The translations under genes and the position numbers were made by a program. The notes under the pieces were generated by a model that saw only the letters and a list, made by a program, of their open reading frames with translations, searched no databases and had not been told where the DNA came from. From an uncultured Fibrobacterota bacterium (GTDB taxonomy: Bacteria > Fibrobacterota > Chitinivibrionia > Chitinivibrionales > FEN-1185), in assembly GCA_963753345.1 (NCBI GenBank), contig CAVWBU010000036.1, forward strand, positions 5,599-69,598: a stretch of DNA of 64,000 nucleotides, written 5' to 3'. Position 1 is the stretch's first letter, and the number at the start of each line of letters is the position of its first letter. Of the stretch, positions 1 through 64,000 are shown in pieces.

Positions 1-1
1 C

Positions 2-379
2 GAAAGGGGCGTCGCGTTTTACGGGTTCAGGGAAAACGGCCGCTGTGACGGCGTTATGGGAATCCAGCACCCGAAGGACGTGACGCTCATCCGCCACGCC
101 TACGTGCGCACCGCGTCCCGCAGAATGGGCATCGGCGGCGCGCTGCTGTCGTATCTTGTAAACCAGACCAGCAGGCCGGTGCTCGTGGGGACGTGGAAGG
201 CGGCGACGTGGGCGATTGCGTTTTATGAGAAGCACGGGTTCAGGATGGTGGATGAGGAGACGAAGGATAAATTGCTCAGAAAGTATTGGGTGATATCGGA
301 CAGACAGGTTGAGACGTCGGTGGTGCTGGCAGATAAAACCTGGGTTGACAAGATAGGCAAGCAGGGGGCAAGCATATGA
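2..379 (+). CDS. GNAT family N-acetyltransferase (5' partial)
   Basis: Frame is open from the window start (ERGVAFYGF...MGIQ). Acetyl-CoA motif RRMGIGGALL and AIAFYEKHGF present. Confidence 0.85.
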   Translation, partial: ERGVAFYGFRENGRCDGVMGIQHPKDVTLIRHAYVRTASRRMGIGGALLSYLVNQTSRPVLVGTWKAATWAIAFYEKHGFRMVDEETKDKLLRKYWVISDRQVETSVVLADKTWVDKIGKQGASI

Positions 380-481
380 TATGATGTGACTCGCGAATAT
401 CTGCTGTCGTATGCCCCTGGTATCACTCTCGACACATTTTGCTTTCATTTCCAGCTACCATGAATGAAGATTTGTGGCTGC

Positions 482-642
482 GCCTATGGCCGTGATTTTA
501 AGAACAACCCCCGCCTATGGCGGGTACCTCGTCAGGTACTTCCAAGGGTCGGGAGCTGGACGGCTACGCAACGGCACAGGTGCCGTTTCTTTTTTTCGCG
601 GCCTATGGGCCGCTTCAAAAAAGCCACCGCCTGTGGCGGTGG
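482..642. repeat. Cluster of GCCT(A/G)TGGC-cored hairpins (REP-like)
   Basis: gcctatggc 482-490; cccgcctatggcggg 510-524; gcggcctatgggccgc 598-613; ccaccgcctgtggcggtgg 624-642. Confidence 0.6.
570..596 (+). terminator. Intrinsic terminator-like hairpin
   Basis: aacggca-cagg-tgccgtt followed by tcttttttt. Confidence 0.55.
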
Positions 643-829
643 TCGTTTACTCCGTATCAATCAAGATCGTCCACCTTCCTTTCCTCATCATTTTATCCCG
701 CAAAATCATTATATTTGCCGTTAAGGTGACAGCTTGTCAGGATAATGCAGGGTAATTGAGTCAATCTTGTAACCTGCGCCGCTCTTGCGCGGTCAAATCT
801 TCTGGTTCTATCAAACCAAAGGAGGTCGT

Positions 830-1564
830 ATGAAACAGTATCTCACCAATCTCCGCGTTGTCATTCTCACTTTTATTGCCGGAATGGGCTGCCTGCTTTC
901 CGGCTGTGCCCGCAACGACAACATTTCCGACGAGTTCGCCCGCATTTCCGCGCAGGAGGTGTCGAACATGGACGCCAACTCCAGCACCATGATCAACGCT
1001 CCGGCGCTTGCCAAACGCGCCGCGGTCGCGGCCGACACCGTCTATTACGACTGGACCGTGTACCCCTATACCTGGGATTCCACCATCGGCGGCTATATCC
1101 GCAAAGCGACGATCACGGCGTCGGATGGCTACGACAGGCTTCGCGTGGACACGCTCATCTTCAAAGACGCCGCGGGAAACGGCCTGCGGCATCCGACCTT
1201 TGCCACATGCGATTCCATATACCATGTGCGCAACGTGAAACGGACCAAGGGGGGCAATGAACTTGACATAAGGGTTGAGATGCATTCCTCCATCAATCTC
1301 ACGCCCGACACCACGCATGTCAAGAACGGGACCATCTCGGGCACCTACGATGGCGAGCAGGCGGCAACGGGCACGATCACCGGCGTCACGCGCGTCTATT
1401 CCGGCGGTTACTGGCATTTTCCTGAAAGCGGCACCATTTCCGTGGACTTCCCCCGCCGCACCTACGAAGTTGATTTCCTCGGCAACGACAGAGCAAAGCT
1501 CACGGTCACCAACACCGCGACCGGCAAGACCATTATTGTCACGTATCAGGTTGATCAGATGTAG
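830..1564 (+). CDS. Hypothetical lipoprotein, beta-rich
   Basis: GGAGG RBS before ATG 830; signal peptide with lipobox LLSGC. Confidence 0.75.
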   Translation: MKQYLTNLRVVILTFIAGMGCLLSGCARNDNISDEFARISAQEVSNMDANSSTMINAPALAKRAAVAADTVYYDWTVYPYTWDSTIGGYIRKATITASDGYDRLRVDTLIFKDAAGNGLRHPTFATCDSIYHVRNVKRTKGGNELDIRVEMHSSINLTPDTTHVKNGTISGTYDGEQAATGTITGVTRVYSGGYWHFPESGTISVDFPRRTYEVDFLGNDRAKLTVTNTATGKTIIVTYQVDQM

Positions 1565-1709
1565 CGGACGTCGGTTCGGTTGCCGCGTTTTCCCCGGAGC
1601 GGAGGCATTTGCGGCTTCCGCTCTTTCTCTATTGGCTTGACTCCGGCCTGCATTCATGGCTATTTTCAAGACGACATTTGAGCCGCACGTTTTTTTGCGA
1701 GGAACACAC

Positions 1710-3062
1710 ATGTATGATCTGATCATCATCGGCGGCGGGCCGGCCGGCTATGTTGCGGCCGAGCACGCGGGCAAATCGGGTCTCTCCGTGCTTCTCATCG
1801 AAAAGGGCGGCCTGGGCGGCGTGTGCCTCAATGAGGGCTGCATCCCGTCAAAGACGCTGTTGCATTGCGTAAAGCTCTTTTCCGCGGCGAAATCGTCGGC
1901 AGCGTTCGGCGTGACCGCGGAACGCGTTTCGTTCGATCTCGGCCCGGTCATGGCGCGCAAGCAAAAGACCGTGGAGACCATGCGCAACGGCATCGCATCG
2001 ACGCTTGCGAAGCACAAGGTAGAAATCTGCGCGGGCAGCGCCGCCATTCTGGGGAAATCCGGTGGAACATTCCGTGTTGCTGCGGCCGGGAAGGAGCACG
2101 AAGCCGCAAGGCTCCTCGTGTGCACCGGGTCCGAGGCGGTGCGGCTCGGCGTTCCCGGCGCACAGCAGGATTTCGTGATGACCAACAGGGAGATCCTGTC
2201 GGTTTCTTCCATTCCGTCAACAATAGCCGTGATCGGCGGCGGCGCCATCGGGCTCGAATTCGCATCGTTTTTGGCGGAGGCCGGCAGCCGCGTGAGCGTT
2301 GTGGAGATCCTCCCGACAATCGGAGGACGCCTTGACAAAGACATTGCGGGCGCACTCAAGCGCGAACTTGATAAAAAGGGAATCGTGTTTTATCTGCAGT
2401 CGAAAGTGACTTCCATCGGCGATCGCTCGGTAACATTCGAATCCGGCGGAAAAAGCCAAACGCTTCCTGCGGACATTGTTCTTATAAGCGTGGGACGCAG
2501 GCCCGTCGTTGGCGGATTCGGCCTCGAAACCTTGGGCGTGCTGGTGGAAAAAGGCGCAATAAAAACCGACCTGCAGGGCCGCACGAATGTGCCCGGCGTA
2601 TGGGCTGCCGGCGACGTCAACGGCATTTCGATGCTTGCGCACACCGCGTTTCGCGAGGCAAAGGTCTGCGTGCACGACATGCTCGGCATACGCGACGCCG
2701 TCAACTACGACGCCATTCCTTCGGTGATCTACACCCACCCCGAGGCTGCGACGGTCGGGTTGACAAAGGATGAAGCCGCGGCCCGCGGCTTTGCGCCCGT
2801 GGAGGGGCGGCTGCCGCTTACGTTCAACGGCCGCTATTTTGCGGAGACCGACAACGAGCGCGGCACGATCCGCGTTGTCGCCGATGCAAAAAGCCGGAGG
2901 CTTCTCGGCGTCCACCTGCTCGGCGGAAACTGCTCCGAACTTATCGGGGGAGCGGCCGCTCTCATCGAGCAGGGACTTACCCTGGAAGACGCCGCGAAGA
3001 TCGTTTTTCCTCACCCAACGGTGTCCGAGATCATCGGCGATGCCATGGCGCAGGTCCCCTAA
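1710..3062 (+). CDS. lpdA: Dihydrolipoamide dehydrogenase
   Basis: GGGPAGY FAD motif, GGVCLNEGCIPSK disulfide, GGGAIGLE NAD motif, HPTVSE C-terminal motif. Confidence 0.93.
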   Translation: MYDLIIIGGGPAGYVAAEHAGKSGLSVLLIEKGGLGGVCLNEGCIPSKTLLHCVKLFSAAKSSAAFGVTAERVSFDLGPVMARKQKTVETMRNGIASTLAKHKVEICAGSAAILGKSGGTFRVAAAGKEHEAARLLVCTGSEAVRLGVPGAQQDFVMTNREILSVSSIPSTIAVIGGGAIGLEFASFLAEAGSRVSVVEILPTIGGRLDKDIAGALKRELDKKGIVFYLQSKVTSIGDRSVTFESGGKSQTLPADIVLISVGRRPVVGGFGLETLGVLVEKGAIKTDLQGRTNVPGVWAAGDVNGISMLAHTAFREAKVCVHDMLGIRDAVNYDAIPSVIYTHPEAATVGLTKDEAAARGFAPVEGRLPLTFNGRYFAETDNERGTIRVVADAKSRRLLGVHLLGGNCSELIGGAAALIEQGLTLEDAAKIVFPHPTVSEIIGDAMAQVP

Positions 3063-3068
3063 CGTTTC

Positions 3069-4238
3069 ATGCTCACCGTCCAACTCAAAAACGGCAAAGA
3101 CAAGCCCGTCCGCATGGGACACCCTTGGATTTTCTCCGGGGCAATCGCCCGCCTGCAGGGAAGCGGCGACAGCGGGGCACTATGCGCCGTGGTCTCTTCG
3201 TCGGGCGAGGGGCTTGGAACCGGTTTTTACAACGCGAATTCCGCGATCCGCGTGCGCATGCTTGCGAAACAGGGCGAGGCCTTTGACGAGGCTGTGCTCG
3301 CGCGGCGGATCGGCGACGCTGTTGCACGCCGCGCGGCCATCCTCGACGGCCGCACCGACTCGTGCCGGCTTGTCAATTCGGAAGGTGACCGGCTGCCCGG
3401 CCTCATTGTTGACAAATACGCAGATGGCCTGTGCGTGCAGGTGCTCACCGCGGGCATGGAGCGGCTGAGGCAGCCGGTCGTTGATTCATTGGTGAAGGCC
3501 TGTTCGCCGGTATTTATCTGCGAGCGTTCGGACACGGACGCCCGCAGCCGCGAGGGTCTGCCGGAGAAAAACGGCCCGATGCGGGGCACGCTCCCGGAAC
3601 AGGTCGTGATGAAGGAAAACGGGCTTTGTTTCCATGTCAATCTGTCAACCGGGCAGAAGACGGGCTTCTTTCTTGACCAGCGCGACAACAGGCGGCTGTT
3701 CGCGTCCTTTGCGGCGGGCAAGGCGCTGTGCGACTGCTTCTGCTACAGCGGCGGTTTTTCGGTGTACGGCCTTTCGGGCGGCGCGGTCTCGAGCACAATG
3801 GTTGACACATCCGAAGCCGCCGTGGCCGCCGCGCGTGACAACTGCGGCCGCAACGGCTTTGGAGCGGGCCGGTGCACCGGCGTTGCCGCAAATGTGTTCG
3901 GCTTCCTGCGCGCAACCGACCGGCGGTTCGGCTGCATCGTTCTGGACCCGCCCCCGTTCGCACGGCACAAAGGCGAGGTCGAAGCGGCGGCGCGCGGCTA
4001 CAAGGACATCAACCTGCTCGCCTTCAAGAACGTGGAACCCGGCGGGATCGTGTTCACCTTTTCGTGTTCGAGCGCAATCGACCCGAACCTCTTCCGCCAG
4101 ATTGTGTTCGCCGCCGCGGCCGATTCGCAGCGGTTTGTGCAGGTACTTCATGTTCTGTCCGCAGGTCCTGACCATCCGTTCAACATCGCCCACCGGGAAG
4201 GGGAGTATCTGAAAGGGTTGGTGCTGAGGGTTGAATAG
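3069..4238 (+). CDS. rlmI: RlmI/RlmK-like SAM-dependent rRNA methyltransferase (PUA + class I MTase)
   Basis: GHPWIF, NSEGDRLPGLIVD, GQKTGFFLDQRDNR, LDPPPF, DHP...EGEYLK. Confidence 0.88.
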   Translation: MLTVQLKNGKDKPVRMGHPWIFSGAIARLQGSGDSGALCAVVSSSGEGLGTGFYNANSAIRVRMLAKQGEAFDEAVLARRIGDAVARRAAILDGRTDSCRLVNSEGDRLPGLIVDKYADGLCVQVLTAGMERLRQPVVDSLVKACSPVFICERSDTDARSREGLPEKNGPMRGTLPEQVVMKENGLCFHVNLSTGQKTGFFLDQRDNRRLFASFAAGKALCDCFCYSGGFSVYGLSGGAVSSTMVDTSEAAVAAARDNCGRNGFGAGRCTGVAANVFGFLRATDRRFGCIVLDPPPFARHKGEVEAAARGYKDINLLAFKNVEPGGIVFTFSCSSAIDPNLFRQIVFAAAADSQRFVQVLHVLSAGPDHPFNIAHREGEYLKGLVLRVE

Positions 4239-4278
4239 GGGGGTGCAGTCTGTCAACTTTCACTCTTTAACTATTCTT

Positions 4279-4306
4279 CTCTGTGTCCTCCGTGCCCCTG
4301 TGGTGA
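4279..4306. repeat. Dispersed short repeat (inverted copy at 52312-52339)
   Basis: Reverse complement tcaccacaggggcacggaggacacagag vs tcaccacagagacacagaggccacagag (24/28 identical). Confidence 0.65.
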
Positions 4307-4331
4307 AGATTTCTTTTCATATAAAAAATGC

Positions 4332-4360
4332 TTGACAATTCGGCCGGAATGGTGCATATT
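4332..4360 (+). promoter_or_regulatory. sigma70-type promoter upstream of rho
   Basis: TTGACA (4332-4337), 17 nt spacer, CATATT (4355-4360). Confidence 0.6.
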
Positions 4361-4652
4361 TAGTAGCATTAAAGAGCGCTAAGAATCAGTTTGATCCTGT
4401 TTTCAGCCTCACAAACTACCTGTTCGGCACGATACCCTATCCCGAACCAGTTTCGATACGAGCGATCTCCAATACGCAATGGAATTTCATAAAACGGCAG
4501 CCTGATTTTTTTCATCAGAAGTGATTTGAGCGCCCACTCATCCAAAGAAATCCTTTTCGGATTATACATCGGGTTGCGGCGGAGCCGCTTGCCTTCTGCC
4601 GCGGCGCAGGTGCTCAAGCTCGCATGATCATGGTTCTCCAATTTATCTCATG

Positions 4653-4820
4653 TGAATCCCATAGCGAGCGCATTCCTCCAAGGTTCGCTGTCGCGGCTAC
4701 TCCTGTAGTGTTGTATGCAGTTGCAGCCGTGGTGCTTCGGGGTTAGCGAGCGACTATGAGTATGTTTTTTTCCATAGGGATGGAAGATTCCTCGTCCCGC
4801 GGGACTGCGGGGTTCTTCAA
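4653..4820. repeat. Palindromic non-autonomous repeat element in the rho leader
   Basis: tgaa...ttca ends; internal direct repeat tagcgagcg (4662-4670, 4744-4752); palindrome gtcccgcgggac 4794-4805. Confidence 0.5.
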
Positions 4821-4922
4821 TACGCATCACGAAGCTTTTTCACGCTCCGCATCCACCGAAGGCCTTTTGTAAAGCGGCCTTGGAAACGGGGTATTTGTTC
4901 CATGTTCAAATAAAGTTGAGGT

Positions 4923-6176
4923 ATGTCGATGAATGTTGCCGAACTGAAGACCCGGGCCATGACCGAACTCTACGACCTGGCCACAAACCTGAACGTCGGA
5001 GAGCACCGCAATCTGCGCAGGCAGGAGCTCATTTTTAAAATCCTTCAGGCGCAGGCCGCGCAGAATGGACAGATGTTCGCCGAGGGCGTGCTTGAAATAA
5101 TGCCCGACGGATTCGGTTTTCTCCGCTCCCCGCTCAACAGCTACCTTTCGGGCCCGGACGATATCTACGTCTCTCCATCGCAGATAAAGCGGTTCTATCT
5201 CAAAACCGGCGACACGGTGTCGGGGCAGGTGCGCCCGCCCAAGGATTCCGAGCGCTATTTTGCGCTGCTGCGCGTCGAGATGGTGAATTACGAGGACCCC
5301 GAGGAATGCAAGAAGAAGGTGAACTTCGACGACCTTACGCCGCTGTTTCCCAACCAGCGCTTCAACCTCGAATACGACGCGAAGGAAGTGTCCACGCGCA
5401 TCATGAACCTCGCCACTCCCATCGGCAAAGGCCAGCGAGGGCTTATCGTCGCGCCGCCCCGCACGGGAAAAACGGTGCTGCTCAAGAACATCGCCAACGC
5501 CATCTCCACCAACCATCCGGAGGCGGTGCTCATCGTTTTGCTCATCGACGAGCGGCCCGAGGAAGTCACCGACATGTCGCGTTCCGTAAAGGCTGAGGTG
5601 ATCAGCTCCACGTTCGACGAGCCGGCCGAGCGTCACGTGGTGGTGGCCGAAATGGCCATCGAGCGCGCCAAGCGGCTCGTGGAGCACAACAAGGACGTGG
5701 TGATCCTGCTCGACTCGATCACCCGTCTGGCGAGGGCGCACAACACCGTGGCGCCGCATTCGGGAAGGATCCTGTCGGGCGGCGTTGATTCACAGGCCCT
5801 TTACAAACCGAAACGGTTTTTCGGCGCGGCACGGAACATCGACAACGGCGGCAGCCTCACCATCATCGCCACGGCGCTCATCGAAACCGGCAGCCGCATG
5901 GACGAGGTGATCTTCGAGGAATTCAAGGGTACCGGCAACATGGAGCTCGTGCTCGACAGGAAAATCGCCGACCGCCGCATCTACCCGGCCATCGACCTCA
6001 TGAAGAGCGGCACGCGCAAGGAAGAGCTGCTGCTCACCCAGGAGGAGCTCAACCGCATGTGGGTCCTGCGCAAGTTCCTCGCCACCATGACGCCGGTGGA
6101 AATGATGGAATTTCTCAAGGAGAAGATCACCGGCACAAAGACGAACAAGGATTTTCTGGAGTCGATGAAGAGCTAG
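4923..6176 (+). CDS. rho: Transcription termination factor Rho
   Basis: [68 protein letters not shown]. Confidence 0.99.
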
Positions 6177-6189
6177 GGCGGAGAAAAGA

Positions 6190-6214
6190 GTTGAGAAGTT
6201 GAGGAGTTGAGAAG
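6190..6214. repeat. 8-mer tandem repeat (gttgag(a/g)a); exact inverted copy at 54731-54755
   Basis: gttgagaagttgaggagttgagaag is the reverse complement of cttctcaactcctcaacttctcaac. Confidence 0.75.
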
Positions 6215-6310
6215 TTTGGTAGTTTGGTGCCGGTTACTTTACCCTGCGCGACCCATTCTTTTCAACGTTTCAACGTTTCAACGATTCAACTTTCCTTTTG
6301 GGGGCTTTCC

Positions 6311-7117
6311 ATGCGCGTAGCAGTGCTCGGTTGCGGCAACATGGGGCGGGCCATCATTGCGGGCCTCCTCAAGGCCTACGACGACGTTTCGATAATCGCG
6401 TTTGACAAGAGCGAAGCCGCGCTCAAGTTCCTTCCGGACGAGGCACTGGTGGTCCCGCCCGACGAGTGGGACCTCGATGAGAACCGGCCCGACGCCGTTG
6501 TCATTTCGGTGAAGCCGCAGGACATCGCCGAGGCGCTCGCCCTGTTCTCGGGCCTTGCCCGGCGGGACGACAGCCCCCTGTTCATGTCGATTGCCGCAGG
6601 CATCGCCATCGCAAGACTTGAAAAGCTTCTGCCGCAGCACGCGCGCATCTGCAGGGTGATGCCCAACACGCCGGCACTGGTGGGCGAGGCGATGTCGGCA
6701 TACTGCCTCAACAGCCGGTGCCGCGATTCCGATAAGTCAATTGTCGAGCGGGTCCTCGGCTCGTTCGGCAGGGTTGTCTGCGTGCCGGAGAAACAGCTCA
6801 ATGCGATCACCGGTCTCTCGGGAAGCGGTCCCGCCTATGTCTATCTGTTTATCGAGGCCCTCATCGAAGGCGGCGTGGCAGCCGGCATCCCCTATGCCGT
6901 GGCACGGGAATGCGCGGTGCAGACCGTGGTGGGAGCGGCGCGCATGGTCCAGCATGGCGACGAATCGCCGGCCGCACTCAAGGCGGCGGTGATGTCGCCT
7001 GGCGGCACCACGGTACGCGGTCTTATGGAGTTGGAAAAGAACAAGTTCAAATTCTCGGTTATCAAGGCCGTCACCGAAGCGGCCGTGCGCGCGGAGGAAC
7101 TGGGCAGGCAGGAATAA
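6311..7117 (+). CDS. proC: Pyrroline-5-carboxylate reductase
   Basis: GCGNMG, SVKPQ, RVMPNTP, TGLSGSGPAYVY, SPGGTT. Confidence 0.97.
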   Translation: MRVAVLGCGNMGRAIIAGLLKAYDDVSIIAFDKSEAALKFLPDEALVVPPDEWDLDENRPDAVVISVKPQDIAEALALFSGLARRDDSPLFMSIAAGIAIARLEKLLPQHARICRVMPNTPALVGEAMSAYCLNSRCRDSDKSIVERVLGSFGRVVCVPEKQLNAITGLSGSGPAYVYLFIEALIEGGVAAGIPYAVARECAVQTVVGAARMVQHGDESPAALKAAVMSPGGTTVRGLMELEKNKFKFSVIKAVTEAAVRAEELGRQE

Positions 7118-7159
7118 GCCGCATTCGCGCGATTCGGGGAAATCACGAAAGGATCGGAC

Positions 7160-7982
7160 ATGAAGGTGATGAGCATTGTTGCCGCGCTGGTGATTGCCGG
7201 CGCTGTTTTCGGGGAAGACCCGCAGGAAAGCAAACTGCTTCCTGCCGGGAGCGCTGCGCCCAGCTTCTCCCTCCCTTCGCTCTCGGGCGACAGGGTCTCG
7301 CTCTCGACGTATTGCGGGGAGACCCTTTCCAAGCCTTATATCAACAAGGTCCGTCATACGGTGGTCCTCAGCTTCTGGGCAACCTACTGCAAGCCGTGCC
7401 AGAAGGAAATTCCCGAGCTTCAGGCGTTTGCCGAAAAGCACAGGAACAACGACATCATGGTCATATGCATAAGCATCGACAAGGAAGGCGCGGACATCGT
7501 GGGGCCGTTTGTAAAGGAGAAGGGATACGCCGTGCAGGTTCTTCTCGATCCCTACGCCAAGACCTCGGAGCGCTACGGAGTGAAATCGCTGCCCGCGCTG
7601 TTCGTTATTGACACAATGGGAATCATCCGGTTTGCTTCGCGCGGCTACGACGCGAAGAATCCGCTGGGCCCCAAACTTGAAAAGGTCCTTAAGAGCATTC
7701 GGGAAGGAACAAAAATTTCGGTCGTGGACGACGGCGGTGCGGTGGTTCCCGTCGAACCGGCCGGATCAAAGGGACCAAAGTCCGGAGGTGACGAGGCCGT
7801 CCGGCCGGGCAAGCTCTCTCCAAAGCAGCGATGGAACGCAATTGCGCGCGTGGAATGCGGCGAACCCATCGACAAGGTCGCGGCTGCGGTCGGCGTTGCC
7901 CCGTCGGAACTTCACGCATGGTACAGCGATCTTCAGGAAGGCCGCAACCGCACTGTGGGCCGCCGATACATCGGCCCGGTAG
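7160..7982 (+). CDS. Exported TlpA/ResA-like thiol-disulfide oxidoreductase with C-terminal HTH-like segment; probable +1 frameshift near 7932
   Basis: Signal peptide; FWATYCKPCQKEIP. Removing one base at cttcagg gives ...WYSDLRKAATALWAADTSAR* (stop 7982), which is followed by a terminator hairpin. Confidence 0.75.
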
Positions 7983-7995
7983 TCCGGTCTTCACC

Positions 7996-8021
7996 CCGCC
8001 GCACGGGCGGTTCTTCTTTTT
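7996..8021 (+). terminator. Intrinsic terminator
   Basis: ccgcc-gcacg-ggcgg followed by ttcttcttttt. Confidence 0.55.
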
Positions 8022-8081
8022 GACTTGGACGCCGGCAGCGGCGATTTTATATTTGAAAAGGAGAGGATCCGGAGATTCACC

Positions 8082-8951
8082 ATGCCTACCTTCACCATTT
8101 CGGTAAACAACAAAGTGCTGGGCACGTATGTTGTCAAAAAAACGGTGATTACCGTCGGCAGGTCCCGCACCAACACGATCTCCATCGCGAGCAAGGCAGT
8201 ATCCCGCACCCATGTCCGCATCGAGCTTTCCCGGGAAGGGTGGACCGTCACCGATCTCGGGTCGCTCAACGGAACGTATGTAAACGACATCAGGATCACC
8301 AATGCGTTTCTGTCCGAAGGCGACAAGGTGACGATCGGTGCCTATGCCATCATGTTTTCGCCGGAGCCCGCGCAGGAGGCTTCGGAGGAGGAATTGCGGC
8401 CTGCTGCCGCCCAGCCTGAATCGGAAGAGGCGGACGCCGATGTCCGCGTGGAAGGCTCGCCGCCTTCCACCGAGACGGCTCTGGAACCGCCGAGAGACCA
8501 GCCGATACCCGTCGCGGAACCGCAGCCGTCTGCGAGGGAATTCCGCGCGGCGGAAGCTCCCGCTCCCGCCGCCGTGCAGAACACGGTTGAGGGCGACGCG
8601 GTTGAGGCCGATACCGGACCGCCTGCTCATCCAGACACGAAGGCATTCACGATTGCCGACGGCGCCGACATTGACAAAAAAGGAGAGGTTGACGGAGGAC
8701 AATCTTCAGACAACGGGAAGGAAGCGCGACTGGCGCTCCTCCGGAGCAATCCGGCCGGCCTCCAACTGGAGGACAGGGTTCGTCTGGCGGTCATCGAAAA
8801 TCCTCTTGCCGATGAGGCCGATATCAGGAAACGGCTTTCGGATCCCGATTTCGGGGGTGCAAACGTCGGCAAATCGGAATTGCAGGCAATACTCAAGGCC
8901 CTCGGCCTTGAAACCAAAATCAAGCGGTACAACTATTTTCTGCATTCGTAA
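8082..8951 (+). CDS. FHA-domain protein with Pro/Glu/Ala linker and C-terminal HTH-like domain
   Basis: VGRS, VSRTH, DLGSLNGTYVN FHA motifs; GGAG RBS. Confidence 0.85.
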   Translation: MPTFTISVNNKVLGTYVVKKTVITVGRSRTNTISIASKAVSRTHVRIELSREGWTVTDLGSLNGTYVNDIRITNAFLSEGDKVTIGAYAIMFSPEPAQEASEEELRPAAAQPESEEADADVRVEGSPPSTETALEPPRDQPIPVAEPQPSAREFRAAEAPAPAAVQNTVEGDAVEADTGPPAHPDTKAFTIADGADIDKKGEVDGGQSSDNGKEARLALLRSNPAGLQLEDRVRLAVIENPLADEADIRKRLSDPDFGGANVGKSELQAILKALGLETKIKRYNYFLHS

Positions 8952-9030
8952 ACAGGCGGGGTCGCTTGCCTGTGCATCTCGGGCGCAAGCCGCCTTGCTG
9001 GGGGAATTCTCTTTCTCTCCGCGGGTCCTG

Positions 9031-9366
9031 CTAAGCGGCTGGAGGCGGGGAAGACTCGGACGCAGGATTTCTTTTCCAGTAGTTGTCGTTCACACGTTTC
9101 CTGAGTTCCTTTGAGGCTTCGAACACCGGTTTATATCCTGCCTGCACCTGAATATGTTCGTTGGTACGAGGATTCCGGGCGCTTCTTGCGCGCCGCTCCT
9201 TAATCTTGAACCTGCCGAACCCCCGGATTTCGATGTTTCTTCCCTCCTGAAGCGACTTGGAAACCGCCTCCAAGAGACTTTCCACAACAATCTTCGTGTC
9301 GACTTGGGTGAGGCCGGTCGTATCTGAGATCTTTTCCACAAGATCCTTTTTTGTGATGTTACTCAT
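9031..9366 (-). CDS. HU/IHF family DNA-binding protein
   Basis: TKKDLV...IEIRGFGRF...ARNPRT...PVFEASKELR. Confidence 0.95.
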   Translation of the reverse strand: MSNITKKDLVEKISDTTGLTQVDTKIVVESLLEAVSKSLQEGRNIEIRGFGRFKIKERRARSARNPRTNEHIQVQAGYKPVFEASKELRKRVNDNYWKRNPASESSPPPAA

Positions 9367-9850
9367 GGGCGTTGCTCTTTCGCTGGGAAGTTAACGTACC
9401 TTATCCTGTCTTAGGAGGGTTCAAGTAAGAACCAGGATTATAGTAACTGCTTTATGTCTTTATCAAGAAATAGAATATATTTGGTTATCCGCCAAAATCA
9501 AGGTTTTTTTTAAGATTGGAACTGCCACAAGTAACTGAAAAGGGGTGAGTTAAGGAAAGGCCACGATATATGGTGTATGGCGCAATGAGCAGCCACTAGA
9601 GGGCAATTTTGATTTCGAGCGCGGTGCATTAAATGAAGCTGCTCCATACTATTGTGAAACCGCGGATGGCATTCGCAAGTGTGCGGAAGCACATTAGTCT
9701 TGAGAAAGCGATTCCCTTTTGTGAAGAAAAGGCGGCCTTGTCACGACAGCCGCCGGGATTATGGCGCCTGCTTCCAAGACATTGCATCACCGGCTGCTGG
9801 AAGGATCATCACAAACCCAGCCGGGAACATTCGTATTTGCTCAAAAATTC

Positions 9851-9879
9851 TTGACACCTCAATACAGTTGTGTTATATT
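9851..9879 (+). promoter_or_regulatory. sigma70 promoter of groES operon
   Basis: TTGACA 9851-9856, 17 nt spacer, TATATT 9874-9879 with extended TG. Confidence 0.85.
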
Positions 9880-9880
9880 A

Positions 9881-9907
9881 TTAGCACTCATTTACGATGA
9901 GTGCTAA
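9881..9907. promoter_or_regulatory. CIRCE element (HrcA operator)
   Basis: Perfect TTAGCACTC-N9-GAGTGCTAA; hrcA is in the same cluster. Confidence 0.98.
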
Positions 9908-9967
9908 TAATTCTCTTATCAAAACGTAATTCTGTCAAACTTAACCACATTTCAAGGAGGAGTTGTT

Positions 9968-10252
9968 ATGAACGTCAAGCCTTTGGCCGACCGGATTGTT
10001 GTAATGCCGTTGGAAGCGGAAGAAAAGACAAAAGGCGGGATCATCATTCCCGACAATGCCAAGGAGAAACCTCAGAAGGGTGAAGTGATCGCCGTGGGAC
10101 CCGGCAAGATTTCCGACAATGGAGCGAAGATTGCCATGGAACTCAAAAAGGGCGACAAGGTGCTGTACGGCAAATATTCAGGGACCGAGGTCACCGTGGA
10201 CGGCAAGGAATACCTTATTGTAAGAGAAAGCGACGTGCTGGCGATAATCTGA
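9968..10252 (+). CDS. groES: Co-chaperonin GroES
   Basis: [31 protein letters not shown]. Confidence 0.99.
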
Positions 10253-10326
10253 TTTTTACCGAAGGAAGCCGGAACTATCGCATCAGAAAGAAATTCATCC
10301 CATCAAATAAACAGGAGTGAGTAACC

Positions 10327-11976
10327 ATGTCAGCAAAGCAATTAGCGTTTGATGTCGTTGCGAGGGAAAAACTGCTCAGGGGAGTGGACGTCCTTGCCAA
10401 TGCGGTAAAGACAACCCTCGGTCCCCGCGGCCGCAACGTTGTTCTTGACAAAAGCTTCGGCTCTCCCACCGTCACCAAGGACGGCGTGACCGTTGCCAAA
10501 GAGATCGAGCTTGAAGACAAGTTCGAAAACATGGGCGCCCAGATGGTGAAGGAAGTCGCGTCCAAGACCTCAGATGTTGCCGGCGACGGTACAACCACCG
10601 CCACGGTGCTCGCCCAGGCAATTTCCCGGCAGGGAATCAAGACGGTAACCGCCGGTGCGAATGCCATGGCCGTAAGGCGCGGCATTGACAAAGCGGTGAA
10701 GGCCGTTGTGGAAGACCTGAAAAAGCAGTCCAAGCCCATTGCCGGCAAAAAGGAAATTTCGCAGGTCGCCGCGATTTCGGCAAACAACGACCAGGAAATC
10801 GGCGAGCTTATCGCAGATGCCATGGAAAAAGTGGGAAAAGACGGCGTCATCACCGTGGAAGAGGCCAAGAGCATCGATACGACGCTCGAAGTCGTCGAGG
10901 GCATGCAGTTCGACCGCGGCTACGTTTCCCCGTATTTCGTCACCAACACCGAGACCATGGAATGCATTCTCGAAGAACCGTATATCCTCATCCACGACAA
11001 GAAAATCAGCGCGATGAAGGACCTTCTGCCCCTGCTCGAAAAAACCGCGCAGTTGGGCAAGGGCCTCCTCATTATCGCCGAAGAGGTCGAGGGCGAGGCG
11101 CTGGCGACGCTCGTGGTGAACAAGCTCCGCGGAACGCTCAAGGTCGCGGCTGTAAAGGCTCCCGGCTTCGGCGACCGCAGAAAGTCGATGCTCGAAGACA
11201 TCGCGGTCCTCACCGGCGGCATCGTGATCTCCGAGGAGGCGGGCTTCAAACTCGAGAACACCACCGTGGATTCGCTCGGCAAGGCCAAGCGCGTGACCAT
11301 TGACAAAGAGAACTCAACCATCATCGAAGGCGCGGGCAAGAAGGAAGACATCAAGGGCCGGGTGAACCAGATTCGCAAGCAGATAGACGAAACGACCTCC
11401 GATTACGACAAGGAAAAACTGCAGGAACGCCTTGCCAAGCTCGCCGGCGGCGTCGCCGTGATCAACATCGGCGCAGCCACCGAGACCGAGATGAAGGAAA
11501 AGAAGGCGCGCGTGGAAGACGCACTGCACGCGACCCGCGCCGCGGTCGAGGAAGGCATTGTGGCGGGCGGCGGCGTTGCTCTTATCCGCGCCGCGGCGGC
11601 GCTCGATTCGCTCAAGACCGAGGGCGATGAGAAAATCGGCGTTGACATTATCCGCAGGGCAATCGAAGAACCGCTCCGCTGGATCGTGCAGAACGCCGGC
11701 ATGGAGCCGTCGGTGGTCGCCAATGAAGTCAAGAACCATAAGGGCGGGTACGGTTTCAACGCCTACACCTGCAAGTACGAAGACCTGCTCGCGGCCGGCG
11801 TCATCGATCCGACCAAGGTCGTGCGTTCCGCGCTCGAAAACGCGTCGAGCATCGCGGGCCTTATCCTGACAACGGAATGCATTGTCACCGAGAAGCCGAA
11901 AGAGGAAAAAGAGCCTGCGACGGGAATGGGTGGCGGCGGCATGGGCGGCATGGGCGGTATGGGCGATATGTATTAG
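10327..11976 (+). CDS. groEL: Chaperonin GroEL
   Basis: [32 protein letters not shown] tail. Confidence 0.99.
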
Positions 11977-12002
11977 ACCGTTAGTCTGTTTTAGAAAAGG
12001 AA

Positions 12003-12030
12003 GCCATGGGGAGGCGTTTCTCCCCATGGT
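12003..12030 (+). terminator. Stem-loop after groEL (terminator or mRNA stabiliser)
   Basis: gccatggggag/ctccccatggt 11-bp stem; no clear U-tract. Confidence 0.5.
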
Positions 12031-12044
12031 CCTATATAAAAGCC

Positions 12045-13082
12045 ATGAGTGAAGACCGATTATCAGACCGTGAGCATCATGTCCTTGAGGCGGTGGTGCG
12101 GAATTACATTCTGAGCGCGTCGCCGACAGGCTCGCGATTTCTGTCCAAACAGCCGGATTTCGATTTCTCTCCGGCCACGATCCGGAACATCATGGGCGAC
12201 CTGGAGGAGCGCGGGTTTATATCGCAGCCGCACACCTCCGCAGGCCGGGTCCCCACGGACAAGGGATACCGGTACTACGTGGACAGGATGATGAGCTCCA
12301 TGGAGCTCCCCGGGGAAGTCAAAGAGCAGATAAAGACCTACTTGACAAAGGTCGAACCGTCGGACCTCCATCTCCTTATGGAGGCGACGTCAAAAGCGCT
12401 GTCGCGCGCTACGCACCAGCTTGGCATCATTCTCGCGCCGAAGCTCAGCAGCGGCGTATTTCGCCATGTGCACATCTTTCCCATAGATTCGCAGCGCGTG
12501 CTGATGCACCTCACCATAGATTCCGGTTTTGTAAAGACCATGGTGCTCGAGCTCAAGACCGAACTGTCTCCGGACAGGCTTCAACGCGCCTGCCAGGTGA
12601 TCAACGAGCGCTTTTACGGGCTCACGCTTGAGGACATGCTCGTGAAGGAAGACACCGTATTCAAAAACGTCGAACCGTTCGAACTCGGCCTCATCCGCCT
12701 CTTTGTGCCGTCGATAAAGCGGCTCATAGAATCGGAGCGGGACGAAGCGGTGTTCGCCGAAGGCGAAACTAATATCATGGTGCAGCCGGAGTTCTTCTCC
12801 AGGGACCAGGTGAGCGGGATCATTGAGATACTGGAGGAGAAAAAGCTGCTCCTTCATCTGTTCGAAATGGAACAGGCGAGCCAGTCCGGCGTGGTTATCT
12901 CCATCGGCGGCGAAAACAAGGAGGGACAGCTGCAGTCGTTTTCCGTTGTCAAGACGCAGTATCAGCTTGGACACATGGAAGGGACGCTGGGGGTTATCGG
13001 CCCAACGCGCATGCCGTACCCGTTCCTGGTGAGCGCGGTTGACTATACGGCAAAACTGCTCGGGCAGTTGTATTCCACCTGA
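12045..13082 (+). CDS. hrcA: Heat-inducible transcription repressor HrcA
   Basis: SPATIRNIMGDLEERG, QPHTSAGRVPTDKGYRYYVD, LGVIGPTRMPY. Confidence 0.97.
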   Translation: MSEDRLSDREHHVLEAVVRNYILSASPTGSRFLSKQPDFDFSPATIRNIMGDLEERGFISQPHTSAGRVPTDKGYRYYVDRMMSSMELPGEVKEQIKTYLTKVEPSDLHLLMEATSKALSRATHQLGIILAPKLSSGVFRHVHIFPIDSQRVLMHLTIDSGFVKTMVLELKTELSPDRLQRACQVINERFYGLTLEDMLVKEDTVFKNVEPFELGLIRLFVPSIKRLIESERDEAVFAEGETNIMVQPEFFSRDQVSGIIEILEEKKLLLHLFEMEQASQSGVVISIGGENKEGQLQSFSVVKTQYQLGHMEGTLGVIGPTRMPYPFLVSAVDYTAKLLGQLYST

Positions 13083-13103
13083 TCCGGGGGTGAAGGAAGG
13101 ACC

Positions 13104-13904
13104 ATGGAACAGCATACCCATAATCACAAGCACGACAATCCCGAACATCCGCATCCGCACAATCATCATGCAGGCGGAAGCCATGGTGATGCGGAGAAGA
13201 TGCATCCTGAACCGGACCAGCAGAAACCGGCAGGACATTCGGATGATGCGCAGCCTAAGAATTCCGATGCAAAGGCAGGGGAGCAGACGGCGGCTCAACC
13301 GGCAGAAGGCCGGCAGCAGAACAAGGACAAGGAAAAAATCGCGGATCTCGAATCCCGGCTCGCCGCTGCAAACGACAAGTATCTGAGGCTGATGGCCGAA
13401 TTCGACAATTTCAAACGGCGAACCGCCAAAGAGTATCAGCAACTCATAGAACAGGCGAACGAAAAGCTTATCAAGGACATCATTGATGTGCGGGAAAATT
13501 TCGAACGCGCGTTCAAGACCCATAAGGAGGGTGCTGATCCCAAGCCGTTTGTGGATGGAATGAAGATGATTTTTTCGAAACTTGACGGTGTGCTCCACAA
13601 ACACGGGCTCGAGGTGTACTCAGAGGCCGGGCAGGAATTCGATCCGCAGTTGCACGACGCGATGATGAAATCGGCGCACGAAACGGTTCCCGAGCACCAC
13701 ATCGCCGAAGTATGCGAGAAGGGATACAAGCTCAGGGGCAAGGTGATCAAGCATTCGAAGGTCATCGTTTCGAGCGGGAAACCCTTGCCGGGCGATGAAA
13801 AGCAGGCTGCACCCTCGTGCGTGGATACGGGAGACGAAACGGTCTTTGAAGTGTCGGTAAAACCGAAAGAAGAGGGAACAACTGACGATACGGCAGGCGC
13901 CTGA
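13104..13904 (+). CDS. grpE: Nucleotide exchange factor GrpE with His-rich N-terminal extension
   Basis: YLRLMAEFDNFKRR, FDPQLHDAM, KGYKL; position between hrcA and dnaK. Confidence 0.95.
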   Translation: MEQHTHNHKHDNPEHPHPHNHHAGGSHGDAEKMHPEPDQQKPAGHSDDAQPKNSDAKAGEQTAAQPAEGRQQNKDKEKIADLESRLAAANDKYLRLMAEFDNFKRRTAKEYQQLIEQANEKLIKDIIDVRENFERAFKTHKEGADPKPFVDGMKMIFSKLDGVLHKHGLEVYSEAGQEFDPQLHDAMMKSAHETVPEHHIAEVCEKGYKLRGKVIKHSKVIVSSGKPLPGDEKQAAPSCVDTGDETVFEVSVKPKEEGTTDDTAGA

Positions 13905-13962
13905 TCGCCTTACAATACTGCGTCAAGATGCACGTTATTCATAGAGAACAGAAGGAGTTTTT

Positions 13963-15916
13963 ATGGCTAAGATAATAGGAATAGATCTAGGCACCACGTT
14001 CTCGTGCGTGGCGATCATGGAAGGCGGAAAACCGGTTGTGATCCCCAACGCCGAAGGCGAGCGCACCACGCCCTCGATGGTCGGGTTCACCAAGGCGGGA
14101 GAAAAACTCGTTGGTTCGATCGCGCGCCGCCAGGCGATCACCAATCCGGAAAACACCGTGTATTCAATCAAACGGTTCATGGGACGGCGCCACAGCGAGG
14201 TGGAGAACGAGGAGAAACGCGTTCCCTACAAGGTGACCGGCGGGGCGAATGAACTTGTCAAAGTGGAAGCCGGCGGCAAGGAATACACACCTCCCGAAGT
14301 CTCGGCGATGATTCTCCAGTACCTCAAGAAGGCCGCGGAGGACTATCTTGGCCAGGAAGTCAAGGAAGCGGTCATTACGGTGCCGGCGTACTTCAACGAC
14401 GGCCAGCGCCAGGCCACCAAGGACGCGGGCCGCATCGCGGGGCTCGACGTGAAGCGCATCATCAACGAGCCCACGGCCGCGTCGCTCGCCTATGGGCTCG
14501 ACAAGAAGAAGAACGAGACCATCGCGGTGTACGACCTGGGCGGCGGCACGTTCGACATATCGGTTCTTGACATCGGAGAAGGCGTGTTCGAGGTCCGCTC
14601 CACCAACGGCGACACGCACCTCGGCGGCGACGACTTCGACCAGGTGCTCATCGACTGGATCGCCGACGAGTTCCAGAAGCAGCAGGGCATCGACCTGCGC
14701 AAGGACCGCATGGCGCTCCAGCGGCTCAAGGAAGCCGCCGAAAAGGCCAAGCGCGAGCTGTCAAGCGCCATGCAGGTGAACATCAACCTGCCGTTCATCA
14801 CGGCCGATGCGAGCGGCCCCAAGCACCTCGACATGAACCTGACCCGCGCGAAATTCGATCAGCTCACCGCGTTCCTCGTGGAACGCACGGTGGAGCCGTG
14901 CCGCAAGGCCATCGCCGACGCGAAGGTGAAGCTCGAGGACATCGACGAGGTGATCCTGGTGGGCGGACAGACACGTACCCCTGCGGTGCAGAAAAAAGTT
15001 GAGGAGATATTCTCAAAAGTTCCGAACAAGAGCGTGAACCCCGACGAAGTGGTGGCGGTGGGCGCGGCGATTCAGGGCGCCATACTCGGCGGCGACGAGA
15101 CCGTGAAGGACATTCTGCTCCTCGACGTGACGCCGCTTTCGCTCGGCATCGAGACGCTCGGCGGCGTGATGACCAAGCTCATCGAGCGCAACACCACCAT
15201 TCCCACAAAGAAAAGCCAGATCTTTTCCACCGCGTCGGACAATCAGCCCGCCGTGTCGATCATGGTGTTCCAGGGCGAGCGCGAGCTCGCGTCGCACAAC
15301 AGGCTGCTCGGAAAGTTCGACCTCGTGGGCATCCCGGCCGCGCCGCGCGGCGTGCCGCAGATCGAGGTGACGTTCGACATCGACGCCAACGGCATCCTCA
15401 AGGTGAACGCCAAGGACCTTGGCACGGGCAAGGAACAGCAGATTCGCATCGAATCGTCGAGCGGTCTTTCCGAATCGGAAATCAAGAAAATGGTCAAGGA
15501 GGCGGAATCGAACGCGGAGCGCGACAAACAGGAACGCGAAAAAATCGACGTGAAGAACCAGGCCGACCAGGTGATCTACCAGACGGAAAAGACCCTGTCT
15601 GAAGTAGGCGACAAGATTCCGCTCGACGACAAGAACAAGATCCAGTCGGCCGTCGACGACCTGCGGAAGAAGCTCAAGGGCGACGACATTGCCGCGATCA
15701 AGGCGAGCATGGATGCGCTCATGAAAGCGTCCCACAAGATGGCAGAGGAAATGTACAAGAACGCGGGTGCGCAGGCGCAGGGCGGGCCGCAGGGTCAGGC
15801 CGGGACCCGGACCGCAAGGGCAGGCAGGACCGGGGCCGCAGCCTGGGCAGCAAGATGGGAAGAAGGACGGAGAAGGGCCGGTGGATGCGGATTTTACGGT
15901 GGTAGACGACAAGTAA
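13963..15916 (+). CDS. dnaK: Chaperone DnaK; apparent +1 frameshift near 15803, true stop at 15914-15916
   Basis: [24 protein letters not shown]. The shifted frame gives the canonical tail ...[13 protein letters not shown]. Confidence 0.97.
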
Positions 15917-16134
15917 AAGGCATTCTTAGCGCACTGGATATTTTGAAAAATAAAATTCAAGATATGGAAGGGCCTCGCTGGCCCTTAGACCCGGCAAGGA
16001 AAATGCTTGTTATAACGCCCCACCAACCTCCCCCCGGGGAGGCTATTTATAAAGGGTTTATTTTCGTGAAGAAATTCTTGTAAATAGTCGAGTAATTTCA
16101 CCTGGTCTATTTTTTATAAAAAAAGAATTGATCT

Positions 16135-17010
16135 ATGAATTCGGAAAAAGATTTACAGCAGGAAACCCCAGCAATTGGATTTGCTGAATTTCTTGAAGAA
16201 ATCCCGCCGGGACAGTTAAAAAAAATTTCGGAAATTTCGGAAATTATTTTTTCAGGTAGATTCGGGCGGGATATTGATGTTTTAATTTGTCCAGAAATAC
16301 AATTATACTGTGATAATGAAACTTGTAATGGGAATAGGTTTTTTAGATGCACAGGCAAAGAACCTCCGTGGATAAGTACAGAAAAGTTTGATAATTTATA
16401 TATAAACTACTTATGTTCAAATTGTCAAAAAACCGCGAAAACATTTTCTGTTGCAGTCCTCAAAGATAAAGGAACAACCTCAGGTCAAGCATATAAATTT
16501 GGCGAATTTCCGAATTTCGGTCCACCTACTCCTTCAAGATTAATCAAACTTATTGGCCCAGACAGAGAATTGTTTCTTAGTGGAAGGCGATGTGAAATTC
16601 AGGGTTTAGGTATTGGCGCATTTGTTTATTATCGCCGCGTAATAGAAAACCAAAAGAATAGAATATTTGATGAAATTATTAAAGTGTCAACAGTGCTAAA
16701 TGCACCACAAACAACATTAGATGTCCTTAAAATAGCCAGAGATGAAACCCAATTTAATAAAGCAATGTCCGCAGTAAAAGATGCAATTCCCCAGGTGCTT
16801 CTCATTAACGGTCATAATCCAATTACGCTTCTTCATTCTGCTTTAAGTGACGGTCTTCATGAAAGAACAGATGAACATTGCCTTGAATTAGCCACTAGCA
16901 TAAGGGTTGTCCTTGCAGAACTATCTGAACGCATTTCCCAGGCTTTGAGAGACGAATTAGAGATAAAAACCGCTATTTCTAGACTGTTAAAAAAAGGTCA
17001 GCAACAATGA
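16135..17010 (+). CDS. AT-rich hypothetical protein; Cys-pair (Zn-ribbon-like) N-half plus DUF4145/HEPN-like helical C-half
   Basis: 291-aa ORF; CDNETC and CSNC; GIGAFVYYRRVIEN and LHSALSDGLH; markedly lower GC than neighbours. Confidence 0.7.
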   Translation: MNSEKDLQQETPAIGFAEFLEEIPPGQLKKISEISEIIFSGRFGRDIDVLICPEIQLYCDNETCNGNRFFRCTGKEPPWISTEKFDNLYINYLCSNCQKTAKTFSVAVLKDKGTTSGQAYKFGEFPNFGPPTPSRLIKLIGPDRELFLSGRRCEIQGLGIGAFVYYRRVIENQKNRIFDEIIKVSTVLNAPQTTLDVLKIARDETQFNKAMSAVKDAIPQVLLINGHNPITLLHSALSDGLHERTDEHCLELATSIRVVLAELSERISQALRDELEIKTAISRLLKKGQQQ

Positions 17011-17080
17011 TTATTAGTTCGAAAGAATTCTACTGATTTATAGGCGCGTATTTATCATAAAAGAATTTTAGAAAGCAACT

Positions 17081-18244
17081 ATGGCCTTACGCGACTTCTA
17101 CGAAGTCCTCGGCGTCCCCAAAAACGCCTCCGAAGACGACATCAAGCGGGCCTACCGCAAGCTCGCCATGAAATACCACCCGGACAAGAACCCGGGCGAC
17201 AAGAGCGCCGAGGAGAAGTTCAAGGAGGCTACGCAGGCGTACGAAGTGCTCAAGGACCCCAAGAAACGCTCGCAGTTCGACCAGTTCGGGACCGCCGCGT
17301 TCGAGGGGCCGGGCGCACAGGGCGGAGGGTTCGGCGGATTCGGCGGCGCCGGGTTCGACATATCCGACGCGCTGCGCGCGTTCATGAACGATTTCGGCGG
17401 CGACTCGTTCTTTTCCGATCTCTTCGGCATGGGCGGCGGCGGCAGGCGGCGTGGCGGCAGGCGGGGCGGCGGCTCCCGCGGCAACGATCTGCAGGTGCAC
17501 CTTTCGCTCAAGCTTTCCGAAATAGCAACCGGCGTCACCAAGACGCTCAAGGTGAAGCGCAAGGACGCCTGCACCGAATGCAAGGGGACCGGTTCGAAAA
17601 GCGGCAGGCGCGGCACGTGCCAGCAGTGCAACGGGTCGGGCCGCGTTCAGCACGTTTCGAATTCATTTTTCGGCCAGCTCGTGCAGGAATCGGTGTGCCC
17701 GGTGTGCAGGGGCGAAGGCCAGTTGGTGACTGATCCGTGTGCGAAATGCTCGGGCAGCGGCCGCCAGGCCGCGGAGACCACGGTATCGGTCGACATTCCG
17801 GCGGGCGTGTCGGAAGGCAATTACCTGACCGTGAACGGCAAGGGCGACGCGGGTCAGGGCGGCGGGCCTGCGGGAGACCTGATTGTGGTGATCCAGGAAG
17901 AACCGGACACGTTTTTCGAGCGCCACGGCATCGACGTGGTGTGCTCAATCGATATATCGTTTTCCGAGGCGGCGCTCGGCGCCTCAACAACGGTGCCGAC
18001 GCTTGACGGAAAGGTAAGCCTCAAGATCCCGCCGGGCACGCAGTCCGAAAAGATATTCCGGCTCCGCGGCAAGGGCCTGCCCGCGCTGCACAGCTCCCAG
18101 CAGGGCGACCAGCTCGTGCGCGTGCACGTGAAAACGCCGGAGCGGCTTTCCAGAGAGGAAAAGGAGCTGTTTGAGAGGCTGGCAGGGCTGGGGACAAAGG
18201 ACAAGGGGAGTTTTGAGAAGTTGAAAGGATTCTTTGCTCAGTAG
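17081..18244 (+). CDS. dnaJ: Chaperone DnaJ
   Basis: J-domain HPD, G/F-rich region, four CxxCxGxG repeats. Confidence 0.99.
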
Positions 18245-18250
18245 GCACGA

Positions 18251-18550
18251 CTAATCAATCTGATCGCGATTCGGAATTCTCCTTGAATGAACGATCCCGA
18301 TGATTGCCACTCTGTGCTCGGTCAGAATCTTATAGAGAATTCGGTAGTTGAAGACTTTCAATTCCCTGTACAAATCCTCCCGCAATTCGGGAATCATATG
18401 CCCAATACGAACATTGACCCTTAAGCGGCTTGATTCCTTGACGACAAGCTGTACAACGCGCCTTGCCTGAAACGGCGAATCCTTTGCAATGTATTCTCCG
18501 ATTTGGTCAAGGTGTTCGTAGGCCCGAACCGCCCAAATCACTTCAGCCAT
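18251..18550 (-). CDS. RelE/ParE family toxin
   Basis: MAEVIW...LDQIGEYIAKDSP...IGHMIPEL...YRELKVFNYRILY; start overlaps the antitoxin end. Confidence 0.85.
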   Translation of the reverse strand: MAEVIWAVRAYEHLDQIGEYIAKDSPFQARRVVQLVVKESSRLRVNVRIGHMIPELREDLYRELKVFNYRILYKILTEHRVAIIGIVHSRRIPNRDQID

Positions 18551-18720
18551 TTTGCCAGCTTTCGGCGTACCTCGTTTTCCGTAAGCACTTTTCCCGTTTC
18601 GATATCTTTCTCGCCCCGCTCGATACATTCGAGTACATACAGATGGTACTGGATGTCATCTAAGGTTGCCTCCTCGGGCAAACCGGAAATAACTTTCTGG
18701 GCCTTTTCTTTCACCGTCAT
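18538..18720 (-). CDS. Cognate antitoxin (putative addiction module)
   Basis: 60 aa, LPEEATLDDIQYHLYV...IERGEKDI...LAKW; directly upstream of and overlapping the toxin. Confidence 0.8.
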   Translation of the reverse strand: MTVKEKAQKVISGLPEEATLDDIQYHLYVLECIERGEKDIETGKVLTENEVRRKLAKWLK

Positions 18721-19000
18721 ACAGCGCTCCTTTGCGTCGGGTTCTCAGGAACAATGCTGGCTCAAAAGGAAAATATACCACCGGACGGGATAAAAATAAA
18801 GGTTGTTTGTCATGATTTGGTGATGTTGGAACACAACATCCAAGACTTCAATTCGAGGTAAAAAGCACAATTATCCCCGGGCGGGGAAATGCACGGCATC
18901 GAAGCGCATAGCGGAATATTGCAATACTGACGCTTCGTTAACAGGAACCTGAGCCAAAGCTAAGGTTGATTTTAGATAAAAATTATAGGCCGCCATTAGC

Positions 19001-19564
19001 CTAGCTGAAGTTCACCTTCTCCAGTTCCTTCTTCATCTGTCCCACCCGCTCCATTATTTCCTTGTTCCCCGCCGCGCCCTGTTCAATCAAGGCAAGTTCC
19101 TCATGTATCTTTTTAAATACCAGCCTGTAATGCTCGGCCATGGCGTTACACTCCTCGGTCAGTTCCTTCATTTCCTCGTCTTCCCTGAATGAAATCTTCG
19201 TATTGAGGTTGCCGTTTCTCAACTGGGTAACCCATTTCTCGAATTTGTAAATCGGCACGGCCATTTTTCTCGAGGAAAACAGCCCGATGCCCAGGCCGAT
19301 CACGATGCTGAACACCTGTGCCGCCACCACGCTCGGCAGAATGAATTCGAGGATGTTCTTGAGCTCGAGGTCCTGCCGGGTGTCGTTGCTCATGTAGTAG
19401 AAACTGCCGTTGCGCGATTTGCTGTCGTACAGGACGGTGAGCGCGGCGGTGGTGATCACGGCGGAAAGGAGCACCACGAGAAGGATTCTAAAAATAATTT
19501 TGAGCTGCAGCGACTTCTTGATGAAGAAGTTACGCACCGGTCGGCGTTCATTTCTCTGCGGCAT
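19001..19564 (-). CDS. Two-TM HAMP-domain membrane protein without output domain
   Basis: RRPVRNFFIKK N-terminus, two TM segments, SRKMAVPIYKFE...GNL...REDEE HAMP, short coiled coil. Confidence 0.75.
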   Translation of the reverse strand: MPQRNERRPVRNFFIKKSLQLKIIFRILLVVLLSAVITTAALTVLYDSKSRNGSFYYMSNDTRQDLELKNILEFILPSVVAAQVFSIVIGLGIGLFSSRKMAVPIYKFEKWVTQLRNGNLNTKISFREDEEMKELTEECNAMAEHYRLVFKKIHEELALIEQGAAGNKEIMERVGQMKKELEKVNFS

Positions 19565-19649
19565 GATGGCACCTGCCTGCACCGGGCGGTCTCCCACGAT
19601 CGCTGTGTGCGGCACAAATAATATACGTTATGTGAAGCAGACGGCAAAA

Positions 19650-21878
19650 CTACGTGCCGGCGCGTGTCCGCGTTATGGTGAAAAGGGCCGTGGCCGCGGT
19701 CCAGACGAAATCCTTGTTGTCAAGCTGTTGATGCAGGAATGCACGTAGCCCGTCCGCGGCGTCGGGGCCGAAAAGCGTTGCGGTCCTTTCGCCGAGCGAT
19801 TTTCTTTCGCCCTCGCCGCTGCGGCGGAACCAGTGTTCAACGAGGTCGGGCGTGATGCGGCGGCGGGCGGCTGCCGTGACGGTTCGCGCGGAAAACGCAC
19901 ACGGAAGAGCCTCGGCGCATGCCTTTTCAAGGCCGGCCGGAGTCCAATTGACAAGCGGGTCATTCGGGTCGCCGAACAGCGCATCTTCCGCCGAGGCCAG
20001 ATGGGACACGCGTTCGGCGTTTCCGGCGCCCTCCGGTACGAGGTTTGAAAGTCTCTGACCCTGGGCATAAACGGTTTCCGCAAGCACCACGCACCCTGCG
20101 GCGCCGGTGAGGCCAAGGGCCTTTTTGACGACGGCAATCTTGTCTGGAAGCGCCGCGATAACGTTTCTGCCCACCACCGCGTCGAAAACGACGCCGGCGT
20201 CTGCGGCTTTCCGGACGTCGGCGTCAAACGTTGACAGAGAGGACCGTACCACCGTGGGCCTCCGGAGCGTCTCGTACTGGCGAGCCATGGCGGTGACGGT
20301 CTCGAATTCCTTTTCGTCGTGGGCGAGCGCCCACACGCTGCCCTCGGGCGCGCGGCGCACGGCCTCGAAGGTAAGCAGACCGGTGCGCGCATGGAGATCG
20401 AGCACGAGCGAGTCGCGCTTGACCCCGGCGCTCTCGAATATCAGGTCGCGCGTCTGGGCGAGCTTGTCTCCGCCGCTTGCGCGGCGCGCCCATTCGGCCC
20501 GCACCGGCTTTGCTCCACCGGGTTCTTCCCGGGGATCGGCTTCGTCCGCGGTCATTGCCTCGACCATGGCTTCGCGCCTGCGCGTCACGGCCAGCGCGAT
20601 TTCCTTTTCGTAGCCGATGTCGGCGGGCTGGTAGAAAAGTTTTCCCTGCAGGGCAGGCGGCAGATACTGCTGCGCCACCCAGTGGTCGCGGTACGCGTGC
20701 GGGTACAGATATCCTTCGCCGTGGCCGAAACCTTCCTTGTCGCGTGAGGAATCCTGCAGATGAGAAGGCACTTCGTCGTTCGTTTCCTGCGACACCGCTG
20801 CCAGCGCGTCGAAAAAGGCCATGGACGAATTGCTCTTCGGCGCGGTGGCGAGATACAGGCACGCGTGGGCCAGGTGGTAGCGGCCCTCGGGCATGCCGAC
20901 GTAGTCGAACGCGGCGGCGGCGTCGGCCACCACCGAGAGCGCGCGCGGGTCTGCCATGCCGACGTCTTCACAGGCGAGAATGAACATGCGCCGGAAGATG
21001 AAGCGCGGGTCCTCGCCGGCGTATACCATTTTTGCCATCCAGTAAAGTGCGGCGTCCGGGTCCGAGCCGCGCACCGACTTGATGAACGCGGAGACGGTGT
21101 CGTAATGCGCGTCGCCGTCCTTGTCGTAGAGCACGGCCTTCTGCTGGATCGACTCCTCGGCGACTTTGCGCGTGATGCGGATGAGACCGTCCGGGCCGCG
21201 GCCGGTGGTCTCGACGGCGAGCTCCAGCGCGTTGAGCACGCCGCGCGCGTCGCCGTTGGCGACCGCCACAAGATGATCGAGCGCGTCATCGTCGATCACG
21301 GCGTTGCGGCCGCCCAGGCCGCGTTCCGTGTCGGCGAGCGCGGCGCGCGCCACGGCGCGCAGGTCGTCCTGCGAAAGTTTTCTGAGCTGGAAGATCCGCG
21401 AACGCGACACGAGCGCCTTGTTCACCTCGAAGTATGGATTTTCGGTGGTCGCGCCGATAAGGATGATGACGCCGTTTTCCACGTGGGGGAGCAGCGCGTC
21501 CTGCTGCGCCTTGTTGAAGCGGTGCACCTCGTCGATGAACAGGATGCTTCGCCGTCCGTAGAGCGAGAGCGTCTTCTTCGCGCTGTCGATAGCGTCGCGG
21601 ATGTCCTTGACACCCGCGAGCACCGCGTTGATGGAAAGGAACTGCGCCTTGGTGGTCTGCGCGATGATGCGCGCGAGCGTGGTCTTCCCGGTGCCGGGCG
21701 GCCCGTAGAAGATGAGGCTGGAAAGCTGGTCGATCTGGATGGCGCGCCGCAGGAGCCGTCCGGGACCAACGATGTGCTCCTGCCCGAAGAACTCGTCGAG
21801 CGTGCGCGGCCGCATGCGGTCGGCGAGCGGGGCGGTCTTCGCGAGCAGGTCGTCGCCCCGTTTTTCGAACAGGTCCAT
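19650..21878 (-). CDS. rarA: Replication-associated recombination protein RarA/MgsA with C-terminal methyltransferase-like extension
   Basis: [59 protein letters not shown]; extension contains [11 protein letters not shown]. Confidence 0.92.
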
Positions 21879-22129
21879 CGGTATCTCTTTGGCCGGACTG
21901 GTTTTCTCTCCTACGGCCGCAGGCTGCGACCGGCAGACAACATCCGGTACAAAATACATTGGGTGACCCGCAGTTTGCGTCTGCCCCATCCGGGCACCGG
22001 TCCTTCGCCGCAGAATTCACTGTCTGGTTGATCGTCGAATCACTATTTTATATTTTCGGATTCAGGGAGGCGTTGTCCGCCGGTCCGGGGAAGCCTTTTC
22101 ACAAACCGTCAAGCAAGTCAAATCCCCCT

Positions 22130-23431
22130 ATGAAAGTACGCAACGATATCCTCAAACTCCTCTACGCCACGATGCTGGTGGAATTGCCTTCCGAGCAGGT
22201 GAAGGAATTCTGGCTCGACCATCCGCTGGAAAGCGGGGGGAAGGTCATTCGGGACGCGGACCTCCTGAGGCACCTCTGGGAAGAGGACAGGCACGCCGAC
22301 CTGGCATACGTATTGTCGGTGCTCAATTCGGTTGAGCCCTTTCTTGTTTCGCACGGCATCCCCACGCTGGAATTTGTCGACAAGTTCATCGCCGGCCTCA
22401 ACGGGGGTTCAATTGTAGGGGTCGGGCCCCTTCTTGGCGCCATGGCGCCGTTTTTGCGGCTGCTGTTCTCATCCACGGACATCGTGCATTTTGCAAATAA
22501 GAATGTCCTGCCCTCTATCCTGCGGAAGGTTGTGCCGTCGATCCGTTGCCAGATGGTGAAACACGAGGCCAGGGCAGGCAGGGCGACATCGGTGCTCCTT
22601 CTGAATTTCGACAAGTCTTCCAGGAAGGAATTGCCGTCCTACGATCCTTACCTCTACTTTGCGCGGCCCCTGCAGCTCGGTCCTACGCGGATCGGCATGG
22701 CGCCTCTGGAGGAGGTTCGGCTCCTGAGCGACATGAGAACGGTCGAGGGGATCATCGAAAAGGGACTGGTTTCCATTGACAAAGATGAAGTCCGCATCAT
22801 GGGCCGGCCGGCAGGTTCTCGTATCGGATTTCACGAGCACTGCCGCAAGAACGGCATTTCGGTCCGCGGCCTCGGCGTTCCCGACAAGCCCGTGGTCGAG
22901 ATGTCGAGAAGCTACGTGTGTCCGGTAAGAAAACGCGAGGTGCTTTCCAAGGGATGCGCCTACGGCGCGCCGCTGTGTCTCGTGGGGGTGCGGTACAGGG
23001 TCAATGCCCGGCAGCCGGAGCACTTCCTCGCGCCCATCATCGCCGAGGGCGTCTCGGGCAAAAACGATGCATGGCGGAAGGCCGCCGACAGGCACGCGGC
23101 CCTCCTGAACGATCTGGAGCGGAAAATCGTGTTTGCCTTCGACCGCTCCGCCGAGACAATCTCGGCGAACGGCCGTCGGCTGGCAAAATCGGCCCCGGCT
23201 CTTATCCTCAGGAACATTGTCCGGCAGCACGTGTCCGGGGGAAAGACCGAGTTTTCGAACAGCGATTTCACCGGCGACGGCACGGGCACGCCGCCGGACA
23301 ATTTTTCCCTCAGGCTGCAGCGGCTCTCGGCGGTTCTTTCCGAAAAGCTCCCCGAGGTTGCCATTGTAAAGTCCGGCCGCGGGCAGTTCAGGTTCCAGGC
23401 GCCCTGCAGGGTCGAACTCAAAGAGTTGTAG
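22130..23431 (+). CDS. Hypothetical protein with C-terminal winged-helix-like DNA-binding domain
   Basis: 433-aa ORF. C-terminus ISANGRRLAKSAPALIL...TEFSN...DNFSLRLQRL...KSGRGQFRF resembles wHTH tails. Confidence 0.65.
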   Translation: MKVRNDILKLLYATMLVELPSEQVKEFWLDHPLESGGKVIRDADLLRHLWEEDRHADLAYVLSVLNSVEPFLVSHGIPTLEFVDKFIAGLNGGSIVGVGPLLGAMAPFLRLLFSSTDIVHFANKNVLPSILRKVVPSIRCQMVKHEARAGRATSVLLLNFDKSSRKELPSYDPYLYFARPLQLGPTRIGMAPLEEVRLLSDMRTVEGIIEKGLVSIDKDEVRIMGRPAGSRIGFHEHCRKNGISVRGLGVPDKPVVEMSRSYVCPVRKREVLSKGCAYGAPLCLVGVRYRVNARQPEHFLAPIIAEGVSGKNDAWRKAADRHAALLNDLERKIVFAFDRSAETISANGRRLAKSAPALILRNIVRQHVSGGKTEFSNSDFTGDGTGTPPDNFSLRLQRLSAVLSEKLPEVAIVKSGRGQFRFQAPCRVELKEL

Positions 23432-23540
23432 ACGTTCCCCGTACCGCCCTGTATTCTTGTCAAAAATACCCCGCAGGAAGTATCTTTATTTAATTTTGCG
23501 TTTCTAATTCCAGGCGCCTGCGCGCCGCACAGGAAAGACC

Positions 23541-24875
23541 ATGTTCGAAGAACTCACCGGCAGGTTTGAGTCGATTTTCCGGAAGATCCGCGGCCAGGGC
23601 AGGATATCCGAGGAAAACGTGGCCGAGGCCATGCGCGACGTCAAGCGCGCGCTTCTTGAGGCCGACGTCAACTACAAGGTCGTCAAGAAGTTCACCGCCG
23701 CCGTTTCGGCCAAGGCCCTGGGGGCCGATATCCTTGCGAGCATCACGCCGGGCCAGCAGTTTGTCAAGCTCGTCTACGACGAACTCGCCGCCCTCATGGG
23801 CGGCAGCGCGCGCGCCATCAGGTTCCACACCAACCGCCTCAACATCGTGGCGCTGGCGGGCCTCCAGGGCTCGGGAAAAACAACCACCTGCGCGAAGCTC
23901 GCGCTCTACTACCGAAAACAGGGACACCGGCCGCTCCTTGTCGCGTGCGACACGCACCGCGCCGCGGCAATCGACCAGCTCGAAACGCTGGGAAAATCGC
24001 TCGGCGTTCCGGTGTTTTCCGACCGGACAAAATCGCCGGTTGAAATCTGCAAAGAGGCGCTCGCGTATGCGCAGCGCGAAGGGTTCTCGCTTGCCGTTGT
24101 CGACACCGCCGGCCGGCTGCATATCGACGCCGGCATGATGGCGGAGCTCAAAGAGCTCTGCGCCGCAGCAAGACCCGACGAGATCTTTTTCGTCGCCGAC
24201 GCCATGGCAGGCCAGGACACGGTGAACGTTGCCGCCGAGTTTCACAAAGAGATAACGTTTTCGGGCGTCATCCTCACCAAGATGGACGGCGACGCACGCG
24301 GCGGCGCCGCGTTGTCGATCCTCGACGTGGTCGGCGTGCCGCTGCAGTTCGTCGGCGTGGGCGAGAAGCCCGACGGGCTGGAGCTTTTCCACCCGGAGCG
24401 TATGGCCTCGCGCATCCTCGGCATGGGCGACATTGTCTCGCTCGTGGAAAAGGCGCAGGAGAATTTCGACCTCGAAGAAAGCAGGAAGCTCGAAAAGAAG
24501 TTCAGAAAGAGCACGTTTTCGCTGCAGGATTTTCTCGACCAGCTCCGGCAGATCAAGAAGATGGGCTCGCTTACGGATCTCCTTGCAATGATCCCGGGCG
24601 CGGGACCGCAGCTTTCCGGCGCCGATGTGGACGACAAGGCCCTGTCGCGCATCGAGGCGATGATCTGCTCCATGACCGCGGAAGAGCGGGACCGGCCGAA
24701 CATCATCGACGGCAACAGGCGGCGCAGGATAAGCACGGGCAGCGGGACCACGGTGCAGGACATCAACAAACTGCTCAAGCAGTTCGATTCGATGAGATCG
24801 ATGATGAAGCGTATGAACAAGATCGGCTCCCGGCGCGGCCAGACTGCCGCGCTTAAGAGCATGTTTCCCTATTGA
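23541..24875 (+). CDS. ffh: Signal recognition particle protein Ffh
   Basis: ALLEADV, GLQGSGKTT, DTAGR, TKMDGDARGGAALS, RILGMGD, M-domain. Confidence 0.99.
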   Translation: MFEELTGRFESIFRKIRGQGRISEENVAEAMRDVKRALLEADVNYKVVKKFTAAVSAKALGADILASITPGQQFVKLVYDELAALMGGSARAIRFHTNRLNIVALAGLQGSGKTTTCAKLALYYRKQGHRPLLVACDTHRAAAIDQLETLGKSLGVPVFSDRTKSPVEICKEALAYAQREGFSLAVVDTAGRLHIDAGMMAELKELCAAARPDEIFFVADAMAGQDTVNVAAEFHKEITFSGVILTKMDGDARGGAALSILDVVGVPLQFVGVGEKPDGLELFHPERMASRILGMGDIVSLVEKAQENFDLEESRKLEKKFRKSTFSLQDFLDQLRQIKKMGSLTDLLAMIPGAGPQLSGADVDDKALSRIEAMICSMTAEERDRPNIIDGNRRRRISTGSGTTVQDINKLLKQFDSMRSMMKRMNKIGSRRGQTAALKSMFPY

Positions 24876-24935
24876 CGGAAAGTAAAATCATCCTGAGATT
24901 GTTTTTTTTCACCTTTCACCAAAGAGGAGTAACTC

Positions 24936-25310
24936 TTGTCTGTAAAAATCCGTCTGGCCAGAACAGGGCGTAAGAACGTGTCCCGATTCCGCGTCGTTGC
25001 GATTGACGGCCGCACGCAGCGCGACGGCAAGTTTCTGGAAGTGATCGGCACGTACAATCCGCAGGCGACCCCGAAACAGTTCACGCTGAACGCCGACCGC
25101 ATAGCGTACTGGATCGAAAAGGGCGCCGAAGTTTCGGAGACCGTGCACAACCTTCTCAAGCAGGACCGGTTTTACGAAAAGCTCGAAGGAAAGAAGAAAG
25201 GCCTGGGCATCGAAAGCATGAACCTTGAGCGCCTCCCGGAACGCAAGAGAAAGCCGAAGAACGTCTCGAAGAAGTCCAAGGAAGAAGCGCCCAAGCCCGC
25301 GGCCGCATGA
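24936..25310 (+). CDS. rpsP: 30S ribosomal protein S16
   Basis: VKIRLARTG...RDGKFLEVIGTYNP; TTG start after GAGGAG. Confidence 0.97.
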   Translation: MSVKIRLARTGRKNVSRFRVVAIDGRTQRDGKFLEVIGTYNPQATPKQFTLNADRIAYWIEKGAEVSETVHNLLKQDRFYEKLEGKKKGLGIESMNLERLPERKRKPKNVSKKSKEEAPKPAAA

Positions 25311-25852
25311 GCGGTACTGCCGCTGATATCGGCGCCGATTCGCTTGTGGCGATCGGCATGGTGCGGAGGCCCGTTGGTCTGAAGGGCGAGTGTTATGCTG
25401 AGGCGTTCGGCGCAACCCTGGAGTCGCTCTCGCCGCCGGCTGCGCTGAGGGGCGGAACCGATCCCGCCACCACGCGCGAACTTGTCCTGCGGACAATGCG
25501 AAAAACCCCGCGCGGTCCGGTGTGCAGCTTCGAAGGGATCGACGATGTTGACGCGGCGGGAACGCTGCGCGGATGGTATCTGTTCTGCGGCCGTGACCTC
25601 CTTCCGCCGCTTCCCAAGGGCAGGCACTATCATTTTGAGCTGGAAGGGCTCACGGTTAAGGGCGCGGAATCGGGACGGGTGATAGGCACCGTTGCCGCGG
25701 TCCGCAGCTATCCGACGGTTGACGCGCTGGAAGTGAGAAAAGGGGACGGCTCGACGATTTTGATTTCGATGACCGGCGAGACCGTTAAGGCCGTCGATAC
25801 TGCACGAGGCGCGGTGACGGTTGCGGAATCCGCGATCGAGGAGATCGTGTAA
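25307..25852 (+). CDS. rimM: 16S rRNA processing protein RimM
   Basis: [24 protein letters not shown]; conserved synteny. Confidence 0.9.
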
Positions 25853-25875
25853 CATGTTACCGGATTTGTGCGGCA

Positions 25876-26580
25876 ATGCTCTTTGAGATACTCACCCTGT
25901 TCCCCGCGATGTTCGACGGCCCGTTTTCGGACAGCATCATCAAGCGCGCGGTTGACAAGGGGCTGGTTGCGATACGGTTTGTCAATTTCCGCGACTTTAC
26001 GGAAGACAAGCACCGCACCGTGGACGACGCGCCGTACGGCGGCGATCCCGGCATGCTCTTGACGCCCGAGCCGCTGGCAAAGGCGATTTGCGCGAGCAGG
26101 GAGCGGCTTGCAAGCATGTCGCCGAAGGTGGTCTGCCTCTCGGCGCAGGGCGAAACGCTTACGCACGGGACCGTGGAGTCGCTTGCGGGCGAGCAGTCGC
26201 TCATTCTCGTGTGCGGCAGGTACAAGGGCATGGACCAGCGGGTGATTGACAAATACGTCGACCGGGAGGTTTCGGTCGGCGATTACGTTCTGTCGGGCGG
26301 CGAGATCCCGGCCATGATTCTTGTGGACGCGGTCACGCGGCTCATCCCCGGCGTTCTCGGCAACAGCGAGAGCGCGGGAAAAGACTCGTTCTTTGACGGC
26401 CTTCTGTCGCCGCCGCAGTACACGCGGCCCGAAGTGTTTGAGGGTATAAAGGTCCCCGACGTTCTGTTGTCGGGCCACCACGAGAACATCAGGAAATGGC
26501 AAAAGGAACAGGCGGAAAAGTTGACGCGGGAGCGAAGGCCGGATTTATGGGAGAAGTACAATAGGAAAGTTGAAAGTTGA
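25876..26580 (+). CDS. trmD: tRNA (guanine37-N1)-methyltransferase
   Basis: [41 protein letters not shown]. Confidence 0.98.
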
Positions 26581-26640
26581 CGGTTTGCAGTTGACAGGTG
26601 AAGATAAATATCATTTATCAATACAACCCAGGAGGTTATT

Positions 26641-26994
26641 GTGCAGGGACTTCAGGAAATCATCAAACAGGTGGAAAAAAAGTATCTGACGAAGAACGCC
26701 GCCGATTTCAAGCCGGGCGACACGGTTTCGGTGTCGCTGCGGATTCTCGAGGGAGACAAGGAGCGGCTCCAGGCGTTTTCCGGCGTGGTCATCCAGAAGC
26801 GCGGGACCGGCATGGGCCGGACGTTCACCCTCCGGAAGGCGTCGGGGAGCGTGTACGTTGAAAGGACCTTTCCGCTCCATTCGCCGCTTGTCTCCGAAAT
26901 CAAGATCATCCGGAAGGGAAGCGTGAGAAGGGCGAAGCTCTTCTACCTTCGCAACATCAGCGGAAAGTCGACAAGGATAAAAGAGAAAAAGTAA
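26641..26994 (+). CDS. rplS: 50S ribosomal protein L19
   Basis: FKPGDTV, EGDKERLQAFSG, VERTFPLHSP, VRRAKLFYLR. Confidence 0.98.
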   Translation: MQGLQEIIKQVEKKYLTKNAADFKPGDTVSVSLRILEGDKERLQAFSGVVIQKRGTGMGRTFTLRKASGSVYVERTFPLHSPLVSEIKIIRKGSVRRAKLFYLRNISGKSTRIKEKK

Positions 26995-27156
26995 ATTTTA
27001 TATTGTGATGAGACGCAATGACTCATCAATTGAGAGAACAATTTCCGCTCGGACGCAGCAGCCCGGGCGGATTTTATTTTTAGCAAGCGGCGCCGTTCAC
27101 CACGAACCTTGTTCGGTTTGCCGCATTTGCTTTTTGCCTAATACTATTTTCACTGC

Positions 27157-27738
27157 ATGGTCCCACACGACCCGAAAAAACCCTTCAAAGGTTCGATTTT
27201 CACCTTTCTCTCGGATCTGTTTGCGAGGCACGGCGTGACCGGTGTCCTGGTGGGCGGGTACGCACTCATTGCCAACAAAGTCCAGAGGATGACATTTGAC
27301 ATAGACTTTATCACCACGGCTGAGGATTGCGCGAAATTGGAACCGGACCTGTTTTCCGCGGGCTATTCCGTGCGCAACCGCATGGAGGCGTTTGTCCAAT
27401 ACAAGAGCGAAACAGCCGGGCTGCGGGACCTCGACATTCTCATCTGCGACCGGAAGACGCTGGACGCGCTTATTGCGCAGGGGAGGCAAATAACCATTGC
27501 GGGGAAACAATTTATTGTACCGTCGCCGGCGCATCAGATTGCCATGAAGCTCCACGCTGTTTCTTCCAACAGGGGAAGAGAACCCAAAGACTTTCCCGAC
27601 ATCGTCAGGTTGATTTCCGCAAATTCGATTGATCCGCGGTCGGAGGCAATCAAAGAACTTTTTGTACGATACAAGGCCATGGATTTATTCGACAGGGTCC
27701 TCAAAGCGACAGGAACTGGCTATGGAACCGGATCTTGA
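27157..27738 (+). CDS. Pol-beta-like nucleotidyltransferase (DUF6036/AbiEii-like)
   Basis: VLVGGYAL...RMTFDIDF, LDIL, IAMKLHA, KDFPDI. Confidence 0.8.
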   Translation: MVPHDPKKPFKGSIFTFLSDLFARHGVTGVLVGGYALIANKVQRMTFDIDFITTAEDCAKLEPDLFSAGYSVRNRMEAFVQYKSETAGLRDLDILICDRKTLDALIAQGRQITIAGKQFIVPSPAHQIAMKLHAVSSNRGREPKDFPDIVRLISANSIDPRSEAIKELFVRYKAMDLFDRVLKATGTGYGTGS

Positions 27739-27895
27739 TCTGCCCCGGCTCGAACGCGAACCCCTTGATCCCTCGCTTCGCTCTATCGACGAAATAAACG
27801 AATGGATAGAGCAGGATTACTTGTCTCTATTCGATCGTGAAGCCTATGAAGAAGAAAAGAAGCGGATGTCCGTTAATGTTCCGTTCAGATTGTAG
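27722..27895 (+). CDS. Small acidic protein coupled to the nucleotidyltransferase
   Basis: 57 aa MEPDLDLP...VNVPFRL; overlaps the NTase stop; AGGA RBS. Confidence 0.65.
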   Translation: MEPDLDLPRLEREPLDPSLRSIDEINEWIEQDYLSLFDREAYEEEKKRMSVNVPFRL

Positions 27896-28077
27896 CAATC
27901 CCCACACCCCGCACTCGCGCTGCCCCATTTTCTTCTTGTCAAAGTTGATTCAAACTCCAAAAAACCTTATATTCTCAATAAGGGCCCGCACAGCCAAGGC
28001 CGGGAATGCCCGGACCGGCCAACGAACAGGCCTCATATATTAAATGTCAATGAACAACAGCGACAGGGGGGTGCTCG

Positions 28078-30201
28078 ATGAAGTTCATGTCACAATGGTT
28101 TTTGATTTCGGCATCAGTAGTCACACTCCTAGCCTTTCCGCCGGCTTCCCATTCCCAGCCCTGGTCAGGCATAGTTTCCGCCCCGCGCGCCATTGATTGG
28201 AGCGGGGCTGGCGTGCAGGGCGGCATCGTGAACCGGACAACCGTGTATCAGACGCTGAATCCCGGCGTGACGGCAGATCAGATCAACGCGGCCATCGCCG
28301 CCTGTCCGGCAGACCAGGTGGTCTACCTGAACGCCGGGACCTACAATTTGACAAGCGGCATCGTGCTGAAAAGCGATGTCACGGTGCGGGGCGCGGGCGC
28401 CGACAAGACGTTTCTTGTCTTTTCCGGGGTCAATGCCTGCTTCGGCGGGTACAGCGCGGTTTGCTTCACAACAGAGAACCATGTCTGGGGCGGCGACGCC
28501 GACGCCCTGCCCGGCGGGTCCAACGCCGCGCTCTGGACCGCCGGGTTCGCGCCTGGAACCACGCAGGTGACCCTCACGAACGTGGGCAGTTCGGGCCTTG
28601 CGGTGGGGCAGTACATCATCCTCGATCAGGCGAACCTTGGGGCGGACAACGGCGAGTTTTTCGTCTGCGACAACACCAACTATCCCTGCTCGCTCGAAGG
28701 AGGCAACGGCGGCCGCGTGATGAACGGAATCCAACACGGCCAGACTCAAATAGTGAAGATCACGGCAATCAACGGAAGCACCTACACCATAGCGCCGGGC
28801 CTGTATGCTCCCAACTGGAGCGCTACGCTTTCTCCGGGCGCGTGGTGGGTGCACATGATCCAGTTTGCCGGGCTCGAAAACGTTTCAATCGATCACAGCG
28901 CGGCCAGCGGCGAGGTCAACGGCATCAGCATGTACGGCGCGATCAACTGCTGGGTGAGGGGAATCCGGTCGCTTCGGCCCAACCGCAATCATGTTCAGTT
29001 CTGCCTGTCTGCACACAACACCGTGGCCGACTGCTATTTCAACGGCACGCAGCACGGCCAAACGCAAAGCTACGGCATGGAAGTGTACCTTGCATCGGAC
29101 AATCTTGTTGTCAACAATATTTTCCAGCAGGTCACCGCGCCGCAACTACTGCAGCTGGGCGTGGGAAACGTGGTTGCGTTCAACTTTTCCATCAAGGACT
29201 CCGAGGTCGCTTCCGCCGATTTCATGTATGGAAGCGCGACCGACCACAATGAGGGCAATGAGTACAACCTGTTTGAAGGGAACGACGGGTCCATGTTCGG
29301 CGCAGATCTTTTCCACGGCACCGGCGGCATGAATACGCTATTCCGCAACCGCTTTACAGGATGGGAATTCGGCAAGCTGAACAACCTGATTGCGATCCGG
29401 CTTGACTCCTACAAACGGTACTGCAATGTCGTCGGCAATGTTCTGGGTACGAAAGGAATCACGACAAGCTATCAGATACTGGCCCCGTACGGGAGCGGCA
29501 CGGTCTATTACCTGGGCAGCGGAAATTCGGAAGGCACAGTGACCGTTCCCGCCGACCCGAAGGTGGCCGCCACCATCATGCGCTGGGGCAATTACGATGT
29601 TGTCAACGACTCCGCGCGGTGGGAGGCATCGGAGGTCCCGAGCGGGATCGCCAAGTACGCCAATCCCATTCCCCCAAACCATACCCTGCCCGCGTCGTTT
29701 TTCCTGTCCGGAAAGCCTTTCTGGTGGCCATCCGGCATTGCATGGCCGCCCATCGGGCCCGATGTGGTCGGCGGCAACATTTCGGGCCTTGCAGGTCACG
29801 CCAACCAGATTCCCGCGTGTAACTGCTATTTGAATGTGATGAAAGGGCCGGCCGACGGCAGCGGCGCGCCGCTGAGCTTTAGCGCGGACAACTGCTACAC
29901 AACAGGCGTTCTGGTGAGTCCGATACCTTTTGTCAAGCAGGGACAAGTGTCCATGTCCGTGCGCCGCATTGCGTCGGGGCATGTGTGGATGATTTCGGTA
30001 CGTGGTGTACCGGCGGACTTCCGCCTCTGCGTGTACGATCTCGAAGGGCGCGTGGCAAGGACCCTTTTGTCAAGCGGCAGACAGGAAGGCATTTTGACGT
30101 ATTTCTGGGACGGTACCGACGATCTGGGGAGAAGTCTCGCCCGCGGGCTTTACGTGATAGGAACAACGGGTGGGATAAGGAAGATTATCGGGATATTCTG
30201 A
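28078..30201 (+). CDS. Secreted right-handed beta-helix (pectin-lyase-fold) protein with FlgD/T9SS-like C-terminal domain (paralog 1)
   Basis: Signal peptide; RAIDWSGAGVQGGI, VVYLNAGTY, TVRGAGADKT; C-terminal VYDLEGR...WDGTDDLG...GLYVI. Confidence 0.8.
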   Translation: MKFMSQWFLISASVVTLLAFPPASHSQPWSGIVSAPRAIDWSGAGVQGGIVNRTTVYQTLNPGVTADQINAAIAACPADQVVYLNAGTYNLTSGIVLKSDVTVRGAGADKTFLVFSGVNACFGGYSAVCFTTENHVWGGDADALPGGSNAALWTAGFAPGTTQVTLTNVGSSGLAVGQYIILDQANLGADNGEFFVCDNTNYPCSLEGGNGGRVMNGIQHGQTQIVKITAINGSTYTIAPGLYAPNWSATLSPGAWWVHMIQFAGLENVSIDHSAASGEVNGISMYGAINCWVRGIRSLRPNRNHVQFCLSAHNTVADCYFNGTQHGQTQSYGMEVYLASDNLVVNNIFQQVTAPQLLQLGVGNVVAFNFSIKDSEVASADFMYGSATDHNEGNEYNLFEGNDGSMFGADLFHGTGGMNTLFRNRFTGWEFGKLNNLIAIRLDSYKRYCNVVGNVLGTKGITTSYQILAPYGSGTVYYLGSGNSEGTVTVPADPKVAATIMRWGNYDVVNDSARWEASEVPSGIAKYANPIPPNHTLPASFFLSGKPFWWPSGIAWPPIGPDVVGGNISGLAGHANQIPACNCYLNVMKGPADGSGAPLSFSADNCYTTGVLVSPIPFVKQGQVSMSVRRIASGHVWMISVRGVPADFRLCVYDLEGRVARTLLSSGRQEGILTYFWDGTDDLGRSLARGLYVIGTTGGIRKIIGIF

Positions 30202-30256
30202 GGTTGGGCTGCATGACAATGTTTCTGCAGGGGTGCCACCAAGGAGGCAATCAATC

Positions 30257-31651
30257 ATGAGGACGTTCATCAACCTCGCGATCCGAACCCTTCCAGCTAT
30301 TGTCCTTATTTTTTTGCCCGTCACAATCCATGCCGCCGTCATTAATGCAACAAGTTGCTCGCAGGCAGACGTGCAGACCGCGATAAATTCGGCGGCGAGC
30401 GGCGACACCGTGGCAATGCCCGCGGGCACCGGCACATGGACCGGCGTGGTCACCATGCACAAAGGCATAACCCTGCAGGGCGCGGGGGCAGGCGCAACCA
30501 TCATCAACAATGCCATGACCGGTTCCTACACCGGCCAGCTTGTCTGCGACACCGGTGCGTTCAGGCGGTTCACCGGCATCACCTTCAATGGCAACACGGC
30601 CGCGGTCACGGTTTACAATCTGGAAGTAGGCGGCGCGGGCGTGTTCCGCATTGACCATTGCGTCTTTACGGTCCCCTCGGGCGGCACCGCGGTGCAGCTC
30701 TGGGGCGGGACCCTGATCGGCCTCATCGACCACGACACGTTCAATGCCTCGGGCAACGCCGAAATAATCCACAACAGCGCGTACGGGCCGAGCGACACCA
30801 GCGGCTGGAGTTACGACATCGTGCCCGGCAGCGGCGACGCGGTTTACATTGAGGACAATACGTTCTTCAACAACGCCACGGGAAATCCCGCCTATTTCTG
30901 GGGCTGCTCCGCGGTGCAGTCGTATTACGGCGCGCGCACGGTGTTTCGGCACAACAGCGTCGAGATGGCGCAGATCGACCAGCACGGCACGGCCGGCATG
31001 ATCGGCGCCCGGTGGTGGGAAATCTACGAGAACACTTTCAGCACCACCGTGCCGAACGCAAGCCAGTGCTGCTACATCACCCTTCGCGCGGGGAGCGGCG
31101 TGGTGTTCAACAATCACCATACCGGCGTCAATCAGGTGGTTGGCTCGATTGATTTGTACGAAGAGGACAGCGGATACCCGGCGCTGTACCAGATCGGCCG
31201 AGGCAAGAACCAGGTGTCCGATCCCGCGTATGTCTGGAACAACGACACCTCCATGCCCGTGGGAAGCCAGACGCCTGCCATGGTGCAGGTGAACCGCGAT
31301 TACTATTTGAGCGCAAGGCCTGGGTATGTTCCCTACACCTATCCGCATCCGCTGGCTGCGGGAATCGGAATGTCGGTGACCGGACAGCGCACGCGGCAGT
31401 CGGCATCCGGGATGATGCTCAGGATCAGTCATGATCAATCAAACCGCACAGTTGCATTTAAATTGCTGAATGTCAATGGCACCGCGGATATTTCTGTTTT
31501 TTCTCTAGCAGGGAAGAGAATCGATTCATTTTCCTGTGCCCCCAATGAAAAGATTCTGCGGGACGCGGCACTGTATCCAAGGGGCGTATTCGTCGTGAGC
31601 GTGCGAGCAGGCACAATCGACCTTGTCAAGCGCGCGCACCTTACACAATGA
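30257..31651 (+). CDS. Secreted beta-helix protein with T9SS-like CTD
   Basis: AAGGAGG RBS; signal peptide; SQADVQTAINSAASGDTV, YIEDNTF, YTYPHPL; CTD VFSLAGK...GVFVV. Confidence 0.78.
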   Translation: MRTFINLAIRTLPAIVLIFLPVTIHAAVINATSCSQADVQTAINSAASGDTVAMPAGTGTWTGVVTMHKGITLQGAGAGATIINNAMTGSYTGQLVCDTGAFRRFTGITFNGNTAAVTVYNLEVGGAGVFRIDHCVFTVPSGGTAVQLWGGTLIGLIDHDTFNASGNAEIIHNSAYGPSDTSGWSYDIVPGSGDAVYIEDNTFFNNATGNPAYFWGCSAVQSYYGARTVFRHNSVEMAQIDQHGTAGMIGARWWEIYENTFSTTVPNASQCCYITLRAGSGVVFNNHHTGVNQVVGSIDLYEEDSGYPALYQIGRGKNQVSDPAYVWNNDTSMPVGSQTPAMVQVNRDYYLSARPGYVPYTYPHPLAAGIGMSVTGQRTRQSASGMMLRISHDQSNRTVAFKLLNVNGTADISVFSLAGKRIDSFSCAPNEKILRDAALYPRGVFVVSVRAGTIDLVKRAHLTQ

Positions 31652-31764
31652 GGCACCGGATCAGATTACGGCAGCATTTGGTATTAGGGAAACCTCTATT
31701 CGTTCATACGACTTGATTTTGATGTCGCCTGTTTACCAAATGATAAATGACATTGGGGGAAATC

Positions 31765-33330
31765 ATGGACAACCGTTTTCCGACAACAAGCGCTGCAGCC
31801 CGTTCGGTCATGGCACCGGCGCCTTGGGCCACTCTTGTGTTGTGTCTTGGCCTGCTCGGATTCACCCATGGTACAACCGCTGCAACCTATTACGTCAACA
31901 ACGCCGCTTCCTCTGCATGCGGAAACGCCGCGGGCGGCGGCACAATGGCCCAGCCCTTCTGCACGATTTCCTATGCTCTCGGCCGCATTGCCGGAGGCGA
32001 CACCGTGTATGTACGGTCCGGCACCTACAACGAAGCGCTTTACATAGCGGGACCCGCTGGAAAGACAGGCGCGAACACGACCATTTCCGCCTATCCCGGC
32101 GACACGGTGGTGCTCCGCGGCGACAGCGTCAACACGGGCAGGTGCAAAATAATAAACACGAGCTTCGTTACGTTTGCGGGCTTTACGATTACGAATTACA
32201 ACCAGGGGCTTTTTGTCGACTCGTCGAGCAATATCACCATACGCCGGTGCACCATCCATCATGTCGGGCAGGAAGGGCTGCACGTCCACGTTAATTCATC
32301 CTTCGTTACCATAGACAGCTGCACGGTCCACGATACACGGCAATGGCAGTACAATGGGGAAGGGATTTACATCGGCACGGGCGACGCCGCGCCCGTGGAC
32401 AACACGAACAACGTGACGGTGCGCAATACCACCATTTACAACACCACCGACGAGGGCATTGAGTTCAAGATAGGGACCCATCACATCACCGCCGACGGAA
32501 ACAACATCTACAATGTCAACCTGGGGTCCGACTGGTCCCAGAACGGCAATGACGTGGGCGCAATAGAGGTGAACAATGCCGTCGGGGCCGTCCAGAATTA
32601 CGGCAGCGATCCGCAGCAGGTGGTGAGGAACAACTACATTCACGACGTCAAGACCGCGATTCGGGCAGGGACGGGAATAACCGTCTACAACAATGTCATC
32701 CGCAACGTGAGCGGCTACGGGATTTACGTTGACAACCAGTCGAACGATTCCTACACCCGTGCCATGTACCACAATACCATCGACGCAGCGGCGGCGAACG
32801 CCGTGTTCCATGTGAGCGGAACGCAGGATGTGAGGAACAACATCGGGCCGGCGACGGCAAAGAATCTTCCGACACAGGACAGCTTCTATGTGAATAAAGC
32901 CGCAGCCGATTACCATCTGGTCAAGGGAGCCCCGCCGATTGACGCAGGCGACGATCTTACGGCGATTGTTCCCACGGACAGGGACGGCGTGAGCAGGAAG
33001 ACGAATGGGCCGCCGGACTTAGGCGCCTATGAATATTCCGGTTCAAGTTTGATAGGTGAACCAGCGATATCTGAACCTTCTTCTCTGGGAGCCAGATTCT
33101 TGAAGGCCGGCATGAATAGAATCGATTTTGCGATACCTCAAACAGGCCAAGTTGATCTTGAAATCATTGACATTTCGGGAAAAAAGGTCTGCACCCTGGT
33201 GGATGCGGAGATGGAAAAGGGCAGACATTCGGTAACGTGGGACAGGCAGGGGTATCATGCCGGGATTTATCTGGTCAGACTGGTGGCCGTGGGATTATTG
33301 TTGGTGCAGAAAGAAATAATCATGAAGTAA
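31765..33330 (+). CDS. Secreted beta-helix protein (DUF1565/PL9-like N-terminus) with T9SS-like CTD
   Basis: ATYYV, QPFCTISYA, GDTVYVRSGTY, GEGIYIG, PIDAG...PDLGAYE; CTD IIDISGK...AGIYLVRL. Confidence 0.8.
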   Translation: MDNRFPTTSAAARSVMAPAPWATLVLCLGLLGFTHGTTAATYYVNNAASSACGNAAGGGTMAQPFCTISYALGRIAGGDTVYVRSGTYNEALYIAGPAGKTGANTTISAYPGDTVVLRGDSVNTGRCKIINTSFVTFAGFTITNYNQGLFVDSSSNITIRRCTIHHVGQEGLHVHVNSSFVTIDSCTVHDTRQWQYNGEGIYIGTGDAAPVDNTNNVTVRNTTIYNTTDEGIEFKIGTHHITADGNNIYNVNLGSDWSQNGNDVGAIEVNNAVGAVQNYGSDPQQVVRNNYIHDVKTAIRAGTGITVYNNVIRNVSGYGIYVDNQSNDSYTRAMYHNTIDAAAANAVFHVSGTQDVRNNIGPATAKNLPTQDSFYVNKAAADYHLVKGAPPIDAGDDLTAIVPTDRDGVSRKTNGPPDLGAYEYSGSSLIGEPAISEPSSLGARFLKAGMNRIDFAIPQTGQVDLEIIDISGKKVCTLVDAEMEKGRHSVTWDRQGYHAGIYLVRLVAVGLLLVQKEIIMK

Positions 33331-33436
33331 ATGGGAACCTTGTCACAACCTACGATGAATCGCTATTATGAAATTTAGCGCCTGGCGGGCAAATACATCC
33401 TGCAAAATGAAGAATCGTTTACAAAAGGTAGGTTCC

Positions 33437-35512
33437 ATGAAAAAATCCATTTTCATTTCGCTCATTTTCGCCGGCTCTGTCTTGGCACAAACAATCCAGT
33501 CTCCCATTGCCCCCAGCCGCTGCATCGACTGGACCAAGGCCGGGGTCGAAGGCGGCATCCCGGACCGCACCACCGTTTACACCACGCTCAACCCGGGCGC
33601 GACCGTTGCGCAGGTCAATGCCGCGCTTGCGGTATGCCCCGCAGGCCAGGTGGTTTATCTGAGCGCCGGTACCTACAACTTGACATCAGGGATAGACTTC
33701 AACGGCAGGGACAGTATCACCCTGCGCGGAGCAGGACCGGACAAGACGTTTCTGGTCTTCACCGGCAGCTGCACCTGCCGCGGCATGGGGGCCGACATTT
33801 GCGTGGGAGCCGCGAACAGCTCCTACTATGTGGAAACACCGACGCACACCGCAGACTGGACAGCGGGCTTTGCAAAAGGCACTACCCAAATCACCCTGAG
33901 TAACACAACCGGGTTGGCGCCGGACATGGTTCTGGTCATGGACCAGCTCAATAACGATGTGGATGCAGGCGGCGTCTATGTCTGCGAAACCAATGGCGTG
34001 TGCTCGGACGGCGGACCGGGCGGCGGCGAACAGCCCAACAGGGCGCAGGAGCAGTATGTGAGAGTCACCGCTATCGATGGCAATGTGGTCACCATCTCAC
34101 CGGGCGTGTACATGCCCAACTGGAGCGCTTCGCAGAGCCCGCATGCATGGTGGGGGAGCGCGCAAGGTTTTGCTTTCGGCCTCGGCGTTGAGGATTTGTC
34201 GGTAGACAATACCGGAAACACTTCGACAAACTTGTCGGACATTTACCTTATCTGGGCCTTCGACTGCTGGGTCAAGAATGTGGGGGACCTGAATTCCAAC
34301 CGCAACCATGTGTGGCTGTACCAGACAGCGCACAGCACTGTCCGCGACTGCTATTTCTACGGTACGAAAAATGCAGCCTCGCAGAGTTACGGCGTTGAAT
34401 CGTACATGGGTTCCGACAATCTTGTGGAAAACAACATTTTCCAGCATATCACCGGTCCTCTTATGGGCGGCGGCGCCACGCCCGGCCTGGTCGAGGCCTA
34501 TAACTACGCGATTGACGATTACTACACGCCGTCGCTTGCCTGGATGCAGGGCAGCGACTATGCGCATGCGGCCGGCGACGGCTATGTTTTGCATGAAGGA
34601 AACGACGGCGTCGGATTTACCGCAGACCTTGTCCACGGCACGCACAACTTTCTCACCGCGTTCCGCTGTTACTTTACAGGATGGGAAACCGGCAAGACCG
34701 CGCAGACAGTCCCGATCAACCTTTATGCCGGAAGCAGATTCATGAACATGGTCGGCAACGTGCTCGGTACCCCGAACTATCACAACAATTATGAATCGGT
34801 TCCGCCCGCATTTACCGGCCACGAGACTTCGATTTACCGGTTGGGCGACAATGGCAATACACTGCCTGCATCGTATGCGGACCCACTGGTGAAATCCACG
34901 CTCCTGCGCTGGGGCAACTGGGATGTGGTGACCGACTCGGCTAGGTTCCTCGCGTCAGAGGTGCCGAGCACCATCAGCCAGTATGCCAACCCTGTGCCGA
35001 CCGATCAGACAATTCCGTCGACGCTTTACCTGTCCGGCAAACCAAGATGGTGGCCGTCAACCATTCCGTGGCCGTGCATCGGGCCTGATGTGACAGGCGG
35101 TGACAGGGCCACCGGACTGGGAGGCCATGCGTATAGGAACCCGGCGCATGTGTGCTACGACAATTCGACCAAGACCAACGGTATCCTGAATTTCAATGCG
35201 AACAACTGTTATGGAAATTCTTACGCAGATGTGAAACAATTTCCCGGGCTAGGAATTTCAGGTCGGTCAAATGCAGTGAAGATATTTACAGATGCAGGCC
35301 AGAAGATACTATGGTTCGAACCATTGTCGAGTGACATTGCGCTGGTAAGTGTTTCAATGTATGCAATTGACGGGAAAAGAATATTGCAGAAGTCAATGAA
35401 TCTGAAGACGGAAAACGTGGTGGATGTGTCGGGGGTGACGGCAGGGGTTTATTTTGTGAGAATAGCCGGGGAGGAGGGGAAGACGGTACAGAAGGTGATG
35501 ATTGCGAGGTGA
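33437..35512 (+). CDS. Secreted beta-helix protein with T9SS-like CTD (paralog 2)
   Basis: RCIDWTKAGVEGGI, TLRGAGPDKT, NRNHVWL, SQSYGVE, LLRWGNWD; CTD YAIDGK...GVYFVRI...KVMIAR. Confidence 0.82.
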   Translation: MKKSIFISLIFAGSVLAQTIQSPIAPSRCIDWTKAGVEGGIPDRTTVYTTLNPGATVAQVNAALAVCPAGQVVYLSAGTYNLTSGIDFNGRDSITLRGAGPDKTFLVFTGSCTCRGMGADICVGAANSSYYVETPTHTADWTAGFAKGTTQITLSNTTGLAPDMVLVMDQLNNDVDAGGVYVCETNGVCSDGGPGGGEQPNRAQEQYVRVTAIDGNVVTISPGVYMPNWSASQSPHAWWGSAQGFAFGLGVEDLSVDNTGNTSTNLSDIYLIWAFDCWVKNVGDLNSNRNHVWLYQTAHSTVRDCYFYGTKNAASQSYGVESYMGSDNLVENNIFQHITGPLMGGGATPGLVEAYNYAIDDYYTPSLAWMQGSDYAHAAGDGYVLHEGNDGVGFTADLVHGTHNFLTAFRCYFTGWETGKTAQTVPINLYAGSRFMNMVGNVLGTPNYHNNYESVPPAFTGHETSIYRLGDNGNTLPASYADPLVKSTLLRWGNWDVVTDSARFLASEVPSTISQYANPVPTDQTIPSTLYLSGKPRWWPSTIPWPCIGPDVTGGDRATGLGGHAYRNPAHVCYDNSTKTNGILNFNANNCYGNSYADVKQFPGLGISGRSNAVKIFTDAGQKILWFEPLSSDIALVSVSMYAIDGKRILQKSMNLKTENVVDVSGVTAGVYFVRIAGEEGKTVQKVMIAR

Positions 35513-35593
35513 GGGGGATTAAAGAGAATATTTTCCTATTTTAGATTTCGACCTTTATTAGGATTTCACGCACGAACAAAACTGGCAGGGATT

Positions 35594-35704
35594 GTTCAGA
35601 AGTGCCGTTCGTGGTGAGCTTGTCGAAGCATGAACGGCCGCCCTTCGACTTGGCTCAGGGCGAACGGCTGTTACCTATGTTTTTACCAGAAAAATAGTCT
35701 GAAC
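35594..35704. repeat. REP/MITE-like palindromic element
   Basis: Inner gccgttcg...tgagcttgtcgaag / cttcgacttggctca...cgaacggc (35604-35668); outer IR gttcaga/tctgaac. Confidence 0.65.
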
Positions 35705-35815
35705 GAAGAAATGCCATTCGTAGTGCACGTGATGAAGCATTGTTGAAGGATGAAAATTATTTTTTCACCAATCTGTTTTACACGGAATAGGTTATTCTCA
35801 CCAAAGGAAGACGGA

Positions 35816-37813
35816 ATGAATCATCGATCACTGACACTCTTTGTGGCTCTGTCAATTGCATCCCTTTTCACGTCCTCCGATCTTTACGCCCAGATAATTC
35901 CTGCAAACCGCCGCATCGACTGGTCCCAATCCGGCATTCCAAACGGAATCCCGGCGCGGACAACGATATCCGCAACTGTCAATGCTTCCACTTTCGGTAA
36001 TGGCGCAAATGACGCCACTGCCGGAATTCAGGCCGCGCTTAACGCCTGCCCGGCGAACCAGGCCGTCCTGCTTTCCGCCGGAACGTTCCGCATCAACGCG
36101 GGTATCCGAATCCCCAGCAACGTCACCCTGCGCGGCGCAGGGCCTTCACAAACGATACTCGACGCGCACGGAACGAGCGGCGCGGTTGTCGCGTTCGGCC
36201 AGGACGCCACGCCGTACGCGGCGAATTCAATAGCGATTACCGGCGGGACCGCTGCCGGTTCATCTTCCATCACGCTCGCGAGCGCTGCAGGAGTGAGCGT
36301 CGGGTCTTATCTGTTAATTACGGAACTCAACGACACGAGCTTCGTCACCATCAAAGGCGGGGAGGGAAGCTGCACGTGGTGCGACGGCGGCATCGGCTGG
36401 AACGGCACGCGCGCGCTGGGCCAGATCGTGGAAGTCTCGTCCGTGAGCGGCGCGACTATCGGCATTGCTCCGCCGCTGTACATTGGTTACAGCGCCGCGC
36501 TTTCCCCGCTCGCCACGCCGTTTTCCGCCGGCGCAAAGTACGCGGGCCTCGAGAATGTGCAGGTGTACATGAACAACACCGGCTATACGGAAAACATCCT
36601 CATGAACGGTTCGGCCTATTGCTGGGTGAAAAACATAGAGAGCAATTACGCCGACGGAGACCACTTCCGCGCGTTCTGGGCGTATCGCTGTGAAATCCGC
36701 GACAGCTATTTCCACGACGCGTTTCTCCACTCCCCGGGCCAGACCGACGCCGACGTTTTTGTCGCCGACAAGTCAAGCGGATTGCTTATTGAGAACAATA
36801 TCATGAGGCGCATGCATGTGTCAATCATGCTGAACTGGGGCGCGGCGGGCAACGTGATCGCCTACAACTACTCGGCAAACGACTTTGACGAAAGCGCCTA
36901 TAACGTTGTGATGGGCGACCTCAGCATGCACGGTTCTCACCCGATGTTCAATTTGTACGAGGGCAATATCGCAACCTCGTTCCACCCGGACGGTATCTGG
37001 GGATCCAACAGTCATAATACCGTTTTCCGCAACTGGCTTGTCGGAACGACAAAGATATGCAAGCCCCTGTCCGGACGCGGCGCGGAACAGACAGACTCAG
37101 CCTGGTGGGCGTGCCAGGCCAATCGGGCGTGCAATGTTGATTTTGCAGGACGATACTACAATATCCTCGGCAATGCGGTGGGATCCACGGACCTACTGAA
37201 TGTCACCTCGTACAACAACGGCACCCATAAAATTCCGTCGGTGCGGATGATCATCGCGCCACAGTACCGATCCTACGACGCGACCACCTACTGCTACTGC
37301 TTCGGGTACAGCGAGGCGAACGACGACGGCTCCTCGGGCACCTATCCCGAAGACAACACGCTGCCGTACACCACCGCTTTGCTTCATGGCAATTATGATT
37401 TCACGTCCGATTCCATTGTCTGGGACGCGACCATCGCCGACCATAGCCTTCCCGCCTCTCTTTACCTTTCGTCAATGCCCACCTGGTGGTGCGGTGCGCC
37501 GTGGCCGCCCATAGGTCCCGATGTTGCCGGCTATGTAAACGACATTCCGGCCAAGCTTCGGTTTGAGGGCCTTCCGTGCAATGTAAAAGTTGAAAGGATG
37601 ATTCTTAAAACTCCGGTTGCAGAATCACGAGAGTGCTACATGATTTACAATGTGCAGGGCAGGCTGATCGCATCTGGTATCATCAACGGCGCCGTAACGG
37701 CCGCCCGCGTCAAACATCTCGTCGGCCCGATGGGGAGTATGCCCTCTGGAATTTATCTGTGCAGGATGACTCGCAGCGGTGTAGAGAGGACCGTGAAGGT
37801 GCTGGTCAGGTAA
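35816..37813 (+). CDS. Secreted beta-helix protein with T9SS-like CTD (paralog 3)
   Basis: RRIDWSQSGIPNGI, TLRGAGPSQT, MFNLYEGN, LPASLYL...PWPPIGPDV; CTD IYNVQGR...SGIYL. Confidence 0.82.
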   Translation: MNHRSLTLFVALSIASLFTSSDLYAQIIPANRRIDWSQSGIPNGIPARTTISATVNASTFGNGANDATAGIQAALNACPANQAVLLSAGTFRINAGIRIPSNVTLRGAGPSQTILDAHGTSGAVVAFGQDATPYAANSIAITGGTAAGSSSITLASAAGVSVGSYLLITELNDTSFVTIKGGEGSCTWCDGGIGWNGTRALGQIVEVSSVSGATIGIAPPLYIGYSAALSPLATPFSAGAKYAGLENVQVYMNNTGYTENILMNGSAYCWVKNIESNYADGDHFRAFWAYRCEIRDSYFHDAFLHSPGQTDADVFVADKSSGLLIENNIMRRMHVSIMLNWGAAGNVIAYNYSANDFDESAYNVVMGDLSMHGSHPMFNLYEGNIATSFHPDGIWGSNSHNTVFRNWLVGTTKICKPLSGRGAEQTDSAWWACQANRACNVDFAGRYYNILGNAVGSTDLLNVTSYNNGTHKIPSVRMIIAPQYRSYDATTYCYCFGYSEANDDGSSGTYPEDNTLPYTTALLHGNYDFTSDSIVWDATIADHSLPASLYLSSMPTWWCGAPWPPIGPDVAGYVNDIPAKLRFEGLPCNVKVERMILKTPVAESRECYMIYNVQGRLIASGIINGAVTAARVKHLVGPMGSMPSGIYLCRMTRSGVERTVKVLVR

Positions 37814-37872
37814 ATCAAGGGATTAAAGGTTCCTATCAGTAAATCTGATTATAGATAAAAACAACCGATGCC

Positions 37873-37892
37873 ATTCCCGCGAAAGCGGGAAT
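37873..37892. repeat. REP-like hairpin
   Basis: attcccgc-gaaa-gcgggaat. Confidence 0.6.
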
Positions 37893-37927
37893 CCATGTAT
37901 TTTTCTTGTCAGGCATATACAAATCCT

Positions 37928-38677
37928 ATGAAACCCCTGTCCTTCTACAAATCCCTCCGCGACGCCAAGGCTCGCCGCGAGGCGGACATGTTTCTCGTCG
38001 AAGGCGTCCGCGCCGTCACGCAAATCGCAGCGTCGCATCCGGAAAGCATTGTCGAGGTTCTCGTGGAGGAAAAGAAGAAACCGCCCGCCGGCCTCAAGTA
38101 TCCGGTGCGGTTTATCTCCCCGTCGCAATTTCGCGCGATATCCACCTCGACGACTCCCTCAGGCCCTCTCGCGGTTGTCAAGATTCCGGAGGGCGCGTAC
38201 TCCTCGTCGCTTCCGGCCGACACGGGCGTGCGCGTGCTCGCGCTTGAAGACGTGCAGGACCCCGGCAACGTGGGCGCGCTTGTGCGCAGCGCCGCGGCGT
38301 TCGATTTTTCCGGCGTGGTGCTCAGCGACAAATGCGCCGACCCATTCGGGCCCAAGGCGGTTCAGGCGTCGGCCGGATCGCTGCTGTCGCTGTGGGTGCG
38401 CAGAACCAGGGAGTTCCACGCCGGGCTGCGCGAACTTGCGGGGAGAGGATTCCGCTGCATTGCAGCGGATGTTCGCGGGACCGAGCCCCTGCGCTCCGGA
38501 GATTCGTCCAGGGTGGTATTGATAATGGGGAATGAGGGAAGCGGCGTTTCCGCCGAAGGCCTTGCGTGCAGTCACAGCGTAATGCGAATCCCCATAAACA
38601 CGGCAAAGGCCGAGTCGCTCAACGTCGCGGCGAGCGGAGCGGTGTGCATGTACGCGCTGGCCGGTCTTCGGGGGTGA
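37928..38677 (+). CDS. TrmH/SpoU family RNA methyltransferase
   Basis: FLVEG, LEDVQDPGNVGALVRSA, IMGNEGSG, ESLNVAASGAV. Confidence 0.93.
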   Translation: MKPLSFYKSLRDAKARREADMFLVEGVRAVTQIAASHPESIVEVLVEEKKKPPAGLKYPVRFISPSQFRAISTSTTPSGPLAVVKIPEGAYSSSLPADTGVRVLALEDVQDPGNVGALVRSAAAFDFSGVVLSDKCADPFGPKAVQASAGSLLSLWVRRTREFHAGLRELAGRGFRCIAADVRGTEPLRSGDSSRVVLIMGNEGSGVSAEGLACSHSVMRIPINTAKAESLNVAASGAVCMYALAGLRG

Positions 38678-38694
38678 CGCGCAGACCGCGCGGG

Positions 38695-39609
38695 TCAGTC
38701 GGTGCCGCGCTCTCCCTCATCGACCCTGGTTTTCGTCTCACCATACTCGGTTTCCTTGTACGATACCCCCACCGTCGACTTGTATACGTCAACGATCATG
38801 TACCCCGACCCCGGGTATTTGTCGCCTATCTTCCAGTTCGGCAGGAGGCGCGCGTTGGTGAAAAAGGGGACGCCGTTGCGGTAGCCGGACCATCGGGCGT
38901 GATAGTGGCCGGAAAAATAGGCGAGAACATTGTGATCGTCAAAGAGCCGGAACAGCTCTATCGAATTGAACACGCCAAAGCGCGGCGACTCGGGATGAAG
39001 CGGATAATGGGAAAACACGATGATCGGCGTTGTTGTCGGGACGAACGCGAGCATCTTTTTGAGCCATAGCTTGGTGGACACCAGGACCTCGACCTGTTTC
39101 TTGTCGTCGTTTGACAAATCGAGAAATATCAGCACCACGTTCTTGTGAACGACAAGGTAGTCTCCTCGATGTTCTCCGAACACCGCGAAATAGTTTTTCT
39201 TTCCCGAGTCGCCCGGCGCCGTGATGTCGCTGTTGCCGATGACGGGGTAGTACGGCTTGCCTATTTTGTCAAGGTGTTCCTTGAGCAATTTCATCTTGTC
39301 GATGTTGCCGTGGTTCGTAAGGTCTCCCGCCACCACCGCGAAATCCCATTGCTGTACTTCGGTTTTCCATTCGTTGATGATCTTCGCGAGCATAACGGCG
39401 TCTTTCTCGCCCCGGAAATGGATATCGTTGGCGAAAATAAAGCGGAACCGCCGCTGGGACCGCTGCGCCGGAGATTCCGGAGGATTGCAGGATTGCACGA
39501 GAAGCAAACCGAGGATACATGCCATGCCGAAACCAAGGCAACGTCCCCGCATCAAGCCTGCGAACATGTTCTTCCGTTCCATACCATGCGTTTTCCTTCC
39601 CGCCATCAT
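38695..39609 (-). CDS. Calcineurin-like metallophosphoesterase, likely lipoprotein
   Basis: NDIH, AGDL, GNSD, FSHYP, FSGHYH; lipobox VQSC; ATGA overlap with the upstream gene. Confidence 0.82.
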   Translation of the reverse strand: MMAGRKTHGMERKNMFAGLMRGRCLGFGMACILGLLLVQSCNPPESPAQRSQRRFRFIFANDIHFRGEKDAVMLAKIINEWKTEVQQWDFAVVAGDLTNHGNIDKMKLLKEHLDKIGKPYYPVIGNSDITAPGDSGKKNYFAVFGEHRGDYLVVHKNVVLIFLDLSNDDKKQVEVLVSTKLWLKKMLAFVPTTTPIIVFSHYPLHPESPRFGVFNSIELFRLFDDHNVLAYFSGHYHARWSGYRNGVPFFTNARLLPNWKIGDKYPGSGYMIVDVYKSTVGVSYKETEYGETKTRVDEGERGTD

Positions 39610-41339
39610 TCGTTCTGAAACTGCTGCTTTACTTTCGCGTACAGTTCCGAACGCAGGTACGTGCCTCCCCGGAAAGGCAGAGGCCCGTCTGCGAGGGGAA
39701 CGTTGAGCAGATTCGTGCCCTTTGTGTGAAGCTGGTACGGAATGCCGCTGGCGGCAAGCACCGTGGGGGCGACATCGATAAATGAAGCGGCGCATTTGGT
39801 TTCATAGTGCACGCGGGAATCCGGGGTGATGATGAACATGGGCACGAATTCGAAGAGCTTCCCCTCGGCCGTGTAGGACGCTTTCTTGAACTCGCGGAAC
39901 GTCCCGATGGGGGTGTGGTCCCCGTAAATGAATATGTAACAGTTCGGCCGCGCCTTCCGGATAAAGGTGACGAACTTTTCCAATTCCCTGTCCACGTACG
40001 CCATTGATTTTAGGTAGGCCATCGCGTGCTTGTCGGACATCGAGTTGAAGCGATTGTCCTTGTAGTAGGGGTTTACAAGCGTGAAAGGCTCGTGGCTGCT
40101 CATGGTGATTACATGGTACAGAAAAGGGTCGTGCTGCGTGCCGAGCTGGCCTAGAGCGAAATTAAAAACGTCGCCGTCCGGTGCGCCCCAGCTTATTTCC
40201 TTGAGTCCCATGCGGGTAAGATCCCAGAACGTCTGAACACCTATCTTTCCGTACGTTTCATCCCTGTTATCGAAATGGCCCTGGTTGCCGTGAAAGGCGA
40301 CAATGCTGTAATCGTATTTGGCGAGCCGCTTGTACATGGAATTGAGATACCGGTAATTCACCAACCGCATCGTCGGAAAATCTCCGAGAGGTTCAATGCT
40401 GTTGATAACCGAGAACTCGCAGTCGGTGGTGAGGCCCGCCTCATGGTAGCTGAACGCATACGGGAAGTAGATGCTTTTGGTGGTGAGATTGTGAAGAAAG
40501 GGCGCCGCATGAGCGCCGTGATATACGCGGTGAATGGCATATGCGCCCATCGATTCCAGCTGGATCAGCACGAAATCCGGACGCGGCCCCTCGGTTCCCG
40601 GAGAGGACACGGTCGGCCCGGCCCGCAGGCTTAACGTCTGCGCTTTTGTTCTCCCGTAATGAATCATATCCATGATATTGAATGCAAGCAGTCCGTATTT
40701 CTTGACCATGGCGGCGTCGGAGTACTGGGAATTGTCCGGGGCCAGCGTCGGGGAACGTGACAGCGGGTTCCACAGAAAGAGCGCCGCGACCATGATCAGT
40801 GCGGCGAGCACCAGCGTCGGCTTGAAAAACATGCGCTTGTTTGCATTGGAGAACTTCGAATAGACAACAACCATTGCGATGAAGAAAGGCAGGTCGACGG
40901 CAAGGATCCACAGGCGTGTGTCAAGAGGGATATTCGTGTATTTCACGAGGTCGATGGCCTCCGACTGAAGTCCTACGAATTGGCTGAACCTCAGAAAGTC
41001 GCCGAGGCTGAGATGATAAATGAGATTGAGAGCCATGTAGAAGGTCTGAACAAGATAGAACCCGGCAAACCAGTACCACCGCCGCGGCCTTGTGAGGAGG
41101 ACCAAGACGAAAGTGAGGGGAAGAATGTCCCTGACAAAATAGAAAACCAGGGTCTGCCAGTCGGATGTTTTGCCGGTGTCGAGGAGAAGGCAGGAAAAGC
41201 ATGCGGTCTTGAGCGCGTTGGCGAAAACAAAGAGGACGAAAACAAGGACTGCGACCCCCGTTGGAGATCGCGCAACTGTCTGAAGACGGCCGATGAAAGA
41301 TTGCATTGCGGTTTTGCTGATGAAGCGGTTGTGGTTCAA
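39606..41339 (-). CDS. LTA synthase / phosphoglycerol transferase (alkaline phosphatase superfamily) membrane protein
   Basis: N-terminal TMs; LIQLES, GLTTDCEF (catalytic Thr), FHGN..FDNR, ITMSSHEPF, YGDH. Start may instead be ATG 41306. Confidence 0.87.
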   Translation of the reverse strand: MNHNRFISKTAMQSFIGRLQTVARSPTGVAVLVFVLFVFANALKTACFSCLLLDTGKTSDWQTLVFYFVRDILPLTFVLVLLTRPRRWYWFAGFYLVQTFYMALNLIYHLSLGDFLRFSQFVGLQSEAIDLVKYTNIPLDTRLWILAVDLPFFIAMVVVYSKFSNANKRMFFKPTLVLAALIMVAALFLWNPLSRSPTLAPDNSQYSDAAMVKKYGLLAFNIMDMIHYGRTKAQTLSLRAGPTVSSPGTEGPRPDFVLIQLESMGAYAIHRVYHGAHAAPFLHNLTTKSIYFPYAFSYHEAGLTTDCEFSVINSIEPLGDFPTMRLVNYRYLNSMYKRLAKYDYSIVAFHGNQGHFDNRDETYGKIGVQTFWDLTRMGLKEISWGAPDGDVFNFALGQLGTQHDPFLYHVITMSSHEPFTLVNPYYKDNRFNSMSDKHAMAYLKSMAYVDRELEKFVTFIRKARPNCYIFIYGDHTPIGTFREFKKASYTAEGKLFEFVPMFIITPDSRVHYETKCAASFIDVAPTVLAASGIPYQLHTKGTNLLNVPLADGPLPFRGGTYLRSELYAKVKQQFQNE

Positions 41340-41676
41340 GAATCCTCCAGCCAGTCCCGATGTTTAAAAATAATTCTACCCGTTCGTTTGGCCAAAATGC
41401 GATTCGGTCCGCACAAGAATATTCGCCTTCTCCTCCTGGTGATCTTCCGCTGATGCTAAGCCACGAACCGGACGGTTTTGCCCCGTTTGCATTCAGTGGT
41501 TATTTATTTTGTGGTATGCACCGTCTTTCATTAATTCCCGGCCCCCATGGATCGTGGCTCCTGCTTCCGGGAGCGGGCAAAGGTCGGAGAAACGACTGCT
41601 GTGATTATATCATTTTAGGCCGCAAAAAGTCCATCACCCTGGAGTCGAATACGAGAAACTTGACAGAGGGACAATC

Positions 41677-43158
41677 ATGATCCGGGAATTTCGTGAACGT
41701 CTGAGATCGGACTGGCCGGTTGTCGGTGTGACTGCTGCGATTCTGCTTCTCCTTCTCCTTCTTCCCCTTTTCTTTGGGGGACTGAGGGAAGATGGATACT
41801 GCACGTACAGGATAATGTGGCTCAATTACCTCGGGCACCGGTTCAAGCTGCCCCTGGAAACCCCCAAGCCGCTGTACGCTCTGTTGTGCGGCGTCGTGGG
41901 CCATGGCGCGCTGTATCCCGTGACGTGCACGCTGTGCGCCGGCATATGCGCGCTGCTGATGAAAATGGCGCAAAGGCTCGGGGCGAGCGCATGGCAGGGA
42001 CTTGTCGCGTTCTGCCTGTTCCTTGTCGGCAACGCCATGGTCCTGCCGGAGTTTGTGATGGCGTCATACTACACGATACCCTATTTATTCCTCACGCTGG
42101 CGGCGGTATATGCTTTTGTAAGTAAACGCCCCCTCCCGGCGATGTTCTTTCTGCTGGGCGCGGGACTCCTCAGGCCCGAGGCGTGGCTGTTTGCGCCGGT
42201 GTTTATCCTTGCATCGGTATTCAGGAAAGAACGGGGGTTTTCCTGGTGGCTTCTGGCCTCTTTGACCGCCCCCCTCATATGGGTTCTGTTCGACGAAAGA
42301 ATATCCGGAAGCCCCACTTACTCCCAGGATCTCACGGACTACTATGTGAAAACCCTGGGAATCATGCCTGTTTCGTTCGGCCAATTCTGGGGAGAGGCGG
42401 CCCGCGCCACGGCATCGACCTTTTTCCCGCCGACGCATCTGTTCGGGCTCGCGGCGCTGGTCTATGTGGCGGCCAGGACGCGGAGGCACGAGCACCTTGT
42501 GATGGCAATCCTCGCGGTGGTGCCGTTTATGTTTCTCTGGCTCCTTTCCGCCGGTCATCCCGTGCTGGTTCAGACCAGATTTTTTGCTTTCCCGATGCTC
42601 GTATGCTGTTTCTACGCAGCGCTTGTCATGAGGGAATTCTCAAAGAACAGGTGGATTCTTGTTCTGCTCTCCGCGGCACTCCTCTGCGGTTCGTTTCAAT
42701 TCGGCATGCTGTCCGACACGGCGCGGCGGATACGGAATGACGGTGCGATAGAAGAGGCGCGAAAAGACCTTGTGGAATCCGTTAGAACCATGGAGAGCAA
42801 TGCCGACGTTATCCTGTGCGGCCGCTCGGCCAGCTATTTTGCCTATCACCTCGGGGAGAGAGCGTCGCGCAAGCTGTTCATGTTCAGGGAGGCGGAAGCA
42901 AGAACGGATTTTGAAAAGAACTTTTCAAACGGGGTGGCTGTTTACATTCAGGACGATATGGCGGGCCTGGACAATGCCTTCAAGTTTCTTTCCGCACCGC
43001 GAATATACGAGGTGAACGGCTACCGTTTCTCGCCAGTGAAGGTGACGACGCGCGGCAACGGGATCGTGTATGCCGTTGAGAGGCTGCCCCGGCGGCTCAT
43101 CCCGCCGCAGGGCCTTGGCGCGGCGCCCCCGGCCGACAAAGCAGGCGGCAACCGGTGA
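41677..43158 (+). CDS. Polytopic membrane protein, GT-C glycosyltransferase-like
   Basis: About 10 TMs; EDGY, TPKPL, LLRPEAWL, QTRFF motifs. Confidence 0.6.
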   Translation: MIREFRERLRSDWPVVGVTAAILLLLLLLPLFFGGLREDGYCTYRIMWLNYLGHRFKLPLETPKPLYALLCGVVGHGALYPVTCTLCAGICALLMKMAQRLGASAWQGLVAFCLFLVGNAMVLPEFVMASYYTIPYLFLTLAAVYAFVSKRPLPAMFFLLGAGLLRPEAWLFAPVFILASVFRKERGFSWWLLASLTAPLIWVLFDERISGSPTYSQDLTDYYVKTLGIMPVSFGQFWGEAARATASTFFPPTHLFGLAALVYVAARTRRHEHLVMAILAVVPFMFLWLLSAGHPVLVQTRFFAFPMLVCCFYAALVMREFSKNRWILVLLSAALLCGSFQFGMLSDTARRIRNDGAIEEARKDLVESVRTMESNADVILCGRSASYFAYHLGERASRKLFMFREAEARTDFEKNFSNGVAVYIQDDMAGLDNAFKFLSAPRIYEVNGYRFSPVKVTTRGNGIVYAVERLPRRLIPPQGLGAAPPADKAGGNR

Positions 43159-43316
43159 AGCTCCCCGAGCTGCCGCAAGGAGTTTTCCAGCAGAAAACGT
43201 TTTCTTGCGGACAGCCTTGCCAAGGTGCCTCTTTTGTCTTATATTGTAGAGTGATCATTGGAGATTTGATCGGTGCCGGGACAGGTGCGCAAAAACAACC
43301 TTTTTTAGGGGGTATC

Positions 43317-45107
43317 ATGAAAAGACAGTTGTTCATTGGTGCAACGGCATTGATGGCGTTCCTTATTGTTGAGGCCAATGCAGGTTTGGTGGCGTACTGG
43401 GATTTCAACGAGGGGAGCGGAGCCTTATTGCATGATAAAAGCGGACATGGCAACGATGGGACAATTTACGGCGCATCGTGGGCCTCGGGATTGACAGGCT
43501 CGTCACTCTATTTCAACGGAACAACCAACTACGTCGTACTGCCTAATCCGCTCCCCTTCGAGCTCCCGCGTTTTACCATCGCATGCTGGATAAAGCCGCA
43601 AGACCCATATGTCGCGCAGTCAAGGGCCTTCTTCAGTAACTTGGAGGCGGTGTCCGGCGTGTCCAATGGCGTTTGCATTGAGCTCGATATCAGACATTAT
43701 CTTCACTTCGTCGTTGCCAGGGCCGATAACCAGGATTACTGGTTGGAAATTAATGCAACAGTTAGCATCTCCGATAGTTCCTACCATTTTGCCGCCTGTA
43801 GCTATGACGGGGCGAGTCTCAAACTGTTTTTCGACGGCGTATTTGTTGCACAGGCACCATACAGCGGCGGCATCAGGTATAGCAATGTGATGCCCTATAT
43901 CGGCGCTTCACCAAATGATATAAACCATCTAGGCTATTATAAGGGAAATATCGACGAAATGCGAGTGTATGACCAAGCGCTTTCCCTTTCGGAGTTGCTT
44001 GCTCTCTACAACAACAGGGGGCAAAGCGCCCTGGCGGAGTTCCTTATTCCGGTCCCGTCGCCCACCTATGACCGCCGTCCGGTCTTTTTCTGGCATCCCG
44101 TGAAAGGCGCAGGCGGATACAACATCCAGATTGACACCACCAGAAACTTCACCAATCCAATTATAAGCGTGGCTACAGCGGACACCTCTTTCAGGCCGGG
44201 TGCGGACCTTCCTATTGACACCATTTTTTGGCGGGTCATGGCAGGCGTCAATGACACACTCACCTATTTCTCGGACATCGGCTCCTTCCTCATACAGAAT
44301 CCGAAGGTGCCGCTTCTCATCCCGTACGAGCCCAAGGTAACCCTGGAGCGGAAGCCCCTCTTACGGTGGCATCCGGTTGCGGGGGCTTCTTCGTACACGC
44401 TCGAGATCGGCAATGATGTCGCCTTTATCAATAATTCTTACATCATTCCTCTCAGCGACACTCAGTATTCGCCAACGGTCAACCTTCCCTTTGGCGAAAC
44501 GTACTGGCGTGTGCAATCAAGTCTTGCGCCTGCGTGGTCTGCCTTCGACATGTTCCAGATCGTTCCGGATTCGATACCCTTCCTGATCCGCTACAACGGG
44601 GCCGTGGTTTCGGCAGCGAAACCGTTGTTCGCGTGGCACCCGGTGGTCGGCGCCGCTTCATATACGGTTGAATTCGCCGGCAACGCTTCGTTTACAGGAG
44701 GATATGTCGTGCCTCTCACTGACACGTCTTTCGCGCCTTTGGTTGCTCTATCGAATGGCACGTGGTTTTGGAGGGTAAGCTCAAGCAGGAACCCTGCGTT
44801 GTTTTGCGCCCCGGACAGCCTTGTGATCGCATCGGTGCTGGCGAGGACCGAACGCAGATCAGCGGCCGTACCGTTTGCCGTGCGGTCCTTTAAAAGCCGT
44901 TTCGAGATAACGGCCGACTTCTCCACAAATGCGAACGTGAAAATCACTCTGTTTACGGCGGGTGGAAAGAAGGTTCTGGAGCGTTGCGTGACCGCCTGCG
45001 GTACAACGGTTTCAATCGACGCAGTAGAAGTCCCGACCGGCATTTACCTGATGGAATTAGTGGCAGGGGAGAAGTGCATCAGGCAGAAGGTGATGGTGGC
45101 ACGGTAG
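43317..45107 (+). CDS. Secreted LamG (concanavalin A-like) protein with three Ig/Fn3-like repeats and T9SS-like CTD
   Basis: GLVAYWDFNEG, FTIACWIK, YKGNIDEMRVY; three WHPVxGA...WRV repeats; GIYLMEL...KVMVAR. Confidence 0.85.
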   Translation: MKRQLFIGATALMAFLIVEANAGLVAYWDFNEGSGALLHDKSGHGNDGTIYGASWASGLTGSSLYFNGTTNYVVLPNPLPFELPRFTIACWIKPQDPYVAQSRAFFSNLEAVSGVSNGVCIELDIRHYLHFVVARADNQDYWLEINATVSISDSSYHFAACSYDGASLKLFFDGVFVAQAPYSGGIRYSNVMPYIGASPNDINHLGYYKGNIDEMRVYDQALSLSELLALYNNRGQSALAEFLIPVPSPTYDRRPVFFWHPVKGAGGYNIQIDTTRNFTNPIISVATADTSFRPGADLPIDTIFWRVMAGVNDTLTYFSDIGSFLIQNPKVPLLIPYEPKVTLERKPLLRWHPVAGASSYTLEIGNDVAFINNSYIIPLSDTQYSPTVNLPFGETYWRVQSSLAPAWSAFDMFQIVPDSIPFLIRYNGAVVSAAKPLFAWHPVVGAASYTVEFAGNASFTGGYVVPLTDTSFAPLVALSNGTWFWRVSSSRNPALFCAPDSLVIASVLARTERRSAAVPFAVRSFKSRFEITADFSTNANVKITLFTAGGKKVLERCVTACGTTVSIDAVEVPTGIYLMELVAGEKCIRQKVMVAR

Positions 45108-45357
45108 GCCGCGGCGTTTGAGTACGACTGGGGACTGCTCGATTGCCCCTCTTGCCGGAGAGTGCCGAACTCCGATCGTGTGCCACGTTCCGGGCGATCC
45201 GTATCCCGCCGAAGATGGATCAATAGAAAATGCTTGGAGAATGGGACTTTCGCAACGGTATTGATTCTCTTTTGCAAGTCACTTTCTGCGCCGCAGTTGC
45301 CGTATTCCAACGGCGCTTTGGCTTTTTCTGCCGATTCGTGCACCCGGGAATCCGCAA

Positions 45358-45388
45358 ACCAAAACGTAACTTCCACACACCAAAACGT
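45358..45388 (+). promoter_or_regulatory. Tandem direct repeat, candidate activator-binding sites
   Basis: accaaaacgt at 45358-45367 and 45379-45388 (21-bp period). Confidence 0.45.
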
Positions 45389-45452
45389 CACAGAGAGGGA
45401 CGACGGGTGATAGGTCGTCTGTTTTCACATGGCCAATCGAACATTCTCCCTC

Positions 45453-45467
45453 TGGCATAGGCTTTGC
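45453..45467 (+). promoter_or_regulatory. Putative sigma54 (-24/-12) promoter
   Basis: TGGCAT-aggct-TTGC with correct GG/GC spacing, about 90 nt before ATG 45558. Confidence 0.55.
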
Positions 45468-45557
45468 GGTTACAAGGACATTCATGACCCGTGCATGGAA
45501 CACGGAAACGGTCTATTTGCAAATTCACCAAATCCCTTTCTTCACGGAGGAACTGCT

Positions 45558-46271
45558 ATGCGCAAGCGAATGGCTGGTTTATTCGTCTGTCTGATCGTCT
45601 GCTTTGTTGTGGCGCAGGATCAAGATTCTCCGCGTTTCGGCATTAATGTGACGACCAACACCTTGTCACTGAGTAATACCGACTATGGAGCAAAGGGATT
45701 GCGGAACACCGGAATGCTCGGCGGAAGATACTTTGTCATTCCGTCACTTGCCGTCGACGCCGCCGTCGGATTCGGTTTCAGCACCTCGACCAACGCCGAT
45801 ACCGCGGCGCTCACACCCAAAGACCCCGGCATTACGGAAGTGAGCGGGCAGGTGGGCGTGTTGTGGAAGTTGACACCTGGATCCTGGAAATCATATCTGG
45901 GGGTGGTCGTCGACGGCGGCGTTGCCTACCAAAAATGGTATGATGCCATAACACTCAAAGATACGACGAGAGTAATGCCCGCCCCTCCGGCAAAGAATTA
46001 TGTGTCCTATACTCTGGTCGAACCCTATTCCGTTGTCATCCCGTTTATTTTTGCAGGCATCGAGCCGGGATTCGCATTCGACAATCATTTCTCGCTTTTC
46101 GCAAGTTTCGGCATAAACGCGATTTTCTACCCCGATTCCAAGGCAATCGATCAACGTTCGGTCAGTACGAATACCACCTATATAACCTCGCTTCCCCTTA
46201 TCGAACGTAAAGACGCCAGTATCGAACTGTCGGTCTCCTCGGTCGGCCTCGGGGTCCGCTTTCTTTTTTAG
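45558..46271 (+). CDS. Outer-membrane beta-barrel protein
   Basis: GGAGG RBS; signal peptide; alternating beta-strands; C-terminal GLGVRFLF. Confidence 0.75.
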   Translation: MRKRMAGLFVCLIVCFVVAQDQDSPRFGINVTTNTLSLSNTDYGAKGLRNTGMLGGRYFVIPSLAVDAAVGFGFSTSTNADTAALTPKDPGITEVSGQVGVLWKLTPGSWKSYLGVVVDGGVAYQKWYDAITLKDTTRVMPAPPAKNYVSYTLVEPYSVVIPFIFAGIEPGFAFDNHFSLFASFGINAIFYPDSKAIDQRSVSTNTTYITSLPLIERKDASIELSVSSVGLGVRFLF

Positions 46272-46285
46272 CCGCCGTTATAACC

Positions 46286-46312
46286 GCCCTTTCCGGCATT
46301 GCCGGAAAGGGC
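46286..46312. terminator. Hairpin between convergent genes
   Basis: gccctttccggca-t-tgccggaaagggc. Confidence 0.65.
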
Positions 46313-46342
46313 CCCGATATTCCGTGCCGGCTGATAGTTCCC

Positions 46343-47500
46343 TTACCCTTCCAGCGTTATCCTCGCCCTTCCCTCGCGCTTTGACCGGTAGAGCGCCTCG
46401 TCGGTCCGCTTCACGATGCTCTTTTCGTCTTCGCCCGCCATTGCCTCCGCGATGCCGATGGAAAGGCTCACCCTTCCGAATTTGAACGCGCCGAACTGCT
46501 TGGAGATACGCTCCGCCGCGACTTTTGCCTGGTTCTTGTCGGTGTCGGGAAGAATGACGGCGAACTCGTCGCCGCCGTAACGGAAGCCGGCGTCGACGTC
46601 TTTACGGATGCATACCTTGATTACCTGGCCGAGCGACCTGAGCACCTGGTCTCCCACCTGGTGGCCTTCGGTGTCGTTGAGCTCTTTGAAGTGATCGATG
46701 TCGATGAGCATGATCGACAGCTTGCGCTGCGGGTTGCGCTTGAGCCGGGAGAGCTCGCGCACGATCTGGTCGTAGAAATGCCGCACGTTGAACAGTTCGG
46801 TGAGGCTGTCGGTGATGGCAAGCTTCGACAGCAGCTCGTTCTTCTTGACAAGCTCGTTTTCGAGCTTCTTCTTCTCCGTGATGTCCTTGGCCGTCACCAC
46901 GAGGCCGATGATCTGCTCGGCGTCGTTTTTCATCTCAGAAATGCTCAGGTTGAGAAGGATGATTTCACCCTGTTTGGTTTTCATGGGGATTTCTTCGTTC
47001 ACCGATTTTCCGGAAAGAATGACCGCATTGAGGATCTTGCGCTCGTCGGCTTCATTGACAAAAAGTTGCTTGAGCGGCACGCCTACGATCTCCTCCTGAA
47101 TGTAGCCGAAGTGCATTTCCGAGCCTTTGTTGAATTTGAGGATGAAGGCGTCGACGTCGGTGGTGAAGATGATGTCGGTCGAATCGTCCAGGATGCTCTG
47201 GAGATAGTTCGATTTCGCAAGGGTCCTTCGCATCGTAAGCTGGGTCTTCTCCATTCTCTTGACAAATTCCCTGATGTACTTGAAGAAGCCGAAGAGGAGG
47301 CCGCCAAGGAGTGAGGCGGCGAGCAACGAAACGAATGCGGCCCAGATCCATTGCGGGGACTTAAACAGCCCCAGAAACACCGCGAATACGAGAATCACCG
47401 CAAAGCACAATGCTCCCGCAGCGACAATCGTTTTTTGCGGTATACCGCTGTAGTTGTTGTAATTTGGAAGAAACGGCTTTATCAGGTTCACGTTGTTCAT
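46343..47500 (-). CDS. Membrane PAS-GGDEF diguanylate cyclase
   Basis: Two TMs, PAS, TDSLTELFN, DIDHFKELND, RYGGDEF. Confidence 0.93.
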   Translation of the reverse strand: MNNVNLIKPFLPNYNNYSGIPQKTIVAAGALCFAVILVFAVFLGLFKSPQWIWAAFVSLLAASLLGGLLFGFFKYIREFVKRMEKTQLTMRRTLAKSNYLQSILDDSTDIIFTTDVDAFILKFNKGSEMHFGYIQEEIVGVPLKQLFVNEADERKILNAVILSGKSVNEEIPMKTKQGEIILLNLSISEMKNDAEQIIGLVVTAKDITEKKKLENELVKKNELLSKLAITDSLTELFNVRHFYDQIVRELSRLKRNPQRKLSIMLIDIDHFKELNDTEGHQVGDQVLRSLGQVIKVCIRKDVDAGFRYGGDEFAVILPDTDKNQAKVAAERISKQFGAFKFGRVSLSIGIAEAMAGEDEKSIVKRTDEALYRSKREGRARITLEG

Positions 47501-47747
47501 TCACCTGATGAAATGTATCGTGAAGCGCAACCGCACTTTACAGCTTGCGCATCAACCGTTGAAAAAGGAATCATCTCATCTTATTCTACACTAATTTGTT
47601 AAATAATAGAAGCAAAAAATGAGACGCTTGGTTTTTCGGTTTGTTTAAGCGCTTATTGATGATTACGAACCATGCTCTTTTTTCTTGTACGAAATGGACA
47701 AGCATATAGTATTTATGTCCAGGTTTGAGCAACAAGTAAGGTAAATC

Positions 47748-48128
47748 ATGCTCGGCAGAATAGACAAGACAAAAGGTCAGATGGAGGCCGAAATAAGCGA
47801 CGCCGTCACCCGGTTCGAAAAAGAATTCATGGGACGGGGCCCGCTGGAGACGAGGACCTACATCATAGACGACATGGTGATCGTCCGGCTCAAGGGCGTG
47901 CTTACCAGAGCGGAATACCGCCTTGTGAAGTCGGAGCGCAACTCCAAGGCCCGCGACCTTGTCAAGCAGGTGCGCATTGAGCTGCTCGAAAACGGCAGGC
48001 CGCTGCTCGAGGACATCATCAGGGACGTGCTCAAGCGCAAGGTCAAGAGCATGCACACCGATATCAGTACCATGAGCGGGGAGCGGATCATTATCTTCAC
48101 CCTCGACAGGGCCGCTCTGGAAGACTGA
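47748..48128 (+). CDS. DUF2294 / MpsC-family protein
   Basis: TKGQMEAEIS...EKEFMGRGP...DMVIVRLKGVLT.AE...HTDIST.SGE.IIIF. Confidence 0.88.
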   Translation: MLGRIDKTKGQMEAEISDAVTRFEKEFMGRGPLETRTYIIDDMVIVRLKGVLTRAEYRLVKSERNSKARDLVKQVRIELLENGRPLLEDIIRDVLKRKVKSMHTDISTMSGERIIIFTLDRAALED

Positions 48129-48174
48129 TTCCGCATATCGCAGAGTTTTCTTTGTCGCGCCCGGCAACCGTGAG

Positions 48175-48190
48175 TGTGACATTTTTCACC
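48175..48190. promoter_or_regulatory. CRP/FNR- or Rex-like palindrome
   Basis: TGTGA-catttt-TCACC (9/10 match to TGTGA-N6-TCACA). Confidence 0.35.
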
Positions 48191-48235
48191 GGCGTGCAAT
48201 TGCGTCTAAGTTTTTTCTTGCCGTTTTCCCGGGGC

Positions 48236-48244
48236 TGTTATAAT
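48236..48244 (+). promoter_or_regulatory. Extended -10 promoter for the pckG leader
   Basis: TGtTATAAT. Confidence 0.65.
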
Positions 48245-48250
48245 TTTTTA

Positions 48251-48430
48251 GTGCCGTACGGAAGCCGCGTGCAGGCGACCTGCTTGGTCGCGGGCGCTTG
48301 CGGATGCCGGAACGGACGCGGCCGGTTTGCAACCGGCCCGGTATCAAGCCCGGTTGACTCTTGCTCAAGGGGCAGTCCGGGGGTGAGGGCCAAGGAAATG
48401 CCGAAGGGTATTTCTCTGGTCTTTTTTTTT
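48251..48430 (+). ncRNA. Putative cis-regulatory leader RNA (riboswitch/attenuator) upstream of PEPCK
   Basis: Stems 48275-48291, 48296-48349 and 48349-48381, then a terminator. cttggtc (48283-48289) is complementary to terminator 5' arm ggccaag (48388-48394). Confidence 0.65.
48386..48430 (+). terminator. Intrinsic terminator within the 5' leader of pckG
   Basis: agggccaaggaaatgcc-gaag-ggtatttctctggtc followed by T9, about 100 nt upstream of the start codon. Confidence 0.8.
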
Positions 48431-48533
48431 ACCAGGATATCCGGGATTAAAACCGATTATCAGGATAACAGGGCAACAGACGGCATCACCGCAGGAATTG
48501 CGGTGGCTTCCTGACAAGAAAGAAAGGAATACC

Positions 48534-50342
48534 ATGGATGTGAAGGCGACCGCTTCCAACAAGAAACTCGAGCAGTGGGTAAAAGACATTGCCGGCATGT
48601 GTCAACCTGACGGCGTTCACTGGTGCGACGGCTCGCAGGAGGAATACGACGGCCTGTGCGCCCGGATGGTTTCGTCGGGCATGGCCACGCAGCTCAATCC
48701 GGCAAAGAAGCCGGGGTGTTTTCTGTTCCGCAGCCACCCGTCCGACGTGGCGCGCGTCGAAGACCGTACCTACGTGGCGCCGCATTCAAAGGATGATGCC
48801 GGTCCCACAAACAACTGGATGGATCCCGACGCGCTCAAGAAGAAAATGACCGGTTTGTACACAGGCTGCATGAAGGGCCGCACCATGTATGTCATTCCTT
48901 TTTCCATGGGGCCAATCGGCTCGCCGATATCGAAAATCGGCGTGGAAATCACGGATTCGCCCTACGTTGTGGTGAACATGAGGATTATGACCCGCATGGG
49001 AAAAAGAGTGCTTGACGCGCTCGGCGCGGACGGAGAGTTCGTTCCATGCCTTCATTCGGTGGGAGCGCCGCTTGCCAAAGGACAAAAGGATTCCGCATGG
49101 CCCTGCGCGCCCGATATCGCCAACAAATACATAAGCCATTTTCCCGAGGAGCGGACCATCTGGTCGTACGGGTCGGGCTACGGCGGCAACGCGCTTCTGG
49201 GCAAGAAATGTTTCGCGCTGCGCATTGCGTCGGTGCAGGCGCGCGATGAAGGGTGGCTGGCCGAGCACATGCTTATTCTGGGCATAACCAATCCTCAGGG
49301 AAAAAAGAAGTACTTTGCGGCAGCTTTTCCAAGCGCCTGCGGCAAGACCAACCTTGCCATGATGATTCCCACGATTCCCGGCTGGAAAGTGGAAACCGTC
49401 GGCGACGACATCGCCTGGATGAAGTTCGGCCCGGACGGAAGGCTGCACGCCATCAACCCTGAATCGGGTTTTTTCGGCGTGGTGCCGGGAACCTCCATGG
49501 ATTCGAACGCCAATGCCATGCTTTCCATTGAGAAGAACACGATTTATACCAATGTAGTGCTCACTCAGGACAAAGATGTCTGGTGGGAAGGAATAGGGTT
49601 CGATCCTCCTGCGGGAAAAAACATCGACTGGACCGGACAGGAATGGGACATGACCATGCGCCGGACAGGCGCGCATCCGAATGCGCGGTTCACGGCCCCG
49701 GCCGCGCAATGCCCGGTCATTGATCCGGCATGGGAGGATCCGCAGGGAGTTCCGATAAGCGCGATCCTTGTCGGCGGCCGCAGGCCGACAACAATACCGC
49801 TTGTGCATCAGGCTTTTTCGTGGAACCACGGCGTTTTTCTCGGATCGATTGTCGGCTCTGAAACCACCACGGCAAACATCGGTGCGGTCGGCGTGGTCCG
49901 GCGCGACCCGTTTGCCATGCTTCCGTTCTGCGGATACCACATGGGCGACTATCTGGCGCATTGGATTGAAATCGGCAAGAAGACCGCGGCCGACAAACTG
50001 CCCAAGATTTTTTATGTGAACTGGTTCAGAAAAAGCGACGACGGCAAGTGGCTGTGGCCCGGCTACGGCGAAAACAGCCGGGTGCTCAAATGGATATTCG
50101 AGCGCACCGACGGCGCGACCAATGCCGTTGAATCTCCAATCGGCTACCTGCCCGCTCAAGGCGCCATAGACACCAGCGGTCTGCCGGTTGCGGCCTCGGA
50201 CATGAAGGAGCTGTTCAGGGTGGACGCAGCGGAGTGGAAGAAGGAACTGGAGGGGATCAAGGACCATTACAGGAAATTCGGATCAAGGCTGCCTGCGGCT
50301 CTTTCCGGCGAGCTTGCGGCTCTTGAGAAGCGGCTGGGATGA
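48534..50342 (+). CDS. pckG: Phosphoenolpyruvate carboxykinase (GTP)
   Basis: [64 protein letters not shown]. Confidence 0.98.
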
Positions 50343-50470
50343 CGGGCTACGATTGTTCACCAGGCTAGGGGTTTATTATATATTAATGAACCAGGCCACA
50401 ATCGCCCTTCCGGCTTGGCCAAAACCATAAAGAAACATCGCACTGCGACCACAACAGAAGGACATGAGCC

Positions 50471-51307
50471 GTGCCTTGGTTTATCAAGTCTAAGACTGCG
50501 GAAAAGCAGACCAAACCGGTCAAGGACGACATCTGGGTCAAGTGCGATTCCTGCAGCGCTCATGTTTTTAAGGAAGACTGGTACAATTCCCTCAATGTCT
50601 GTCCCAAATGCGGATTTCACGGCAAGCTCACGGCGTATGAGCGCATCGGGCAGATCCTCGACATTGAGACGTTCAAAGAAATGTTCGCCTCAATAACTCC
50701 GTCCGACCCACTCTCCTTTGTGTATGCCAAGGGCAGTTACAAAGACAAGGTGAAAGAAACCCGCGATAAAACCGGGCTCAATGAATCGGTCGTGTGCGGC
50801 ACGGGAGAAATCCATGAAATTCCCGTTTCGATAGCCGTAATGGATTTCCGGTTTTTCGGCGGCAGTCTGGGCAGCGGTACCGGAGAAAAGATCCTGCTTG
50901 CCTCAAACTACGCATACGAGCACAAAATCCCGTACATCATTTTTTCCGCCTCAGGCGGCGCGCGCATGCACGAAGGGATCCTTTCGCTCATGCAGATGGC
51001 CAAAACATGCGCCGGCATTGCACGGCTTCGCGAAAAGAAAATCCCCTACATTTCGGTCCTTACGGATCCGACGACGGGTGGCGTCGTTGCTAGTTATGCC
51101 ATGGTAGGCGACATCAACATCGCGGAACCAGGTGCGCTGGTCGGCTTTGCCGGCAGGCGCGTGATAGAGCAAACCATAAAGCAGAAACTGCCCGAAAATT
51201 TTCAGACCTCAGAGTACTTTCTTGAGCATGGCTTCATCGACCTTATCGTTGAGCGCAAGAATCTTAAAGAAACCTTGAAAAACGTTCTCCTCTACTACAC
51301 CCGGTAA
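50471..51307 (+). CDS. accD: Acetyl-CoA carboxylase carboxyltransferase beta
   Basis: WVKCDSC...CPKC zinc finger, GGSLGS, SGGARMHEG, PTTGGV, GFAGRRVI. Confidence 0.96.
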   Translation: MPWFIKSKTAEKQTKPVKDDIWVKCDSCSAHVFKEDWYNSLNVCPKCGFHGKLTAYERIGQILDIETFKEMFASITPSDPLSFVYAKGSYKDKVKETRDKTGLNESVVCGTGEIHEIPVSIAVMDFRFFGGSLGSGTGEKILLASNYAYEHKIPYIIFSASGGARMHEGILSLMQMAKTCAGIARLREKKIPYISVLTDPTTGGVVASYAMVGDINIAEPGALVGFAGRRVIEQTIKQKLPENFQTSEYFLEHGFIDLIVERKNLKETLKNVLLYYTR

Positions 51308-51331
51308 AAGGTCCCAGCGGGGCAAATTCAT

Positions 51332-52282
51332 ATGAGCGATTATCTTGAATTTGAAAAGTCGATTGCCGAGATGGAGAAAATGATCGAGAAGCTCAAATCG
51401 ATCTCTCCCGACGAGAATCATTACAGCGACGAAATCGCCGAGCTTGAGAAAAAATGCCTCCACCAGAAGCAGGAGCTATACTCCAGCCTCACACCCTGGC
51501 AGACGGTCCAGATCGCAAGGCATCCAAAGCGTCCCGTGCTGCAGGATTACATTTCGCTTATTTTTTCAGATTTCATCGAGCTTCACGGGGACCGCTGTTT
51601 CGGCGACGACCAGGCGCTCATCGGCGGGTTCGCCACCATCGGCAAGCGCCGGGTGATGCTTGTCGGCCACAACAAGGGCAAGAACGTCGACGAAAACGTA
51701 TTGCGCAATTTCGGCCAAGCAAAGCCCGAGGGATATCGCAAGGCGCTCCGTCTCATGAGGCTTGCCGAGAAGTTCAATCTGCCCATACTTTGCTTTATCG
51801 ACACGCAGGGCGCGTATCCAGGCGTCGACGCCGAAGAGCGCGGTCAGCCCGAAGCCATTGCCACCAACCTCACCGAAATGGCGCGTCTCGAAGTGCCCAT
51901 AATAGCCGTGGTCACCGGCGAAGGCGGCAGCGGCGGCGCGCTTGCCATCGGCGTGGGTGATTCGGTGCTCATGCTGTCGCATGCGGTGTATTCGGTGATT
52001 TCTCCCGAAGGGTGCGCATCCATTTTATGGCGCGATGCGTCATTTTCGCCCCAGGCCGCCGAGGCGATGAAGCCCACGGCCCAGTCGCTTCTGTCGCTGG
52101 GCGTGATAGACGAGATAATTCCTGAGCCCCTTGGAGGCGCCCACCGTAACCACGAACAGACCGGCCAGGAAATCAAGCGCGTGCTTCTCAAGCACCTCAA
52201 GAAACTGTGCGCCCAGTCTGCGTCGAGACTGGTGAGACACAGGTTCGAGAAATATTCAGCGATGGGATTGTTTGCAGATTAG
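51332..52282 (+). CDS. accA: Acetyl-CoA carboxylase carboxyltransferase alpha
   Basis: ARHPKRP, ELHGDR, PEGYRKALRLM, GEGGSGGALA, YSVISPEGCASILW. Confidence 0.97.
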   Translation: MSDYLEFEKSIAEMEKMIEKLKSISPDENHYSDEIAELEKKCLHQKQELYSSLTPWQTVQIARHPKRPVLQDYISLIFSDFIELHGDRCFGDDQALIGGFATIGKRRVMLVGHNKGKNVDENVLRNFGQAKPEGYRKALRLMRLAEKFNLPILCFIDTQGAYPGVDAEERGQPEAIATNLTEMARLEVPIIAVVTGEGGSGGALAIGVGDSVLMLSHAVYSVISPEGCASILWRDASFSPQAAEAMKPTAQSLLSLGVIDEIIPEPLGGAHRNHEQTGQEIKRVLLKHLKKLCAQSASRLVRHRFEKYSAMGLFAD

Positions 52283-52311
52283 GTGCGCGTTTTTATGATC
52301 TGACCGCAAAA

Positions 52312-52339
52312 TCACCACAGAGACACAGAGGCCACAGAG
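52312..52339. repeat. Dispersed short repeat (counterpart of 4279-4306)
   Basis: tcaccacagagacacagaggccacagag. Confidence 0.6.
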
Positions 52340-52481
52340 AAAACGAGAGCGAGAATCAAGAATGAAATTCACCAGGTGCACCGTTTTTTCAAGGCTTTCA
52401 ACTTCCAACTCTCAACTTTGAACTCTTCTTCTCTCCACGGGGTGAAAGTATTTTAGTTTTTCAAACCAACAGGATACAACC

Positions 52482-54473
52482 ATGGCCGCCATAAAAAAAC
52501 TGACCATAGAAAACAAACTCCACAAGATCCCGCTGCGCATCACCGACACCACGCTGCGCGACGCGCACCAGTCGCTGTGGGCCACCCGCATGCGCACCGC
52601 GGATATCGAAAAAATCATCGACGTCATCGACAACGTCGGCTATTATTCGCTGGAATGCTGGGGCGGCGCGACGTTCGACGTGTGCCTCCGTTTTCTCCGC
52701 GAGAACCCGTGGGAGCGTCTGAGGCTCATCAAGTCGAAGGCGAAGAAGACGCCGCTGCAGATGCTTCTGCGGGGGCAGAACCTTGTGGGATACCGCAACT
52801 ACGCCGACGACGTCGTCGACCGGTTCGTGGCCCTTGCCTGCGAAAACGGCATGGATATCTTCCGCGTGTTCGACGCGCTTAACGACACGCGCAACATCGA
52901 AGCAGCAGTGAGGGCGGTCAAGAAACACGGCGGTCACGCGCAGGGGACGCTGTGCTACACCATAAGCCCGGTGCACACCATCAAGAAATTCGTGTCGTAC
53001 GCGCGCGAGCAGAAACAGCTCGGCGTGGATTCGATTTGCATCAAGGACATGGCGGGAATTCTTTCGCCCATCATGGCCGAGCGGCTCGTGAGCGCGCTTA
53101 TCAAGGAGCTTGAAATACCCATCCAGCTCCATTGCCATGCCAGTTCCGGCATGGCGATCTCCAGCTACGTTGAAGGCGTCCGCGCCGGCGCGGGCGCGAT
53201 CGACTGCGCCATTGCCGCAATGGCCGGAACCAGCAGCCAACCGCCTGTTGAGACCATGGCCGCCATTTTTTCGGAGACCGACTATCACGCCGATCTCAAC
53301 CGTGATGCCATGCTCCGCGTGCACCGGTACTTTGCCGACCTGTACGCTCAGCGCAACACCGACACGTCGCTCGTGTTCTGCATCGACCCCCAGATCCTCA
53401 TCCACCAGATCCCGGGCGGCATGATCTCGAACTTCCGCTCCCAGCTCGCGAAGCAGAATGCGCTTGACAAACTGGAGGACGCGCTCACGGAAGTCACGCG
53501 CGTGCGCGAGGACCTCGGATGGCCGCCGCTCGTGACGCCCACGAGCCAGATCGTGGGGACACAGGCGGTGATGAACGTGCTTTCCGGCGAGCGATACAAG
53601 ATCGTCCCCAACGAGGTGAAGGACTATTTCCGCGGCCTGTACGGCCGCGCGCCGGCAAACGTGAACCCGGAACTGGCAAAGAAGATCCTCGGCGACGAGA
53701 AGCCCATCACCGTGCGGCCCGGCGACACCATCGCTCCCATGCTGCCCAAGGCGACCGAGGGAATAGATCCCAAGTACATCAAGAACGAGGAAGACATTAT
53801 TTCGTACTGCATTCTTCCCGAGCCGAGCCTTGAGTATTTCAAGTGGCGCGACATGCCGCCGGACAAGCGTCCCGAAACGCCGGCGGACCTGGAGCTTAAG
53901 AAACTGAGCGCTGCCGCAGAAAAGAAAACCGCGGTGACAACGGAGAAGAAAGAGGAGGCTCCTTTCCTCGACCAGATACTGCACCCCGAAGATTACCGCG
54001 GACTCGGCGAACTCCTCAACAGGGCCGGAGGGCTTCGGCTTGACGAATTGACAGTTAAGAAAGGCGATTTTTCCCTGTCGCTCAGATCGGACACCACGAG
54101 AATGCCTGTAATTCCCAAACCGGTTCCAACTGCCGCTCCCGGGGAGGCTTCTACAAAAAAAGAGGGCAAACCGGCAGAAGCCGGACCCGCGGCCGCAAAG
54201 GAAGAAAAGAGCGCGCCGATCCCAACGGTTGGACCGTCGATCAAGGCGCCTCTGGTCGGCGCGTTCTATTCCACGTCCGGACCGGGCAAGCCGAAGCTTG
54301 TGAACGTGGGAGACGTGGTGGAGGCCGGGACCAAGGTGTGCATCGTGGAGGCCATGAAGCTGTTCAACGAGATAGTTGCCCCTGTCAGGTGCAAGATCCT
54401 TCAGTTCCTCGTGGAGGACGGGACCACGGTGGAAAAGAACCAGCCGCTGATTGCCATAGAAGAATTAAAGTAA
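52482..54473 (+). CDS. Pyruvate/oxaloacetate carboxyltransferase (PycB/OadA/transcarboxylase 5S-like) fused to AccB-type biotin carboxyl carrier
   Basis: LRDAHQSL, ECWGGATFD, QMLLRGQN, IKDMAG, HCH, PGGMISN, PPLVTPTSQIVG; C-terminal APLVGAFYSTSGPGKPKLV...EAMKLFNEI. Confidence 0.9.
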   Translation: MAAIKKLTIENKLHKIPLRITDTTLRDAHQSLWATRMRTADIEKIIDVIDNVGYYSLECWGGATFDVCLRFLRENPWERLRLIKSKAKKTPLQMLLRGQNLVGYRNYADDVVDRFVALACENGMDIFRVFDALNDTRNIEAAVRAVKKHGGHAQGTLCYTISPVHTIKKFVSYAREQKQLGVDSICIKDMAGILSPIMAERLVSALIKELEIPIQLHCHASSGMAISSYVEGVRAGAGAIDCAIAAMAGTSSQPPVETMAAIFSETDYHADLNRDAMLRVHRYFADLYAQRNTDTSLVFCIDPQILIHQIPGGMISNFRSQLAKQNALDKLEDALTEVTRVREDLGWPPLVTPTSQIVGTQAVMNVLSGERYKIVPNEVKDYFRGLYGRAPANVNPELAKKILGDEKPITVRPGDTIAPMLPKATEGIDPKYIKNEEDIISYCILPEPSLEYFKWRDMPPDKRPETPADLELKKLSAAAEKKTAVTTEKKEEAPFLDQILHPEDYRGLGELLNRAGGLRLDELTVKKGDFSLSLRSDTTRMPVIPKPVPTAAPGEASTKKEGKPAEAGPAAAKEEKSAPIPTVGPSIKAPLVGAFYSTSGPGKPKLVNVGDVVEAGTKVCIVEAMKLFNEIVAPVRCKILQFLVEDGTTVEKNQPLIAIEELK

Positions 54474-54496
54474 GACTACGAAAAAGATGGGCGTTC

Positions 54497-54544
54497 CCCC
54501 GGCTGTGCAGAGGCGTAGCGCGCTACGCCTCTGCACAGCCGGGG
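54497..54544. repeat. Perfect 48-bp palindrome within a REP-like composite (to ~54660)
   Basis: ccccggctgtgcagaggcgtagcg|cgctacgcctctgcacagccgggg. Confidence 0.85.
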
Positions 54545-54730
54545 TCGGTCTCCCTACGGGCTCGGCTATTCGCCTCGTTGCCGGACCGCCCCTAGTCGCC
54601 TTCGGCGAGGGGTCGGCCGGCAATGCGCTCTGGCGCACCCTCCGGTCCCCCTAACGCGGCGGCAACGGAATTCATTTCAGTCAATTACTTCTTCTTGCGC
54701 CAATTGGTATCCACCTAGTCAACGTTATTT

Positions 54731-54764
54731 CTTCTCAACTCCTCAACTTCTCAACCTCTCAACT
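54731..54764. repeat. 8-mer tandem repeat (inverted copy of 6190-6214)
   Basis: cttctcaactcctcaacttctcaacctctcaact. Confidence 0.7.
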
Positions 54765-55168
54765 AATCTTCTTGGTGCCCCCGCGACCAAGGTTTCTTTC
54801 TTGCAAATTTACTCTCTAGGGGGCTACCCAAGAGAGGAAAGCGCCCGCCCAACAGGAAGGGCGGAAAGCGCTGCCGAGGACCGCGAAGAGGGCCGAGGCC
54901 GGGGGAGACGACCCTTGGAAGTATGCCCCTTCGGGCATCCCTGAAGAGGGACCCGACGGGGTATACCTCTCCCCCGACAAATCTTTTGATGTAATAGCAA
55001 CCCTGCCTGCCGGAATTGTTGATTTTTCGCCCCCGACAGAGTAATTTTTAAGCGTTTTAGGGGGGTAATCAAATCCTCGATTTGTGGGACGGCGCAACCA
55101 GACGTAAATGATTGCGGCGGTATGTGTTGACTACTGCGACATCACATGAGTCGGAAGCCTGGAAAACC

Positions 55169-57140
55169 ATGATATCGTCATCAATAAAAACTCGGGTGGG
55201 GCTGCGCCGGGGTGTCGGCAAGAATGCAGAGCCTTCAGTCACCCAACGAACTTGTACCGCTCTGGCTTTTTTCCTTCTCGCTGCGGCGCTGTTTGCCGGC
55301 AGCAGTGCGCAATCTCCCGACGAGCCCATCATAACTCCTTTTGGCCAGACGGGGCTCAAGTACACCGAAAGCGCGAAAACGCTCGGCGCCGGGAGGCTGG
55401 TTTTTTCGGCGTTCGGCGATATGAGCCTTGACGCTTCGGAAATAGATTATGTCAATATCAACAACCTCAGCGTCGACCGAGGACTAACGCCCAAAAGCAA
55501 CCAGTACTCCCTTATGCCCGCGTTGGGGTTGGGCATTACCCGCATCCTGGATTTTTCCGCCGCCCTTCCATTGAACATCGACTGGACGTCACGGTACGCG
55601 GATACAATTTTCGGTCATGTGGAAGGTTACGGAGGTCTGCAGGGCGGCATCGGCGATCTGGAAATGAAGCTCAAACTGCAGGTGCCTCCGCGCAACGGCC
55701 CGCGTGTTGTCGATATGGCGCTGCTGGCGGGAATGAGCGTGCCCACGGGCAGCAAGACACAGGGATTTTTTCCCCGCCACACTTACTACCTTCTTAAGGA
55801 TTCCTTGTTGACGAACACGCCCAGCGGCGACACCGCGCAGGCCATTTCGGAATATTATTCGTCGGGCGCCGTGGAAACCGAAGGGAAAATCATCCTTACC
55901 TTCAACTGCTGGGAACACGGCGCCGTGATTCCGCTCCAATTGCATCTCAATCTCGGGACCCGGCTCATTTTGGCGCGCGGATTCGATGAAGTCATCCTTT
56001 TTGATGCCGCAGCCGAATACAGGCCCGCGCCGTGGTTTTCACTGTATGCGGAATTGAGCGCGGAACCGAGGCTGGGCAGCATCACAAACGGATTCAAAAT
56101 CGGCGAACGACCCGCTCAGGATTTCTCCGGGTTTCACCATGCACCTCCCGGAAGGCATGTTTATCTCGTTGGGCGGCGACTGGGGACTTTCCTCGCACGA
56201 TCCCATCACCTACGAAAAGGACGGCTCCTTCACCGAGGCGCGGCTGCAGCCCGATTGGATGGTGAGCGTGGCGGTGGGATGGACCGGGTTCCTTTACAAG
56301 GTTGAACCCGGGAAGAAAGTGGTAAAGAGCGGCGACAGCGACAACGACGGAATCCCGGATTCAATTGACAAATGCCCCATGGTTCCCGAGGACTGGGACG
56401 GGTTTGAAGACCAGGACGGGTGTCCGGATTACGACAACGACAAGGACGGCATCGCCGACTCCGTCGACGAGTGCCCCGACGATCCCGAGGATTACGACGG
56501 GTTCAAGGACAAGGACGGATGTCCGGACCCGGACAACGATAGGGACGGCATCTGCGATCCTTGGGTCGCCGACCAGCACCGCGAGGACCAGTATGCAAAG
56601 ATCTGCACGGGCGTTGACAAATGCCCCAACCTGCCTGAGGATTTCGACGGGTTTGAAGACCAGGACGGTTGCCCGGACTACGACAACGACCTTGACGGCG
56701 TTCCCGACAGCCTCGACAGGTGCCCCAACGAACCCGGCCCTGCCGACAACCAGGGATGCCCCAAGCCAGTGGAGGCTCCGAAGGTAAAAGAGATCAAACA
56801 CGGCAGGCTTATTCTCAAAGGCGTCGAATTCAAGGGAACCTCCGCCGATCTTACGGCAGAGTCCTTTCAGAAACTCGACGACGTTTTCGAATCGCTCAAA
56901 GCGTATCCGGGAACAAAGATTGAGATTTGCGGTTACACCGACAACACCGGCAACCCGGCCGCCAACAAAAAGATTTCGCTGCGCCGCGCCGAAACCGTCC
57001 GGGCCTACCTTATTCTGCGCGGGATAGATTCCTCCCGCATCACCGCCGTAGGCAAGGGCCCGGAGGATCCGATCACCAACAATACGACCCCCGAGGGCCG
57101 CGCGTTCAACCGTCGTATCGAAATGAAGCGCATCGACTGA
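55169..57140 (+). CDS. OmpA-family protein: beta-barrel + TSP3 Ca-binding repeats + OmpA-C; apparent +1 frameshift near 56105
   Basis: ORFs 55112-56305 and 56139-57140 join as ...GFKIG[N]DPLRISPGFTMHL..., matching the paralog's DPLSLTPGIRI. DxDxDG repeats; GYTDN...NRRIE. Start uncertain. Confidence 0.82.
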
Positions 57141-57190
57141 CGCAGGGATTCGGTGCGGCCGCGATCGTTAGTACAACAGGGAACAATGCG

Positions 57191-59092
57191 ATGAACCTGG
57201 CCGGGAGAATCCGTTTGTGTTTCGTGTTGTGGTGGTGCGCCTGCGCCGCGTCGCACGCGACCGACAACACCGACGGCCTGGACGGCGTGGTGCGCGTCCA
57301 GTCGGCAAAGACCCTCGGCCGCGCGAAAATGAACGTGGGGCTGGGCGTGGAGTTCCAGCAGTCCTCCGATTATGTAAAGGGCCCCACCTGGGATATCACG
57401 CGTATTGAGCCCCACGACACGACATTGACAAACGTGATACAGGACCCGGCCAAGATCATTTCCGGCAATTTCTTCCTGTCCATGGGACTGCTTGATTTCT
57501 GGGACCTTGCCGCGTCCCTGCCGCTGTACTACGACTGGAGCGGGTTCGGGCCGTACGACGCCGGGCTCGGCGACGTCGAGGTGATCTCCAAGTTCATGAT
57601 GCCGCCGGTCTCGTTCAACAAGCTGTTCTACGAGGCTGTTATCATTGCGGCGACTCTCCCCACCGGCATGAAAGGCAACGGCCTCTTTCCGCGCCATCTG
57701 CACTTTGCCGCCGACGCCGACACCAATCCTGCCAAGGATTTCTACACGGTCGGCTACGCCACCGTGAAACCGATGCTGGCGCTCACTCTCGATCTTGGAA
57801 AGCGGCACGTGCCGCTGCAGATCCACGCCAATCTCGGCGGCGTTTTCGCGGAAGTCAACACGGAGAATACGGTCGTGGGCGGGCTGGCCGTTGAATACAC
57901 GCCGGCCGAATTCGTCACGCTTTTTGCCGAGATCACTGCGGAATCCCGCTGGAGCAACATTTCGTCCGGGTACGACATCCGGAAGGACCCGCTGTCGCTC
58001 ACTCCCGGGATAAGGATCAGCGCGCCCAACGGACTTTACTTCTTTTTGACCGGGGATTTCAGCCTTTCGTCGAAGGACGACCGGTACCGGTACAACTGGG
58101 ACAAAAAGGGATACAACTATTCCACCGGGATCCAGCCGGACTTCGGCGTGCAGTTCACGTTCGGATGGTCCGGGTTCGTGACAACGCAGGACCGGGACCA
58201 CGACGGCGTTCCCGACAACGTGGACCGCTGTCCCGACGATTCCGGGCCGGCGGCGAACAACGGCTGTCCCGACCCGGACAACGACAAGGACGGCGTCTGC
58301 GATCCGTGGGTCTCCCAGAAACACCAGGAAAGCAAGTACGCCGACGTGTGCAAAGGCATTGACAAATGTCCAACACAGCCCGAAGACATGGACGGGTTTC
58401 AGGACGAGGACGGCTGTCCCGACTTCGACAACGACGGCGACGGTAACCCCGATCTCAAGGACCAGTGCCCGAACGAACCCGAGGACTTTGACGGGTTTCA
58501 GGACGAGGACGGCTGCCCCGACCGCGACAACGACCACGACGGTATCCCCGATATTGTTGACAAATGCCCCAACGAGCCGGAAGACATCGACGGCTTCGAG
58601 GACGAGGACGGCTGTCCCGATTACGACAACGACCACGACGGCATTCCCGACCTCATGGACAAGTGCCCCAATGTTGCGGGCCCGGCCTCAAACAACGGCT
58701 GCCCCGATACCACGCCTCCTCCCAAGCCGCCAAGGAAGGAACCGGATTTTCCGAAACAGCAAGTACTGCGCGGCGTCACCTTCCAGGGAAGTACGGCCGA
58801 GCTCACGTTCGAATCCCTGCAATGGCTCGACGCCGTTGCCAGGACCATGAAGGAGTTTCCTGAGATCGAGATTGAAGTGCACTGCTATACCGACGGCTTG
58901 GGAAAATACGCGACGGTTATGCAGATCACCCAGATGCGCGCGGAGGCGGTGCGGCAGTACATCATCAATCAGGGCATAGACCCCGGCCGCGTGCGGGCCG
59001 TGGGATACGGGTCGGCAAGCCCCATTGCCGACAACAGGACCGCAGCGGGAAGGGCGCTCAACCGCAGAGTGGAAATCGTTCGCACCAGGTAA
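57191..59092 (+). CDS. OmpA-family protein with TSP3 repeats (paralog 2)
   Basis: Signal peptide, barrel, PEDxDGFxDEDGCPD repeats, RAEAVRQY...NRRVEI. Confidence 0.9.
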   Translation: MNLAGRIRLCFVLWWCACAASHATDNTDGLDGVVRVQSAKTLGRAKMNVGLGVEFQQSSDYVKGPTWDITRIEPHDTTLTNVIQDPAKIISGNFFLSMGLLDFWDLAASLPLYYDWSGFGPYDAGLGDVEVISKFMMPPVSFNKLFYEAVIIAATLPTGMKGNGLFPRHLHFAADADTNPAKDFYTVGYATVKPMLALTLDLGKRHVPLQIHANLGGVFAEVNTENTVVGGLAVEYTPAEFVTLFAEITAESRWSNISSGYDIRKDPLSLTPGIRISAPNGLYFFLTGDFSLSSKDDRYRYNWDKKGYNYSTGIQPDFGVQFTFGWSGFVTTQDRDHDGVPDNVDRCPDDSGPAANNGCPDPDNDKDGVCDPWVSQKHQESKYADVCKGIDKCPTQPEDMDGFQDEDGCPDFDNDGDGNPDLKDQCPNEPEDFDGFQDEDGCPDRDNDHDGIPDIVDKCPNEPEDIDGFEDEDGCPDYDNDHDGIPDLMDKCPNVAGPASNNGCPDTTPPPKPPRKEPDFPKQQVLRGVTFQGSTAELTFESLQWLDAVARTMKEFPEIEIEVHCYTDGLGKYATVMQITQMRAEAVRQYIINQGIDPGRVRAVGYGSASPIADNRTAAGRALNRRVEIVRTR

Positions 59093-59155
59093 ACTCTCGG
59101 GGGCCCGGTCCGCGCACCCTTGTCCCATTGCAACCCTACGGGATTGTTTCCCTTC

Positions 59156-61427
59156 ATGAAGTCATTGTTTTCATTAGTCAACAAATGCCGCGCGCCGGCC
59201 GCACGGGCGGTCTCCTGCGCGGCGATCGCAGCCGCGTGCGCATCTGGTTCGTCCTCCGCGGCGGTCCTTCGCAAGAGCCTTGCCGATCTCGCCGAAAAAG
59301 ACACCGTGTGCAAGGTGTGGGTCATATTTACGGATAAGACCGGTTTTGTCGGCGCGGCATCGGTGACGCGCGATGCGCAGCGGCGGCGGCAGCGCGCCGG
59401 CATCGGCGGGACGACCTGGGCAGACGTTCCGGTTCCGCAAGAACGCATACGTGACGTCGAGCGGATCGGCGGAAGGTGCGCGAACATCTTCAAGTGGGCC
59501 GATGCGGCGAGTTTTGTCGTTCCTTCGTCGCGTCTTGCCGAACTTGCGCGGCAGCCATATGTGCGCGACCTGGTGCCGGTGCGGACGTTCGCATCTGAAA
59601 AGAAGCAGGTGCCGCGGGCGGGCCTCGGGAAATCCCGCTCGGCCGCCGATCTCCTGTACGGATGCGCCTTAACGCAGCTTTCCGTTCTGAATGTCCCTCC
59701 GGCGCACCGTTACATCCGGGAAACGGCGGGCGCGCCGCCGGGCCAGGGCGTGCTCATCGGCATGTTCGACAGCGGGTTCAGGTTTACCCACCCGTGCCTG
59801 AAACGCCTGGTGAGCGACCACCGGGTCGTGGCCGACAGCGATTTCGTCGATCATGACACCACCGTGGAAGACCCGGATTCCGTGGTCGATAACCCGCTGA
59901 ATCTCTATTGGCACAACGACGAGCACGGCACCGAAACGCTGTCGCTCATCGCCGGGTACGACTCCTCGCGTTTCACCGGCGACGCGTATGCCGCGCGGTT
60001 CGTTCTCGCGCGCACCGAGGATTCCCCGGTCGAACATCACGTCGAAGAGGACAACTGGGCCGCAGCAATGGTCTGGGCCGAAAGCCTCGGTGTGAGCATC
60101 GTGAGCAGCTCGCTGGGGTACAACACGGGCTTTACGCCGCCCGACACCGATTACACGTTTCAGGATATGAATGGAAACACCACCATCATATCGAAGGCTG
60201 CGCGGCAGGCGGTCGCCTTCGGCATGATCATCGTCAATGCCATGGGCAACGACGACCCCTTTCTGGTCGCGCCCGCCGACGTGGACGGGGTGGTGTCGGT
60301 GGGTGCGATTGACACCAACTTGACAATAGCGAGTTTTTCCGACCGGGGTCCCACGGCCGACGGCCGCATCAAGCCCGACTGCGTCGCGCCGGGAGTCCTC
60401 GATGCGGTGCCGGCAGTGTACGATCCGTACGGCGGCTACACCGCGGGAAGCGGGACCTCGTTTTCAACCCCGCTCGTGGCGGGCGTGTGCGCGCTGATCC
60501 TTCAGGTCGACAACGGTTCCTCCGCCGCTGCGGTCAGGCAGCGGCTGTATTCGTCCTGTTTTTACGTTCCCGGACAGGACACCATGAACAACACGTACGG
60601 CCGCGGCGTGCCCGACGCCCTGCTTGCCGTGCTTCCCGATTCCCAGGGCTATATCACGGTGGCCGATTCATTCGGACAGGCGGTGGCGGGCGCAACGGCG
60701 CGCACCACCGGCGGGCACCGTCGCCGGAACGAGCGACAGCTCTGGATACGCAATTGTCAACATAGCCGGGCCGTTTCCGGAGACGCTCGTGGTGAGCCAC
60801 CCTTCGCATATACCGGCGCAGGCGGCCATACCCTCGCGTCATTCGAGGATGAGGGTCCTTCTCGCCGACCGATACGTGCTGCGCGTCGTTCTGCGCGATT
60901 CGACCGATGCCGCGGCCGTGACCGGCACGGTGTTCTGGAGGACAACGGGCGCCGCCGCGTTCGTTGCGCAGAAGACCGACTCCCTCGGCGTCGCCCTGAT
61001 CACGGCGGCGCAATCGCCCGACGTGGACTTCTACGGCGAGGGGCCGGGGTATTTCGGCTCGGCAACGGTTCACCTGACCATGACGGCGGGCGTCACCGCG
61101 AGCGATACGCTCCGTCTCGGGCCGAGGACCGCTTCACAATTCGTCATCTATCCCAACGTGCTCAATATCGCCACGAAACATCAGCGCCTCACCTTCGAAT
61201 TCACGTCCTCTCCGGACAATCCGCGCGCGTACTCGCAGGTATTTTCGGCCGCGATCCGGTCCATCGACGGCACGCTTATCTGGAAGTTCAGCAAAGTGCT
61301 TGCGGAGCAGACGCCCCTCGTGCTCACGTGGCCCGACGCGGGCGCAACCGTGGCCCCGGGCGTGTATTACTTCGTGGTGATGTACGGCGGGAAGGTTTAC
61401 AAAAAGAAGTTCCTGGTCATTGGATGA
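59156..61427 (+). CDS. S8 subtilisin-like serine peptidase with T9SS-like CTD; apparent +1 frameshift near 60714
   Basis: Catalytic triad FDSGF / EHGT / GTSFSTP. The shifted frame continues TVAGTSDSSG...IYPN...PGVYY...KKFLVIG*. Confidence 0.85.
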
Positions 61428-63513
61428 TCCACGCAAATCCCCACCTGAAGGTGATCCCGGGCATAAAATAGCCCGGAACGTAGGCATACTTGCGGTCCAG
61501 GATGTTGTCCACTTTGTAAAAGATGTTGAACGCCTTGATGTGCACCGCCATGCGCAGCGACAGGCTGGTAAGCTCCCTGCTCCAGAGGTCGGTCCCGCCG
61601 TACGGCACCGGGTCCCGCGCGCTCCAGTAATCGTACATCAGGTCGACCGTGATGTGCTCGCTCACGCCGAGCGGCTGGGCCGTGTAGTTGAGCGTGGTCT
61701 GCGACTTGACATACGGCTTTACGTCTGACACGATACAGCGCGAGCCGAGAGAGAATCCCAGCCACCTTCCGAACAGCGGCGCGGCAAGAACAGCGACGTG
61801 CGGCTGCTTGTAGGGCATGGTGCCGTCGGGCCAGAAGCGCGCGGCGGCGGCTGTATCCACGCCCGAAGCGCCGCACACGCCCAGGGCGAGGCCGACCTTT
61901 TTATACCCGAGATACAGTTCCGCGCCGTAGACGTTGTAAACGTCGAAATAGGAGGTGAGCGGCGCGGCGATGGTGTCGAACGGCAGCAGGTAGGGAAGAT
62001 GGTCGCGCAGGGCGAACAGGCGCAGCGTCTGGCCGTCGGCGGCCGCGGAAATCTCGGCCGAGTACACCAGGGAGTGAACGGCCCCGCCCCCCTGCGGCGC
62101 CATGACGCCGTCGCCCAGGGTTGCCTTGACTGATGCGCTTATGCGCGAAGAAGAGAACCCGCGGCGGTATCCGGCGCGGGCGTCGCCCACGGTGGCGGCC
62201 GCCGCGGACCCGTTGTACAGGCCGCGTTCCTCGCGCTCGGCGGAGCCGGAGATCGCGATGGTGTCGTTGCCGAGCGGGAAAAACGGCTCAAGGGAAAGCG
62301 CGGCGTCGGTGTTGCGGCCGATCTTGAGCGCCGGGGTCAGCGAATTGACATTCGGGATAGTCGCGGTGTGGCCCTCCCACACGGCGCGCGCGTCGGCGTT
62401 AAGCATGAGCCTGCCCGCCGGCATCGCCGGTATCGAGTGCGCCTGCGCCCGGAGGACGTTCGCGTAGCGCCACAGAGACTCCCACGCAAGCCCGGCCGTG
62501 TCGTTCGTCGTATCCACCTGCTGCACGGCGAGATCGTCCCTGGCGTCCTCATACGAATACGAAATCCACGCGTTTCCCCAGGGGCCGGTGTGCGACGCAA
62601 GCACGAGCGACATGTTTGTTTCGCTGGACGTGGGATTTCTGCCGCCGTTTTCGAGGAGCGAGGTGTCGGCGATGAAATAATCGTACAGCGAGGTCATGTC
62701 TCCCGCGGTCTCGTAGGTGTAGGGGGCGAAATAGCGGTAATTCGAGGACAGGGCGAAGTCGGTCGTGCGGGTGATCGGCCGTGAGAACCTCACGCCGAGA
62801 ACGTTTTCGCCGAAAACGCCGTTTTCCCACAGCAGGCCCGTTTGGGGAATAACGAGCCCGGACGGCGCGCTGCTCACATCGAGCCCCCGGGGACCGTTGC
62901 AGGAAACCTGCGTGACCTGGGTGGAGAAAACATTGTCGGTGCCGGTCATTGAGGTCGGATTCTCCGGAAACACATTGTTGTCGAAATACACGCCGTTCGG
63001 CAGAAGGGGAAAGCCATAGTACATGAACCGGTTAACGCCGCTGGACAGCGCGAAAGGCACGGCGACAACGGAAGGAATTGTCCGCGCGGCTTCGGAAATG
63101 CCGATTGCGTCGGTGTGAAGGAATTGCCATGGACCAAACCCGCTGATCCCGAAGATCGAATCGGGCGACGACGGAAACTTGAGGTACTGCTGCTTGGTGC
63201 GGGCGATTTCACGCATGAGCGAGTCGCGTTTGGCGGCCTTGCGCAGAGAGTCCGCGGCAGCGGCGGCCTGACTTGGCTGCCGCGGCGTCAAGGGGGGTGC
63301 GTTTGCAGGAACCGCTCGCTTGAGCGAATCGGCGTGGACTGCGTCGGAGGGCGCTGCGCCGCTGTCGGGCATTGCCTTCACCATGGCCGGCGATGGCGTC
63401 TGGCCGCTAATGGAAAGCGGCGCCGCGAGGAAGGCGGCGAGAAGCCCGCATGAGAGCGGAAGAAAGATGCGTCGCTTGGTGCGCGCGCATCCGAAGAACA
63501 ATCGAACGGTCAT
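61417..63513 (-). CDS. Large outer-membrane beta-barrel (putative porin / plug-containing)
   Basis: Signal peptide; C-terminal FYKVDNILD..Y.YVPGYFMPGITFRWGFAW. Start uncertain. Confidence 0.7.
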   Translation of the reverse strand: MTVRLFFGCARTKRRIFLPLSCGLLAAFLAAPLSISGQTPSPAMVKAMPDSGAAPSDAVHADSLKRAVPANAPPLTPRQPSQAAAAADSLRKAAKRDSLMREIARTKQQYLKFPSSPDSIFGISGFGPWQFLHTDAIGISEAARTIPSVVAVPFALSSGVNRFMYYGFPLLPNGVYFDNNVFPENPTSMTGTDNVFSTQVTQVSCNGPRGLDVSSAPSGLVIPQTGLLWENGVFGENVLGVRFSRPITRTTDFALSSNYRYFAPYTYETAGDMTSLYDYFIADTSLLENGGRNPTSSETNMSLVLASHTGPWGNAWISYSYEDARDDLAVQQVDTTNDTAGLAWESLWRYANVLRAQAHSIPAMPAGRLMLNADARAVWEGHTATIPNVNSLTPALKIGRNTDAALSLEPFFPLGNDTIAISGSAEREERGLYNGSAAAATVGDARAGYRRGFSSSRISASVKATLGDGVMAPQGGGAVHSLVYSAEISAAADGQTLRLFALRDHLPYLLPFDTIAAPLTSYFDVYNVYGAELYLGYKKVGLALGVCGASGVDTAAAARFWPDGTMPYKQPHVAVLAAPLFGRWLGFSLGSRCIVSDVKPYVKSQTTLNYTAQPLGVSEHITVDLMYDYWSARDPVPYGGTDLWSRELTSLSLRMAVHIKAFNIFYKVDNILDRKYAYVPGYFMPGITFRWGFAWIIQ

Positions 63514-63725
63514 CCTGCACCTGCTCCAATGCGGCGTTGCCCGAACAAAAAATCTGCGCTGCAACCGCCGGCCCGTTTTGATGGGATTGCGACTGAAGAA
63601 AAATACAAAGCGCTCTTGCCCGGCGTGAAAAATACCCTCGCGCGGCAATCTTTTCCGCGCACACCCGTAGTATTCTGCGTCGATATATATTTCTGCATAA
63701 GCAACTTTTTCGGCGCAAGTTTTTC

Positions 63726-64000
63726 ATGATGGATCGACACGAGAACGGTTTTGCTCACCTTTCGGCCGGACGTCTCTTTTTGTTAAGGTCGGCGCTGCCG
63801 CTTGCATGCGTGATGATTCTCTGCTCAGGCTGCCTTTACTTTAATCTCTTTTACAATGCGGAAACTTCCTTCGACACGGCCTTCAAGGCGCACCAGAAGC
63901 TCCTCAAGAACAACCCGGACTCGGCCTTGACGCTTCCCGCCGAGATCGAAACCGGGTACAAGAAGACTGTCGACAAATGCCTGAAACTGTTCGAAGTGTA
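63726..64000 (+). CDS. TPR lipoprotein, SprE/PorW-like (3' partial)
   Basis: Manual translation: MMDRH...LCSGC-LYFNLFYNAETSF...YKKTVDKCLKL; runs off the window end. Confidence 0.6.
   Translation, partial: MMDRHENGFAHLSAGRLFLLRSALPLACVMILCSGCLYFNLFYNAETSFDTAFKAHQKLLKNNPDSALTLPAEIETGYKKTVDKCLKLFEV

Follow-up and report, generated by a model that had tools for sequence, protein, structure and literature searches.

Organization of the mpsC locus

The window, the whole stretch of 64,000 nucleotides analysed here, derives from an uncultured Fibrobacterota bacterium and carries five co-oriented plus-strand genes, whose positions in the first-pass annotation were borne out by Pfam and NCBIfam searches. 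The first, mpsC (47748..48128, +), encodes a 126-aa DUF2294/PF10057 protein (Pfam 128.9 bits versus a cut-off of 23, E = 1e-37, profile positions 1-111 of 111) and is present as one copy in this genome (G000). It is followed by pckG (48534..50342, +), encoding a GTP-dependent PEP carboxykinase (PEPCK; NF003253, 969 bits versus a cut-off of 504; Pfam PEPCK_N and PEPCK_GTP), and by accD (50471..51307, +; TIGR00515, 372.9 bits versus 317; Pfam Carboxyl_trans and Zn_ribbon_ACC) and accA (51332..52282, +; NF004344, 477 bits versus 357; Pfam ACCA), which encode the carboxyltransferase beta and alpha subunits and are both single-copy in the genome by tblastn; all three score over cut-off as NCBIfam equivalogs, namely of GTP-PEPCK, AccD and AccA. 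The fifth gene (52482..54473, +) encodes a 663-aa fusion of a 5S-type (PycB/OadA-like) carboxyltransferase with an AccB-like biotin carrier (NF006761, 755 bits; Pfam HMGL-like, PYC_OADA and Biotin_lipoyl), in which an EAMKL biotinylation motif was found and residues 508-660 match positions 6-155 of the 156-position TIGR00531 model (ACC BCCP), the 104 bits falling short of the cut-off of 115. The Pfam span of pckG is given with a start at 48498 or 48534 and an end at 50342.

The operon probably ends at an interspersed structured repeat (54474..55111) with a 24-bp palindrome at 54492-54547 and hundreds of genome copies by blastn. Upstream, a promoter-like site precedes mpsC (47559..47587, +; 9 of 12 matches in a consensus scan, and a consensus match only), and a PAS-GGDEF diguanylate cyclase gene (46343..47500, −; Pfam GGDEF E = 1e-40, plus PAS) lies divergent to it, as also in 14 relatives of the order, while among MpsC loci of other phyla this gene is not a general neighbour. 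The lack of a transporter partner for mpsC, claimed in the first-pass annotation, holds for the entire assembly (94% complete), in which no DabA/PF10070 was found.

A structured leader and a promoter-like element separate mpsC from pckG

The 405-nt gap between mpsC and pckG (48129-48533) is unique within the genome and structured (MFE z = −3.2; 1 of 100 shuffles equally good). A terminator hairpin followed by U9 at 48389-48430 (inner stem 48394-48415) belongs to an 88-nt motif at 48342..48429 (+), in which a P1/P2 hairpin, interrupted by an internal loop, is joined through a purine-rich linker to the intrinsic terminator. The R2 covariance model, built from related leaders, recognizes this motif (64.4 bits; window-wide E = 6.5e-13). 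The structured, terminator-bearing leader initially proposed to lie ahead of the enzyme genes was thereby confirmed. Across 36 matches, in an alignment that was itself fitted to the model, pairing holds for 91.8% of cells, compared with 65.9% after shuffling and 37-53% for slid controls; P1, P2 and the terminator all covary, with compensatory changes on both sides in 23 of 24 pairs. A search of Rfam gave no match at E ≤ 1; judged by these comparisons, the leader is a real conserved RNA outside the catalogued Rfam families. Its 5' part (48254..48341, +) carries hairpins conserved within the genus, and an alignment of six leaders of family f1 revealed a conserved GGAAGCYG block and, after it, a stem varying on both sides.

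One reading of this element is a stand-alone riboswitch, in which a small aptamer abutting or embedded in the terminator would bind bicarbonate or a carbon-supply metabolite, while MpsC, functionally related, would stay off the RNA and be kept beside the regulon for another reason. The covarying hairpin, its conserved internal loop (CGGGC facing GUGCG) and the likewise conserved purine linker that runs into the terminator are consistent with this reading, and terminator-embedded aptamers are known from the HMP-PP (thiS motif) riboswitch, a very small conserved 5'-leader element fused with its intrinsic terminator, as described in PMC6478431. Set against that description, however, the leader studied here is without an Rfam family, serves another regulon and has a constant protein-gene partner upstream, and across phyla the invariant nucleotides in its hairpin are few.

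Direct reading of the sequence located a promoter-like element, TTGCCG-15 nt-TATAAT, at 48218..48244 (+), which the promoter consensus scan had missed because of its 15-nt spacer. It is kept in position across family f1, including a pck locus unlinked to mpsC in G003 that carries the leader together with the same element, and TTGACA/TATAAT-like elements occur at the equivalent place in other phyla. Just ahead of it, a small hairpin with a U-run (48191..48216, +; terminator-like scan match, 6 pairs) is a possible mpsC terminator, which an alignment judged by eye did not find kept in relatives. Where insertions of 1.1 kb and 2.4 kb separate mpsC from pck (G002, G007), the leader remains beside pck. 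The element may thus be the promoter of the pck operon, and its position between mpsC and the leader suggests that mpsC probably forms a unit of its own and acts in trans instead of heading a common transcript. Of the earlier view that mpsC heads the cluster, the gene order stands but a shared transcript probably does not.

MpsC as a candidate output module

MpsC has a pI of 9.3 and no long hydrophobic stretch, and its family comprises 1418 representatives at E ≤ 0.001. Pfam and NCBIfam revealed no nucleic-acid-binding domain in the protein, and PDB sequence and profile searches gave no match. A scan of 12 longer representatives revealed fusions to a receiver (REC-MpsC, P0089) and to a Usp domain (Usp-MpsC, P0116), and these put MpsC in the place of an output module rather than of a sensor, one of the roles first proposed for it.

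A conserved promoter-like element directly 3' of mpsC, the mildly basic character of the protein and the response-regulator layout of REC-MpsC, with a C-terminal output domain, would also suit a DNA-binding transcription factor acting on the promoter 3' of its own gene, with the leader as an independent attenuator sharing operons by chance. We consider this improbable, as neither a helix-turn-helix nor another DNA-binding family was matched in Pfam or NCBIfam, inspection of the family-f1 promoter alignment by eye revealed no conserved palindromic operator, and the RNA motif accompanies MpsC across phyla while the promoter sequences differ.

Two known antitermination systems offer parallels to a trans-acting regulator of the leader. 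In the Bacillus subtilis hut operon, the small regulator gene encoding HutP comes first and is separated from the structural genes by a gap containing a terminator, where HutP is taken to set read-through according to a small ligand. The layout is similar, but the proteins show no sequence relation (MpsC gives Pfam PF10057 only), a promoter-like element separates mpsC from the leader, and a covarying hairpin takes the place of the repeated triplets that make up the HutP site. ANTAR response regulators such as AmiR and EutV carry, C-terminal to a receiver, an RNA-binding antitermination domain whose targets are hairpins near terminators, a domain layout shared by REC-MpsC. In contrast to these, MpsC is mostly stand-alone, with one REC fusion among the 12 longer representatives, and a Pfam scan gave no ANTAR match.

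Association of MpsC with the leader across genomes

A first covariance model, built from 13 Chitinivibrionales leaders, was run over both strands of 80 MpsC loci from other phyla (934 kb) and yielded 36 matches, 35 of them on the mpsC strand; in 33 of these 35, from many phyla, the leader lies 132-391 nt 3' of mpsC. The rebuilt model detected it in 47 of the 80 loci, and for the 12 outside the training set it was located directly 3' of mpsC (9) or directly 5' of pck or DUF4914 (3).

Among 41 relatives, the RNA was detected in 19, every one MpsC-positive, and in 0 of 13 MpsC-negative genomes. Across 151 Fibrobacterota genomes, 35 had both, 18 MpsC only (18 of 53 MpsC-positive genomes without a leader match at E ≤ 0.01, though weaker variants of 15-28 bits do lie 3' of paralogous mpsC copies), 5 the RNA only and 93 neither, counts that overstate the association since related genomes are not independent; the expected co-occurrence was not refuted. 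All five RNA-only genomes gave weak matches (29-35 bits), and the strong matches in this sample fell in MpsC-positive genomes (35/35). Likewise, matches of at least 53 bits in 40 Desulfocapsa-group genomes were found in four MpsC-positive genomes only, with 2-3 copies each. Matches of at least 50 bits are thus restricted to MpsC-positive genomes in two unrelated clades, and this confinement makes MpsC most likely a trans-acting regulator of the leader attenuator.

The same survey bears on the riboswitch reading. Leader copies unlinked to mpsC (G003, G008, G016, G027, G032, G038) fit trans action and a stand-alone riboswitch equally well, and a genuine copy before purE and PFOR in G165, a 2.2-Mb genome of unstated completeness in which no MpsC was found, speaks for the riboswitch. 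However, riboswitches go with their downstream genes, whereas here mpsC is the upstream gene in nearly all first-round matches, its place outside the regulated unit and upstream of that unit's putative promoter is typical of a regulator gene, and the strongest matches are confined to MpsC-positive genomes. We therefore regard a stand-alone riboswitch as unlikely, albeit a serious contender.

Genes 3' of the leader comprise pck, a 700-aa PEPCK, accD, DUF4914, carB, purE, purC, accC, Hexapep, HMGL-like and 2-oxoacid:ferredoxin oxidoreductase. In a neighbourhood survey of the kind proposed earlier, an enzyme using or making CO2/HCO3- was located within 5 kb downstream of mpsC in 31 of 66 loci, versus 8 of 71 upstream, and MpsC, leader and CO2/bicarbonate-handling genes do recur as a module, as the 35 of 80 other-phylum loci and their downstream carboxylation enzymes attest.

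That mpsC adjoins so many different CO2/HCO3--using enzymes, and in family f9 is tightly packed 8-88 nt before DUF4914 (ORF calls), might instead indicate an accessory subunit or chaperone that is no regulator, for example delivering or retaining CO2/bicarbonate at PEPCK-like and ATP-grasp carboxylases; the founding MpsC within the Staphylococcus aureus mpsABC operon, tied to inorganic-carbon supply as described in PMC6689103, would agree. However, a single 126-aa protein would need to serve unrelated enzyme folds, mpsC is usually outside the leader-gated unit, with one copy for two leaders in both G008 and G016, and the REC and Usp fusions are more in keeping with signalling. Moreover, MpsAB is described as working without MpsC both in S. 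aureus and when complementing E. coli (PMC6689103). We give an accessory role little credence. Relative to mpsABC as described there, the locus shares the PF10057 family and the link to inorganic-carbon supply, but this genome is without MpsA/MpsB (DabA) and the partners are CO2-consuming enzymes behind an RNA leader.

A putative oxaloacetate:acetyl-CoA transcarboxylase

A tblastn search of this 94%-complete genome detected no biotin carboxylase. PF02785 was found in none of the 8 family-f1 genomes and in 14 of the 41 in the order, leaving 27 in which it was not found, compared with 13 of 14 control genomes. All 41 genomes of the order yielded both AccA and a full-length orthologue of the 5S::BCCP fusion. 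OAD_beta was not found, FabD was present, and the fusion tail was the only biotin domain of the small-carrier type. The absence of biotin carboxylase together with the constant presence of accA and the fusion suggests that the enzymes probably constitute a PEPCK-fed oxaloacetate:acetyl-CoA transcarboxylase, an activity predicted from gene content, and the operon would probably make the fatty-acid precursor malonyl-CoA without ATP. The proposed identities of the four carboxyl-handling genes thus stood, but instead of being independent they probably form one pathway of PEPCK and transcarboxylase. In the 14 genomes of the order that have a biotin carboxylase, the accD-accA-fusion operon is likewise retained; an ATP-dependent route is therefore also open to the fused carrier.

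The methylmalonyl-CoA:pyruvate transcarboxylase of Propionibacterium (12S/5S/1.3S) is ATP-independent and unites a 5S subunit, a biotin carrier and a CoA-ester carboxyltransferase, modules that recur here. In contrast, the CoA-ester half of the present system is AccA/AccD (acetyl-CoA type, equivalogs over cut-off), not 12S, and the carrier is AccB-like and fused to the 5S domain; the locus matches NF008984 (Propionibacterium-type transcarboxylase, NCBIfam) at 502, below the cut-off of 827. The predicted chemistry is that of the enzyme of Entamoeba histolytica and relatives, Entamoeba being where the oxaloacetate:acetyl-CoA transcarboxylase reaction has been reported so far (Clark 2007 and Barbosa-Cabrera 2012, as cited in PMC8136499). 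Both systems combine acyl-CoA carboxyltransferase, 5S-type and biotin carrier parts without biotin carboxylase, but the protist enzyme is described in PMC8136499 as one protein, whereas the putative bacterial form, compared by description, is spread over three genes (accD, accA, 5S::BCCP) that share an operon with PEPCK and stand under an RNA leader.

Proposed mechanism

We tentatively favour an explanation, to which we grant slightly less than an even chance as a whole, that joins a trans-acting MpsC on an attenuator with a PEPCK-fed transcarboxylase operon. mpsC would form a first unit on its own, and a second would start from its own promoter just 3' of mpsC and run into a leader of ~280 nt, the final 88 nt of which would fold into the two-stem hairpin, purine-rich linker and intrinsic terminator. 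By default, most transcripts would end at this terminator. MpsC, small, soluble and mildly basic, would bind the leader in trans and, on a signal linked to inorganic-carbon supply (possibly CO2 or bicarbonate), alter the frequency of terminator formation; we infer the direction of this regulation. Against this part of the proposal stand the failure of Pfam and NCBIfam to match a nucleic-acid-binding domain in MpsC, the 18 MpsC-positive genomes of the phylum sample without a leader match, and the S. aureus delta-mpsC mutant, for which no growth phenotype is described (PMC6689103). Read-through would allow expression of pckG-accD-accA-(5S carboxyltransferase::BCCP), upon which PEPCK would convert CO2 and PEP into oxaloacetate and GTP, the 5S domain would transfer the oxaloacetate carboxyl to the fused biotin arm, and AccA/AccD would pass it on to acetyl-CoA, giving malonyl-CoA and pyruvate without ATP and without biotin carboxylase.

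Neither the MpsC-leader pair nor the transcarboxylase operon was found in the published literature for bacteria. An MpsC protein and RNA switch gating a CO2-fixing operon would point to an undescribed bacterial mode of tuning carboxylation genes.

Gene content of the mpsC locus

The mpsC gene (47748–48128, + strand; PF10057, 128.9 bits against a cut-off of 23, covering profile positions 1–111 of 111) is followed on the same strand by the GTP-PEPCK gene pck (48534, start codon ATG, to 50342; PEPCK_N and PEPCK_GTP domains, equivalog NF003253 with 969 bits against a cut-off of 504), accD (50471–51307; TIGR00515 above cut-off), accA (51332–52282; NF004344 and TIGR00513 above their cut-offs), and a gene encoding a 663-aa fusion of a 5S/PycB/OadA-type carboxyltransferase with a biotin carrier (52482–54473; domain model NF006761, 755 bits against a cut-off of 402). 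The Pfam and NCBIfam assignments and the common strand bear out the first-pass annotation, which had placed mpsC ahead of four co-oriented genes handling CO2 or carboxyl groups. Its statement that mpsC lacks a transporter partner was likewise confirmed, as the window's own assembly (G000, 94% complete) contains a single MpsC copy and no DabA (PF10070). Neither was a beta-carbonic anhydrase found in this assembly, and the arrangement of an mpsABC/DabAB operon, with mpsC next to a NuoL-like MpsA and MpsB/DabA, is absent from the window, where the neighbours are enzymes. The window sequence is also present in peat and freshwater-sediment metagenomes.

Upstream of mpsC lies a divergent PAS-GGDEF gene (46343–47500, − strand; Pfam). 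Fourteen relatives within the order Chitinivibrionales have it in the same position, whereas it is not found among 80 MpsC loci of other phyla; it may reflect either a c-di-GMP connection particular to this lineage or simple synteny. At the other end of the locus, several relatives carry a convergent HDOD-domain gene after the fusion gene (L039, 7611–8516; L081, L108 and L149), for which tblastn returned no match in G000, a repeat-filled gap occupying its position there.

Between accA and the fusion gene lie 199 nt (52283–52481), a gap that is much shorter in relatives and here contains short low-complexity repeats with further copies in the genome; together with the pck–accD gap it accounted for 44 blastn lines in G000, self-hits counted. 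The terminator scan listed no + strand terminator-like site in either gap. The operon probably ends in an interspersed structured repeat (54474–55111), of which blastn finds hundreds of copies spread over many contigs of the genome. It includes a perfect 24-bp palindrome at 54492–54547, to which Rfam microRNA matches were assigned that we consider spurious. ORFs called within 54816–55365 are probably non-genes.

A structured leader between mpsC and pck

The 405-nt gap between mpsC and pck (48129–48533) occurs once in the genome and its folding exceeds that of shuffled sequences (z = −3.2). It contains, all on the + strand, a weak hairpin with a U-run directly after mpsC (48191–48216, terminator scan), a promoter-like TTGCCG-15 nt-TATAAT element read from the sequence (48218–48244), and the leader itself (48342–48429), for which covariance model and fold gave a two-stem hairpin, a purine-rich linker and an intrinsic terminator with its stem at 48389–48421 followed by U9. 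pck begins, with its ribosome-binding site, approximately 100 nt past the leader. The structured leader with a terminator that had been proposed between mpsC and the enzyme genes was thereby recovered. The promoter-like element is kept in f1, the window's own family within the order, including the pck locus of G003, where pck and mpsC are on different contigs, and sigma-70-like hexamers occur at the equivalent place behind mpsC in other phyla.

Several other explanations of the leader were discarded. It is not a copy of the interspersed repeat, as 48129–48533 is unique and the repeat is that of 54474–55111. Inspection by eye further argued against a leader peptide, the ATG of the window leader not being kept in relatives, against a direct-repeat protein site, which breaks down in family f2, and against a UCA/UGA pairing of the 5' flank with the linker, for which covariation is absent outside Fibrobacterota.

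Conservation of the leader across phyla

Of the 27 relatives in the order that have MpsC, 20 carry mpsC directly upstream of pck, a 700-aa PEPCK variant or accD, followed by accA and the fusion gene, and most of these downstream gaps are closed by the same hairpin-terminator. Alignment of 13 such leaders yielded a consensus fold in which 17 of the 24 pairs show compensatory changes. The covariance model built from them was then searched (both strands, E ≤ 0.1) against 80 MpsC loci from other phyla, comprising 934 kb from Planctomycetota, Desulfobacterota, Verrucomicrobiota, Hydrogenedentota, Spirochaetales, Lentisphaerae and others. All but one of the 36 matches shared the strand of mpsC, and 33 of these 35 were located 132–391 nt behind the mpsC match; the exception (L096, minus strand, E 0.067) looks like chance. 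In these 36 sequences, whose alignment was fitted to the model so that pairing figures are biased toward structure, 91.8% of paired cells can pair (65.9% in shuffled and 37–53% in slid controls) and 23 of 24 pairs changed on both sides, the terminator helix alone reaching 95.8% with compensatory changes in 12 of 13 pairs. With a threshold of E ≤ 0.01, a rebuilt model recovered the leader at 47 of the 80 loci, and among the 12 loci outside its training set nine matches were directly behind mpsC and three directly before pck or DUF4914. Named carriers of the module include Desulfosarcina variabilis (L131) and Desulfatitalea alkaliphila (L098).

Features conserved across phyla include a GU opening P1, a CGGGC/GUGCG internal loop in P2 and a GGAA-N3-4-AAGGCCG linker leading into the terminator. 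The leader remains beside pck even where insertions of 1.1 kb (L032, G002) and 2.4 kb (L036, G007) separate it from mpsC; the former carries a DUF1016_N ORF, the latter a T9SS-tail protein and an ORF6N gene. Weaker variants (15–28 bits) were found behind paralogous mpsC copies, and at some loci leader copies are unlinked to mpsC. The insertions and the unlinked copies speak for a separate unit that would be controlled in trans. By eye, many gaps of other phyla (L079, L093, L095, L110, L129, L087, L118 and L143) also contain a second small hairpin-terminator upstream of the modelled leader (GAGGGG, a hairpin and CCUGUCAA), so that these gaps would carry tandem attenuators; no clear copy was seen by eye in the window gap.

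Rfam 15 returned nothing in the window leader at E ≤ 1, and at gathering score only tRNAs in ten related loci. Searches of the accessible main articles found no description of an MpsC–leader module and no publication on a CO2-linked leader RNA. We conclude that the module is real, widespread and absent from Rfam.

Co-occurrence of MpsC and the leader

Among 41 genomes of the order, the leader was detected in 19, all of them with MpsC, and in none of the 13 MpsC-negative genomes. Across 151 genomes of the phylum, both were present in 35, MpsC only in 18, the RNA only in five and neither in 93; the association is overstated in these tables because related genomes are not independent. The five RNA-only matches scored 29–35 bits, and the one inspected (G132) looks like a plain terminator. 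The pattern was repeated in a second phylum: in an unrelated set of 40 genomes around a Desulfocapsa MAG, MpsC occurred in four, and leader matches of at least 53 bits were confined to those four, with two to three copies each, preceding carB and a gene of approximately 570 aa followed by purE. Matches of 32–43 bits were obtained in eight MpsC-negative genomes of this sample. Weak matches in MpsC-negative genomes were traced to tRNA 3' ends with terminators (L183, L186) or look like plain terminators (L184, L185, L187, L188), while those of G189 precede DUF3450-ExbB. The expected co-occurrence of DUF2294, the MpsC family, with the leader was thus found, at 35 genomes with both against five weak RNA-only cases in the phylum.

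One of the eight MpsC-negative genomes with such matches, G165 (2.2-Mb assembly, completeness unstated), has a true leader copy before purE and PFOR and no detected MpsC. Together with the mpsC-unlinked copies and a covariation-supported structured 5' leader of the riboswitch type, it raises the alternative that the leader acts as a stand-alone riboswitch; set against the distribution of the RNA in MpsC-bearing genomes, we regard this as less likely than not, though as the strongest of the rival readings.

Genes associated with the leader and mpsC

Almost all leader targets are enzymes using CO2 or HCO3−. Directly behind the leader we found pck, the 700-aa PEPCK, accD, DUF4914, carB, purE, purC and accC, as well as a family of approximately 600 aa without a Pfam match, HMGL-like proteins, 2-oxoacid:ferredoxin oxidoreductase, a Hexapep protein (gamma-carbonic-anhydrase-like by family), an AA_permease-EIIA fusion and, once, phosphoglucose isomerase. 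In relatives, paralogous mpsC copies are found beside DUF4914, purK-purE, biotin carboxylase, a Pro_CA_2 carbonic anhydrase, carA and Sua5. In the survey of DUF2294 neighbourhoods suggested by the first-pass annotation, 31 of 66 loci had an enzyme using or making CO2/HCO3− no more than 5 kb downstream of mpsC, and 8 of 71 had one upstream, the denominators being those of the 80 loci with enough sequence on the respective side. These counts are lower bounds, since labels were limited to the queried families and 27 of the 80 loci had no labellable neighbour.

The commonest gene behind the leader in other phyla belongs to a family of approximately 570–660 aa without a Pfam, NCBIfam or PDB match (L079 3312–5084, L093 8676–10481 and ten more loci; L189, L192 and L193). 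It shares with DUF4914 only a GxxAGKSE P-loop-like stretch (E 0.032, one pairwise comparison), and a search of the PDB by sequence and profile found no relative of either. An AA_permease::PTS_EIIA_2 protein (approximately 612–620 aa) follows mpsC or the leader at two unrelated loci (L060 4100–5938, L142 7715–9577) and may be an uncharacterised transporter within the leader regulon.

MpsC as a candidate regulator of the leader

MpsC is soluble by inspection, has a pI of 9.3 and belongs to a family with 1418 representatives at E ≤ 0.001. Its invariant residues are E13, R30, E56, K73, R76, D105 and E112. Sequence and profile searches of the PDB gave no relative of solved structure, a second Pfam or NCBIfam family was absent, and no homology to known RNA-binding attenuation families (HutP, PyrR and ANTAR types) was detected in Pfam, NCBIfam or the PDB; an ESM Atlas search with an MpsC homologue gave no usable match. 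Of 12 longer representatives scanned, two carry MpsC as the C-terminal part of a fusion, namely receiver-MpsC (P0089, 292 aa) and Usp-MpsC (P0116, 287 aa), and in response regulators the C-terminal position is that of the output. A word-index search for longer fused forms returned three, none with an extra domain. CsrA was ruled out as a general RNA-binding partner, as G000 has none. One source (JGI) names the homologue P0152 'uncharacterized protein YbcI'.

In the S. aureus work (PMC6689103), a delta-mpsC mutant showed no growth phenotype, MpsAB did not require mpsC, and 5% CO2 led to down-regulation of mpsA. Our literature search on MpsC found nothing beyond this S. aureus work. A model-organism member suitable for genetics may exist, since the control search registered in Bacillus subtilis.

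Our best reading, to which we give a little less than an even chance, is that MpsC is a trans-acting regulator of the leader attenuator, because mpsC sits constantly just outside the leader-gated unit, one MpsC serves several leaders (G008, G016), both co-occur in genomes, and MpsC is C-terminal in its fusions. A basic protein in an output position could also be pictured as a DNA-binding factor, and one encoded beside carboxylating enzymes as an accessory to them; with mpsC outside the gated unit and the covarying RNA accompanying it across phyla, we consider both improbable, and to the same degree. Of the proposed module of DUF2294, leader and CO2 enzymes, then, the wide distribution, covariation and co-occurrence stand, while its attenuation mechanism and signal are what we infer for a trans-acting MpsC.

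A candidate transcarboxylase

In G000, pck, accD, accA and the fusion gene are single copies, and no biotin carboxylase was found; tblastn with the AccC of a relative matched only CarB-like genes at 21–22% identity. The corresponding domain PF02785 was detected in none of the eight f1 genomes (five of them 95–99% complete); 14 of the order's 41 genomes have it, compared with 13 of 14 control genomes. All 41 genomes encode AccA and the full-length fusion, usually side by side. The carrier part of the fusion aligns to positions 6–155 of 156 of the acetyl-CoA carboxylase BCCP model TIGR00531 (104 bits, cut-off 115) and has an EAMKL motif, and the translated 5S-type domain displays RD-HQS, KDMAG and HxH, which we take to be the catalytic motifs. 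A free AccB was not found among the four Biotin_lipoyl sites of G000: the AccB-like one is the fusion tail, and the remaining three belong to open frames of 406, 462 and 212 aa.

This gene set departs from the known biotin-dependent systems considered. An E. coli-type heteromeric acetyl-CoA carboxylase is represented by AccA and AccD, with AccC and free AccB missing; OadABG is disfavoured by a TIGR01108 score of 676 bits, below the cut-off of 756.5, and by the lack of OAD_beta (PF03977, OadB) in the genome; and a two-subunit pyruvate carboxylase has its PycB-type subunit and BCCP, with no biotin carboxylase detected as PycA partner. The content agrees with a biotin-dependent transcarboxylase, comprising a CoA-ester carboxyltransferase, a 5S carboxyltransferase and a biotin carrier in a genome where no biotin carboxylase was found. 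The simplest function for accD-accA-fusion would be the transcarboxylation oxaloacetate + acetyl-CoA → pyruvate + malonyl-CoA, to which the PEPCK of the same operon could feed oxaloacetate; FabD is present in G000. This same reaction, predicted here for the bacterial gene set, has been reported for a protein of Entamoeba (PMC8136499). For a bacterial transcarboxylase based on accDA, a search of the accessible main articles found no publication. The operon is retained in those 14 genomes that do have a biotin carboxylase; therefore, the fused carrier may serve both routes there.

Possible implications for CO2 sensing and malonyl-CoA supply

Published abstracts describe the ways in which heterotrophic bacteria detect and react to the CO2/bicarbonate supply as largely unknown, even though carboxylations make most of these bacteria dependent on it. 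The locus provides a concrete candidate for such a response, in which an orphan protein family is tied to an uncatalogued RNA element. MpsC and the leader might directly sense CO2/bicarbonate as a protein–RNA attenuation system of many phyla that sets the levels of carboxylating enzymes, and in Chitinivibrionales gates a GTP-yielding, ATP-free conversion of PEP + CO2 + acetyl-CoA to malonyl-CoA + pyruvate, replacing acetyl-CoA carboxylase in most of the order; we rate this full scheme as possible rather than probable. Database labels for the fusion ('pyruvate carboxylase subunit B', 'oxaloacetate decarboxylase') mask the transcarboxylase possibility. The locus further yields a metabolic prediction, namely that an entire Fibrobacterota order forms malonyl-CoA from oxaloacetate by transcarboxylation. 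If true, this would save one ATP per malonyl-CoA, which would bear on the energetics of anaerobes and on the engineering of an ATP-free malonyl-CoA supply.

What the first reader, a model, noticed from the sequence alone, without database searches (positions are those of the whole stretch)
50471..54473. accD-accA plus a carboxyltransferase-BCCP fusion without accC: possible ATP-independent oxaloacetate:acetyl-CoA transcarboxylase
Seen: ORF 52482-54473 joins a full pyruvate/oxaloacetate carboxyltransferase to what looks like an entire AccB from ~53980. That part has an AccB-like N-segment (LGELL..LDELTVKKGDFSLSL), a Pro/Ala linker and a biotinyl domain with FYSTSGPGKPKLV. No biotin carboxylase or oadB/oadG gene is in the window. 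Established: this 'thumb' loop (E. coli FYRTPSPDAKAF) typifies ACC BCCPs rather than pyruvate carboxylase, OadA or transcarboxylase 1.3S carriers. Propionibacterium transcarboxylase moves carboxyl groups between keto acids and acyl-CoAs without ATP. Inference: PEP+CO2+GDP->OAA+GTP (PckG), OAA->pyruvate+carboxybiotin, then AccAD makes malonyl-CoA, bypassing ATP-dependent AccC. Alternative: one carrier shared by ACC and pyruvate carboxylase, with accC encoded elsewhere.
Basis: partly seen in the sequence, partly recalled or inferred. Interest (0 to 1): 0.85.

Follow-up and report, generated by a model that had tools for sequence, protein, structure and literature searches.

The report
Likely ATP-free malonyl-CoA transcarboxylase operon
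This bacterium has no ATP-driven biotin carboxylase and carries its only biotin carrier fused to an oxaloacetate-handling enzyme beside accD-accA, so it probably makes the fatty-acid precursor malonyl-CoA from oxaloacetate without spending ATP, as a fused enzyme of Entamoeba and Giardia is reported to do.

Summary
pckG, accD and accA are followed by a 663-aa protein that joins an OadA/PycB/5S-type carboxyltransferase to a whole AccB, with N-segment, linker, thumb and biotinyl lysine.

The genome (94% complete) has no biotin carboxylase, no OadB, no other AccB and no other carboxyltransferase. It does have FabD and BirA. None of the 8 genomes of its family has a biotin carboxylase. In all 41 genomes of the order searched, AccB exists only as this fusion, and accD-accA lies directly upstream in 19 of 20 loci checked. 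Where AccC is present in the order, it forms one clade, which suggests vertical descent with repeated loss.

Best reading (about 0.65): an ATP-independent oxaloacetate:acetyl-CoA transcarboxylase fed by the adjacent GTP-PEPCK. The main rival is an undetected carboxylase.

The reaction is not new. A single-chain protist enzyme (ACCT/PycB) is reported to catalyse it, and this scan has already flagged the same operon on other DNA (PVC, Kiritimatiellota, Bacteroidales; six notes). I found no paper on the bacterial split form.

New here: the order-wide picture in Fibrobacterota, the pckG linkage, and Firmicutes relatives in which the same fusion sits directly before accC. No biochemistry or expression data exist.

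The parts
48498..50342 (+). pckG, GTP-dependent PEP carboxykinase; proposed oxaloacetate supplier. The true start may lie a few codons downstream of the TTG.
   Evidence: NF003253 971.8 bits, cut-off 504. PEPCK_N and PEPCK_GTP domains. The same position upstream of accD is seen in 12 of 20 relatives that have PckG.
50471..51307 (+). accD, carboxyltransferase beta subunit with N-terminal Zn ribbon
   Evidence: TIGR00515 372.8 bits, cut-off 317.45. PF17848 25.8 bits, cut-off 24.5.
51332..52282 (+). accA, carboxyltransferase alpha subunit
   Evidence: NF004344 477 bits, cut-off 357. TIGR00513 444.9 bits.
52283..52481 (.). 199-base spacer between accA and the fusion gene, holding a TCAACT-like tandem tract
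   Evidence: Read directly. A promoter-like site at 52271-52299 is no more than chance gives (3 found against 2.6 expected).
52482..54473 (+). Fusion gene, 663 aa: oxaloacetate/pyruvate carboxyltransferase joined to a complete AccB-type biotin carrier
   Evidence: Full-length homologues in 41 of 41 genomes of the order.
52536..53945 (+). Carboxyltransferase part (residues 19-488): TIM barrel plus PYC_OADA domain, with residues R26, D27, Q30, K188, H217, H219
   Evidence: Best solved relatives: OadA 2NX9 481 bits, PycB 5KS8 440 bits, transcarboxylase 5S 1RQB 410 bits. These residues are invariant or nearly so. Their roles are recalled from the 5S and PC structures.
54003..54083 (+). AccB-like N-terminal segment (residues 508-534, LGELL...KKGDFSLSL)
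   Evidence: Aligns to E. coli AccB from residue 26 and to TIGR00531 from model position 6. Conserved across the order.
54084..54236 (+). Pro/Ala/Lys-rich flexible linker (residues 535-585)
   Evidence: Sequence. pLDDT below 50 over 536-582 in the model.
54237..54464 (+). Biotinyl domain (residues 586-661) with thumb 595-607 (DNA 54264-54302) and biotinyl lysine K626 (DNA 54357-54359)
   Evidence: PF00364 55.9 bits. Alignment to E. coli BCCP structures 1BDO/3BDO/1A6X has no gap. 29-residue spacing against 22 in carriers without a thumb.
54496..54544 (.). 49-base GC-rich perfect inverted repeat just after the stop codon; possible terminator or interspersed repeat
   Evidence: Seen by eye. Not listed by the terminator scan.

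Best explanation
AccD-AccA and the 663-aa fusion together form a biotin-dependent transcarboxylase that needs no ATP.

1. The carboxyltransferase domain of the fusion takes the carboxyl group of oxaloacetate onto the biotin of its own AccB-type carrier and releases pyruvate. This is the shared half-reaction of OadA, PycB and 5S.
2. The carrier swings on its Pro/Ala linker to AccD-AccA, which passes the carboxyl to acetyl-CoA and gives malonyl-CoA for type II fatty-acid synthesis.
3. Oxaloacetate comes from PEP + CO2 through the GTP-PEPCK encoded directly upstream. The net reaction is PEP + CO2 + GDP + acetyl-CoA -> pyruvate + GTP + malonyl-CoA, so the ATP normally spent by AccC is saved.

Shown here: the gene set, the domain anatomy, the intact catalytic and biotinylation residues, the genome-wide and family-wide lack of any biotin carboxylase, and the conserved operon.
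Inferred: that the three proteins assemble, the direction of flux, and that this is the only route to malonyl-CoA.
For: (1) Inventory of this genome (4.5 Mb, 94.3% complete).
- No Biotin_carb_C domain.
- The accC model hits only CarB and PurD.
- No OAD_beta.
- The only AccB match is the fusion.
- The only Carboxyl_trans match is accD/accA.
- Other Biotin_lipoyl hits are an E2, GcvH and a FabH fusion without the MK biotin motif.
- FabD (329.9 bits, above cut-off) and BirA are present.

(2) Relatives.
- A biotin carboxylase domain occurs in 14 of 41 genomes of the order sample and in 0 of 8 of this family. In the phylum sample it occurs in 20 of 72 genomes of this order.
- The fusion occurs in 41 of 41.
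- In 41 of 41 the best AccB match is the tail of the fusion (open frames of 645-709 aa in 38). No stand-alone AccB was found, even where accC exists.
- FabD occurs in 41 of 41.
- accD-accA lies directly upstream of the fusion in 19 of 20 loci.

(3) All seven catalytic and biotinyl residues are kept in 31 of 32 fusions from genomes without accC. The exception is a second copy. The only two defective copies (K188N; an internal stop) are among 18 from genomes with accC.

(4) In other families of the phylum with a stand-alone accB, a biotin carboxylase is present in 23 of 23. Loss of accC is therefore seen only where AccB is fused to the oxaloacetate carboxyltransferase.

(5) The 16 AccC sequences of the order form one clade (94/91), apart from 7 from other families and 7 from Firmicutes. 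This fits vertical descent with repeated loss (midpoint root only).

(6) pckG is adjacent in 12 of 20 relatives that have it, and 11 of those 12 lack accC.

(7) The same operon occurs in Kiritimatiellae, Victivallales and PVC MAGs. 6 of the 8 genomes with the operon (L048-L055) have no biotin carboxylase.

(8) Precedent. [quoted passage not shown]
Against: - No enzyme assay, no expression data and no closed genome. All genomes are MAGs.
- The AccB N-segment and thumb are retained in lineages without accC. In E. coli these are AccC-contact elements (recalled, not tested). Their retention would be easier to explain if a carboxylase partner still existed.
- 11 of the 27 accC-less genomes in the 41-genome sample have no detected GTP-PEPCK, ATP-PEPCK or PEP carboxylase. 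Their oxaloacetate source is unsettled, though all 11 have a malic enzyme match. The PckG coupling is therefore not general.
- The flux is near equilibrium (recalled thermodynamics) and has to be pulled by fatty-acid synthesis.
- The counts across relatives are not independent events.
- An earlier scan note on the same operon carries the flag 'part of it fell'. I could not see which part.
Confidence: 0.65

Rival explanations
1. Shared-carrier carboxylase with a hidden biotin carboxylase. The fusion is the common carrier of acetyl-CoA carboxylase and a two-subunit pyruvate carboxylase, as in its accC-bearing relatives. ATP-dependent carboxylation of biotin is done by a gene missing from the assemblies or by an unrecognised, non-homologous enzyme.
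For: - This is the likely state of relatives that have accC. There a bona fide orphan AccC (TIGR00514 710-723 bits, cut-off 626.5) coexists with the fusion as the only AccB.
- In 5 of 5 Firmicutes genomes tested, the fusion is the only full AccB. All five have accC directly downstream, among 11 such loci of the 80.
- The AccB N-segment and thumb are retained here.
- The genome is 94.3% complete.
Against: - 0 of 8 genomes of the family have a biotin carboxylase domain. It is also lacking in f9 (0 of 8) and most of f5 (7 of 39 have it), many of these 95-100% complete.
- The control search found the domain in 13 of 14 named genomes.
- No conserved unexplained gene accompanies the operon. The neighbours are PckG, an MpsC-family protein, RF3, HDOD, histidine kinases and OmpA-like proteins.
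- The only ATP-grasp hits are CarB and PurD.
Confidence: 0.17
2. The complex runs for another purpose. It could move carboxyl groups from malonyl-CoA to pyruvate (anaplerosis), or act as a soluble oxaloacetate decarboxylase, rather than making malonyl-CoA.
For: - The transcarboxylation is reversible in principle (recalled).
- The carboxyltransferase domain scores highest against OadA of V. cholerae (2NX9, 481 bits).
Against: - No other source of malonyl-CoA was found: there is no other carboxyltransferase or carboxylase. FabD needs malonyl-CoA.
- No OadB is present to discharge carboxybiotin (0 of 8 in the family).
- The true Na+-OAD sets of relatives are separate operons. They use a different OadA-like protein of 25-28% identity, next to OadB.
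Confidence: 0.06
3. Relic. The cells take up fatty acids, and the operon is a decaying remnant of an ACC/PYC system after loss of accC.
For: None found, beyond the lack of accC itself.
Against: - Open, full-length genes with 59-86% identity across the order.
- Catalytic residues kept in 31 of 32 fusions from accC-less genomes.
- Operon order kept in 19 of 20 loci.
- FabD in 41 of 41.
Confidence: 0.03

Closest known systems
Protist single-chain ACCT/PycB 'malonyl-CoA:pyruvate transcarboxylase' (Entamoeba histolytica, Giardia, Mastigamoeba, retortamonads, Monocercomonoides)
   Same: The same three activities without a biotin carboxylase: an ACC-type carboxyltransferase, a PycB-type carboxyltransferase and a biotin carrier. 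The same proposed reaction, acetyl-CoA + oxaloacetate -> malonyl-CoA + pyruvate. I read passages of PMC8136499, PMC7985675 and PMC12308965.
   Different: - The protist enzyme is one polypeptide in eukaryotes that only elongate fatty acids. Here there are three genes (accD, accA, fusion) in bacteria with full type II synthesis.
- Here the carrier is a complete AccB with N-segment and thumb.
- I could not compare sequences. No protist sequence was at hand, and neither 'longer' search listed one among its best 120.
- The primary papers (Jordan 2003; Barbosa-Cabrera 2012) are not held.
Methylmalonyl-CoA:pyruvate transcarboxylase of Propionibacterium (12S, 5S, 1.3S; EC 2.1.3.1)
   Same: ATP-independent carboxyl shuttle between a keto acid and an acyl-CoA on a swinging biotin. 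The carboxyltransferase here matches 5S at 410 bits (1RQB).
   Different: - The acyl-CoA side is AccA/AccD, not a 12S-type single chain.
- The carrier is AccB-type and fused to the 5S-like part; 1.3S matches at only 29 bits.
- The NF008984 5S equivalog is not reached (502.5 bits against 827).
- The acceptor is presumed to be acetyl-CoA, for biosynthesis rather than propionate fermentation.
E. coli-type heteromeric acetyl-CoA carboxylase (AccA, AccB, AccC, AccD)
   Same: AccA and AccD are above the equivalog cut-offs. The carrier aligns with E. coli AccB without a gap through the biotinyl domain and thumb.
   Different: No AccC in the genome or the family. AccB is not free but fused behind an oxaloacetate carboxyltransferase.
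Two-subunit pyruvate carboxylase PycA/PycB (for example Methylobacillus flagellatus, PDB 5KS8), and the Firmicutes pycB::accB-accC arrangement found here
   Same: - The fusion passes the PycB domain model NF006761 (755 bits) and matches 5KS8_C at 440 bits.
- 11 of the 80 genome-contig loci, all Firmicutes, carry the same kind of fusion directly before accC.
- In the 5 of these genomes that were tested, it is the only full AccB.
   Different: - No PycA/AccC here.
- The carboxyltransferases of the accD-accA-linked fusions sit on one side of a branch (17 rows, SH-aLRT 82), apart from the accC-linked Firmicutes ones (11 rows, 91).
- The carrier of 5KS8_C matches the carrier here at only 23.7 bits.
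Na+-translocating oxaloacetate decarboxylase OadABG
   Same: The carboxyltransferase domain is most like OadA of V. cholerae (2NX9, 481 bits).
   Different: - No OadB.
- The TIGR01108 equivalog is not reached (676 bits against 756.5).
- Relatives that have OadB pair it with a different OadA-like protein.

Membership tests
Heteromeric acetyl-CoA carboxylase (AccABCD) | AccA and AccD carboxyltransferase subunits | tested here: met
   TIGR00513 444.9 bits (cut-off 319.3). TIGR00515 372.8 bits (cut-off 317.45).
Heteromeric acetyl-CoA carboxylase (AccABCD) | AccB-type carrier with thumb and MK biotinylation site | tested here: met
   TIGR00531 covers model positions 6-155 of 156 at 104-107 bits, just under the 115.2 cut-off. 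The alignment to E. coli AccB has no gap. The carrier is present only as a fusion.
Heteromeric acetyl-CoA carboxylase (AccABCD) | AccC, the ATP-dependent biotin carboxylase | tested here: not met
   No match to TIGR00514 above cut-off, and no Biotin_carb_C domain in the genome. 0 of 8 in the family.
Two-subunit pyruvate carboxylase (PycA/PycB) | PycB: carboxyltransferase with a C-terminal biotinyl domain | tested here: met
   NF006761 755 bits, cut-off 402.
Two-subunit pyruvate carboxylase (PycA/PycB) | PycA biotin carboxylase subunit | tested here: not met
Na+-pumping oxaloacetate decarboxylase (OadABG) | OadB membrane decarboxylase subunit | tested here: not met
   PF03977: none in the genome, 0 of 8 in the family, 10 of 41 in the order.
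Na+-pumping oxaloacetate decarboxylase (OadABG) | OadA equivalog | tested here: not met
   TIGR01108 676 bits, below the 756.5 cut-off.
Transcarboxylase EC 2.1.3.1 (12S/5S/1.3S) | 5S-type keto-acid carboxyltransferase | tested here: inconclusive
   410 bits to 1RQB, but NF008984 scores 502.5 bits, below its 827 cut-off. The fold and half-reaction are shared with OadA and PycB.
Transcarboxylase EC 2.1.3.1 (12S/5S/1.3S) | 12S-type acyl-CoA carboxyltransferase and 1.3S carrier | tested here: not met
   The only Carboxyl_trans proteins are AccD/AccA. 1.3S matches at 29 bits against 60.5 for AccB.
Transcarboxylase EC 2.1.3.1 (12S/5S/1.3S) | Two carboxyltransferases and a carrier, with no biotin carboxylase and no pump subunit | tested here: met
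Protist ACCT/PycB transcarboxylase | Domain set: ACC carboxyltransferase + PycB carboxyltransferase + carrier, no biotin carboxylase | tested here: met
   The set is present over three adjacent genes. The protist architecture is taken from passages of PMC7985675 and PMC12308965.
Protist ACCT/PycB transcarboxylase | Single polypeptide | tested here: not met
   Three ORFs. No single-chain form was listed among the best 120 of either 'longer' search (weak evidence).
Protist ACCT/PycB transcarboxylase | Sequence kinship with the protist enzymes, and malonyl-CoA formation from oxaloacetate | not testable with these tools
   No protist sequence was available, and there is no assay.

The most novel reading that the evidence does not exclude
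Whole bacterial lineages have dispensed with the otherwise essential AccC. These are most families of this Fibrobacterota order, plus Kiritimatiellae, Lentisphaerota and PVC relatives that carry the same operon. They make all their malonyl-CoA by ATP-free transcarboxylation from oxaloacetate. The step that made accC expendable was the fusion of AccB to an oxaloacetate carboxyltransferase. After that, accC was lost repeatedly. In this family the operon recruited GTP-PEPCK, so CO2 enters fatty-acid synthesis with a net GTP gain instead of an ATP cost. The protist enzyme may descend from such an operon.
Probability: 0.55. Interest if true: 0.8.

Novelty: new variant of a known kind. Interest (0 to 1): 0.7.

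Why it matters
Acetyl-CoA carboxylase with its ATP-dependent AccC is treated as the universal, essential entry to bacterial fatty-acid synthesis, and it is an antibiotic target.

If these bacteria make malonyl-CoA by transcarboxylation from oxaloacetate:
- accC is dispensable in nature;
- fermenters on low energy budgets save one ATP per C2 unit added;
- the 'PEP carboxylation plus transcarboxylase' route drawn in synthetic CO2-fixation designs (the MOG cycle, passage in PMC12710033) has a natural, compact three-gene bacterial version that could be moved into production hosts.

It would also give a bacterial context for the odd fusion enzyme of Entamoeba and Giardia.

Tried and rejected
- Fused forms: 'longer' searches with the fusion and with AccA. 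The first was crowded out by single-chain pyruvate carboxylases. The second returned AccD-AccA fusions of 554-630 aa and chance fusions. Neither listed a protist-like single chain among its best 120. This is weak evidence either way.
- Expression: no RNA holder was listed. The 12 holders are DNA runs labelled peat, freshwater sediment and soil.
- Structure: the AlphaFold2 model from 11 sequences was modest (pLDDT 71, pTM 0.67). The carboxyltransferase part is confident; the AccB part is poor. I ran no fold search on it.
- Complex prediction was not run. A carrier with its enzyme would pass by likeness to solved ACC structures.
- Hidden carboxylase: I looked for one among conserved neighbours of the operon in 29 loci and scanned the recurring clusters. 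They were an MpsC-family protein, RF3, HDOD and hybrid histidine kinases. None is a candidate.
- Promoter and terminator scan of 48000-55200: promoter-like sites are at chance level (3 against 2.6 expected) and not informative.
- Literature on a bacterial form: searches (0 papers for six phrase variants) found none. One search was rejected for term syntax and re-sent. Supplementary files were not consulted.
- Fibrobacter-like family f10 as a cultured model: rejected. It has neither AccA/AccD nor this fusion.
- No tree of the short biotinyl domain was built. The HMM and PDB comparisons were taken as enough.

Full report
**What is in the sequence.**
- accD, 50471-51307: TIGR00515 372.8 bits against a cut-off of 317.45, with a Zn ribbon.
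- accA, 51332-52282: NF004344 477 bits against 357.
- A 663-aa ORF, 52482-54473.
- A GTP-dependent PEP carboxykinase directly upstream, 48498-50342: NF003253 971.8 bits against 504.

The 663-aa protein has a TIM-barrel carboxyltransferase (HMGL-like 19-281, PYC_OADA 305-488). After it comes a stretch that the AccB model TIGR00531 matches almost end to end: residues 508-660, model positions 6-155 of 156, 104 bits, just under the 115.2 cut-off.

Against solved structures, this C-terminal 170 aa is most like E. coli AccB (4HR7_B residues 26-176). The alignment has no gap through the biotinyl domain and the thumb. The transcarboxylase 1.3S carrier (29 bits) and the carrier of a two-subunit pyruvate carboxylase (5KS8_C, 23.7 bits) match weakly. 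In related fused proteins the spacing between the P-x-x-G and MK motifs is 29 residues in 20 cases and 22 in 3 carriers of the other type. The thumb is therefore a real 7-residue insert.

The carboxyltransferase part is about equally close to OadA (2NX9, 481 bits), PycB (5KS8, 440) and 5S (1RQB, 410). All three catalyse the same half-reaction, oxaloacetate + biotin = pyruvate + carboxybiotin (established knowledge, recalled).

**Whole-genome inventory.** The window lies in a 4.5-Mb, 55-contig assembly rated 94.3% complete.
- The accC model finds only weak hits. These are the two halves of CarB and PurD next to purE.
- The Biotin_carb_C domain is not found, though the same search found it in 13 of 14 named control genomes.
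- OAD_beta is not found.
- The only AccB match is the fusion.
- The only Carboxyl_trans match is accD/accA.
- The other Biotin_lipoyl matches are a 2-oxoacid dehydrogenase E2, GcvH, and an odd FabH with an N-terminal biotin/lipoyl-like domain that lacks the MK motif.
- FabD (329.9 bits, above cut-off) and a biotin ligase are present.

The cell therefore has a consumer of malonyl-CoA, a way to biotinylate, one biotin carrier and two carboxyltransferases, but nothing known that could load CO2 on biotin with ATP.

**Relatives.** Earlier notes of this scan place the genome in Fibrobacterota, Chitinivibrionales (not tested by me). This fits the best named hit, a 'Fibrobacteres bacterium' MAG.

- Biotin carboxylase domain: found in 14 of 41 genomes of the order sample and in 0 of 8 of this family (five of the eight are 95-99% complete, this genome 94.3%). 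In a phylum sample, 20 of 72 genomes of the order have it: f1 0 of 8 counting this genome, f9 0 of 8, f5 7 of 39, f2 3 of 4, f3 4 of 4, f4 6 of 7.
- Fusion: matched in 41 of 41 genomes. One is split over two contigs, one is cut by a contig end and one is interrupted by a stop.
- AccB: in 41 of 41, the best AccB match is the tail of the fusion. It lies in open frames of 645-709 aa in 38. No stand-alone AccB with N-terminal coverage exists, even in the genomes that have accC.
- AccC, where present: a bona fide stand-alone AccC (710-723 bits against 626.5) at an unrelated locus.
- Gene order: accD-accA lies directly upstream of the fusion in 19 of 20 loci fetched.
- FabD: matched in 41 of 41.
- No other gene travels consistently with the operon.

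**Residues and history.** R26, D27, Q30, K188, H217, H219 and the biotinyl K626 are all kept in 31 of 32 fusions from genomes without accC. Their roles are recalled from the 5S and pyruvate carboxylase structures. The exception is a second copy in one genome. The two defective copies (K188N on a long branch; an internal stop) are among 18 from genomes with accC. This is a small and non-independent hint that the carboxyltransferase is indispensable only when accC is gone.

The 16 AccC sequences of the order form one clade (94/91), apart from 7 from other families of the phylum and 7 from Firmicutes (30 rows, midpoint root only). This fits an ancestor that had AccC plus the fusion, followed by repeated loss. 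In the other families of the phylum that keep a free accB (157-277 aa) next to accC, the carboxylase is present in 23 of 23.

**Beyond the phylum.** Of the 80 best loci from the species-level genome collection, 8 have accD-accA directly upstream of a fusion with the full AccB module. Their labels are a Fibrobacteres MAG, Kiritimatiellae, Victivallales, PVC, two 'Bacteroidales' MAGs and two unlabelled. 6 of those 8 genomes lack a biotin carboxylase domain; their completeness is not given.

Eleven Firmicutes loci (Desulfosporosinus, Desulfitobacterium, Syntrophomonas, Peptococcaceae, Thermincola and others) have the same kind of fusion immediately followed by accC. In 5 of 5 such genomes tested, it is the only AccB above cut-off, at 138-173 bits.

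In a tree of 89 carboxyltransferase domains, the 17 accD-accA-linked ones lie on one side of a branch (SH-aLRT 82) and the 11 accC-linked ones on another (91). Whether the fusion arose once or twice is open.

**How it most likely works.** The carboxyltransferase of the fusion strips the carboxyl from oxaloacetate onto its own biotin. The carrier swings on the Pro/Ala linker to AccD-AccA, which carboxylates acetyl-CoA.

Oxaloacetate comes from PEP and CO2 through the PEPCK encoded upstream. By the coordinates, pckG sits directly upstream of accD in 12 of the 20 relatives that have it. 11 of those 12 lack accC, while 6 of the 8 with pckG elsewhere have accC.

Net: PEP + CO2 + GDP + acetyl-CoA -> pyruvate + GTP + malonyl-CoA. 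The gene content, anatomy and conservation are shown. Assembly of the complex, direction of flux and exclusivity are inferred.

**Against this reading, and open points.**
- There is no assay, no expression evidence (no RNA holder listed) and no closed genome.
- The AccB N-segment and thumb, which in E. coli contact AccC (recalled), are retained without AccC.
- 11 of the 27 accC-less genomes of the 41-genome sample have no detected GTP-PEPCK, ATP-PEPCK (0 of 41) or PEP carboxylase (4 of 41). All 11 have a malic enzyme match. The oxaloacetate source differs between lineages, and the PckG coupling is a trait of this family rather than of the system.
- OadB occurs in 10 of 41 relatives, always next to a different OadA-like protein, and in 0 of 8 of this family.

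**Comparison with what is known.** The reaction is not new.
[quoted passage not shown] 2003.
- The primary papers are not held, and I saw no supplements.
- Transfer of a carboxyl from oxaloacetate to acetyl-CoA by EC 2.1.3.1 is used in the designed MOG cycle (passage of PMC12710033).

I found no paper on a bacterial accD-accA-pycB::accB system or on bacteria that lack accC.

This scan has flagged the same operon six times on other DNA. One of those notes is marked 'part of it fell', and I could not see which part.

**Verdict.** The system works like a transcarboxylase. It fails the membership tests for ACC, PycAB and OadABG because each lacks its energy-coupling subunit here. It differs from the Propionibacterium enzyme in its acyl-CoA half and its carrier, and from the protist enzyme in being split and in carrying a full AccB.

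I rate it a new variant of a known kind: of real interest to specialists in lipid metabolism and in synthetic CO2 fixation, and directly testable.

Noticed in passing
G000:C49, locus L009:1402-2787 (+): A 3-oxoacyl-ACP synthase III (FabH) carries an N-terminal Biotin_lipoyl-like domain (44.8 bits). Its hairpin reads ESAKAS, which is neither the MK biotin motif nor the usual DKA lipoyl motif. Weak matches in ORFs of 424-540 aa in relatives may be the same fusion. Why the enzyme that starts fatty-acid synthesis would carry a swinging-arm-like domain is unexplained.
   Followed up: partly
Family f10 of the phylum, e.g. G078:C1:1759085-1761759, G041:C1:202467-205119 (loci L174-L176): This large family (55 genomes sampled, mostly 98-100% complete) has no AccB-type carrier at E <= 1e-12 in 51 of 55. 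A biotin carboxylase domain occurs in only 18 of 55, always inside an ORF of about 900-1200 aa. In 5 of 5 genomes checked there is no AccA/AccD, and instead a single 12S-type carboxyltransferase of about 520 aa. In G078 and G041 it lies within about 1 kb of a small weak carrier match. How these genomes make malonyl-CoA is a separate puzzle.
   Followed up: partly
window 52283-52481 and 54474-55100: Both spacers flanking the fusion gene hold TCAACT-like short tandem tracts. The downstream one also begins with a 49-base perfect GC-rich inverted repeat (54496-54544). They resemble the interspersed structured repeats that earlier notes describe for this genome.
   Followed up: no
L046 (G010:C20) and L140 (G008:C3): Two relatives that have accC carry damaged carboxyltransferase parts. 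In G010 the conserved K188 is N, and the domain sits on a very long branch (1.15). In G008 a TAA splits the gene, so the AccB part stands in a 267-aa open frame. Either could be an assembly error.
   Followed up: partly
L058, L061-L069, L071 (Firmicutes contigs): Desulfosporosinus, Desulfitobacterium, Syntrophomonas, Peptococcaceae and Thermincola have pycB::accB immediately followed by accC. In 5 of 5 genomes tested, this fusion is the only AccB above cut-off. That implies one carrier shared by acetyl-CoA carboxylase and pyruvate carboxylase in cultured bacteria.
   Followed up: partly
L057, L059, L060 (Kiritimatiellae, Lentisphaeraceae and Verrucomicrobia MAGs): These are shorter relatives (567-572 aa) with the thumb-bearing biotinyl domain but no AccB N-segment. 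accD-accA is not within the flank fetched, and their genomes have no biotin carboxylase domain.
   Followed up: no
L037, L039, L040, L041, L048: gene directly upstream of accD: A small MpsC-family protein (PF10057, about 123 bits in the two scanned, L040 and L048) precedes accD in five relatives, four of which have accC. Its role is unknown.
   Followed up: partly
G000:C15:91788-94166 and G000:C55:2888-5266: Two contigs give near-identical carB matches (same lengths; 66.6 bits each for the first half, 43.7 and 43.9 for the second). This suggests a duplicated stretch in the assembly.
   Followed up: no
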